DNA from: an uncultured cyanobacterium
GTDB taxonomy: Bacteria > Cyanobacteriota > Cyanobacteriia > Cyanobacteriales > Microcystaceae
Direction: 5' to 3'
Assembly: GCA_963807635.1 (NCBI GenBank)
Contig: CAWEDJ010000039.1
Span: 1-64,000 of the forward strand
Length of the DNA: 64,000 nt
Positions 1 through 64,000 of this stretch are shown one piece after another (within the stretch, counting starts at the first letter, position 1; each line of letters starts with the position of its first letter). The position numbers were made by a program, and so were the translations under genes. The notes under the pieces are model-generated. The model worked only from the letters and a program-made list of their open reading frames with translations. It had not been told where the DNA came from and ran no database searches.

Positions 1-15456: not shown

Positions 15457-15753
15457 TTACTCCTCGTCAGGGATTAATTTGGCAAAGGAGAATGATTCCT
15501 GAAGATTCGGTGGATTCAGACTAAATTCACCGTTTTGGGCTTCTTCTAAACCTTGGTGAACTAGACCCAGGGCTTGTTCATTTTCGGATAACCAGGTTTC
15601 CGTATTGGGAGGTATCTCTGTTAATCGAATCAAAACTTCCCCATTTTCTTTATACTGAATTAGTACGGTCTGATTGGCAAAGGCTTGCCCAAGATTAATT
15701 TTTCCCGTAGAATCCACATTTTTAGTACATTGTTCTAACTGTTTTCGTCTCAT
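15457..15753 (-). CDS. Putative AbrB-like antitoxin
   Basis: N-terminal VDSTGKINLG swapped-hairpin-like motif, acidic C-terminus (ETWLSENEQALGLVHQGLEEA); coupled to the toxin-like gene. Confidence 0.55.
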   Translation of the reverse strand: MRRKQLEQCTKNVDSTGKINLGQAFANQTVLIQYKENGEVLIRLTEIPPNTETWLSENEQALGLVHQGLEEAQNGEFSLNPPNLQESFSFAKLIPDEE

Positions 15754-15779
15754 GGGATTTCAGTCAAGCTTTTAGGCCG

Positions 15780-15813
15780 ATTGTACAAGACAAATCCTTG
15801 TTTGGACAAACAA
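15780..15813 (-). promoter_or_regulatory. Promoter with overlapping palindromic operator for the TA pair
   Basis: TTGTCC (15804-15809) - 18 nt - TACAAT (15780-15785); perfect inverted repeat ttgtttg-ga-caaacaa at 15798-15813. Confidence 0.55.
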
Positions 15814-15871
15814 CTTGTTCTGTCTCAAAGTGACCCATTTTTTCGTTATTCGGTGATTAAGTCTTGCTCTT

Positions 15872-17605
15872 TTAGGGTGTGATAGTCACACTAAAAATAA
15901 TGCCGTCGTCCTGCAAACTATTTCCCTGAACATAGGGGACTTTTCCTAGACGCTTTGCCCAATCGATCCGCGCAGTAACGTGTTTGCCGTATTGCCACTG
16001 TAAACCTAGTCCAATTGACGCGAGAGTGTTGGTTTCAGGGTTCGGTGATTGATTATTCCAACCTGTTCCCCAATTGACAAAGGGAATAATTTGTAAGACT
16101 GCCCGCTCTTCTGGAATTCGATAGAGGGGAAAACGAGCTTCTAGGGACGCAAACGCGCCATTATCCGTTAGAAGCGTATTTTGACGATATCCCTCCACAC
16201 TTCCCAATCCTCCCAAGGCGAATTGTTCGAGGGAAGGAACCGCACTATCAGCAATTTGGATATTGGTTTTGGCTAAAAGTAAGGTATCTGGAGCCAGGAG
16301 GTGAACCCATTGAGCCTGAGCCCGCCAGAGAAAATAATTGGCATCAGGGGCAGAGGAATTATATTGAGCATCAAAGGGTGTTGTGGTGTTAAAAGCATTA
16401 ATTCCCAGCGCAAATTCAGAATGGGCCGCTAAAACATCTGTGTCACTCCGTTGTAACCAATCCTGGGAAAATCGTAGGGAAGAAAGGCGGGTCTTTCCGT
16501 CAAGATCAGAGCCGCGTGAGGGAAAGGCATAACCCAGCAGGGTATTAGAGCTAGTCTGATAATCAAAACCTAAACCCAAGGCAAATTCACTATAGGGAGT
16601 CTGCCACAGGGGTTGACGAAAACTAATTAGATATTTTTGATAATAGGATTTGAGGTCTAGCAGGCTAAAGGGATACTCAATAACTTGACCCGTAATATTA
16701 CGAAAGCCTAATGTCAGTGTGCCATTTTCGGGACTCAGTGGAATAGCGTAGCTAACATCAATATCATTACTGCCATCCGTATTCAGATAAGTACCCCGCA
16801 GGGTGTCTCCATTCCCAGAGAGGTTAATGTCTTCTAGAGCCACGCCACGCCGAAAGCTACCGACCTGGGGATTTCGTCCGTTATCCAAAATGATGCTGGG
16901 ATAAAAGGAACGGGCGGTTTCAACGGAGACATTGAGAATACTTTGACCTGGTTCGGTACTATTGGCTAGTTCTGACGATATTTTTGCGATAACGGGATTA
17001 AGTTGTAATATTTGTAGAGCTTCTAATAATCGGGGGACGTTTAACGGCTTACCTGCGGCTAACCAGAGGCGATCGCGGACATAATCGGGATTGAGTTTGC
17101 CTTCTACCTGCACATTAATGCTTTCTAACCCACCTTCAATGATTTTGATGATCACGACCCCCTTATCGAGGGTTTGGGGCGGAATATAGGCTCCTGATGT
17201 GATGTAGCCCTTACTAACATAGAATTTTGTGATCTCAGAGCGGACTTGCAATAATTCAGTAAAAGATAATGATTTATGGATGAACGGTTGGGTGATTTCT
17301 GCCAATTCTTCTTGACTAAAGGCTGTATTGCCTTCAAACTCAAACTTTTCTACGGTGATTCTGTCTAGCAGATTATCCGTTGGCAAATTGTCCTGATTTC
17401 CTGACTTATCAGGCAAAGAAGGGAGTAATAAATCTTCGGGGTTGAGTAAGGGAGTCGGTGCAGGAAGGGGGGACGGCAAAATGGGAGGCGGTGGGCCTCC
17501 CCTAATCTGTTGGGTAATATTTTGAGCAAAAACTAAGCCAGGATTACCGAGCCACAGAATAATCGCTAGAGAGGGGACGAATGGAAAAATATTTCGACAA
17601 ATCAT
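15872..17605 (-). CDS. TpsB (ShlB/FhaC/HecB family) two-partner secretion translocator
   Basis: Signal peptide, POTRA (FEFEGNTAFS...ITKFYVSKGYITSGA), beta-barrel with GGLGSVEGYRQN and LASIGLGLQW. Confidence 0.9.
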   Translation of the reverse strand: MICRNIFPFVPSLAIILWLGNPGLVFAQNITQQIRGGPPPPILPSPLPAPTPLLNPEDLLLPSLPDKSGNQDNLPTDNLLDRITVEKFEFEGNTAFSQEELAEITQPFIHKSLSFTELLQVRSEITKFYVSKGYITSGAYIPPQTLDKGVVIIKIIEGGLESINVQVEGKLNPDYVRDRLWLAAGKPLNVPRLLEALQILQLNPVIAKISSELANSTEPGQSILNVSVETARSFYPSIILDNGRNPQVGSFRRGVALEDINLSGNGDTLRGTYLNTDGSNDIDVSYAIPLSPENGTLTLGFRNITGQVIEYPFSLLDLKSYYQKYLISFRQPLWQTPYSEFALGLGFDYQTSSNTLLGYAFPSRGSDLDGKTRLSSLRFSQDWLQRSDTDVLAAHSEFALGINAFNTTTPFDAQYNSSAPDANYFLWRAQAQWVHLLAPDTLLLAKTNIQIADSAVPSLEQFALGGLGSVEGYRQNTLLTDNGAFASLEARFPLYRIPEERAVLQIIPFVNWGTGWNNQSPNPETNTLASIGLGLQWQYGKHVTARIDWAKRLGKVPYVQGNSLQDDGIIFSVTITP

Positions 17606-20060
17606 GACAGGTCGGGGGATTGACTCCCGCAGGATTGCCCGTTTTGGGGGAGGCTTGGGCGGTCAAAACAATTTTTCCGTGGGAATTTTTGAACCATCCT
17701 TGGGCTTCTACAATAGTTTGAGCTTGCGATTGTGTTGACTGGATGTTTTTCGCGATCGCGGCTGGATTATTGACAGAGGATTCAGGAGAAACAATACCAT
17801 TTGTGCTAGGATAACCCAAATTTGTCAATCCTGTATTCACTTCTAAATTTTGCTGGGGATTCGTCGGCAGCCCACCCCGACCCGTCACATAAAATTCTCC
17901 TTGGCTAAATTCCCCCCCTTGGCCGCAGGCTTGAACAATTAAGTCACGGGGATCAATTACCTCTGCGGGTAGGGTTAATAAACTACTTTGGGGATCTACA
18001 TCTACTCGATTAATAGAGACTATACCAAATTGCCCGAAGGTCGAACTAGCGGTAATGTCGCTGAGGGGCGTTAAACTTTCCCTTGGTTCAATGCCAAAGA
18101 TACCCAGGGCATTAATCTGAATATTTCCTCCCTGACCCGTGAAGGCATTAGCAATAATATCACTATTTTCTCCAGGGAAACCCACGACAAATTTAGCATT
18201 AATATCAATGTTTCCCCCATCGCCGCCACCGCCCTCTGTCCCTGCTGTGGCAGAAATTAAGCTATTATTCCGTAGCAACAAAATTCCCGACAGATCAAGG
18301 GTAATATTTCCCCCTTCTCCTGTAGCGGTTTCTGCGATCAATTGGCTCTGGTTATCCAAGAAAACGTTATTGGCTCTGATGTTTAAATTGCCTGCGTTTC
18401 CTGTTCCCGAACTACTGACGGTAATTTTAGAGCCGTTATCTAGCGTTAGCTGATCTGCTTGGATATCTAAATTCCCTGCCTGACCTGTTCCTTCACTAGA
18501 GGCTAATAATTTACCCTGATTATTTAATTCGATCTGGTTGGCGTTAATCTCTAAATTTCCTCCATTACCTATCTTTGAGGTACTGGCAGTGATTTCTGCA
18601 TTGTTAGTAACGGTTAATTGGGGAGTGGTGAGAGATAAATTTCCTGCTTTGCCACTGCCTTCACTGGTGACGGTTAAACTACTGGGAGAGGTGAAAAAAC
18701 TTTGTGTGCCGTCAGGAGCAACATCAATATCTATTCCCTGACCTGTTAAATTAATCAGTTTAGAGGCCGTGATGTTCAAATTACCTCCTTGTCCACTTCC
18801 AAATGTTCTAGCAGAGATGCCAGAACCCTCTTGTAGAGTTAATTTTCCCGTATTCAGAGTTAAATTACCTGCAGCACCTTTCGCCTGAGTAGAAACCGAT
18901 AATACAGTTGTGCCGAGAAAAGGGGAGCTACCCGCTAAAGTTACAGACTCAGAGGCATCAATCGTTAAATTCCCGCTATTGCCTGAAGAAAACGCACTAG
19001 TACTTATTGCTGCACCATCTCTCACAGTTAAATTTTTAGTGGTGATGTTAATATTACCGCCATTTCCGTTTCCAACAGTAATCGTTCCTAATCCACTGGA
19101 ACTGATTTGCGTGGAACCAGTTCCGACAGGATTACTTGTCCCTAATAATTCTACTGACTCTGAAGTGTTGATGTTTAGTTCTTTCCCTGATTTTTCACCC
19201 GCAGTAAAAGAAGAAATTACAGAGCCATTAGTTAAGGTTAGTTGTCGTCCAAATACTTGAACAGCCCCACTGCCTACTTCTATTCCACTTAATAATGAAT
19301 CGCTGACATCAACCAACGTTCCTTGGGAAAGGCGAATATCTTGAAAATTTTTAACCTGTCCGTATCCTAAAATATAACCTGGATCACTTTGGGCGATTGT
19401 TACTTCAGCGTTCGTCCCCACGCTACCAAGTTCAATTCTTCCTCCCGGAACAGATAAGCGACTTTGAACTAATGATAAATCACCCCCGACTAAACCCAAG
19501 GTTTGTTCTGAGGGCAAGCTTAATTGACTTTGTTGAACTTGAATTGTATTCGCTTGTGTTCCGAATTGTAATCCGACTGGAACACTTACTGTTAAAAGGA
19601 AATCTGTGGGTGTTGCGCTAAATAGTTCCCCATCTGCAAAACGAATGGCTTGGGCAGTGGTTGAAAGAAAAGATCCTTTGAGGTCTAACGTTGCATTTTT
19701 GCCAAAAATAATGCCATTAGGATTGAGAAAAAAAAGATTGGCTTTGCCTGCTACTTGGAGAGAACCATCAATAAAGGAAGCCTGATTGCCCGTTACTCGT
19801 CCAATAATGTTGATGATTGATTCAGATGACTGGAATGTTACAGAACCATTCGTGGGTATAGAAAATTCTTGAAAACTATGAAATAAGTTACTTCCTGCTT
19901 GGGTACCATTTGTAATATTAAATTGACCATTGCCATTACTTGTTACGGTCGTTGGTATAGGCAAGGTTCCATCACCGCTAACCTCGGCTAAAGCTGGAAT
20001 TGATATACAGGATACTGAAATACTAATAAAGACGAGGCTTTTCAGGATAAAAGAGTTCAT
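17544..20060 (-). CDS. TpsA filamentous-haemagglutinin-like exoprotein
   Basis: NLFHSFQEFSIP...NLFFLNPNGIIFG TPS domain; repeated G.AGN(L/I).I beta-helix units; C-terminal F.VTGRGGLP.NP...IVEAQGW. Confidence 0.92.
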   Translation of the reverse strand: MNSFILKSLVFISISVSCISIPALAEVSGDGTLPIPTTVTSNGNGQFNITNGTQAGSNLFHSFQEFSIPTNGSVTFQSSESIINIIGRVTGNQASFIDGSLQVAGKANLFFLNPNGIIFGKNATLDLKGSFLSTTAQAIRFADGELFSATPTDFLLTVSVPVGLQFGTQANTIQVQQSQLSLPSEQTLGLVGGDLSLVQSRLSVPGGRIELGSVGTNAEVTIAQSDPGYILGYGQVKNFQDIRLSQGTLVDVSDSLLSGIEVGSGAVQVFGRQLTLTNGSVISSFTAGEKSGKELNINTSESVELLGTSNPVGTGSTQISSSGLGTITVGNGNGGNINITTKNLTVRDGAAISTSAFSSGNSGNLTIDASESVTLAGSSPFLGTTVLSVSTQAKGAAGNLTLNTGKLTLQEGSGISARTFGSGQGGNLNITASKLINLTGQGIDIDVAPDGTQSFFTSPSSLTVTSEGSGKAGNLSLTTPQLTVTNNAEITASTSKIGNGGNLEINANQIELNNQGKLLASSEGTGQAGNLDIQADQLTLDNGSKITVSSSGTGNAGNLNIRANNVFLDNQSQLIAETATGEGGNITLDLSGILLLRNNSLISATAGTEGGGGDGGNIDINAKFVVGFPGENSDIIANAFTGQGGNIQINALGIFGIEPRESLTPLSDITASSTFGQFGIVSINRVDVDPQSSLLTLPAEVIDPRDLIVQACGQGGEFSQGEFYVTGRGGLPTNPQQNLEVNTGLTNLGYPSTNGIVSPESSVNNPAAIAKNIQSTQSQAQTIVEAQGWFKNSHGKIVLTAQASPKTGNPAGVNPPTCHDLSKYFSIRPLSSDYSVAR

Positions 20061-20120
20061 TATTTAGTAGAAACGACAGGGATTGATTGCCATTTTAACC
20101 ATCTCCTGGTCATATTCGCT

Positions 20121-20309
20121 TTACCCGCCGCACATCCGTCCCCAAGGAGTAACAAAACAAAAACCCTGGGGTTTAGTAGTAGTATTTAATTTTTCTTGAG
20201 CAGTATTAGCTTGAGGTTGATTTAGTTCTTGAGCTTGGACGTGGGGAACATTTACTGAGGTCGCGATCGCGAAGCTGGCAGAAAAGAGGATAGATGTGAT
20301 AAGTTTCAT
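20121..20309 (-). CDS. Small secreted peptide with C-terminal Cys-x8-Cys loop
   Basis: Sec-type signal peptide ending VQA, polar linker, C-terminal CFVTPWGRMCGG; co-oriented directly upstream of tpsA. Confidence 0.65.
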   Translation of the reverse strand: MKLITSILFSASFAIATSVNVPHVQAQELNQPQANTAQEKLNTTTKPQGFCFVTPWGRMCGG

Positions 20310-20427
20310 AGTTTTTTCAATGTTTTTAGATAGACATATCTATTATCATATAAGTGGGCAATATGGATTGTCCTCCGAGAAAGTTCCTGATTTTTGCAGA
20401 AATCTCCTTTTTGTGTTCTCAGTATAA

Positions 20428-23024
20428 TTACGGAAAAGGTGGGGGATTTTCTTCTTGGACATGGTGGGTCAAAAGTTCGGTTGCATCATCTCTCAAAAGA
20501 GGCTTCGCAAAAAAATAACCCTGTCCATACTCACAATGGAAGGATTGTAGAATTTTTAGTTGTTCTTCCGTTTCAAGTCCTTCGGCAATGACAGTCATTT
20601 TCAAATTATGTCCCAAAGTAATAATCGTGTGGACTAGCTGGGTATATTTTTCTTGCTCCTGTTCACCCATCAAACGACTAACGAAGGATTTGTCAATTTT
20701 CAGGGTATCGACGGGAAACCGATGTAGGTAACTCAAGGATGAATAGCCTGTCCCGAAATCATCAATACTCAGTTTTAGACCGAGGGATTTCAGTTCGTGG
20801 AGTAAGGCGATCGCGTCTTCAACATTATTGATGATCATGCTTTCGGTGATTTCCAGTTTTAGCTCATCTCCCGTAAGGTTTAACTCCATCAAAACAGAAC
20901 GAATTTGTTCAACCAAATCGGGCTGAGAAAATTGACGACCCGATAAATTAACACTGACTTGCAGTTTAGAAAGGGTAGGAAATTGTTGTCGCCAGAGTTG
21001 AATTTGTTGACAGGCCTGCTGTAAAATCCAATGACCCAGAGGTACAATCAGACCACTTTCTTCGGCGACAGAAATAAAATTATCGGGAGAAACCAGTCCT
21101 CTCGAACACGATCGCCAACGCACCAAGGCCTCGAAACCTTCAATCCGTAAACTTTGGAGATTAACGATTGGTTGATAATAAACTTCAAACTCATCCTGAC
21201 TGAGAGCTAAACGCAGATCGGTTTCTAACTGCCAACGGACAATGGCTTTCGTATCCATCCCTTTCATGAAAATTTCATGGCGAGCCTTGCCCATTGCCTT
21301 AGCATGAAACATGGCAATATCGGCATAACGCAGTAATTCAGGCGGTTCACTGTCTGAATCATATTGATCAAACGCAATGCCAATACTGACCGTAATACAA
21401 ATTTCTTTTCCTTTCCAAAAAAAGGTTCCGTTAATTCTTTTTGAAACAAATCTGCTAAGGCGATCGCCTCTTGACTGTCTTTAAGATTGGGTAACCATAC
21501 CGCAAACTCATCTCCTCCGACCCTAGCTAATAAGTGTTCAATATTGAGGCAGGATTCTAACCGTTGCGCTGTCTGGAATAAAAGAGCATCCCCTGCAAGA
21601 TGACCCGAACCATCATTGACCAACTTAAAGCGGTCTAGATCTAGGAAAAGAACGGCCGATAAATACCGATTTAGCGTGGGAATGTTGGTGATAAAAAGCT
21701 TCAATTCGCTGTAAAAAAAGACGACGATTGGGGAGTCCTGTTAGGGAGTCATGGTAATTTTGATAAACAACTTTATAGGCCAGGGTAAAAACTGCACTAA
21801 AGAATAAACCCAATAAAGGCGGAACAAAGGGTATCCAACCCCCTTGCAAAAAGAGCCACCAACAAACGAACCAGAGTCCCGCCACCGCGATCGCCAGACT
21901 GAGGATAAAATGACGTAATCGCTTCATCCGCCAGGTCAAAACGCCACCAACTACCGACCACAACCCTAACCAAACCCATTCCTCGCCGAGATTCCAAAAC
22001 CAAAATTGCCGTTGTTCTCCCGAAGCTAGGTCGAGAATTTGACTGACTAAATGGGAGTGGATGATTACCCCAGGCATTTCAAAGCCCGACGTTTGAACCG
22101 AACTATAGGGAGTCGGAAAGGTATCTTTGACACTGGGAGCCGTCACCCCGATCAAGACAATTTTGCCCTTAATCCATTGGGGATCGATTTTTTGATTTAA
22201 AACATCCGTTAAACTTACTTGACGAGCAATACTAGGAGACCGAAAACGCAATAGGGTCTGCCAACCCGCCACTTCCGACGCAGGTAACTGATAACCCCCT
22301 GAATCCGCTTGCAGTCGATTAATTTGCGTTTGACCAAGTGTGAGGGAATGGGGGGTAAATTTCAACCCTAATTTGGGATCAGCTAAATATTTCAAACTCG
22401 TTTGTAAAGCAAAGGAAGGAAAATGACGCTTTCCTGAACTCGAACCCACTCCTAATAGACCCCGCCGCACCACATTGTCGGGATCAATCACCAGGTCAAC
22501 AAAACCGATCCGTTCCCTGGGAATACGGGGGGGAGCGGAAACCCCTGGATCATCAGATGAACTCGGAAGTTGATTAGCCACAATAACGTTATCCGATGCC
22601 AATACTTTTTGGAGAGCTTCCTGGCAAGGTGGATGGGGAATATCCCGAAAAAGATCGAGGGCAATGACCTTGGGCTGGAATTTTTCGAGGTTAATCAAGA
22701 GTTGGGCGATCGTTTCATCGCTTAGCGACAACGTTTTTGGTTGGTAATATCCTCCTCCATGATGCCGACCACGAGTAAACGGGAATCGATGGGTTGTTTC
22801 GGCTGGAGTTGAACCAAGTGATCATAGACCAGTAATTCTAAAAATTGCAATCGACCCTGTTGTTTCGCCCAGCCAATCACTCCCGTCATCAACACACTAA
22901 GGGAGGCAATGACCCACACACTCCGCCAATAGTAATGCTGACCCCAGTTCTGATGTTGTCGAGAATTTTCCTGACTTGAGGACAATCGAAATTGATCGAG
23001 GAGGGAAGAGAATTTTGAAAGCAC
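20428..23024 (-). CDS. CHASE2-GGDEF-EAL membrane sensor (diguanylate cyclase/phosphodiesterase); three apparent frameshifts
   Basis: Four overlapping ORFs join into TM-CHASE2 (DSRLLVVGI, IALDLFRD, VLIGVTAPS, MPGVIIH)-3TM-HDSLTGLPNR-GGDEF-EAL (FEALVRW, DDFGTGYSSL). Confidence 0.88.
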
Positions 23025-23295
23025 AAATGTTAAAAAATATAAAGAAAAAAACGAGCAGATAGGAGAATATTGAATGATTTGCTGTGATAGTTCCTAGACA
23101 ATATTTTGCTGATACGGCTAATATAGAGCAGTAAGGTAATATTTTTTATTTATAAAAACAATTATAGAAGTTTTACAGAGAATCGGAAATTGAGATTCTT
23201 TTTCTCAGGGATTAATCTGTCAGACTAATTGCCAAGGGAGTCACATTCAGAGATCTAATTGGCTATTTGTTTAACAAAACGATAGGAATGAATCT

Positions 23296-24051
23296 ATGTT
23301 TAAATCACTCAAGCGTCATAGTTGGCTACTCGTCTTACTCGGTGTTTCGAGTATGGTCGGCGGTTTCTTACCCCAATGGGTTCACGCCCAAACCTCGGAA
23401 GATGCTCCGATCGCACCCGATCGCCGTAAGCCTGGGGGGAGTCGCCCTGGTTCGGATTCCATTGAAGCTCCCATGCGCCGCAAGCCTGGGGGAAGTAGGG
23501 ATTTATTGAGCAATAATAGTTGTCGATTTGATCCCCAGGAGTTAACGGCTCTGATTCCCGAATCATTGCAGGGAGCGACAACGTCTGCGTCTCCGACCTT
23601 ATTTTTTGCCGTTCCCCCTATTTCTGCTAAAACGTCCATAGAGTTTGTTTTGAGGGATGCCAATGATCAGTTAGTCTACGAAAGAACGGTTTCAGGCTTA
23701 GGACAAGCAGGAATTTTGCCGATGACGTTGCCCCCTAATACCTTACGCCCTTCCCAGGATTATCATTGGTATCTGTCTGTCATTTGCAATAATCGCGATC
23801 GCGCCTACGATTTGGTGGTTGAGGGTTTTGTGCAACGACTGGCTCTTGATCTCAATCAAAAAACAAATGCAGATCCAGCAAGCAGAATCAAGTTTTATCA
23901 GACTCAAAATCTGTGGCAAGATCAATTGGCTTTTTTAGTAGAACTAAAACGCGATCGCCCCACTGATCCAGAAGTCACGAATCTGTGGAAACAAACTCTC
24001 AAATCTGTCAATTTAGATGAAGCGATCGCCGCCAATCCTCTGCTCCCGTAG
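23296..24051 (+). CDS. DUF928 domain secreted protein
   Basis: Signal peptide, RRKPGGSR motif (twice), LTALIP...T....PTLFF.VP, YHWYLSVIC, WKQTLKSVNL.EAIA..PL. Confidence 0.85.
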   Translation: MFKSLKRHSWLLVLLGVSSMVGGFLPQWVHAQTSEDAPIAPDRRKPGGSRPGSDSIEAPMRRKPGGSRDLLSNNSCRFDPQELTALIPESLQGATTSASPTLFFAVPPISAKTSIEFVLRDANDQLVYERTVSGLGQAGILPMTLPPNTLRPSQDYHWYLSVICNNRDRAYDLVVEGFVQRLALDLNQKTNADPASRIKFYQTQNLWQDQLAFLVELKRDRPTDPEVTNLWKQTLKSVNLDEAIAANPLLP

Positions 24052-24090
24052 ATCAATGGCTAAACGCGATCAACCTTGGTGAGTCAATCC

Positions 24091-24840
24091 TCAACGTTGT
24101 TTTTTTGCTAATTTATCTTGATAAAAAATAGAGCGAAGGACAAATTGGGGTAAGGCCGACATTCTTCGCCAACGCCAAGGCTCTTGGTAAAGACGGTATA
24201 GCCATTCCAAATTATTTTCGCAAAACCATTTTGGCGCTCTAATTTTTTGTCCTGACCAAATATCAAAACTTCCGCCCACTCCGATCCAAATCGAGTCGGG
24301 ACAAAGATGGCGATGCTCCCGAATCCAGTATTCCTGGCGAGGAACCCCCAAACCAACCAAAATAATACGAGGCTGTTTTTCTACTAGGGTTTGACACCAT
24401 TGCTCTTCTTCTTCAGGCGTCAGGAAGCCGTGATTCGTCAAAATTACCAGATCATCATATTTTTTTTGCCAATTTTCCGATGCTTTGGCTGTTGAGCCAG
24501 GCTTACCGCCATAAAAAGCAATTATCTGATGGGAATGTTGCTCCCCCACCCGTCTGATCAGAGACTCAGCAAGTTCAATGCCAGGGCAACGTTGCTGTTT
24601 AATCTTTCTGAGGCGCAAGTAAAGAATCACTCCAGCCCCGTCAGGAATCACTAGATCCGCTTTACGAATAATGTCCCCAACCGCAGGATTTTCTTCTGCC
24701 AATATAGACATTTCCGAATTGAGGGTGACCACATGAGTCCCTAGTCTATTGTTGAGACGTTCCATCAACAAGCCCGTGTAATCCGCCGATAAATGGACTG
24801 GAACCGTAAAAACAGGAAAAATTTCGGCTTTCTTGAGCAT
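24091..24840 (-). CDS. WecB/TagA/CpsF family glycosyltransferase
   Basis: HVVTLNSEM, ADLVIPDGAG, LVGLGVPRQE, IGVGGSFD, RAPKWF...LEWLYRLYQEPWRWRR. Confidence 0.92.
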   Translation of the reverse strand: MLKKAEIFPVFTVPVHLSADYTGLLMERLNNRLGTHVVTLNSEMSILAEENPAVGDIIRKADLVIPDGAGVILYLRLRKIKQQRCPGIELAESLIRRVGEQHSHQIIAFYGGKPGSTAKASENWQKKYDDLVILTNHGFLTPEEEEQWCQTLVEKQPRIILVGLGVPRQEYWIREHRHLCPDSIWIGVGGSFDIWSGQKIRAPKWFCENNLEWLYRLYQEPWRWRRMSALPQFVLRSIFYQDKLAKKQR

Positions 24841-24993
24841 AGATGGATTTCGAGAATATTTGTCTATCTGCACGGATTGGAACAAATTGGGTTACATAAA
24901 TCAATTTTAAAACTTTTTTGAACTTTTTTTGATAAAGTTATCAATAAATTTTTCCATCGGTAGCGGCTTAAAATTGAACAGTAAGATTGAGAA

Positions 24994-25095
24994 TAAACTC
25001 TTAATTATCTAAAACACAGACAAGCAAGGGGCTTAAGCGGCTTTTTACAAGACTTTCAACAAAAAGATTATACAATCTAAGCTTGTGACAGCTTA
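24994..25095 (+). repeat. ~102 bp MITE/REP-like element, copy 1
   Basis: Aligns end to end with the reverse complement of 62104-62205; degenerate central palindrome caaggggcttaagcggct. Confidence 0.7.
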
Positions 25096-25507
25096 GACTA
25101 GATTAATAGACTTCAGTAACAGTCCTGCCCATCCATAAACTGTGACAGGTTCTACAATCCAATAACTAGTTAGACTTCCTTACTGATTGTCGTTCAATTA
25201 GATGATATCGGGTAATATTTAGATCAATAATCCCATAAAAAAATCATAAAAAATCATGTTGATCGAAGGTTTTAAGGAGTTCAAAAAATTTAATCTTTTA
25301 CCAATAAACAAATGTTTAATCAGTTTTTAATAAGTCGAATTTATCAATCCATTTCATGATCCCAGGCTGCTTGTCAAATGACCTCTATCCATAGAAACAA
25401 ATAAATTTATCCTCTCTTTCTTTTTAATCTATCAATAGTTTACAATAAAAGTAATTTCAAACTTAATTTTTTCTCTCAAAAGTAAAGCCCAACGATTTTT
25501 AAGCTGA

Positions 25508-27729
25508 ATGATGAAACTGGAACGACGCAGATTTTTACAAGGGTTACTGATATTGGGAATCAGCCCATCAGCACTCTTGAGGTTGCCCTTATTTCCATCG
25601 ATTAGCGGCTATCAATCGGCTTTAGCAGCGACGAATTCCCGAAAACTGGCTCTTTTAGTTGGCATTAATCGATATTCTCCCCTTAATACCCATAATATCG
25701 ACAGCAATTCTCCCTATCTGGATTTACAGGGGTGTCTGACTGATGTGGAGTTACAACGGGAGTTATTAATAGAACGCTACGGTTTTCAGGCTACGGATAT
25801 TTTGACTTTAACCGATGCCCAGGCAACCCGCGAAAATATTGAAAACGCTTTTATAGAGCATTTGGTGAACCAGGCTCAGGCGGGGGATGGGGTGGTTTTT
25901 CATTTTAGTGGTTATGGAAGTCGGATTAAAATTCCATCTTTGTCTGGGTCAACTGCTTTATCTGCTTCTTCTGAAGAAATGCTCGGATTTTTGCCCAGTG
26001 ATGGCCTGACTTCGGAACAGATCCGTAATGACCTGTTGCAAGAAAGTCTCTTTCTATTAGCGCGATCGCTGAGGACGGATCAGTTCACAATGGTCTTAGA
26101 TTGCAGTCATGGTGAGACTAATTCACCGTTTCAAGGAAATTTACGGACTCGTTCCTGTTTGATCCCCGCAGATTCCCCTTCACCCAGGAAATAGACTTTC
26201 AATCCCAAATTGCGACCTTAGCGAAAACCTTGGGCAAAAAAACTAAAGCTGATCCACCAGGGATGACGTTAACGGCGACTAGTCCCCAAAAAGTTGCAGT
26301 AGAATTTCTGGGAGACGGCTTTAGTGCGGGGTTGTTTTCCTATTGCTTGACTCAATATCTCTGGCAAATTACCCCTACTCGTCGAGGGATTACCGTGTTT
26401 AATCAGGTGGAAGAAGCGATCGCCCCTGACCTGGGAAAATACCAGCAACCCCAGGCTTTTTTGGGTAAAAATACATCATCACCCATCTATGGAATCCCAT
26501 CCCCATTTGTCCAGGCATCAGAAGCCGTTATTGAGAAAATCCTCGAACCTGCTAGTTCTAAGTTAGTAGCTATCAGATTTACTGGTGTTTCTCCCTTGGT
26601 ATTGGCGCATGGAGTGCTGAATTCCTGTTTTCGGGTGATTACCGATGGAAATGCTGACTCTAGCGGAGACATTCTTTTGCAGGTGGCCGAACAAACGGGA
26701 CGTAGGGCTAAGGCATTGGTCTTAAATGCCCAGGTTACTCTCTCAGGGAAAGAACCGCTAGAAGAAAGTATTCGTTCCATTCCCCGACATTTAGGCTTAA
26801 TAGTCGCCCTGGATAGTCAATTTGACCGTATTGAACGGGTTGATGCTACCAGTGCTTTTTCGGCGATCGCGACGGTGACAGGGGTAATTAATGCGGGAGA
26901 ACAGTCTGCCGATTGTGTGTTGGGCAAAAAGGCAGGAGGCTATGGATTATTCACTGAAGGCGGGCGTTTGTTGTTCAGTGCGGGAAAGGGGAATATTGAG
27001 GCGATTAAATCGATCATTGGCAAACTCACTCCCAAATTAGAACAGGTCTTAGCTAAAAAATGGTGGGATTTAACCAATAATGAACATTCATCCCATTTAG
27101 GACTACGGGCAACCCTAGCAGTTTTACAAGATTCCAAGGCGATCGCCGTGCTGACAAAAGAAACAGGTCGCTATGATTTTTCGGCTAATTCTGCCCCTGG
27201 GATCCAACCTACACCCATAAAATCCCCTGAAACGCTAGGATTAGTCTCGATCGCGTCAGGGAGTCTCCTCCAATATCGTTTAGAAAATTATCAGGATCAA
27301 CCCCTTTATTTTGTGATTTTAGGTATTGATGCCAATGGAAAAGCGATCGCGTGGTACCCAGGGGAGCAACCCGAAAGCATTCCCCCCCAACAATTCCAGA
27401 TGATCCCCGATCCTAGTAGCTCGATTAGTTGGCGTGTCCCTAGTAACGGGGGGTTGACTCAAATGCAAGTGATTGCCTCCCTCCATCCATTTCAGCAGTT
27501 TTGGGAAACTCTAGGGGAAAATTTGCCCAATCTAACTTCCCCCGATGTCACCCGCCATCCCGCTCAAATTCTAGAAATCAAAAATCCCCTTGCGATCGCC
27601 CAATCCCTTTTAGAGGATTTACACAGAAATAGTGCGGTTTCTAGTACCATGATTAACAACACTGCCGACTACTATGCCTTGGAAATGACGACCTGGGCGA
27701 CCTTAAACTTTATCTATCAGGTCATTTAA
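25508..27729 (+). CDS. Tat-signal pseudo-orthocaspase (peptidase C14 fold + DUF4384-like region); apparent frameshift ~26186
   Basis: ERRRFLQ Tat motif, RKLALLVGINRY, LQGCLTDVELQRELL, HFSGYGS (Tyr for catalytic His), VLDCSH (Ser at catalytic Cys position). Confidence 0.82.
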
Positions 27730-27937
27730 AAACTTTTTAGGATAAAGCAATCAGAATCTGAATATTAAAACCTGTGGTTGTAAACGTCTGTGGTTGCTAA
27801 ACTTGAGAGATTCGTTGAGAAGAGTGTTTCTTCTTTTGAGATCCGTTACCTTTTAATCAATTAAGCTATCGGCTGATTACTTTTTCTGCTTTTTCATTTC
27901 CTTTTGGTATTATTGAATTTCTTTTTATTCTTTTTTT

Positions 27938-29557
27938 ATGAACTCCCTTCCCCTTTCGACTCAACAACGTCTCAAAAAAATTCCTCAAATTCCGAGTGTT
28001 TGGGAAGGCGATCGCCGTCCTCTCAGTGGAATGCAAAAGGGACTTGAAGTCGATGATGATGCTAAGGGAGATTGTATTCTCTGGGTGGATGGTTCGGAAG
28101 GTTTTGTGCGTTCAATGGATATTGTTTCCCCCGAAATGGGACTTGAAGCGGTCGTGCGTACCCTCCTAAAGGCGATCGAAAATCCCCATAGCCCTGCCAA
28201 ACCAGCCCGCCCCCAAAAGATTATTGTCCGCAACCGAGAAATTCAATTTTTTTTGCGGGGAGCCTTACAAAGCCTAGATATCAATATTGACTATGTTCCC
28301 GAATTACCCCTCATTGATGAACTCTTTCGGAGTTTTGAGTCGATGGGGAGCAATAAACCCCCTTCCGTTCCCAGTTTTTATGAACGCCCCCTCAAACAGA
28401 CCAGTCATGACCTTTGGATGAGCGCACCTTGGGATTTATTAGCAGACCACGAAATCATTGCCATAGAACTAGAAGGTTGGGAAACGAGTCCTATTTATGC
28501 CTGCGTGATGGGGATGTTAGGGCAGGAATATGGCGTGATCCTCTACCGTTCCCTCGACTCCTTAAAACAGTTCCGACTGGCCGTTATTGAGGACTCAGCT
28601 CCCCACCAACTCGAAAAAGTCTTTTTGTCCCAGGATTGTTGGTTCCTCAACTACAAGGCGATCAATGAAGAAGACTTTGATGAAGAGGATTTGGATTTAG
28701 AAGAGCTAGATGCGGATGAAGTAGAGTCTGTTATGGGAAGTATCCATCCCCTGGAAGGCATTCGTCCCTTTTTAGATGAAGAGGAAGCCAAAACGATCTA
28801 TTACGCCCTACAAGCCTTAATCCGTTTTGTTAATGAGCATCAGCAGGAACTTTCTCAAGATCCCATCGACACGGCCAGTAAACAGTATCAGCTACCCGTT
28901 ATCGCTAAGTCTCTAAATAAGAGCAAGGAGAAAATTAATGTCAAGGTTTCTACTCTGCCTGAGTTAGCTCAAGAATTTCTTGATTTGATGGAGGAGGACG
29001 ATGATGATGACGATGATTTTTCCCTGAGTAATGATCTCATTCCCGACAATTCTTTCCTAAGTTTGGGAATGATTCCCTGGGATGCGATCGCCACTCTACG
29101 GAAACAAAGAAAAACCGAATATCCTTCCCAAGAAGCCGTTGAAAATGGGGATGGATTACCCGTTGTGGTTGTTCAAACCACCCGTGCCAAGGCGAAAGAA
29201 ATGATTGACCTACTGCGATCGGAAGGGGGAGTCAAGGGCATTTATTTTAATCCAGGGGAAGATCCCTGGTCAGAGGATGAATACGAATTGGGAATTTTAC
29301 AAACCGAAGCTGGGAATCTCCATGTTTTTGGGGAATTTTTGGAGGAAAATACTGCTCACCAAAAAGCTCGTCAAAAATGGAACTCTCGTTGTAAAGAAAC
29401 CAAAGGTTATTGCGGTATTTTAATTGCAATGGGTGTAACAGGAAATTCTCGTGGGAACCCGAAGCTCACGGATATTTTAGCTGTTTTTGAAAGTAAATTT
29501 TTGGACGCGAAGGCTTTAAAATTAGGGGTTTTGCAATTGACCTCTCAATTTGAATAG
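27938..29557 (+). CDS. Conserved cyanobacterial acidic protein (possibly DUF6930-like)
   Basis: 539 aa ORF with IPSVWEGDRRPL, GMLGQEYGVILYRS motifs; host-like HIP1 content. Confidence 0.6.
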   Translation: MNSLPLSTQQRLKKIPQIPSVWEGDRRPLSGMQKGLEVDDDAKGDCILWVDGSEGFVRSMDIVSPEMGLEAVVRTLLKAIENPHSPAKPARPQKIIVRNREIQFFLRGALQSLDINIDYVPELPLIDELFRSFESMGSNKPPSVPSFYERPLKQTSHDLWMSAPWDLLADHEIIAIELEGWETSPIYACVMGMLGQEYGVILYRSLDSLKQFRLAVIEDSAPHQLEKVFLSQDCWFLNYKAINEEDFDEEDLDLEELDADEVESVMGSIHPLEGIRPFLDEEEAKTIYYALQALIRFVNEHQQELSQDPIDTASKQYQLPVIAKSLNKSKEKINVKVSTLPELAQEFLDLMEEDDDDDDDFSLSNDLIPDNSFLSLGMIPWDAIATLRKQRKTEYPSQEAVENGDGLPVVVVQTTRAKAKEMIDLLRSEGGVKGIYFNPGEDPWSEDEYELGILQTEAGNLHVFGEFLEENTAHQKARQKWNSRCKETKGYCGILIAMGVTGNSRGNPKLTDILAVFESKFLDAKALKLGVLQLTSQFE

Positions 29558-29614
29558 GTCAGAGGATTAGCTAAATTCCGTAAAATATAGGCTTTTGCTT
29601 CTGGTCTCTATCTA

Positions 29615-31263
29615 GAGCTTGCTGAAAAAAGCTGAAAGCCTTATAAGAAAAGAGATGAGGGGATTTAGAGAGCAAAAAAAGTGCAAAAAAAAGGTCTAAA
29701 ATGAGTGAAAAGGCTTGCACCCCTCCCCTTCCAGAGCATTGAACGATGTACCCCAAAAAAGAATCCGAAAAATCGACTGTTGAAAACTTCAAAATACCAA
29801 GTGAGTGGAAGCCAAAAGAAGAAAATCGTTGGGTAATCATGTCAAAAATCATTCCGTGGGAGGAATTTGAAGAAGAATATGCAAAACAATTTTCAGAAAA
29901 TAAAGGAGCGATAGCCAAACCATTTAGGATGGCATTAGGGTCATTAATAATAAAAGAAATATTGAGAATAAGTGACAGAGAAACAGTAGAACAAATAAAA
30001 GAAAACCCTTACTTACAATATTTTATAGGACTAGAAGTATATGAAAATGAGGAGGCATTTGATGCGTCACTGTTAGTACATTTCCGTCAAAGAATAGGAA
30101 TGGACTTGGTGAATCAAATAAATAAAGCAATGGTAAAAAAAGAAGAAGAAATATCATCAGAAGTAAAAGAAAAAAGTGAAGGGGAAAATCAGAATAGAGG
30201 AAAGCTATTAATAGATGCAACCTGTGCACCAGCAGACATCAAATATCCAACAGATATAGGAATCTTGAATGAAGCAAGAGAAAAAACCGAAAAAATAATA
30301 GACAACTTGTATAAAAAAACTAAAAAAAAGGAAAAAAACCAAGAACCTATAGAATAAGAGCCAGAAAAGATTACTTAAAATTGTCAAAAAAACGCCGTCC
30401 GTCGAGAAAAGAAAGGAGAAAGGGCATAAAAAAACAAATCCAATATATCAAAAGAAACCTTTCCCATATAGAAAAATTAAGAGAAGATAAAGAGGTCGCG
30501 AAATTAAGTAAAAAAGACGAAAAGATACTGTCGATAATAGAAAAAGCCTATGAGCAACAAGTAGAAATGTATGAAAATAAAGAAAATAAGGTAGAAAATA
30601 GAATTGTGAGTTTGACTCAACCTCATGTTCGTCCCATTGTTAGAGGAAAAGCGGGAACGCCAGTAGAGTTTGGTGCAAAACTATCAGCAAGTTATGTGAA
30701 TGGATATCTTTATTTATACCGATTAAGTTGGGATAATTATAATGAATCAGGCGACTTCAAAGGACAAATAGAAGAGTTTAAACGTGAGACAGGCTACTAT
30801 CCCCAGTCTGTTCATGCTGATGCAATCTATCGCACAAGGGAAAGTCGCGCTTTTTGTAAGGAGAAGGGAATTCGATTGAGTGGCCCACCCTTGGGAAGAC
30901 GACCCACAAATATTAGTCCAGAAAAAAAGAAAGAAGCTCTTCAAGATGAAAGAGACCGTAATGCTATTGAAGGCAAATTTGGTCAAGCAAAGAGACGATT
31001 TAGCCTCAATCGAGTTATGACAAAACTTCCTGATACCTCTGAAACCGCTATTGCTATCACCTTTTTAGTCATCAATCTTTTTGCCCTGCTTCGGCAGGTT
31101 TTACGTTTTTTTTGTCTTTTTCGGAAGAAGAGATTATTTCTCCGTCTTTTTATTAATTCAGCTTATGTTTTGTGTTGATAAAATATTCAATACTTATGTT
31201 TTACTCTCCTTAGATTCATAAATTAATGCCCTCTCCCTGTTTTTTGACTTTTTCAGCAAGCCC
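29615..31263 (+). mobile_element. IS5-family IS, copy 1 (transposase 29746-31178, 1-nt shorter A-run ~30325)
   Basis: TIRs gagcttgctgaaaaa / tttttcagcaagccc with TA flanks; LIDATCAPADI, VRPIVRGKA..VEFGAK, IEGKFGQAKR. Confidence 0.92.
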
Positions 31264-31346
31264 TAAATAAGTACAAGGGAGCCGTCAAAAATCCCATACA
31301 GTTGATAATCATTGCTTTCACTACCTGACCTGCGCTCACTTTTTTT
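31264..31346 (-). pseudogene. IS1634-family transposase internal fragment
   Basis: Minus strand translates KVSAGQVVKAMIINCMGFLTAPLYLF, resembling the IS1634 N-terminal region. Confidence 0.65.
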
Positions 31347-31707
31347 CTACCTGTAAATAATTAGTTGATGATTAGGTAAAATGAAGAGAAAACAAAAAAA
31401 CAGATTGTCTTAAAAAAAGGAGTAAAAAGGATGAAAGTGACGGTAGAATTCGTGATTCGTAACGAAATGGGAAATATTCTCAGCCAAAACAGCCCATTTG
31501 CAATGGAAATAGGAACCCAAAGCTTACATGACATAGAAGGAGGTGTAGAACAGATGAAACAGAAAGTATTGCCTGAAATAGAGGCAGCCTTACTGGCGCA
31601 GGCACAAAACGAGTTCACGGAAAAAGTAAAAAAAACTAAACTTGTGGTGTAATGGTACGAGAAAAATCTGTATAAAAACATTACACGGTCAGTTTGAGTT
31701 TTACTTA
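31347..31707 (+). mobile_element. Truncated ISKra4/ISLre2-like element (left end, ORF1, start of ORF2)
   Basis: Near-identical to the reverse complement of 50722-51082; starts with ctacctgtaaataattagttgatgatta; cut off at IS5 copy 2. Confidence 0.88.
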
Positions 31708-33357
31708 GAGCTTGCTGAAAAAAGCTGAAAGCCTTATAAGAAAAGAGATGAGGGGATTTAGAGAGCAAAAAAAGTGCAAAAAAAAGGTCTAAAATGAGTG
31801 AAAAGGCTTGCACCCCTCCCCTTCCAGAGCATTGAACGATGTACCCCAAAAAAGAATCCGAAAAATCGACTGTTGAAAACTTCAAAATACCAAGTGAGTG
31901 GAAGCCAAAAGAAGAAAATCGTTGGGTAATCATGTCAAAAATAATTCCGTGGGAGGAATTTGAAGAAGAATATGCAAAACAATTTTCAGAAAATAAAGGA
32001 GCGACAGCCAAACCATTTAGGATGGCATTAGGGTCATTAATAATAAAAGAAATATTGAGAATAAGTGACCGAGAAACAGTAGAACAAATAAAAGAAAACC
32101 CTTACTTACAATATTTTATAGGACTAGAAGTATATGAAAATGAGGAGGCATTTGATGCGTCACTGTTAGTACATTTCCGTCAAAGAATAGGAATGGACTT
32201 GGTGAATCAAATAAATAAAGCAATGGTAAAAAAAGAAGAAGAAATATTATCAGAAGTAAAAGAAAAAAGTGAAGGGGAAAATCAGAATAGAGGAAAGCTA
32301 TTAATAGATGCAACCTGTGCACCAGCAGACATCAAATATCCAACAGATATAGGAATCTTGAATGAGGCAAGAGAAAAAACCGAAAAAATAATAGACAACT
32401 TGTATAAAAAAACTAAAAAAAAAGGAAAAAAACCAAGAACCTATAGAATAAGAGCCAGAAAAGATTACTTAAAATTGTCAAAAAAACGCCGTCCGTCGAG
32501 AAAAGAAAGGAGAAAGGGCATAAAAAAACAAATCCAATATATCAAAAGAAACCTTTCCCATATAGAAAAATTAAGAGAAGATAAAGAGGTCGCAAAATTA
32601 AGTAAAAAAGACGAAAAGATACTGTCGATAATACAAAAAGCCTATGAGCAACAAGTAGGAATGTATGAAAATAAAGAAAATAAGGTAGAAAATAGAATTG
32701 TGAGTTTGACTCAACCTCATGTTCGTCCCATTGTTAGAGGAAAAGCGGGAACGCCAGTAGAGTTTGGTGCAAAACTATCAGCAAGTTATGTGAATGGATA
32801 TCTTTATTTATACCGATTAAGTTGGGATAATTATAATGAATCAGGCGACTTCAAAGGACAAATAGAAGAGTTTAAACGTGAGACAGGCTACTATCCCCAG
32901 TCTGTTCATGCTGATGCAATCTATCGCACAAGGGAAAATCGCGCTTTTTGTAAGGAGAAGGGAATTCGATTGAGTGGCCCACCCTTGGGAAGACGACCCA
33001 CAAATATTAGTCCAGAAAAAAAGAAAGAAGCTCTTCAAGATGAAAGAGACCGTAATGCTATTGAAGGCAAATTTGGTCAAGCAAAGAGACGATTTAGCCT
33101 CAATCGAGTTATGACAAAACTTCCTGATACCTCTGAAACCGCTATTGCTATCACCTTTTTAGTCATCAATCTTTTTGCCCTGCTTCGGCAGGTTTTACGT
33201 TTTTTTTGTCTTTTTCGGAAGAAGAGCTTATTTTTCTGCCCTCTTATTAGCCCAGCTTATGCTTTGTGTTGACAATTCATTTAACCCTTATGTTTTACTC
33301 GCCTTAAATTCATAAATTAATCCCCTCTTCCTGTTTTTTGACTTTTTCAGCAAGCCC
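31708..33357 (+). mobile_element. IS5-family IS, copy 2 with intact transposase (31839-33272, 477 aa)
   Basis: Same TIRs as copy 1; full-length DDE ORF. Confidence 0.93.
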
Positions 33358-33554
33358 TATCTATACCGCTTTGTTCCATCCTCGAAAATTAGACAATGAA
33401 AAGATGGCAGGAACCAATCCCGCCAATCCTTTAGGATCTCAATCAAGGTAAGATTTTGTGCAGAAAAAATGAAAGGAATCAGAATATTTGCCTTGAAATT
33501 TTAGCCATCATTCTTAATAGCAAAACAACAAGTGTTTTAGCGGAGTATTCTTAA

Positions 33555-34968
33555 TCAAAATAAGGTTGTCGAACTACTCTTAGAAAACTCTTCTCCATAG
33601 CCCTCTTCTCCATGTTCACTGATATCCATGCCCTGGAGTTCATCACCAGGCTTGATCCGCAGACCCCAAATTGCATCGACAATTTTCAGGATAATATACG
33701 TCCCCAAACAGGCCCATATAATCGTGATTCCAACTCCTCCAATTTGAATCAGTAATTGAAAAGGATTGCCTGCGATTAAGCCTTCTTTTCCTGCGCTATT
33801 AACGGTTGTTGTGGCAAAAATCCCTGTGAGAATTGCACCCACTGCACCACCCACTCCATGAACGGGAAATGTATCCAGGCTATCATCAATACCGAGTTGA
33901 ATTTTGAGGGTAATCGCAAAAAAACAGCAAACTGAGGCGATTATGCCAATCACAAGAGCCGACATCGGAGTGACAAAACCCGCTCCAGGGGTAACACCGA
34001 CTAAGCCGACAACGACCCCCGTAGCAGCTCCCACAGTGGTGGGTTTTCCTCTTAAAAATTGTTCTAATAAGAGCCAAGTTAACATGGCGGATGCTGCACT
34101 AGTATTCGTCGCCACAAAAGCACTGGTTGCTAAGGCTCCAGAAGAAAGTGCGCTACCTGCATTAAAACCGAACCAACCATACCAGAGTAATCCTGAGCCT
34201 AGCAAAATAAATGGTATGTTATGGGGCGCGGAAATTTGATTCGGGTAGGCCCTACGGGGCAATGACGATCGCAGCAACCAGAGCAGAAAAACCTGAAGCA
34301 GTATGAACAACTGTTCCACCTGCAAAATCTAGAGTGTTGATACCGCCATTTACCCCTAAGAAACCGCCTTTTCCCCAAACCATGTGGGCCATAGGACAGT
34401 AAACAAAAATTAACCAGAGAACCAGAAATAAACAATAGGATCTGAAGGGAACTCGTTCGACGATCGCCCCTGAAATCAGGGCAGGGGTAATAATGGCAAA
34501 CATTGCCTGGTAGATCATGAAAGTTTGATGGGGGATGGTGGGGGCATAGGAGACCATTTCATCAGGTAAACTTCCCTGGAGATATCCTGTGGTTTCTAGC
34601 CCTACTCCATTTAAAAAAGCCCACTGTATGCCGCCAATCACGGGAAATCCAGGAGCAAAAGCTAAACTATAACCCACTAAAACCCAAGTGACTGCCACAA
34701 TTCCCAAGGCAATAAAACTCATCATCAAGGTGTTGAGTACATTTTTCTTGGCAACAAATCCACCATAAAAAAAAGCGAGTCCCACTGTCATTAACAAAAC
34801 GAGTCCACTGGAATTGAGCATAAAACCAGTGTCTGCCGAGATTTGAGCCGTCATAGCGTCTGTTTCAGCGAATGCCTGTGCCACTGGAAGCGTTAGAAAT
34901 GCCCCCAGGCTCAGTATGGCGATCGCTAAGTTTTTCCGAAATCCTGACATTATAAATAACCTCCCCAC
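33555..34968 (-). CDS. amt: Ammonium transporter (apparent frameshift ~34258)
   Basis: GLAFFYGG, FAIITPALISGAIVER, DFAGGTVVH, LLWYGWFGFNAGS, DDSLDTFPVHGVGG, GMDISEHGEEGY. Confidence 0.93.
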
Positions 34969-35209
34969 AAAATAAAGGATTGATGCCGTAGTACCATTAA
35001 GATTTCATCAAGTTTACTCAGATCTTTTTGTCTTCTAGATCACGAATAGAGCATCAATTCGTTCTAAATTTTGCAGAACAACAACTATTTTATGAGAGAT
35101 TTTTTCAAGATCGTTTTTTCGCGAATGAGTCTTTTCATCTCCATTTTCTGACGCAACTGTGGCAAAATGGGCATAGATATTAACCCGAAACTGATCTATC
35201 ATCCTTCCC

Positions 35210-37930
35210 ATGACTGCCAACCTTCCCCCCCAATACGACCCAACTCTTACTGAATCAAAATGGCAAGCCGCGTGGGAAAAAGAACAGGTTTTCAAAGCCG
35301 ATCCAGACCACCAGGGAGAACCCTATTGCATCGTTATTCCCCCTCCCAATGTGACGGGAAGCTTGCACATGGGTCACGCCTTTGAGAGTGCCTTAATTGA
35401 TACTCTGATTCGTTACCACCGTATGAAGGGCGACAATACCCTGTGGTTGCCTGGTACCGATCATGCCAGCATTGCCGTACAAACAATTCTCGAAAAACAA
35501 CTCAAGGCAGAAGGCAAAAATCGGGATGATTTGGGACGGGAAAAATTTTTAGAACGAGCTTGGCAATGGAAAGAAGAATCGGGCGGAACCATTGTTAATC
35601 AACTGCGATCGCTGGGTGTATCAGTCGATTGGTCACGGGAACGGTTTACCTTGGATGAGGGGCTTTCTCATTCAGTAAAAACCGCCTTTATTCAACTCTA
35701 TGAAGAAGGATTGATTTATCGGGGTAATTATTTAGTCAATTGGTGTCCGTCTTCCCAGTCGGCGGTGTCGGATTTGGAAATCGAAAATGAAGAAGTGAAT
35801 GGCCATCTCTGGTATTTGCGCTATCCCTTAACTGATGGTACGGGGGAACTGGTTGTGGCGACGACTCGACCTGAAACCATGCTAGGCGATACGGGGGTTG
35901 CGGTTAATCCGAACGATGAGCGTTATCAGGCTTTTATTGGAAAAACCGTTACTTTACCCATTGTGGGTCGTGAAATTCCGATTTTTGCTGATGAATTAGT
36001 TGATCCCGCCTTTGGAACGGGTTGCGTCAAAGTTACGCCCGCCCATGATCCCAATGATTTCGAGATGGGTAAACGTCATCAATTACCTTTTATTAATATT
36101 CTCAATAAAGACGGCACAGTAAACGAAAATGGCGGAATTTTCGCAGGACAAGATCGTTTTGATGTGCGAAAAAATTTGGTTAAAACCCTTGATGACACAG
36201 GATTTTTGGTTAAAGTCGAAGATTACAAACATACCGTTCCCTACAGCGATCGCGGAAAAGTTCCCGTTGAGCCTTTATTGTCAACGCAATGGTTTGTCAA
36301 AATTGAACCGTTAGCGAGTAAGGCCTTGCAATGTTTAGATCAAGAAAATTCTCCTCGCTTTGTTCCCGAACGCTGGTCAAAAGTTTATCGAGATTGGTTA
36401 ATTAAGCTCAAAGATTGGTGTATTTCCCGTCAATTGTGGTGGGGACATCAAATTCCCGCTTGGTACGTGGTCAGTGAAACCGAGGGACAAATTACCGACC
36501 ACACACCTTTTATTGTGGCGAATAGTGAGTTTGAAGCCTTAGAACAAGCCAAAGCAAAATATGGCGATCGCTGTCAATTAGAACAAGATCCTGATGTTTT
36601 AGATACCTGGTTTTCGTCGGGACTGTGGCCTTTTTCTACAATGGGTTGGCCTGATGAAACGAAAGACTTAGCAACCTATTATCCCAATGCAACCTTGGTA
36701 ACAGGCTTTGATATTATCTTTTTCTGGGTCGCGCGGATGACCATGATGGCGGGTCATTTTACAGGCGAGATGCCCTTTAAGGATGTCTATATTCATGGGT
36801 TAGTACGGGATGAAAAGGGCAAAAAAATGTCTAAATCGGCTAATAATGGCATTGATCCCCTGATTTTAATCCGTAAATATGGAACCGATGCCCTGCGTTA
36901 TACCCTCATTCGGGAAGTGGCGGGAGCGGGTCAGGATATTAGTCTGCAATATAGTCGTAAAACTGATGAATCGGAGTCGGTGGAAGCTTCTCGAAATTTT
37001 GCCAATAAACTCTGGAATGCTACCCGATTTGTGATGATGAATCTGGAGGAAAAAACGCCTGAGCAGTTGGGCAGTCCTAATTTAGCAGAATTGGAATTAG
37101 GCGATCGCTGGATTTTGTCCCGTTTAAATCAGGTGATTAAACAAACCAGGGAAAATCTGGAAACCTATGGATTAGGAGAAGCGGCTAAGGGTTTATACGA
37201 ATTTATTTGGGGTGATTTTTGTGATTGGTATATCGAGTTAATTAAACCCCGTCTTTGGAAAGAAAGTGGTGATCTTTCTCGTTTAGTGGCTCAACAAACA
37301 TTGGCTCAAGTATTAGAAAATATCTTGAAATTACTCCATCCTTTTATGCCCCACATTACCGAAGAATTGTGGCAGACTTTAACTCAAAAAGAAGGACAGT
37401 TTTTAGCATTACAAACCTATCCCCAGATTAACGCCGAACTGATTGATCCAAGCCTAGAAGAAACTTTTGTTAATTTAATTGAAACGATTCGCACCATTCG
37501 TAATCTGCGAGCCGAAGCGGAAATTAAACCAGGAATTAAAGCTTCCGTTATTCTTCAGAGTGCTAGTGAAAAAGAACGAGCAATGTTAGCCGCAGGGCAA
37601 AGCTATTTAGAAAATTTGGGGAAAGTCGAAGGTTTAACGATTACAGAAACCTTAGATAATGAAAATATTCAATGTATTGCAGGGGTCGTCGGTACAACTC
37701 AAGTACTCATTCCCCTATCAGGTTTGATTGATATTGGCACTCTAAAGGCTAAGCTAGAGAAAAAACTTGCTAAAATTGAAAAAGAAGCGGAATCTATTTC
37801 AAGCCGTTTAAATAATCCTACTTTTGTGGGTAAAGCTCCCGAATCGGTCATTGCAGGAGCTAAAGCAAATCTCGCCGAAGCCGAAACCCAAGCTGAAATT
37901 CTGCGATCGCGACTAAAAAGACTCCAATAA
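35210..37930 (+). CDS. valS: Valine--tRNA ligase
   Basis: [30 protein letters not shown]-terminal coiled coil. Confidence 0.98.
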
Positions 37931-37980
37931 TCAAGACAATTTTTTTCATTAAATCATTAGCATTTTAAAGGTGCTTAGTT

Positions 37981-38394
37981 ATGCTGTACCTTGCACAAGT
38001 TACTAAAAATCCCTATTTAAGTGAACTAGAATTGCAATTGATTGTCAAAGAAACCCATGAGCATCTTTGGCAAAAAACTTCTGGCACTCTTTATATGGAG
38101 AATAGGGAAACCTTACAAAGGTTTAATGAGGGAGTATTGGTTTTAGTAGAAGTGGATGAAAACAAACAAATTTTGCAGATTAATAGTGCAACAAACTGGA
38201 TACTAGATATTGTTGAAGAATTTTTAAGTGAACTTAAATTAACACCTGAATTTATTCAACAAGAAGAAGCACGCATTGAACAAGCTCGTCAGGAAATAAC
38301 TTCAAAAAATTTAGATTTAACCCGTCGTCAATTGGAAATAGAAACCCAACGAGAACAGATTCAAGCCGTAGAATCCAGTCTTTCTAGATCTTAA
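37981..38394 (+). CDS. Coiled-coil hypothetical protein resembling the HmpF N-terminal region
   Basis: MLYLAQV...LQLIV...EGVLVLVEVD...EEARIEQARQEITSKNLDLTRRQLEIE. Confidence 0.5.
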   Translation: MLYLAQVTKNPYLSELELQLIVKETHEHLWQKTSGTLYMENRETLQRFNEGVLVLVEVDENKQILQINSATNWILDIVEEFLSELKLTPEFIQQEEARIEQARQEITSKNLDLTRRQLEIETQREQIQAVESSLSRS

Positions 38395-38401
38395 TCAATA
38401 T

Positions 38402-38989
38402 TTATTTCTTCTTAGATTTTGAGATTTTGGAAGATTTTTTAGATTGTTGCGATCGCCCTGCGGCACTGCGTGATCGCGTTTTTTGAGTTTGGTTTCGTTT
38501 ATAGGCTGATCCGATCCAATCACTGATGGAATGACTCATTGCGCCCAATTCCAATCCGATGATCAGGGCTAATAATGCTTGGGTATCTGTTTGATTCCAA
38601 ACAGGAAATAGTTTTTGTGAATTAATGACCGATTGAAAATTAACATAACCGAAAAAATAGGCGATCGCGGCAATCATCCCCGACAAAATCAAAATGATCA
38701 AACTGATATAAATTAATCGTAGGATCGTACCAATAAGCAAACCATGAGACAGTTGGGAACGGTGACGAATCGCTGAACGATAGGGAATCCAAATCCACCG
38801 AAACCAACCCCACCGTTTATATTGCACAGAATAAATATCCAAATCGGGGCCAAACATCAAACCACTAAACAAAAAACCACCCGTTAGAATTAAAGCTAAT
38901 TTACCGTTTTGGGTCAAAAAATAGCCAATTCCTGAAACGAGAGGAACCGTCCAAAGGGTTATGCGATCGTGGGTTTGACCAGAGGGCAT
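38402..38989 (-). CDS. Membrane metal-binding protein (DUF2227 family)
   Basis: MPSGQTHDRIT, MFGPDLD, HRSQLSHG, GAMSHSISD. Confidence 0.85.
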   Translation of the reverse strand: MPSGQTHDRITLWTVPLVSGIGYFLTQNGKLALILTGGFLFSGLMFGPDLDIYSVQYKRWGWFRWIWIPYRSAIRHRSQLSHGLLIGTILRLIYISLIILILSGMIAAIAYFFGYVNFQSVINSQKLFPVWNQTDTQALLALIIGLELGAMSHSISDWIGSAYKRNQTQKTRSRSAAGRSQQSKKSSKISKSKKK

Positions 38990-39064
38990 AGAGTTTAAAA
39001 AATAAATTTGCGATCGGGGTGATCTAAGAATTGCATTTATGTTATAGTAAGTTTGCGTTAATTT

Positions 39065-39137
<73 letters not shown>

Positions 39138-39210
39138 TTCTTGATATATTACTGTTGTTCTGCGGATAGATATTTGCACGGCAAAAATTATCAAATCTAG
39201 TGAGTAAACT

Positions 39211-39435
39211 ATGTGGCGAGTGAATATTCGGTGTGATGAAGCGGCGTGGAAAGCCTTTGGTGCAGATTTTAAATCCATGACCGCAACCTATCCCTGTGAA
39301 TTAATCGGTTCCCAAAAAATGCCCGATGGTTCACGCATTATGGGCTACAAGATTGAGAGCGTGGACGAAGCCGAAACCTTTCAGGAAATGTGCGAAAAGT
39401 TTGCAGGCTTTACGACGGATTACGAATCTCTCTAG
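39211..39435 (+). CDS. Small hypothetical protein
   Basis: 74 aa ORF with ATG start and ordinary composition; no recognised motif. Confidence 0.55.
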   Translation: MWRVNIRCDEAAWKAFGADFKSMTATYPCELIGSQKMPDGSRIMGYKIESVDEAETFQEMCEKFAGFTTDYESL

Positions 39436-39496
39436 GCAGGGAAAATCGGGACTGATTTTTTGGTAGGATAGCGACATCCAGAGGGGAAGGTTTCCT

Positions 39497-40476
39497 ATGC
39501 CAAAACAACAGCCATCAGCAAAAACTGAGATGATCGAACAACTACAACGCACTATTGAGCAGTTGCAAACGGTTGTGGAGTCATTACAAACGGACTCAGT
39601 GGACAGATTGCCGCCTCAAAATGCTGTTGATAATCTAGTCAGAACCAGCGATCGTTTGCCCTTTCCCTCTCGCCCGAACTTGCGTCAGATGCAGAAAATA
39701 TTTCCTCACCCCAAACTAGACCTTTAAGAACTTCAGCCAACGCGCCCTCTGATGATTCCTGGGTAACGGAGGAAGAGGAAGAAGACATTGAGGGTTTAGA
39801 CCGATTATTGCCGACCTTTGGCGGGTTACAAAATTGGTGGGACGGCGTATTGGTCGGGATTCGGAAATTTTTACCGCGAAAAGTGAATAATAATCTTTCT
39901 GATTGGGGATTAACGAGTTTTCTTGCTATTTTAGTGGTGATAGCTCTGATTAGTTCGGTTTTACTCTTGCCCATCAATCCCCCTGAATTTCCTAAAGATA
40001 TTGCCGAAAATTTAATCAATCAATTGGATGACACGGAAGAATTTCCCCCCGATCTTTCCTCACCCGATGCGATCGCCAATCCGCCCGAATTAGTTGCCCC
40101 TGAACCTGCCCAACCGATTGAACTGAACGAGCCGCCCGCATCGCCTCTGACCCCCGAACAGAGCTTAATTGGAGCGATTCAACAAGAGGTCAAGGATTTA
40201 ACTATTCAATATCCCGATGGCTTGATTTTGGCGATCGCACCCAATTTTTTGGCGAGTCAATTAACAGTTACTTTGAGCAATGATTGGTATGACCTAAGCC
40301 CCCAACGACAAGATAATTTTGCTGATACCATTTGGCAACGTTCCCAAAAACTAGCCTTTCGCAAACTGAATCTCCTTGGCCCAACGGGAGGCTTGCTGGC
40401 TCGTAATCCTGTGGTTGGGGATAAAGTGATTGTCCTGGAGCGACAAGTTCCCAGTCTTGATCGCCCAACCTTGTAG
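39497..40476 (+). CDS. Hypothetical single-pass membrane protein (apparent frameshift ~39655)
   Basis: N-terminal coiled coil ORF joins ORF with TM helix, Pro-rich linker and LTPEQSLI...LLARNPVVG tail. Confidence 0.6.
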
Positions 40477-40698
40477 AGAGGACTGCGATCGCTTTTTTGT
40501 CCATGCCAGAAAAATGAGACAATATTGTTAAATTTTGTAAAAAAATATTGCGGTAGGTTACTGTATTCTGGCTTGATTAAAGGAGAGAATTAGTCGTTAT
40601 TTTGAATTTGAAATAACCGTTGGCTAGATTCGGTCAGTTATCGTCTTTTTCATTCTTGTTATCTATTCAAACATTAAAAATCGAGGGAAAACTTGTCC

Positions 40699-41061
40699 AT
40701 GTTCAAAAAATTATTTGGTGGGAAGAAAAACGAATTTTTTATAGAGTTAGACGAATCCAAGGCTCCCAAGGCAGAATCTCCTGCCCCTGCGGAAGTTGCT
40801 CCCGCTACTGCGGTGAAAGCTGAACCCGTTGCAGCAACCGAAAAGCCCGCTTCAAAGAAAACTTCGGTTAAAAGCAAAGGAAAAACAACCCCAAAAGTAG
40901 AAGCCGCTCCCGTCAAGGTTGCGCCCGCCCCCGTTAAGGTTGAACCCACTGAGGTCAAATTTGCAACCCAAACTTTTGCACCCAGCCTGAGTCGTCGTAA
41001 TCCTGGCCCTAGTTTGGATAAATTCAAAGCAATGGCTCGTGAGTCCAAAAGTGTTCGATAA
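40699..41061 (+). CDS. Ala/Pro/Lys-rich hypothetical protein
   Basis: MFKKLFGGKK.EFFIELDES...RRNPGPSLDKFKAMARE; gaggg RBS upstream. Confidence 0.65.
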   Translation: MFKKLFGGKKNEFFIELDESKAPKAESPAPAEVAPATAVKAEPVAATEKPASKKTSVKSKGKTTPKVEAAPVKVAPAPVKVEPTEVKFATQTFAPSLSRRNPGPSLDKFKAMARESKSVR

Positions 41062-41096
41062 ATTATCACTTTTATTAGGTAAGTAAATGATTTTTT

Positions 41097-41129
41097 GACC
41101 CAGGATTCGTTTTCTGGGTTTATTTTTTT
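41097..41129 (+). terminator. Intrinsic terminator
   Basis: acccagga-ttcgtt-ttctgggt hairpin followed by T-tract. Confidence 0.65.
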
Positions 41130-41442
41130 GTCAACTGCTTTTCTCTATTTTTGCTCCTCTGATGCGATCCCCGACTTGTTAGGAAGCTGACTTTTACCGT
41201 CAAGTCTGAAAACGATGACAAAATAAGGTTTTTAAACTCTCCGATGTTTTCAATAAGCGAGTTTTAATGATAATAGTCGACGAGAGAATAAGACTTTGAG
41301 ATAGAGAGAAATCAAGGATCGCTCAAACAAAAAGATAACGGGAACAGTCAGATTGTTCAATATTTTACAAATCATTTTGTGAACAGGAGAACCTAATGAC
41401 ATAAAATATAATTACTTCTACATTATTGCAATTATTCGTACA

Positions 41443-43534
41443 ATGAAAGCCACCGAAGCTAATTTACTAGATTTTATTAGAAAATCATCTCAGTTTATTA
41501 TTCCAATCTACCAACGCACATACTCTTGGACGGACAAAGAGTGTAAACAGTTATGGGATGATATTATTCGTACTGGCTTAAATGACGAGATTAAAGCGCA
41601 CTTTGTTGGTTCGATTGTCTATATTGAAAAAGGAATATATCATGTATCAAGTCAGTCTCAACTGTTGGTGATTGATGGCCAACAGCGTTTAACGACTATT
41701 ACATTGCTTATTGCGGCATTGGCTAATGCAATCGGCGATCAAGAAATTGCAGAAGGATTTTCAAGAAGAAAGTTAAGGAATTATTATTTACTAAATCCTG
41801 AAGAAGAAGGAGAAATGCACTTTAAGTTAATTCTCTCACAAACTGATAAAAATTCTTTGATTTCTATTCTTAGAAGATCTTGAAAAACCAAAAGATTTTT
41901 CTATTCGTATCTTGGAAAATTTTAATTTATTTTAATCTCTAATTAGTAATCGAAAAGATGATTTAAGAATTATCTGTAAAGGGTTAGCAAAATTACTAGT
42001 TGTTGATATTGCATTAAGCCGTGATCAAGATAATCCTCAGCTTATTTTTGAGAGTATGAATTCTACAGGTCGTGAACTTAGTCAAGCTGACTTAATTCGT
42101 AACTATATTTTGATGGGTCTTGAGCCTCAACTTCAAACAGAACTATATGAAAAATACTGGCGACCAATGGAAATAGAATTTGGTCAAGAAGCCTATGGTA
42201 GCCAATTTGACGGATTTATGCGCCATTATTTAACGGTAAAAACAGGCACTATTCCTAATTTAGGACAAGTCTATGAAGCATTCAAGGAATATGCCAGATA
42301 TTCTGTTGTTGAGCAAGCTGGAATCGAAAAATTGGTAAGTGATATTCGTACATTTTCTCGTTATTTTTGTGCAATGGCTATCGGTCTTGAGCCAGAAAAT
42401 GATCTCAAGTTAGCCTTTCAAGATTTAAGAGAATTAAAAGTCGATGTAGCTTATCCTTTGCTTTTAGAACTTTATCATGATTATAAAAATCAAATACTTT
42501 CTAAAGGAGATTTCTTACAAGCTATTCGATTGGTTGAATCCTATGTATTTCGGCGTGCGGTTTGTGCAATTCCCACAAATTCGATGAACAAAACATTTAA
42601 TACATTAACAAAATCTCTTAAGAAAGAGCGTTATCTCGAAAGCATAGGTGCTTATTTGCTTTTGTTACCATCCTATCGCCGTTTTCCACGTGATGAAGAG
42701 TTTAAAAAGGATTTACAGACAAAAGATCTTTATAAATTTCGTAGCCGTAGCTATTGGATTCGTCGGTTAGAAAATTACAATAGAAAGGAACGTGTTTCAA
42801 TTGATGAATATACGATTGAACATATTATGCCTCAAAATGAAAATTTACCTTCAGCTTGGAAATTAGAATTAGGAGTAGATTGGAAAAGAATTCATGGAAC
42901 TTATTTACATACGCTCGGAAATTTAACGCTTACAGGCTATAACTCTGAATACAGCGATAAATCCTTTATCGACAAACGAGATATGAAGAATGGCTTTAAG
43001 GATAGTCCTCTTAATCTTAACCAAGGACTTGGGCAGATAGAACAATGGAACGAAGGAAGCATTCGCCAACGAGCAGATCAACTTTCGAGCTTGGCACTAG
43101 ATGTCTGGCCTGCACCTCAACTAACAGAAAATATTCTGAATTCTTTTAGGACAACTCCCATATCAGTCAGTTATTCAATTAATGAACATCCTCATTTACT
43201 GTCAGGAAAAATGCGAGAGGTGTTTGAAGCATTCCGAAAAGAAGTTTTAGCTCTTGATTCTTGCATTACGGAAGAATTCCTTAAGCTTTATGTTGCCTAT
43301 AAAGCAGAAACTAATTTTGTGGATGTCGTCCCACAAGCTAAACGATTACGTCTTTCTGTTAATATTCCTTTTATAGAGATAGATGATCCAAAAAATCTCT
43401 GTAAAGATGCTACTAAATTAGGACGTTGGGGGAATGGTGATGTTGAAATTGGATTGTCGTCCCTGGATGAATTGCCCTACGTTATGGGAATAGTTCGTCA
43501 AGCTCTTGAAAGACAGATGGGTGATATAGAATAA
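41443..43534 (+). pseudogene. GmrSD-type (DUF262-DUF1524 plus C-terminal DUF5655-like) type IV restriction protein, disrupted
   Basis: IPIYQRTYSW, IDGQQRLTT, IFESMNSTG, TIEHIMPQ, LGNLTL..YNSEYSDK; frameshift ~41875 and in-frame TAA at 41933-41935. Confidence 0.82.
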
Positions 43535-43701
43535 GAATGATTTGTGATCGCATTTTTGTTTCTAGATTTGAAACTGCGATCGCCTACCACTGAATAATTT
43601 AGAAAGAAATGTAAAATTGATTAAATTTTTCTCTAGAGATTTGCTATTTTAGAGAATCGAGCGTCAATCTTCATTCCTAATTTGTCCCTGCATAAACGCC
43701 C

Positions 43702-45504
43702 ATGTCCCTAATTGTCCAAAAATACGGTGGAACCTCAGTCGGAACCGTCGAACGCATCCAAGCGGTTGCCCAACGAGTTCAGAAAACAGTACGCGATGGT
43801 CATTCTGTGGTTGTCGTTGTCTCTGCGATGGGAAAAACCACCGATACCCTCGTCAATTTGGCCCAGGCGATTTCACCCAATCCCAGTCGTCGGGAAATGG
43901 ATATGCTAGTTTCGACGGGAGAACAGGTTTCCATTGCTCTTTTAAGTATGGCTCTTCAAGAATTAGGACAGGCGGCCATTTCCCTCACGGGCGCGCAAGT
44001 GGGCATTGTCACGGAAGCAGAACATAGCCGAGCGCGGATTTTAGAAATTAAACCCGATCGCCTCAAACACCATCTGGATGAAGGCAAGGTGATTGTGGTG
44101 GCAGGTTTTCAGGGAATAAGTAGTATTGATCACCTAGAAATTACCACCCTGGGACGAGGCGGATCGGATACCTCGGCGGTGGCATTGGCGGCGGCATTAA
44201 AAGCGGATTTGTGCGAAATTTATACCGATGTGCCTGGCATTTTGACCACCGATCCCCGTTTAGTTCCCGAAGCTCAGTTACTCGAAGAAATTACCTGTGA
44301 TGAAATGCTGGAACTGGCGAGTTTGGGCGCGAATGTGTTGCATCCGAGAGCCGTTGAGATTGCCCGTAATTTTGGGGTTTTGTTAGTGGTGCGCTCTAGT
44401 TGGAGTGATGCCCCAGGTACCAGGGTTGTTGCACCGCCCCCGAAACCGCGATCGCTGGTGGGTTTAGAAATTACTAAGGCCGTTGATTCCGTTGAATTTG
44501 ATCATGATCAGGCAAAAGTGGCTTTACTCAGGATTCCCGATCGCCCAGGGATTGCGGCCAAATTATTTGGAGAAATTTCCCATCAACGGGTAGATGTGGA
44601 TCTGATTATTCAGTCAATCCACGAAGGAAATAGTAACGATATCGCCTTTACCGTTGTTAAAAAGATGCTGACCAAGGCGGAATCTGTTACCGAAGCGATC
44701 GCCCCTGCCCTACGAGAACATCCCAGTAATACCCAGGAAGCCGAAGTCATTGTGGAAAAACAGGTCGCCAAAGTCGCGATCGCGGGAGCAGGTATTATCG
44801 GGCGGCCAGGCATTGCGGCCAAAATGTTCAAAACCCTAGCCGATGCCAAAATTAACATCGAAATGATTTCTACCTCCGAAGTCAAGGTGAGTTGTCTGAT
44901 CGATGAATCTCAGGGAGATTTGGCCATTGAGGCTCTGTGTAAAGCCTTTGGAGTCAATCAAGCTCCCCCAACCAACGCCAGTCTGTTCGCCCATTTACCG
45001 CCCGTTCGCGGTGTTGCTCTAGATTTAAAACGCGCCCAAGTGGGGATTCGTCATATTCCCGATCGCCCTGGCATGGCTGCACAAATTTTCATGGCTTTAG
45101 CAGATCACAATATCAGTGTGGATATGATCATCCAATCCCAACGATGTCGCATTATTGAAGAGGTTCCTCGACGGGATATTGCCTTTACCATCGCCGAAAA
45201 TGATATACACACAACTCGAACGGTATTAGAAAAATTAGCAATTAAATTAGGTTTAGGGGAAGTCGTGATTAATGAAGAGGTCGCCAAAGTGAGCATTGTG
45301 GGATCAGGAATGGTCGGTCATCCAGGGGTTGCCGCTAAATTCTTTAACGCCTTAGCTAAGGAAAAAATTAATATCGAAATGATTGCAACCTCGGAAATTA
45401 AAGTGAGTTGCATTGTGTCTCAAGCAGATGCGGTCAGAGCCTTAAAATGTATCCACGAGACCTTTGGTTTGGCGGGGAAAGAGGTGGTTAATGTTCCTGC
45501 TTAA
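43702..45504 (+). CDS. lysC: Aspartate kinase (cyanobacterial type, four ACT domains)
   Basis: [35 protein letters not shown], duplicated DRPG.AA/ISTSE.KVS ACT pairs. Confidence 0.96.
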
Positions 45505-45571
45505 TCCATTTCTGTTGAATTTGTTTGACGTGATTTCTGCGATCGCTTTTTTGACCGTTGAGGAGAATTAA

Positions 45572-46676
45572 ATGCCTCAATTTAAATTTAAGTATGTCGT
45601 TATTTTGGGCTTATTCATTTTCATTCCTTTGTCGATCGCATCGGATTTTTTGCATTGGAATGAGACTGCTATTTTTATTTTATCTGCCCTGGCAATTATT
45701 CCCCTCTCGATCATTTTAAGTACAGCAACAGAAAAAGTCGCTGTGGTAACAGGGCCTTTCCCTGGGCGGTTTAATTAATGCGGTTTTCGGCAGTGCAACG
45801 GTTTTAATTATTACCCTAGTTGCCCTGAGAGAAGGTTTAGTCGATATCGTAAAAGCCAGTATTACAGGTAGTATTCTCAGTGATTTATTGCTTTTTTTAG
45901 GATTAGCAATGTTTACGGGCGGCATTCGTTATAAAGAACAGGAATTCCAACCGATTCTCGCCAGAGTCAATGGTTTATCGATGACCCTCGCTGTCATTGC
46001 GATCGCTTTACCGACCTTGGTAATTAATACCTCCAATATGATCGATGCCAGTATTGTTAAACAGTTGTCCATTGTGGTGGCAACGGTTTTAATTATTGTG
46101 TATGGATTAACGTTATTATTTTCCCTGAAAACCCATAGCTATCTCTACGATGTAAGTTTAGCCATTAAACCCGAAGCAACCGAAGAAAAAGAAGCAATTA
46201 TTAATAATAATTCCTACTATTTAGCCGCCTGGGTCGTAATTTTAATTCTCACAACCATTGCCGTTGCTTTTGAGTCTGAATTATTTGTGGATGTGGTGGA
46301 TGTGGTCGTCAAAGGTTACGGATTAACCCCCCTTTTTACAGGGGTCATTTTATTGCCCTTAATTAGTGATGTTGCTGGGGTTGTAACCGTTATTCAACTC
46401 TCTCTTAAAGATAAAATGGATCTGGTGGTCGCCACTGCCACAGGGGATAGTTTATTAATCTCTTTATTGGTTGCGCCGATGTTAGTTTTTGCGGGATTAA
46501 TCATGAATCAAAATATGGATCTTAATTTTAATCCCTTTGAAGTGGTCGCTTTAGCTGTATCGGTTACGGTTACTAATTTGATTAGTTTTAGTGGGCGTTC
46601 TAATTGGTTAGATGGAACCTTACTGTTAGCAACCTATACGATTTTAGGCGTTGCTTTTTTCTATCATCCCGCCTAA
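45572..46676 (+). CDS. Ca2+/H+ antiporter, CAX/ChaA family (apparent frameshift ~45758)
   Basis: LAIIPLS...ATE, GGLINAVFG, VKASITGSILS, FSLKTHSYLY, GRSNWLDG.LLLATY. Confidence 0.88.
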
Positions 46677-46683
46677 CTTTTCT

Positions 46684-47271
46684 CTAAATTTTTATGGCAC
46701 TGGGTTCATTCATCGCCGCAATAATCCGATGACAGCCCGAATTCGGTTTCGCCCAATGGTATTGATATTCCTGGGGATTGCCCCGACAGAGTCCCAAAAA
46801 AAGTTCCGTTTGCGCCGCGTCAATTTCTGCCCATTCGGTTTCTGCGATTAATTCCAACAAAGAATCCGCACTAATCGGGCGACGATGATGGGCTGTGAGC
46901 CAAAATTCCATGCCCCTTGTCCTTTCTTCCCAAAATGCTAATACCGCAGCTTTGGCATTGATTAAGATTTCCTTGTCTCCCTCAACGGGGATCAATTGAT
47001 TATGCAATTCGGGATAGTGGAGGGAATGGTTTTGAAATCGACATTCTCGCCAAATAATGCCCGATACGTTATGCGATCGCTGATATTCATGAATCTGTCG
47101 TCGAAAATCCTGATAAGCAAAGACTTTCCCCACTTTCTGCATATCGATCGCCTTAGCCACAACGACATTATCAAGCCGTTCAGCCGAAGATAAGAGAACA
47201 CGCTTTCCCTGCCAAGTCGCCCGTAGTTCTTGGTCAAGAATGGTAATCAGTTCTTGGGTGGTATAGGTCAT
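46684..47271 (-). CDS. Conserved hypothetical protein
   Basis: ~195 aa ORF (MTYTTQELITILDQELRATWQG...) with host-like HIP1 sites. Confidence 0.6.
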   Translation of the reverse strand: MTYTTQELITILDQELRATWQGKRVLLSSAERLDNVVVAKAIDMQKVGKVFAYQDFRRQIHEYQRSHNVSGIIWRECRFQNHSLHYPELHNQLIPVEGDKEILINAKAAVLAFWEERTRGMEFWLTAHHRRPISADSLLELIAETEWAEIDAAQTELFLGLCRGNPQEYQYHWAKPNSGCHRIIAAMNEPSAIKI

Positions 47272-47310
47272 GTCGTTACCCATCAAAATACACAATCTTA
47301 ATGACTATGA

Positions 47311-47411
47311 TAAGCTTATCGGTTAGTTCTGATGGGATCATTGATCAAAACCGATTTTCTGAGTTTTATTATTAACAGAATCATTATGCAATCTAAATTT
47401 GTGACAGCTTA
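47311..47411 (+). repeat. Degenerate or partial copy of the ~102 bp MITE-like element
   Basis: 47374-47411 aacagaatcattatgcaatctaaatttgtgacagctta matches the end of the other two copies; taagct 101 bp upstream. Confidence 0.5.
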
Positions 47412-47555
47412 GTAATGTTTCTCTACCCAATGATCGCCCCTTTCCCTTTCATGACAAAATGATAACCTTCTAGATCACAATAAAAAGCGATCGCCTTTTT
47501 TCCATATCACTTTTAATGCGGTTAAAATAGGGGAAGGTATTTCTGGATTAAAATT

Positions 47556-47792
47556 ATGACGCAAATTACAGTTGAACTTCCTGATGAATTGGCAATACAG
47601 ATTCAATCACAAATTGCTCAGGGAGAGTTCAGTAACCTGGGCGAGTATGTTGTGTATCTATTGCAAAAAGAGCAATCACAGCTTCGTTCTACTCAGTTAG
47701 AAAAAATGTTTTTAGAAGGTCTAGATAGTGGAGAATTAATTGAAATAACCGATCAATGGTGGGAACAAAAACGCCAAGAGATTTTATCATGA
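47556..47792 (+). CDS. ParD-like (RHH) antitoxin, orphan
   Basis: ITVELPDEL...IAQGEFSNLGEYVVYLL...LEGLDSGE..EIT..WWEQKR; downstream overlapping ATG gives only 11 codons. Confidence 0.75.
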   Translation: MTQITVELPDELAIQIQSQIAQGEFSNLGEYVVYLLQKEQSQLRSTQLEKMFLEGLDSGELIEITDQWWEQKRQEILS

Positions 47793-48141
47793 ATCACCGA
47801 ATTTTAAGAATCCTGCGTTATTGAGACTATTTTTTCATAATTAAAGTAGTTTATCTCTTTTAGACACAAGTAATACTATTCAATTCAATAATGAGCCTGA
47901 GCAGAAGTCCATTTTAACCTAACGAGATCGCCCCTTTCCTCTTCACTTCTTAAAAAGCGATCGCCTTTTAACTTTACAAAAAGTTCACAGATTAAGGTGT
48001 TCAATTTTTTTAGGGATAGCGTAACACACAAAATTGTATGCTCTTGTAAATAATCAAAAGGTGCATGGCATTTCATTAATGTCTTCTACAAGATTTGACC
48101 GACAAATAAGCGCATCTTAACAATATTGAAAATCTGATCTA

Positions 48142-49164
48142 TCATTCTTGTTCAGAAGATGTGAAAAATTGAGACTCAGCAAGGGTATTTTCCTCATACC
48201 AATTATTCCATTTTTGTTCTTCTTTTTTGTATAAATCAGAATTAATAATTCGAGGACGTATCAACTGTATTTTATTATTGATTTCGTTTGAAAAAACAAA
48301 CCGATGAGCATTTTCGACAATAAATCTTTGGAAATAAATGGCTGTATCTATCGAAATAATAGTCCCACGTAATGGAGGTCTATAACCAATCTGAGTGTAC
48401 ATTAAATGTTGAGGACTAAGAGGGATAAAAATTTCGGTTCCCTTACTTCCCCATCCTCCATTAAAATCATATTCACATTTTTGATTTTTTCCATAGTAAT
48501 TAAGACGAGTGACTGGATTGTCACTAGTTAAAAAACTGAAGTTTTTAGGACTTTTAAGAATTGTCCATTTTTGTTGATGAAGAGCTGATTTAGTATACGT
48601 AAGTAGACGCTGAATCGCAAATAGCCAAGCACTTCTTCCGATCAGAGCTTCATAGTGAACTAAAACATTATCATCCTGATTTTCAGTTTTATTTATGCGA
48701 ATAGGGATTAATTCTTGATATTTTAAACTTTTATCAGATTCTTTAATTAAGTTTTTTTGAATATCGTTAGACATTTTTTTTATATTATCAAATGAATCAT
48801 CTAGAGTTTTCATTAGATCAATACATCTCACTGGTGTTCGGACATCCTGAGCAGCTACAAAATCAATTAACTCTATCCAATCAAGCTCAGAAAGATGTTG
48901 ATCATTAACAGCCTTCGATATTGCTTTCTCTGCTGGAGCTTCAAACTCTGATGCGAACCATTTTTCAATTTCATCTGACTCTATAGAGTTGATATTTTTA
49001 GTATAAAAATTATGATAAATTGGAATTTTTGATATTGCTATTTGTTGCCAAATGGGAACTTTTTTGTGTGAAACAAGTATCCTATATGTCCATATTTTTT
49101 TATGTTGATTACTCCATTTTTTTTAGTACATTTTTGGGACGTAATGATTTTTTCTTTGAAGCAT
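48142..49164 (-). pseudogene. DUF4238 family protein with premature stop at codon 14
   Basis: MLQRKNHYVPKMY*KKWS... stays in frame to FLTSDNPV and IFIPLSPQ; TAA at 49123-49125; AT-rich. Confidence 0.75.
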
Positions 49165-49377
49165 AATAACTTTCCAAAATTGTCGATTATAAAGTCTATG
49201 CGTCTATTCTAACAAATACTCATAATTAATATAACCAGAAGCAATATTAGCATTTGTAAAAATAATAAATACAAGTGAGTAGGATAAAAGCGTGATTTTT
49301 TTTCATATTCATATTTCAAAAACTAAACAATCATAAACTAATATTTCCAATACTCTTAACAGAGGATGCAATGAATA

Positions 49378-49434
49378 TCAAGAAGAAATTACCTCAACTG
49401 ATATTAAAAGTATATCCTCATCAAGGCTGATCGC
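49378..49434 (-). repeat. Distal duplicated clpB 3' tail (AISLDEDILLISVEVISS*)
   Basis: 57 bp, starts gcgatc, 39/57 identical to clpB 52511-52567 by manual alignment, no gaps. Confidence 0.75.
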
Positions 49435-49462
49435 CGATTCTTCTTACTTACCAAAACCTTAT

Positions 49463-51248
49463 TCATAGAAATTTTGCCTCTTTTAAAACCTGATCTTTAA
49501 TAAAACGACTTAACCCCTTCTCTGTAACAATATCAACTTTACAACCTAAAAAATCCTGTAAATCCATCAGCAATCCACCAGGAAACTAAGGAGAAATTCC
49601 ACCTGTAAATAATTAGTTGATGATTAACAAGATTGAGCAGGAAACCAAAGAGAAGTCCAGCAATGATTAAGTTCAGCTACCTTGAGAAAGCTTAAAGCCT
49701 TGCTACCATTCATGCTCCAACTTACACCCTTTTTTTTCTGACGATGACCAACGACCAAATCTACGCCTTTTTCAATGCGACCACTACCAATACTTTTACC
49801 GACTTTTCGCCGACCTTCGTAGTTGATGATTTCTGAGTGATGTTTCTCCAAATAACCAATAAGTTCCAACAAGACCTTGTTATTGCGAGCAACAACCTGA
49901 TGTTTTAAGTAGTTGAGGGCAATATCAGTCTGACCATGCCATAATTGTGAGAGTAAAAACTTGACATGATTGGATTTTTCTTCTTTGTTGAAAGCAATCA
50001 TAGACATCAGATTTCGCACTTTTTTGCATAGGTGATACCAGTCTAAAATCACAACAGGTAAAACACCAAAGATAGCCAAGAGGCGATGGCGAATGACTTT
50101 TGCCCCATCGGTGATAGCAACAATATTCAACGGTTTTGATTCCTTTTGATAGAGGTCGAGAATTCTCGCTCTAACGACTGTCGCAAGACTTATCGGTTCT
50201 TCTACCTCAGTATCAAAAGGAGAAACGAGATATTCAAATCCCCCTTTGGGTGTTTGCAACATTACTACATCGGTAATGACGGCGGGAGTCTTATTCTTGG
50301 TGGTATCTGGACTTGGAGTATGGGCAGTAGATTCATTACGCGAATTACGCTCAGGCTTTTGTCCTTTGACTTGAATACCATCGTCAAATAGGAGAATTTC
50401 TGACTCCTCTACGTTATAAATCTCTACGCTTTTCTTTATCTGAATCTGCTCAGATGTGGTCGATTCTAATGATTCTTGTACAGTTTGTCGGATTTGCTGG
50501 CTATAGGTTTCGGCTTTCCCTTTCACTATTCCCCAAATGGTCTGGTCACTCAATAAGTTTTCTCCTGTTACTCGCTCCACTAATCCAGCCAAATTCTCAT
50601 AACTGAGCCGATTGGCGTAATAACCGCATAATTCCTCTAATCTCTGACTCACAAATCTTTCCTGCAATTGCTCCGATAACTGAAAATAGTTAACTTCTTT
50701 TTTATTCGTTTGATACTTTTGTAAGTAAAACTCAAACTGACCGTGTAATGTTTTTATACAGATTTTTCTCGTACCATTACACCACAAGTTTAGTTTTTTT
50801 TACTTTTTCCGTGAACTCGTTTTGTGCCTGCGCCAGTAAGGCTGCCTCTATTTCAGGCAATACTTTCTGTTTCATCTGTTCTACACCTCCTTCTATGTCA
50901 TGTAAGCTTTGGGTTCCTATTTCCATTGCAAATGGGCTGTTTTGGCTGAGAATATTTCCCATTTCGTTACGAATCACGAATTCTACCGTCACTTTCATCC
51001 TTTTTACTCCTTTTTTTAAGACAATCTGTTTTTTTGCTTTCTCTTCATTTTACCTAATCATCAACTAATTATTTACAGGTAGGAGAAATTTGTTTTAGAT
51101 CATAATCAATTAAAAAATCAACATCACTAGCTTCAGTTTCTTCTCCCCTCGCTACCGAGCCAAAAACTCTTACATTAAAAGCTCCATGCTTGGCCGCGAT
51201 CGCCAGAATATCCTGACGTTTTTCCTGTAGTAATTGACTCAGTTTCAT
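49463..51248 (-). pseudogene. Minimal nucleotidyltransferase (MNT) antitoxin gene, IS-interrupted and with a nonsense codon
   Basis: Removing the IS and one TSD restores MKLSQLLQEKRQDILAIAAKHGAFNVRVFGSVARGEETEASDVDFLIDY...[25 protein letters not shown]...KEAKFL*. Confidence 0.85.
49599..51082 (-). mobile_element. Complete ISKra4/ISLre2-like (Mutator-type, UPF0236) IS with 8-bp TSD
   Basis: 28-bp TIRs c(c/t)acctgtaaataattagttgatgatta; GAGAAATT duplicated at 49591-49598 and 51083-51090; ORF1 50777-50998 and ORF2 49624-50787 (LFDDG, TDGAK, LDWYHL, IGSGRIEK). Confidence 0.9.
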
Positions 51249-51458
51249 TTAAGCAACCTCCACATATTCACAAAGAGAAACCGACTCAGGAATAGTCATC
51301 CCCTCTTCTTGCAATCCTTCTAAGTGAAATAGGATCGCTTCGGAAATTAACTCTTTTATCTCCTCCAACGATTCGCCAACCGCAACACATCCTGGCAAAT
51401 CAGGAACATAAGCCCCATAGCTGGTTTCACCTTTTTCAATCACGATCGCATAACGCAT
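51249..51458 (-). CDS. hicB: HicB-family antitoxin
   Basis: YAIVIEK...YGAYVPDLPGCVAVGES.EE...EAILFHLEGL. Confidence 0.9.
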   Translation of the reverse strand: MRYAIVIEKGETSYGAYVPDLPGCVAVGESLEEIKELISEAILFHLEGLQEEGMTIPESVSLCEYVEVA

Positions 51459-51460
51459 AA

Positions 51461-51664
51461 TTAAATTTCTCCTTGAATTTGAACTTGTTGCCAGATTCTT
51501 TTTAGTGTACCGATAGGAATATCAACACTTAATTTGCCTGATACTATCACCGTCCCTGATTTTAAAGAATGTTTATATTGACGATGACTGCCTCGCGTTC
51601 GAGCTAAGTACCAACCATCAGCTTCCAAAGTTTTGATAACCTCTTTTACTTTCGTTTTATTCAA
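51461..51664 (-). CDS. hicA: HicA-family toxin
   Basis: EVIKTLEADGWYLARTRGSHRQYKH...DIPIGTLKRI. Confidence 0.88.
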   Translation of the reverse strand: MNKTKVKEVIKTLEADGWYLARTRGSHRQYKHSLKSGTVIVSGKLSVDIPIGTLKRIWQQVQIQGEI

Positions 51665-51726
51665 TAATCCAGTTAATTAGTCAAGTTATCATGCAAATTT
51701 GAATATCGTCAATACCGAAGATTAAG

Positions 51727-51783
51727 TTAAGAAGAAATAACCTCCACTTCCGCTAAAGGCACATCCTCCTTAACAGCGATCGT
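51727..51783 (-). repeat. Proximal duplicated clpB 3' tail (TIAVKEDVPLAEVEVISS*)
   Basis: 57 bp, starts acgatcgc, 48/57 identical to clpB 52511-52567 by manual alignment, no gaps. Confidence 0.88.
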
Positions 51784-51815
51784 CTCTCAATTTTAAAAGC
51801 GATCACTGAAAAATA

Positions 51816-52145
51816 TCAAGCAATAATTAATATTGAATCAGAATTATTAGAAAAATCCTCAATTCGTTCTTTATATTTTGTGATTAATCGCAAGAGAATA
51901 TCACGATTACAATTCCCAATCCGAAGCCAGATTAATTTGGGTGGATGACCGTAAAGTAATGCCCGTTGATAAAAATCTGAATCTTTAGAAATCACAGTGA
52001 AATTATTATTTTTAGCATATTCCCAAATCCTTTCATTAGCAAATCCTTTCATCCCAATATCCCTGACGTGAAGACTATTAGGAAATTCATTGATCAGTAA
52101 ACGCGGCAATTTGGGGGATAAATTTTCATCAAACAGTAATTTCAT
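51816..52145 (-). CDS. DUF5615 PIN-like toxin
   Basis: MKLLFDENLSP...HVRD...IWEYAK...ISKDSDF...PPKLIWLRIGN. Confidence 0.9.
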   Translation of the reverse strand: MKLLFDENLSPKLPRLLINEFPNSLHVRDIGMKGFANERIWEYAKNNNFTVISKDSDFYQRALLYGHPPKLIWLRIGNCNRDILLRLITKYKERIEDFSNNSDSILIIA

Positions 52146-52365
52146 CGGGAATAATCATTAAATGGCGATCGCGGTCAGCAGCAAAAGCGAAACAGGCTTG
52201 TATATCTTCTAAAGTTAGATCGGGAAAATCGTCTAAAACGTCCTCAATGGTCATCCCTCCCCCCAAATAATCTAAAACATCATTAACGGTAATCCGAGTA
52301 TTAACAATACAGGGCTTTCCACTACAAATGGAAGGATTAATTGTAATTCGTTGACGATAATTCAT
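52129..52365 (-). CDS. DUF433 antitoxin
   Basis: RITINPSICSGKPCIVNTRITV.DVL..L..GMT.EDVL.DFPDLT.EDIQAC. Confidence 0.92.
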   Translation of the reverse strand: MNYRQRITINPSICSGKPCIVNTRITVNDVLDYLGGGMTIEDVLDDFPDLTLEDIQACFAFAADRDRHLMIIPDEITV

Positions 52366-52510
52366 CGTTTTTTCCTCAAGAAATTAACATAGGAAATTAA
52401 TTTTTGATCGCCCCTCAATTTAAAAAGCGATCACGTTTTTTTCTGCTTACCAAAAACTTATTTATAGGGATTTCGCCTCTTTTTAATTGTGAGTTACCAA
52501 TTTTGAGCTA

Positions 52511-55201
52511 TCAAGAAGATAAAACTTCCACTTCCACTAAAGGCACATCATCCTCAACCGCGATCGCGTCTTCTTGAACTTCCTCCTGCTTACCAAAAAC
52601 CAAATGATTATCAACACAATCAATTAGAATTCTGTCCCCTGCCATAAACGCATTTTCCAGGATCTTCGTGGCAATAGGATTTTCTAACTCCCGTTGAATC
52701 GCCCGCTTTAACGGTCTGGCTCCATAGACAGGATCGTAACCCGCACTGACAATATGATCCAATGCTGATGCGGATAAAGATAAGGTGATCTTCTGCTCAT
52801 CTAGAAGCTGTTCAATGCGTTTAATTTGTAAGACCACAATCCGACATAATTCATCCCGTTTTAAAGTATGGAAAATAATCAGATCATCAATACGATTTAG
52901 AAATTCAGGACGGAAATGTTTGCGGAGAGATTGCATCACTTGTTTCTGCATTTGATCATAATCCGAATCATCCCCTGCCATCCCTAAAATATGGTCACTG
53001 CCAATATTACTGGTCATCACAATAATCGTATTGCGAAAATCCACCACTCGACCTTGGGAATCCGTAATTCTGCCATCATCTAATACTTGCAAGAGAATAT
53101 TAAACACATCTAAATGGGCTTTTTCCACCTCATCCAATAGCACCACCGAATAGGGACGACGACGCACGGCTTCCGATAATTGCCCCCCTTCTTCATAGCC
53201 CACATAACCTGGAGGCGCACCAATCAGACGGGAAACCGCGTGTTTTTCCATATATTCGGACATATCAATCCGCACCATCGCCTCTTCACTGTCAAAGAGA
53301 AAAGATGCTAATGCTCTCGCTAATTCCGTTTTGCCTACGCCCGTTGGCCCCATGAACAGAAAAGAACCAATGGGACGATTGGGATCTTTCATGCCTGCTC
53401 TGGCGCGACGAATGGCGGCGGAAACGGCGATTACGGCTTCCTGTTGACCGATAACCCTTTGATGTAAATGACCTTCGAGTTGCAGAAGTTTTTGTCGTTC
53501 GGAGGCTAGGAGGCGATTAAGGGGAATACCTGTCCAACCTGCCACAATTTCCGCAATATCGGATTCAGTGACTTGTTCGCGTAAAAGGGTTTTTCCTTCT
53601 GCTTGAATTTCTAATAGCTTGGTTTCCTTTTCTTCAATCGCCGTTTGCAGGACTTCGAGCTTACCGTATTTCAGTTGAGCCGCTTTATTGAGATCATAAT
53701 CCCGCTCTGCTTTTTCCACTTGACGACGAATTTGTTCTTCTTCTTCTTTGAGAGTATTAATTTCCTCTAACATTTGTTTTTCCGAAAGCCATTGTCCCGA
53801 AAGTTCTTGTTGCTTGGTTTCTAATTCTTCAATTTCTGATTGAATTTTTTCGAGACGTTCCTTAGACGATTTATCCGTTCCTAAGCCTGAGCGTTTTTCT
53901 TCTCCTTCTAGGGATAATTTCTCCATTTGCAGTTGCATTAGTCGCCGATCAATATCTTCTAATTCAACGGGCTTGGAGGTAATTTCCATTTTTAAACGGG
54001 CCGCCGCTTCATCGACTAAATCGATCGCCTTATCGGGCAAAAAGCGATCGCTGATATAACGATGGGACAAAGTTGCCGCCGCGACTAACGCAGAATCGGT
54101 AATTTTTACGCCATGATGGACTTCGTAACGTTCCTTAAGTCCCCGTAAAATAGAGATAGCATCTTCTACACTGGGTTGTTTGACATAAACTTGCTGAAAA
54201 CGACGCTCTAGGGCAGGATCTTTCTCAATATTTTTACGATATTCATCTAAAGTGGTTGCACCGATACAACGCAATTCACCCCGTGCCAACATCGGTTTCA
54301 GCAAATTACCCGCATCCATCGAGCCTTCACGACCACCCGCCCCAACAACGGTATGGACTTCATCAATGAATAGAATAATCTGTCCATCGGAATTCGTGAC
54401 TTCCTTCATCACCGATCGCAGTCTTTCTTCAAATTCCCCCCGATATTTTGCCCCCGCAATCAAACTGCCCATATCGAGGGAAATTAACTGCCGATTTTTC
54501 AAGGATTCAGGCACATCCCCATTAATAATCCTTTGAGCCAATCCTTCCGCGATCGCCGTTTTACCGACTCCTGGTTCCCCAATCAAGACAGGATTATTTT
54601 TAGAACGACGAGACAACACCTGGATCACCCGCCGAATCTCTTCATCTCTGCCAATCACCGGATCTAATTTTCCCTGTCTCGCCTGTTCGGTCAGATCTCG
54701 CCCATATTTTTCCAACGCCTCATATTTTTCTTCCTGATTAGGTTCCGTGACTTTTTGACTACCCCGAATGGCTTTAATCGCCACTTCCAAATCCTGGGGA
54801 TCGAGATTAAAGGTGAGCAAAAGTTTACGTCCCACCCGCTCATCTTCGGCAAATCCGACCAATATATGTTCAACGGAAATGAATTTGTCATCCCAGCTTT
54901 CCTTAGCCGCATCCGCGCGATCGAGCATCACATCCAAACTGCGACCCAAATAGAGTTGATCAATAAAACTCTGTTTCGCCTGACGATTAGTAAATGCCTC
55001 TAGTTGTTGCTGAAAACTGGTCACATCAATGGTTGCCTTCTGGAAAATCCGCAAAGCTAACCCCTTTTCCTGTTCGAGGAGAGCCAGGACAACGTGTTCT
55101 ACTTCTAGGGTTTGATTTTTGAAACGACGGGCGACTTCTTGGGATTTTACGATCGCGTCCCAGGCTTGTTCGGTAAATTTGCTTGGATCGGTGGGTTGCA
55201 T
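52511..55201 (-). CDS. clpB: ATP-dependent chaperone ClpB
   Basis: Two AAA+ modules ([16 protein letters not shown]), middle coiled-coil domain, [23 protein letters not shown]. Confidence 0.97.
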
Positions 55202-55384
55202 TGGGATTGGTCTAAGACTTAGGCGTTAGGTAATCTACTCCTAACATTGTAGAAGGGGTCGGAGTCATTTTTCTCGGATCGGGGATTCCTTAGCCGCTAT
55301 TAAAAAAAGTTTCATGGAGACTTGCTATCGTCCTTAAAAGACGCTACAATGTCCTTGTAGTTAACTAGGTTATATTCAAGGTCT

Positions 55385-56404
55385 ATGCTGAGTTATATTT
55401 TTTGGAATAATAAGGGTGGTACGGGTAAAACAAGTTTGGCATTTCAATCTATTTGTCGATATGCATATAAACACCCTGACAAACGAATACTTGCCATTGA
55501 TGTGTGTCCTCAAGCCAATCTATCAGAACTTTTTCTAGGTGGATTGACTGGCAATGGTAGTCGAAACTTATTGGAACGTCAGGGACATATTACTCGCTGT
55601 AGTATTGGCGGTTATTTTCAGTTACGTCTTCCGGCTCCATTTTCTGTGCCAACGTTTTCTGTACGAGATTTTTTTACAAAACCAGTCATTTACAATGCAA
55701 ATATTCCAAATAATATAGATTTGTTTGCTGGTGACCCTTTACTTGAGCTACAAGCCAATGCCATTAACACTTTGGCCAATACACAGATACCTGGTACTGA
55801 TACGTGGATTGAAATTATTGATTGGATTAATGATGCACTTGATCAAGTAAGAAATGAGTATGACACTGTTTTTATTGATGCAAATCCCAGTTTCTCTATT
55901 TACACACAGATTGCAATTTCGACAGCTGATCGTATTATACTTCCCGTAATGGCTGATGATTCTTCTCGAAGAGCTATTCAAAACGCGTTTTCATTAATAT
56001 ACGGGTTGAAGTTACCCTCAGACATATATTCAAAATATGCGTTTGCAACTAAGTTAAAGTCTGCTAATCGCTCACTTCCTCAAGCTCATATTGTTGTCAA
56101 AAATCGTATTACTCAATATATGGGCCCTGCCTCTGCGTACTCTGCCGTTTTACGTTCGATAGAACAAGACGTATCAGATTTAATTCATTCAAATCCAACT
56201 ATCTTTACCTTTAGTCAGATTAACAAAGGAGTCGTAGAAGTCCGAGATTTTCAAACTACTGGTGTTGTCGCATTTGCCAGAGGATGTCCTTTCTATAATC
56301 AGGTTAGTGGCAAATTAGATATTGGTGGTCATCGGGTTCAAGTTAAAGAAGAGTACCGAATAAATTGTATTAAATCTGTTGATAATCTCGTTGATAAACT
56401 ATAA
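55385..56404 (+). CDS. ParA/Soj family ATPase, orphan
   Basis: Deviant Walker A NNKGGTGKTS, IDVCPQANLS, FIDANPSFS; no parB adjacent; no HIP1 inside. Confidence 0.85.
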   Translation: MLSYIFWNNKGGTGKTSLAFQSICRYAYKHPDKRILAIDVCPQANLSELFLGGLTGNGSRNLLERQGHITRCSIGGYFQLRLPAPFSVPTFSVRDFFTKPVIYNANIPNNIDLFAGDPLLELQANAINTLANTQIPGTDTWIEIIDWINDALDQVRNEYDTVFIDANPSFSIYTQIAISTADRIILPVMADDSSRRAIQNAFSLIYGLKLPSDIYSKYAFATKLKSANRSLPQAHIVVKNRITQYMGPASAYSAVLRSIEQDVSDLIHSNPTIFTFSQINKGVVEVRDFQTTGVVAFARGCPFYNQVSGKLDIGGHRVQVKEEYRINCIKSVDNLVDKL

Positions 56405-56516
56405 ATTTTATAGCTGATTAGATCGCCTACTTTTAGGTCTGCTCACTTTCGGGTGCGTTAAGCATAATCACTTTGGAATAGGTGATCGCGTTGCAAGAGT
56501 TGATCTTTTGACGAGC

Positions 56517-56551
56517 GCGATCGCCTTTATATTGGGATAAAGTGCGATCAC
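56517..56551 (+). repeat. Paired-HIP1 direct repeat (left copy)
   Basis: gcgatcgc-ctttatattgggataaagt-gcgatcac; related copy at 57703-57737. Confidence 0.75.
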
Positions 56552-56604
56552 TTTCAGTCATCATGTAAAATAATTACATAACAATCATCTATAAAAAATA
56601 AACC

Positions 56605-56826
56605 ATGATTCAATCTGTTGAAGCAATTATTGATCCAGAAGGAAACGTACATTTGCTCGAATCGGTTAAACTTTCCACATCGAAAAAGGCGATCGTCACC
56701 ATTCTTGAAGACAATCCGATAATTTCTATCTCCGAAACAGCCCTATTAAGTGAAGCAAGTTTGGCAGAAGATTGGTTAAGACCTGAAGAGGATGAGGCAT
56801 GGTCGCACCTACAACTAGCTCAATAA
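56605..56826 (+). CDS. Putative antitoxin for the downstream MazF/PemK toxin
   Basis: Acidic 73 aa, ...ETALLSEASLAEDWLRPEEDEAWSHL; overlaps toxin gene. Confidence 0.75.
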   Translation: MIQSVEAIIDPEGNVHLLESVKLSTSKKAIVTILEDNPIISISETALLSEASLAEDWLRPEEDEAWSHLQLAQ

Positions 56827-57137
56827 TTTTAATACCCTTTCCTTTTTCTGACCTCTCACAATCTAAACTCCGTCCCGCCGTTGTGTTAGCTAATGCAGGA
56901 AAAGAAGACTGGATACTCTGTCAAATAACTAGCAAATCCTATGCCGATTTACAATCTATTAAACTAACCGATGATGATTTTGCTAATGGTTCTTTAAAAT
57001 TAGTTAGCTATGCTCGTCCAGGTAAATTATTTACAGCAAACAGTAGCCTAATCGTATCTAAAGTTGGTGAATTGAAACAAGAAAAATTGCTGGAAATTAT
57101 TAACACAGTGGTGAGCTTATTGAGAAGATGCTTATAA
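56799..57137 (+). CDS. MazF/PemK-family toxin
   Basis: LIPFPFSDLSQSKLRPAVVL...ILCQITS...SYARPGKLFTAN. Confidence 0.88.
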   Translation: MVAPTTSSIILIPFPFSDLSQSKLRPAVVLANAGKEDWILCQITSKSYADLQSIKLTDDDFANGSLKLVSYARPGKLFTANSSLIVSKVGELKQEKLLEIINTVVSLLRRCL

Positions 57138-57216
57138 AAAAACTCTTATCTCTAAGGCGATCGCGTTTTAGTCTTATTGTAAAATAGCAATATTAAAAGT
57201 ATTTTGTAAATCCATC

Positions 57217-57435
57217 ATGACAGAACTAATAGAACAAGCAATTTCAAAGCTCAAAACCCTGCCATCCGACCAACAAGAAGCGATCGCGTCCATCATTCTA
57301 GAAGAAATTGAAGAGGAAAAACGATGGGATCAATCCTTTGCTCGTTCACCTGATTTATTAGCCAAACTTGCCGCAGAAGCCATGACTGAATACCGAGAAG
57401 GCAAAACTCAAGAACTCGATCCAGAAACCTTGTGA
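57217..57435 (+). CDS. Putative antitoxin
   Basis: MTELIEQAI..LK.LP.DQQEAIA.IILEEIEEEKRWD..FA.S..LL.KLA.EA; 4-nt overlap with toxin. Confidence 0.75.
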   Translation: MTELIEQAISKLKTLPSDQQEAIASIILEEIEEEKRWDQSFARSPDLLAKLAAEAMTEYREGKTQELDPETL

Positions 57436-57701
57436 AATCCCAAACAACTATTCAGTTTCGTAAACAATTTGCCGCTCTTCCTAAACAAACTCAAGAGCAA
57501 ACCCGCAAAGCATATCGGCAATTTAAAAATGCTCCCAATCATCCTAGTTTACGATTTAAAAAAGTCCATCCTCAATTACCTATTTATTCCGCTCGAATTA
57601 ACAAAGATTATCGAGTGGTTGGTCAATTAGAGAAAAATACTGTAATCTGGTTTTGGATTGGCTCCCATGCTGAATATGATTTACTCTTGAATCAGTTTTA
57701 A
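57432..57701 (+). CDS. RelE/ParE-like toxin
   Basis: FRKQFAALP...KAYRQF...PNHPSLRFKKV...YSARI..DYR...WFWIGSHAEYD. Confidence 0.8.
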   Translation: MKSQTTIQFRKQFAALPKQTQEQTRKAYRQFKNAPNHPSLRFKKVHPQLPIYSARINKDYRVVGQLEKNTVIWFWIGSHAEYDLLLNQF

Positions 57702-57702
57702 G

Positions 57703-57737
57703 GCGATCGCGTTTGTATTGCGTTAAAGTGCGATCGC
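57703..57737 (+). repeat. Paired-HIP1 direct repeat (right copy)
   Basis: gcgatcgc-gtttgtattgcgttaaagt-gcgatcgc; spacer 15/19 identical to the copy at 56517-56551. Confidence 0.75.
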
Positions 57738-57950
57738 CGATTTTATGAATCCAATTCACGACCCATCACAATGGCTTTAGATTGGAAGACTGGGAGTGAA
57801 AATGATAGGGGAGAAGTATAGAAGCGATCGCAATTTTTTCAATTCTTGGACAGATTTATTAAGAATCCCAGACGAAAAGTCAGTGAAATCCCCAAAAGCA
57901 AGTTACCCTATAGGGGAAATAATCTTGCCAACTAGCCAAATTAGGAATTT

Positions 57951-59378
57951 ATGACAAAACGAACTTTTGGTGTTATTGGGCTGGCCGTCATGGGAGAAAA
58001 CCTAGCCCTGAACGTGGAAAGTCGGGGATTTCCCATTGCGGTCTATAATCGCTCTCCTGACAAAACCGAAAAATTTATGGCGACCCGCGCCCAGGGCAAA
58101 GATGTTAAAGCGGCCTATAGCCTCGAAGAATTTGTCCAAGCTCTAGAGCGTCCCCGCAAAATTTTAGTCATGGTCAAAGCCGGCGCACCCGTTGATGCCG
58201 TTATTGAGCAACTAAAACCCCTCCTCGAAGAAGGAGACATGATTATTGATGGTGGCAACTCTCTCTATGAAGATACGGAACGTCGGACAAAATACCTCGA
58301 ACCCACTGGGCTAGGATTTGTCGGCATGGGAGTGAGCGGCGGAGAAGAGGGTGCGTTAAAAGGGCCTAGTTTGATGCCTGGAGGTACTAAAAGCGCATAT
58401 CACGAATTAGAACCCATTTTAGTTAAAATTGCGGCTCAAGTGGATGATGGCTCCTGTGTTACCTATGTGGGGCCAGGCGGTGCGGGTCATTACGTCAAAA
58501 TGGTTCATAACGGTATTGAATACGGCGATATGCAGTTAATTGCAGAAGCCTATGATGTCTTAAAAAATGGACTAGGACTCAGTAACGAAAAATTGCATTC
58601 TGTTTTTTCTGAGTGGAATAAAACCGATGAGTTAAATTCCTTTTTGATTGAAATTACGGCTGATATTTTTGGCTATATTGAACCGGAAACACAACAGCAT
58701 TTAATTGATCTGATCGTGGATTCTGCGGGGCAAAAAGGAACGGGACGCTGGACAATCATGAGTTCCCTGGAGTTAGGAGTTCCCATTCCCACCATGTATG
58801 CGGCGGTCAATGCCAGGGTGATGTCTTCCTATAAAGAGGAACGGGTTGCGGCTTCTACCCAATTACCTGGCCCTTCTACTACCTTTGAGGGAGATGTGGA
58901 TGCTTTCGTGGATAAAGTACGAGATGCTCTCTATTGCTCTAAAATGTGTTCCTATGCTCAAGGAATGGCATTAATCGCTAAGGCATCGGCAGAATATTAC
59001 AATGGCGAAGTGAGTTTGCCTGAGTCGGCTCGGATCTGGAAAGGCGGCTGTATTATTCGCGCGGGTTTTCTCGATAAAATCAAAAAAGCCTTTAATGATA
59101 ATCCTGCTTTACCGAACTTGCTCCTTGCTCCTGAATTTAAACAGAGTATTCTCGACCGTCAAGCGGCTTGGCGAGAAGTTTTGATGTTGGCCAATGAGTT
59201 GGGGATTCCTGTCCCTGCGTTTAGTGCGTCTCTGGATTATTTTGATAGTTATCGTCGGGAAAGTCTTCCCCAGAATTTAACCCAAGCTCAACGGGATTAT
59301 TTCGGGGCGCACACCTACGAACGGACGGATAAACCCAGGGGTGAATTTTTCCACACGGAATGGATGGCTAAGGACTAG
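57951..59378 (+). CDS. gnd: 6-phosphogluconate dehydrogenase (NADP, decarboxylating)
   Basis: GVIGLAVMGENL, GVSGGEEGA, VKMVHNGIEYGDMQ, QKGTGRW, QAQRDYFGAHTY. Confidence 0.97.
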   Translation: MTKRTFGVIGLAVMGENLALNVESRGFPIAVYNRSPDKTEKFMATRAQGKDVKAAYSLEEFVQALERPRKILVMVKAGAPVDAVIEQLKPLLEEGDMIIDGGNSLYEDTERRTKYLEPTGLGFVGMGVSGGEEGALKGPSLMPGGTKSAYHELEPILVKIAAQVDDGSCVTYVGPGGAGHYVKMVHNGIEYGDMQLIAEAYDVLKNGLGLSNEKLHSVFSEWNKTDELNSFLIEITADIFGYIEPETQQHLIDLIVDSAGQKGTGRWTIMSSLELGVPIPTMYAAVNARVMSSYKEERVAASTQLPGPSTTFEGDVDAFVDKVRDALYCSKMCSYAQGMALIAKASAEYYNGEVSLPESARIWKGGCIIRAGFLDKIKKAFNDNPALPNLLLAPEFKQSILDRQAAWREVLMLANELGIPVPAFSASLDYFDSYRRESLPQNLTQAQRDYFGAHTYERTDKPRGEFFHTEWMAKD

Positions 59379-59407
59379 AATTTAAAAAACTAGACATAAA
59401 ATAGAAC

Positions 59408-59436
59408 AGGGTTGGGTTTTACTCACCCTTTTTTTT
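59408..59436 (+). terminator. Intrinsic terminator after gnd
   Basis: agggttgggt-ttt-actcaccct hairpin followed by T-run. Confidence 0.6.
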
Positions 59437-59438
59437 GC

Positions 59439-62024
59439 CTAAACCGATTCAATGGGAGGTAAGGGCTTGTTGGATTGCAGTAGAGAGGCGATCGCATCGG
59501 GAGATAGAGGAGAGGAAAAATAATAACCCTGGGCGAGTGAACAATCGAGAGTCATTAAGGTATCAATTTGGTCAAGTCTTTCTACCCCTTCGGCGACGAC
59601 TTCCAGTCCTAAATCCTTGGCTAATCTGAAAATCGCCCTAGCAATTTTTCCCTGGGGAGAATTTTGATTAATTTCACGGACAAAGCAAATATCAATTTTT
59701 AAAATATCAATGGGGAATTGGTGCAAATAACTAAGACTGGAATAACCCTGCCCAAAATCATCAATACAAATTTTAATATGACGAGATTGTAATTGTTTTA
59801 ACAGTTCATTAATGGAATTTTCATCATTCAAGTAGCAACTTTCAGTAATCTCTAATCGCAAATATTTTCCGTCTAATCCTGTTTTTTCTAAAATAGTATC
59901 TACTTTTTTTAATAAATCAGCAATATTTAATTGTTTTACCGATAAATTAACATTAACTGTTAGATTTTCATACCGATTAGGGTCTATTTTTTTCCATTCA
60001 GATAATTGCCTACAAGCTTCTTCTAAGATCCAGAAACCGATAGGAATAATTAATCCTGTTTCTTCAGCGATCGCAATAAATTCTCCAGGAGAAATAAATC
60101 CTTTTTGGGGATGTTGCCAGCGTAATAATGCTTCAAATCCTAGCAATTCTCTTGTTTCTAAGTGAACAATTGGTTGATAATGTAATCTAAATTCCTCATG
60201 GGCGATCGCCTGCCGTAAATCTGTTTCCCATTGCAATAAATCAACGGCTTTTTGGTGCATTGTCGGATTAAAAATTTGATAACCTCCCTTACTCACATTT
60301 TTAGCTTGATAAAGAGCGGTATCCGCATCACGCATTAGATCTTCGACTGTCAGGGCTTCATTGATTTTTTCATCAATAAATAAAATCCCCATACTAACTC
60401 CTGCAAAGACTTGATTTTGTTTGAGTTGAAATGGTGATCGAAAAGACTTTTTAATGCGGTCTGCTACCTGGGTCGCCTGCTCTAAGGATTCAATATTCGG
60501 TAACAAAATAATAAATTCATCCCCCCCTAAGCGAGCAATCAAATCCTGTTCTCGGAGACAATTCTTGAGACGTTCGGCGATCGCCATTAATAGTTGATCT
60601 CCGACCATGTGACCGAGGCTATCATTGACTAACTTAAAACGGTCTAAATCGAGAAAAAATAAAGCAAAAGATTGATGATACTGTTTTGCTTCTTGGAGAA
60701 TTTCTCCCAAATATTCCATAAACATCGCCCGATTCGGTAAGCCCGTCAAAGTATCATAAAAAGCTTTCCATTGGAGTTCTTCCTTGGCTTGTTTATAGTC
60801 ACTAATATCTTCAACAGTGCCTTCGTAATAAAGCAATTCTCCTTGCCCATTACGAACGGCTCGTGCATTTTCAGAAATCCAAATGACTTTGCCATCTTTA
60901 CGGTAAATTTGTGATTGAAAATTAGAGACAAAATCATTTTCCTGCAAAAGACGGACAAACTCAGACCGACGATAGGGGACAATATACAGTTGATGTTCAA
61001 TATCCGTCAAGGATTCCATTAATTCCGTCGGTGATTCATAGCCATAAATTTTTGCTAGGGCAAGATTTGCACTCAGATAATGACCGTCTGGTGTGGTCTG
61101 AAAGATGCCATCTAGAGAATTTTCAAAAATGCTACGATATTTCGCCTCAGAAATTCGTAATGCCTCTTCTATTCTTTTGAGTTCACTAATCTCGGTAATA
61201 AAACCCTCAATTCCTAAAAAATTACCGCCCTCATCAAAGATGCCATGGCCTTTTTCCCAGACCCATTTTTCCTGCCCTTGTTTTGTTAAAATACGATACT
61301 CTAGGACATAAGAATCGGGTGTATTTCTAACTTTTTGTAAATTCGCTAAAACCTTGGGTAAATCTTGGGCATGGGTAATATTATTGAATCCATAAAGGGG
61401 GTTATTGAGCATTTCATTGCTGGTGTATCCTGTCAGTTGTTCGCATCCTCGACTGATATAGCGCATGGGAAATCCTTCTTCATGACTCGTCCGAAAAAAA
61501 ATCCCAGGAATCGCATTCATGAAACTGTCTAGTTGTCTTTGGCTTTCTTTTGCCGCTAATTCAGTGGAATGGCGATCGCTGATATCGGTGATAAAACCCT
61601 CAATAAACAGTAGCTCTCCTGAACTAGAATAAATCCCTGTTCCCTTCTCCCAAACCCACTTTTGTTGGCCCTCTGGGGTAATCAATCGATATTCTAGGTC
61701 ATAGGGCTGAGATTGATTTAAAGCATTTTGTATCTGTTCATTGAGCAAAACTTGATCTTCATGAAATACAGATTGATGATAAATCTGACGCGATTTACCG
61801 ATTAATTCAGATGGGTGACAACCTATTAAGGCAATAGACCCCTCACTCATAAATTCAATCGTCAATTGAGCATCACATTTACAGCGATAGGCAATACCAG
61901 GCAAACTATTAATTAAGGTAGAAACTTGGTAAATTTCTGATAGCATTTCATTGGGATAGTGTTGCTCTATCTCTTCTTTTAGTAATCGAATAACAGAGTC
62001 TACATCTTGATAGATTGATGCCAT
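59439..62024 (-). CDS. PAS(x3)-GGDEF-EAL diguanylate cyclase/phosphodiesterase
   Basis: Three PAS/PAC repeats (KWVWEKG, IWISENAR), DTLTGLPNR, RLGGDEF, FEALLRW, DDFGQGYSSL. Confidence 0.93.
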   Translation of the reverse strand: MASIYQDVDSVIRLLKEEIEQHYPNEMLSEIYQVSTLINSLPGIAYRCKCDAQLTIEFMSEGSIALIGCHPSELIGKSRQIYHQSVFHEDQVLLNEQIQNALNQSQPYDLEYRLITPEGQQKWVWEKGTGIYSSSGELLFIEGFITDISDRHSTELAAKESQRQLDSFMNAIPGIFFRTSHEEGFPMRYISRGCEQLTGYTSNEMLNNPLYGFNNITHAQDLPKVLANLQKVRNTPDSYVLEYRILTKQGQEKWVWEKGHGIFDEGGNFLGIEGFITEISELKRIEEALRISEAKYRSIFENSLDGIFQTTPDGHYLSANLALAKIYGYESPTELMESLTDIEHQLYIVPYRRSEFVRLLQENDFVSNFQSQIYRKDGKVIWISENARAVRNGQGELLYYEGTVEDISDYKQAKEELQWKAFYDTLTGLPNRAMFMEYLGEILQEAKQYHQSFALFFLDLDRFKLVNDSLGHMVGDQLLMAIAERLKNCLREQDLIARLGGDEFIILLPNIESLEQATQVADRIKKSFRSPFQLKQNQVFAGVSMGILFIDEKINEALTVEDLMRDADTALYQAKNVSKGGYQIFNPTMHQKAVDLLQWETDLRQAIAHEEFRLHYQPIVHLETRELLGFEALLRWQHPQKGFISPGEFIAIAEETGLIIPIGFWILEEACRQLSEWKKIDPNRYENLTVNVNLSVKQLNIADLLKKVDTILEKTGLDGKYLRLEITESCYLNDENSINELLKQLQSRHIKICIDDFGQGYSSLSYLHQFPIDILKIDICFVREINQNSPQGKIARAIFRLAKDLGLEVVAEGVERLDQIDTLMTLDCSLAQGYYFSSPLSPDAIASLLQSNKPLPPIESV

Positions 62025-62103
62025 AATAAAGGGGAAATCTTAGGTACAATATAAATCTTTAAATTTTTAAAATAACAGCTTTTTTCTATGATCACAAAAT
62101 TGT

Positions 62104-62205
62104 TAAGCTATTACAAATTTAGATTGCATAACGATTTTGTTGAAAGTTTTGTAACAAGGGGCTTAAGCCCCTTGCCTGTGTGCGTTTTAGATAATTAACA
62201 GCTTA
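62104..62205 (-). repeat. ~102 bp MITE/REP-like element, copy 2
   Basis: Ends taagct...agctta; perfect central palindrome caaggggcttaagccccttg. Confidence 0.72.
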
Positions 62206-62572
62206 TCCAACTAAATAAACATAGTAAAATAATATTAATTTCCCAGTATTTTAGACTCATCAAGACAATATGGATCAATAAAACGCCTATCTTCTCGGAT
62301 AAATATGAAAAAGTTGTTAGGACTCAAAAAATAACTGTCTATGGAGAAAATAATCTGAAAAACCTCAAAATACTGTATCTATTTTTGCAATTTTCCCACT
62401 TGATCTTGTTGTTGGTCTAACTTAGGTGATAGCCTATCTAAACAATGAGGGGTTAGTCATTGTTCAGCAAAATATGATGGAAATATTTGAAATCACTTTC
62501 TAGCTAAGTTACAAGGGGAAAAAAGGTATATTAAGCCAATAATCTTGTTTTATTCTGATTAAATTTTTACAG

Positions 62573-63185
62573 ATGTTTCATTACATTTTGTTTTATAAGC
62601 CCTATGGGGTGCTTTGCCAATTTACGGATAATAATGGGGAAACACCCCGCAAAACGCTCAAGGATTACATTAATCTTCCTGAAATTTATCCCGTTAGCCT
62701 GCCTAGATTACGATAGCGAGGGGTTACTGCTGTTAACCAACCATGGCCGTCTCCAACATCGTTTGGCCCATCGTCAATTTGCCCATCCCCGCACCTATTG
62801 GGTACAGGTTGAAGGGATTCCTGATGATGCCGATCTCCAGCCCCTGCGTCGGGGAATTCCGATTCAGGATTATCAAACTCGTCCCGCGATCGCGAAAAAA
62901 TTAGAAGCAGAGCCAGAGTTGCCGCCCCGTGATCCCCCCATTCGCTATCGAAAAAATATCCCGACCTGTTGGCTAGAAATTACCCTCACCGAAGGGCGCA
63001 ATCGCCAGGTGAGACGGATGACGGCGGCGATTGGATTTCCGACCCTGCGTTTAGTCAGAACCGCGATCGCGACAGGAAAAGACAAACACTCTCCTAACCT
63101 GAACTTAACGGGACTTGCCCCTGGTCAGTGGCGAGAACTGCAACTGCTAGAACGACAACAGATTGAAAATTTATTAAAAAATTGA
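62573..63185 (+). CDS. rRNA pseudouridine synthase, RluE/RsuA family (apparent frameshift ~62698)
   Basis: [19 protein letters not shown] then [35 protein letters not shown]. Confidence 0.88.
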
Positions 63186-63397
63186 AAAATTATCCAGAAA
63201 TAAATTCACAAAAATGTTTATTCCAAGGTAATTTCGGGAATACTAAAACCAGATAGCTCTATAGTCGCCATTAAAGTCTCTAAAACCAGGACAATCTTTC
63301 TCTTAATTGCCGTTAGTAATCTAAAGTAATTTAGCTTAGTGATGTCGGCTGGTGTTAACCTAATATGCTTAATATTGGAATAAAACGAAGATTTACG

Positions 63398-64000
63398 ATG
63401 CATGCACACTCCATTGACCTTGGGATAGGAGACAGTCCGATTGACACGGGTAGCCGTCTCTCCTGTCGATTAGATGGACTCTCTTCGACGATTCGTGAAC
63501 AAAACCGAGTCGCCAGTCTGAAAGATCTCGGTTTGTTGGAAATGGACACGATTCCCATTTTTGATGAAGCAACCCAGATGGCGGCGCGTTTTCTCGAATC
63601 TCCCATCTGTATTTTGACTCTTATGGTCTTTGATCAGGTGTGGATTAAATCGGCGATCGGTTTATCTCGGTTAGGTTTGATGAATCGGTTAGCAACTGAC
63701 CGTAAACTTGATCGACTAGAAGCTTTTTGTACCTATGTTGTCGATAGTCAGCAACCCCTACTCATTGAAGACACCTTATCTGAATCCGTTTTTTCCCATA
63801 GTGTTTTAACCCAGAATTATGGCATTCGTAGTTATGTGGGTGCGCCTCTAATTACCGCCGCAGGCCAATGTATTGGGAGCTTAAGTATCCTGGATTTAAC
63901 GGCTCGGCGTTTCACCAATAGGGAAATAGAATTTTTGTGTGTGACTGCTCGCTGGTGTATGGGCGAATTTGAACGGGATTATTTGATCAAAAAACAAGCG
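63398..64000 (+). CDS. GAF-domain sensor protein (probably histidine kinase), 3'-truncated by window edge
   Basis: Open from ATG 63398 to window end: CRLDGL...IPIFDEATQMAARFL...IKSAIGLSRLGLMN...AFCTYVVDSQ...GIRSYVGAPLIT..GQCIGSL. Confidence 0.8.
   Translation, partial: MHAHSIDLGIGDSPIDTGSRLSCRLDGLSSTIREQNRVASLKDLGLLEMDTIPIFDEATQMAARFLESPICILTLMVFDQVWIKSAIGLSRLGLMNRLATDRKLDRLEAFCTYVVDSQQPLLIEDTLSESVFSHSVLTQNYGIRSYVGAPLITAAGQCIGSLSILDLTARRFTNREIEFLCVTARWCMGEFERDYLIKKQA

What the first reader, a model, noticed from the sequence alone, without database searches (positions are those of the whole stretch)
49378..52567. Serial in-register copies of the clpB 3' tail, each starting at a HIP1 site, separate stacked TA/defence cassettes
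Seen: the last 57 bp of clpB (52511-52567) begin exactly at a HIP1 site and encode [18 protein letters not shown]. Two more ungapped, stop-terminated 57-bp copies lie downstream in the same orientation: 51727-51783 (TIAVKEDVPLAEVEVISS*, 48/57) and 49378-49434 (AISLDEDILLISVEVISS*, 39/57). Each tail is followed by different cargo: DUF433/DUF5615; HicAB plus MNT; DUF4238. Identity falls with distance from clpB and no integrase is present in the window. Inference: cassettes carrying a replacement clpB tail insert repeatedly at the HIP1 site in clpB, regenerating the gene and pushing older tails distally, like a polarised integron-style array. Recombination between sites could also swap ClpB C-termini. 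I do not recognise this as a described system.
Basis: partly seen in the sequence, partly recalled or inferred. Interest (0 to 1): 0.85.

Follow-up and report, generated by a model that had tools for sequence, protein, structure and literature searches.

The report
Displaced gene ends beside toxin-antitoxin cassettes
The spare copies of the clpB gene end are real, but they are one case of a genome-wide habit in a freshwater cyanobacterium, in which small toxin-antitoxin cassettes are recombined in at the ends of ordinary genes and leave a decaying copy of the gene end behind, often, though not mostly, joined at the cyanobacterial HIP1 palindrome.

Summary
The three clpB tails are confirmed (48/57 and 39/57 identical). 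Only tail 1 starts at a perfect HIP1. Tail 3's homology begins about 28 bp upstream of its HIP1-like site, and an IS splits the MNT gene. Relatives carry different cargo after clpB, and tail and cargo travel together. The pattern is not specific to clpB: about 11 genes of this genome (carB, gatA, tsaD, a putA-like gene, a deaminase, an ABC ATPase and others) have a stranded 3' end behind mostly TA-type cargo. One relative shows an empty site, another a five-copy array, and another a stranded clpB head. Breakpoints are scattered, and I found no recombinase near these sites. HIP1 words mark 5 of 13 non-clpB junctions (0.95 expected, P about 0.001, window chosen afterwards). Best reading: transformation anchored by homology on one side and joined by microhomology on the other, with HIP1 a favoured but minority joint (0.6). 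This works like Rhs/T6SS displacement arrays and is not an integron. The scan noted displaced tails earlier in CPR bacteria and archaea; the HIP1 link and TA arrays are new here.

The parts
52511..55201 (-). clpB (896 aa), the anchor gene; its last ~35 residues lie beyond the D2-small domain
   Evidence: ORF; Pfam Clp_N, AAA, AAA_lid_9, AAA_2, ClpB_D2-small 780-859
52511..52567 (-). T1, the functional clpB tail, starting at a perfect HIP1
   Evidence: 56/57 identical to G004 and L052 tails
52434..52486 (-). Relic after T1: last ~25 bp of an MNT gene plus a clpB-derived linker (52443-52457), ending at a degenerate HIP1; direct repeat of 49435-49487
   Evidence: D7 (79%); 15/15 to clpB; close to the L052 MNT-linker junction
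52406..52434 (-). 29-bp segment between two HIP1-like sites, left boundary of the DUF433/DUF5615 cassette; only two copies in the genome
   Evidence: D11
52129..52365 (-). DUF433 gene (antitoxin-like; TA role recalled)
   Evidence: PF04255 E=1.8e-26
51816..52145 (-). DUF5615 PIN-like gene
   Evidence: PF18480 E=1.5e-33
51778..51806 (-). Second copy of the 29-bp HIP1-bounded segment, abutting T2
   Evidence: D11 (90%)
51727..51783 (-). T2, orphan clpB tail starting at ACGATCGC; linked to the hicA leader as in G003 and L154
51461..51664 (-). hicA
   Evidence: PF07927 E=4e-18
51249..51458 (-). hicB-like
   Evidence: PF15919 E=1e-15
51081..51248 (-). 5' part of the MNT nucleotidyltransferase gene, cut by the IS
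   Evidence: PF01909; intact in G004 and L052
49589..51080 (-). Insertion sequence, ~1.49 kb with ~10-bp target repeat; transposase ORFs 50777-50998 and 49624-50787 (ISLre2/ISKra4-like is a recalled label)
   Evidence: inverted repeats I1; weak UPF0236 E=0.003; empty site 49588->51081 or 49589->51082 in 4 of 4 runs
49463..49588 (-). 3' part of the MNT gene (ends ...VLKEAKFL*)
49378..49462 (-). T3 with ~28 bp of upstream clpB-derived linker from a 9-bp shorter allele; same junction as the L052 orphan
48142..49164 (-). DUF4238 gene, broken by an in-frame stop at codon 14
   Evidence: PF14022, PADLOC DUF4238-Pers E=1e-5, frames
56517..57735 (+). On the other side of clpB: PemK/MazF-like and ParE-like TA pairs bracketed by a 33-bp HIP1-to-HIP1 direct repeat (56517-56549, 57703-57735); homology to a relative breaks at these sites
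   Evidence: D10; Pfam

Best explanation
The tails are scars of one-side-anchored DNA uptake in a recombinogenic, probably naturally competent, Snowella-like cyanobacterium. DNA from a related strain arrives carrying part of a core gene, its end and whatever small cassette that strain keeps there. RecA pairs the gene side. The other end is joined at a few bases of microhomology, and when that joint falls inside the recipient's gene end, the old end and its flank are pushed aside as an orphan (homology-facilitated illegitimate recombination). HIP1 is GC-rich and present every 850 bp in donor and recipient, and serves as a favoured but minority joint. Once several tails exist they give homology for ordinary recombination, so tail+cargo units are reordered, duplicated and deleted, producing TA arrays at hot sites such as both ends of clpB and a TPR gene. 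Orphans then decay. Shown: the sequence anatomy, genome-wide recurrence, linkage of tail and cargo, one empty site, scattered breakpoints, HIP1 enrichment and decay. Inferred: transformation as the route, RecA anchoring, and the order of events.
For: Orphan tails downstream on the same strand: 15 copies at 14 genes, versus 0 downstream on the opposite strand, 5 upstream same-strand and 4 upstream opposite-strand (all from one inverted duplication); about 11 genes remain after dropping an IS, a paralogue pair and an ambiguous case. Anchors are core genes and the cargo is mostly TA-type. Empty site at the deaminase gene in G004 (93% over 1,549 bp). Independent events with different breakpoints at one gene. 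Reordered tail+cargo units between G000 and G014, with five tail copies in G014. Mirror-image stranded clpB head in L151; head copies upstream 11 vs downstream 1 (relaxed filter, some are TPR or paralogue repeats). HIP1 word at 5 of 13 non-clpB junctions vs 0.95 expected, and at 28 of 241 homology-block ends vs 2.7% inside blocks. ComEC is present. The tyrosine (6) and serine (2) recombinase hits lie on other contigs or 28 kb from the nearest site. The same model is proposed for T6SS and Rhs arrays (PMC5361080, passages). HIP1 raises transformation in PCC 7002 (10.1101/2024.09.10.611283, abstract).
Against: No event was caught in progress. The sliding-window test for a donor tract upstream of the junction was inconclusive. 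Experimental HFIR is rare, orders of magnitude below homologous recombination (PMC5361080 passage). The HIP1 window (-8 to +11) was chosen after seeing the junctions. HIP1 at block ends could partly reflect conserved HIP1 sites in diverged intergenic DNA, and the offset peak is only about threefold (17 vs ~5). The ABC-ATPase arrangement is shared by G000, G003 and G004, so some arrays are old and stable. The pattern was not seen in 80 clpB loci of cyanobacteria (1.09 Mb, 635 genes), and a second CarB end occurred in only 2 of 89 family genomes. Why it concentrates in this lineage is unexplained.
Confidence: 0.6

Rival explanations
1. Circle route without an integrase. Recombination between two HIP1 sites, or another microhomology, excises a small tail+cargo circle in a donor. 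After transfer, the circle integrates by a single RecA crossover in the homologous gene end, duplicating it.
For: It gives the same end structure. HIP1-to-HIP1 excision is documented (smtB deletion, passage in PMC13756078; Robinson 1997 as cited in PMC4390886). The ectopic clpB tail at C26 starts at HIP1, a carB tail with its cargo lies on another contig in G001, and short HIP1-bounded direct repeats flank TA cassettes (D10, D11).
Against: Many duplicated segments are only 33-60 bp, short for RecA (30-bp threshold quoted in PMC2884548). 8 of 13 junctions lack a HIP1 word. No circle junction was seen in four runs, though contigs drop rare forms.
Confidence: 0.2
2. One reading: a dedicated site-specific recombinase, encoded elsewhere or lost from decayed islands, inserts cassettes at an att site in the clpB end.
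For: A regenerated gene plus a displaced fragment is the hallmark of integrase islands (PMC4383910, listing). T2, the L051 orphan and the C26 copy start at the same HIP1. Site-specific HIP1 recombination was reported in PCC 7002 (as cited in PMC4390886).
Against: About 11 unrelated target genes, breakpoints that differ within one gene, and head as well as tail displacement. No recombinase near any site. No clpB tail pattern in viral contigs (0 hits). No orphan in 80 clpB loci.
Confidence: 0.1
3. Local tandem duplication of clpB end and flank, followed by deletion and decay, with no foreign DNA.
For: The 53-bp and 29-bp direct repeats, homology upstream of HIP1 at T3, and truncated hicA, hicB and MNT relics after clpB in relatives.
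Against: The DNA between copies is unrelated cargo. Orphans match other strains' alleles together with those strains' cargo. The empty site at the deaminase gene lacks the cargo altogether.
Confidence: 0.05

Closest known systems
C-terminal displacement arrays of Rhs, CDI and Vibrio T6SS effector-immunity loci (Kirchberger 2017, PMC5361080, passages read)
   Same: Stacked orphan 3' ends with cargo, no integrase, proposed homology-facilitated illegitimate recombination, later reshuffling by homologous recombination; the authors draw the same comparison with integrons.
   Different: Here the anchors are housekeeping genes whose end is replaced by a near-equivalent one, the cargo is free-standing TA modules, it happens at many genes and at both gene ends, and HIP1 is a favoured joint.
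MGE-free HGT hotspots diversified by recombination in flanking core genes (Oliveira 2017, PMC5635113, passages read)
   Same: Rapid cargo turnover next to core genes, no integrase, more frequent in transformable species.
   Different: That model is a double crossover, which leaves no duplicated gene end; the orphans need one illegitimate joint.
HIP1-associated recombination (PCC 7002 plasmid recombination, smtB excision, SDR5 insertion; as cited in PMC4390886 and PMC13756078, passages read)
   Same: HIP1 or its CGATCG core at joints.
   Different: Those reports concern plasmids, deletions or 20-nt repeats; here HIP1 marks gains of gene-sized cargo in natural strains, in a minority of joints.
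Integrase islands and integrons (Islander, PMC4383910, listing only; integron features recalled)
   Same: Regenerated target gene plus displaced fragment; arrays of small TA-rich cassettes.
   Different: No integrase nearby, no fixed attachment point, no attC-like repeat shared across cassettes.

Membership tests
Integron or integron-like array | Adjacent tyrosine integrase (IntI) | tested here: not met
   PF00589 hits only on C28 and C93:18 kb; PF00239 on C28 and C102; genome 93.7% complete
Integron or integron-like array | One fixed insertion point | tested here: not met
   Breakpoints differ within clpB, carB, C107 and the TPR gene
Integron or integron-like array | Shared attC-type site on cassettes | tested here: inconclusive
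   The 29- and 33-bp HIP1-bounded repeats have only 2 and 3 copies in the genome; no folding or covariance search was run
Integron or integron-like array | Newest cassette always proximal | tested here: inconclusive
   Fits the deaminase locus; the clpB array looks inserted behind a resident T1; unit order differs between G000 and G014
Integrase island using clpB as attB | Integrase-bearing element or phage carrying the clpB end | tested here: not met
   0 viral contigs with the tail pattern; no orphan tail in 80 clpB loci
HFIR displacement array (Rhs/T6SS-like) | Orphan gene ends linked to the cargo found on the intact gene in other strains | tested here: met
   T2-hicA vs G003; L051 orphan vs G001; TPR third tail vs G004; deaminase empty site
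HFIR displacement array (Rhs/T6SS-like) | Scattered joints, no recombinase | tested here: met
HFIR displacement array (Rhs/T6SS-like) | Donor tract extends into the anchor beyond the joint | tested here: inconclusive
   Sliding-window identities do not separate donor from recipient
HFIR displacement array (Rhs/T6SS-like) | Dependence on RecA and DNA uptake | not testable with these tools
   Only ComEC presence shown
Polymorphic toxin locus (Rhs/CDI proper) | Orphans encode alternative toxic C-termini with immunity genes | tested here: not met
   Tails are 11-120 codons of housekeeping genes and are decaying

The most novel reading that the evidence does not exclude
HIP1 is a programmed, methylation-marked joining site. 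During transformation a host enzyme, not an element-borne integrase, joins incoming DNA at HIP1, so that any gene end with a HIP1 is a landing pad. The stranded ends then serve as recombination handles that let TA and defence cassettes be stacked and reordered like integron cassettes. This would give HIP1 a direct role in gene gain.
Probability: 0.2. Interest if true: 0.8.

Novelty: new variant of a known kind. Interest (0 to 1): 0.55.

Why it matters
HIP1's function has been open for three decades; recent work links it to transformation efficiency but not to natural gene-gain junctions. These genomes give junctions at base resolution, about five-fold enriched for HIP1 words, and point to a simple experiment. 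They also show how integrase-free TA hotspots can be built at the ends of core genes, a process so far described mainly for Rhs and T6SS toxin loci. Stranded gene ends are an easily scanned marker of such events.

Tried and rejected
Viral-contig scan for the clpB tail: 0 hits. Scan of 80 clpB loci: only simple-repeat noise. CarB C-terminus in 89 family genomes: a second copy in 2, both in the window's genus. Weak-score scan (14-20): 2 downstream copies (T3 and one doubtful) vs 3 in controls, so there is no large hidden pool. Rows dropped before the HIP1 count: clpB itself (chosen for HIP1), C1 (IS), C85 (paralogue pair) and C100 (ambiguous, no HIP1 word; including it gives 5 of 14); C36 and C49 were added. 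Donor-tract test inconclusive. Codon-position test of selection: functional tails also vary at all three positions (9/8/10), so it has little power; carB and gatA orphans differ mostly at silent sites (5 syn/0 nonsyn/1 stop; 16/7), as expected for alleles stranded recently. No tree of tails was built (57 bp). The 29- and 33-bp HIP1-bounded repeats are not a dispersed family. No run bridged the whole array, and DUF4238 had almost no cover in four runs, which proves nothing. 20 of 24 runs listed hold 0.17-0.22 of the words; only four were laid. The first genome scan timed out and was rewritten. Literature searches that found no description of this pattern in cyanobacteria: (open-access library only; no supplements read).
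Full report
Observation. The three 57-bp segments are present at the stated coordinates, ungapped and stop-terminated, with 48/57 and 39/57 identity to the clpB end. The cargo names hold by Pfam. Only T1 begins with a perfect HIP1. T3's similarity to clpB begins about 28 bp further upstream, in a linker 9 bp shorter than this strain's. A fourth clpB piece, 15/15 identical and lying upstream of HIP1 in the gene, follows T1; it is part of a 53-bp direct repeat, 'end of MNT + clpB linker', that also precedes T3. The DUF433/DUF5615 pair is bracketed by a 29-bp HIP1-bounded repeat. An IS splits the MNT gene, and DUF4238 has a stop at codon 14. The nearest named relatives are labelled Snowella sp. 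and Merismopediaceae. The genome has 4,738 HIP1 sites.

Relatives at clpB. Each of the five congeners and G014 has different DNA after the clpB stop: MNT plus a HEPN-like gene (G004), hicA (G003), hicB (G005), a 219-aa gene (G001), a 597-aa gene (G014), or none of these (G002). None of the six shows a full orphan tail, but three have under 900 bp of downstream sequence, and G005 carries a stranded piece from upstream of the HIP1. Of 4 metagenome contigs found with a tail pattern, 2 carry an orphan. In L052 it follows an intact MNT with the same junction as T3 but different cargo. In L051 it starts at a perfect HIP1 and is followed by a homologue of the gene that G001 has directly on clpB. T2 with the hicA leader matches G003's clpB end at 88.5% over 288 bp, and clpB-hicAB also occurs in L154. 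In four laid runs, contigs join the clpB tail to MNT (4 of 4), to hicB (1 of 4), or the clpB body to T2 (1 of 4, low depth). Tail and downstream cargo therefore move as a unit between strains. No run bridged the complete array of the window.

Order of events at clpB (inference). The relic after T1 closely matches the L052 junction, and T1-MNT is the common allele in the laid runs. The simplest history is a resident T1-MNT-linker-orphan locus that received the block DUF433/DUF5615-T2-hicAB-MNT at the orphan's HIP1 and later lost most of the first MNT. The falling identity with distance is then not a simple age series.

Genome-wide scan. For 3,531 ORFs of at least 100 aa I compared the last and first 150 nt with 8 kb on either side and on both strands. 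With filters (score at least 20, at most 4 copies, copy outside long ORFs, gene at least 150 aa, match reaching the stop), 15 copies at 14 genes lie downstream on the same strand, against 0, 5 and 4 in the three control regions. Dropping an IS, a paralogue pair and one ambiguous case leaves 11 genes: clpB, carB, an amidase (gatA by sequence), tsaD, an aldehyde-dehydrogenase end (putA-like), a tadA-like deaminase, an ABC ATPase, marC, a TPR protein and two unnamed genes. The cargo between gene and orphan is mostly TA-type: HicA, Phd/YoeB, Phd/ParE, MNT/HepT, Uma2, DUF29. At marC and C89 it is not TA-like by eye, and the deaminase cargo had no Pfam hit.

Those loci in relatives (5 genomes searched each). 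The deaminase gene in G004 is joined directly to the tail and flank that are stranded in G000: an empty site, with no HIP1 at that joint, though the duplicated 72 bp ends at a HIP1 on its 3' side. At C107, G004 has different cargo and its own orphan, starting at -74 instead of -33. A carB orphan with similar cargo lies on another contig in G001, starting at -159 instead of -133. The ABC arrangement is shared by three genomes. At the TPR gene G000 has three stranded tails and G014 five copies (four reaching the gene end), with units in a different order and starts at -77, -93, -101, -110 and -147. L151 has the mirror image: a 113-bp copy of the clpB promoter and first codons stranded 1.4 kb upstream, behind cargo. 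An ectopic HIP1-started clpB tail sits at C26:48119.

HIP1. Leaving clpB out, a HIP1 hexamer lies within -8 to +11 of the joint, in the gene or the incoming flank, at 5 of 13 junctions; 0.95 are expected (P about 0.001; window chosen after inspection). Across 84 relative loci (410 kb, some overlapping; ends deduplicated on this genome), 28 of 241 homology-block ends carry such a hexamer against 2.7% of interior positions; three control hexamer sets scored 0, 1 and 1. Conservation of HIP1 in diverged intergenic DNA could inflate the second figure. HIP1 is thus favoured but marks a minority of joints.

Range. No stranded tail was found in 80 clpB loci from GTDB (1.09 Mb, 635 genes), and a second CarB end occurred in 2 of 89 family genomes. 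On this evidence the habit is concentrated in this genus and G014, but no other whole genome was scanned.

Mechanism. ComEC is present. The 6 tyrosine and 2 serine recombinase hits are on other contigs or 28 kb from the nearest site, and no viral contig carries the tail pattern. Many targets, scattered joints and displacement on either side of a gene fit one-sided anchoring with an illegitimate second joint (0.6). Integration of small circles gives the same product and is not excluded (0.2); my test to separate them failed. A dedicated clpB cassette recombinase is unlikely (0.1). The orphans are decaying, and the swapped ClpB end lies outside the folded domains, so C-terminus swapping is probably incidental.

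Literature. PMC5361080 (passages) proposes this mechanism for T6SS and Rhs arrays. PMC2884548 (passages) and PMC5635113 (passages) cover homology-assisted illegitimate recombination and integrase-free hotspots. PMC4390886 and PMC13756078 (passages) and 10.1101/2024.09.10.611283 (abstract) cover HIP1 in recombination and transformation. PMC4383910 was seen as a listing only. Ten searches found no account of stranded housekeeping-gene ends with TA cargo or HIP1 joints in cyanobacteria; subscription papers and supplements were not seen. Earlier notes of this scan report displaced tails in CPR bacteria and archaea and HIP1 at module junctions in another genome; they are unchecked and came after my reading was set.

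Verdict. It is a genome-wide, integrase-free process with HIP1 as a favoured minority joint, not a clpB-specific integron. New variant of a known kind; interest 0.55.

Noticed in passing
window 55385-57950 and the same interval in relatives (L150, L157, L244, L054): The interval upstream of clpB is a second hypervariable TA and defence hotspot, with different cargo in every relative and block ends at HIP1 sites 56517 and 57703.
   Followed up: partly
window 47481-47969: A 19-bp HIP1-centred direct repeat (D5/D9) brackets a small antitoxin-like ORF at 47556-47792.
   Followed up: no
G000:C26:48091-48170: Ectopic clpB tail, closest to the G001 allele (49/57), preceded by the same 33-bp HIP1-to-HIP1 segment found upstream of clpB.
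   Followed up: partly
L242:5541-10700 (G014) and G000:C105:57800-60600: Longest serial array seen: TPR gene followed by several stranded tails separating VapBC-, HicAB-, MazF- and RelBE-like modules in strain-specific order.
   Followed up: partly
L151:140-354 and 1627-1738: Stranded clpB promoter and first codons upstream of cargo; this clpB is mosaic, with a 5' part of another allele type.
   Followed up: partly
window 49378-49434, 52427-52434; G000:C26:48119: Several stranded HIP1 sites read GTGATCGC or GCGATCAC, the changes expected from deamination of the methylated C (methylation position recalled).
   Followed up: no
G000:C39:83574-86306: A second clpB paralogue (72% identical DNA) lies on the same contig.
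   Followed up: no
window 41443-43534: GmrSD-type restriction gene with DUF5655, split into two ORFs.
   Followed up: no
G000:C3:8700-15900: Near-identical inverted duplication of a phosphate-transport (pst-like) operon with single-base frameshifts in one copy; could be an assembly feature.
   Followed up: no
L103, L104, L119: Stranded tsaD and marC ends lie far from, or on other contigs than, the intact gene in G014 and G005; the G005 tsaD copy starts exactly at HIP1.
   Followed up: partly
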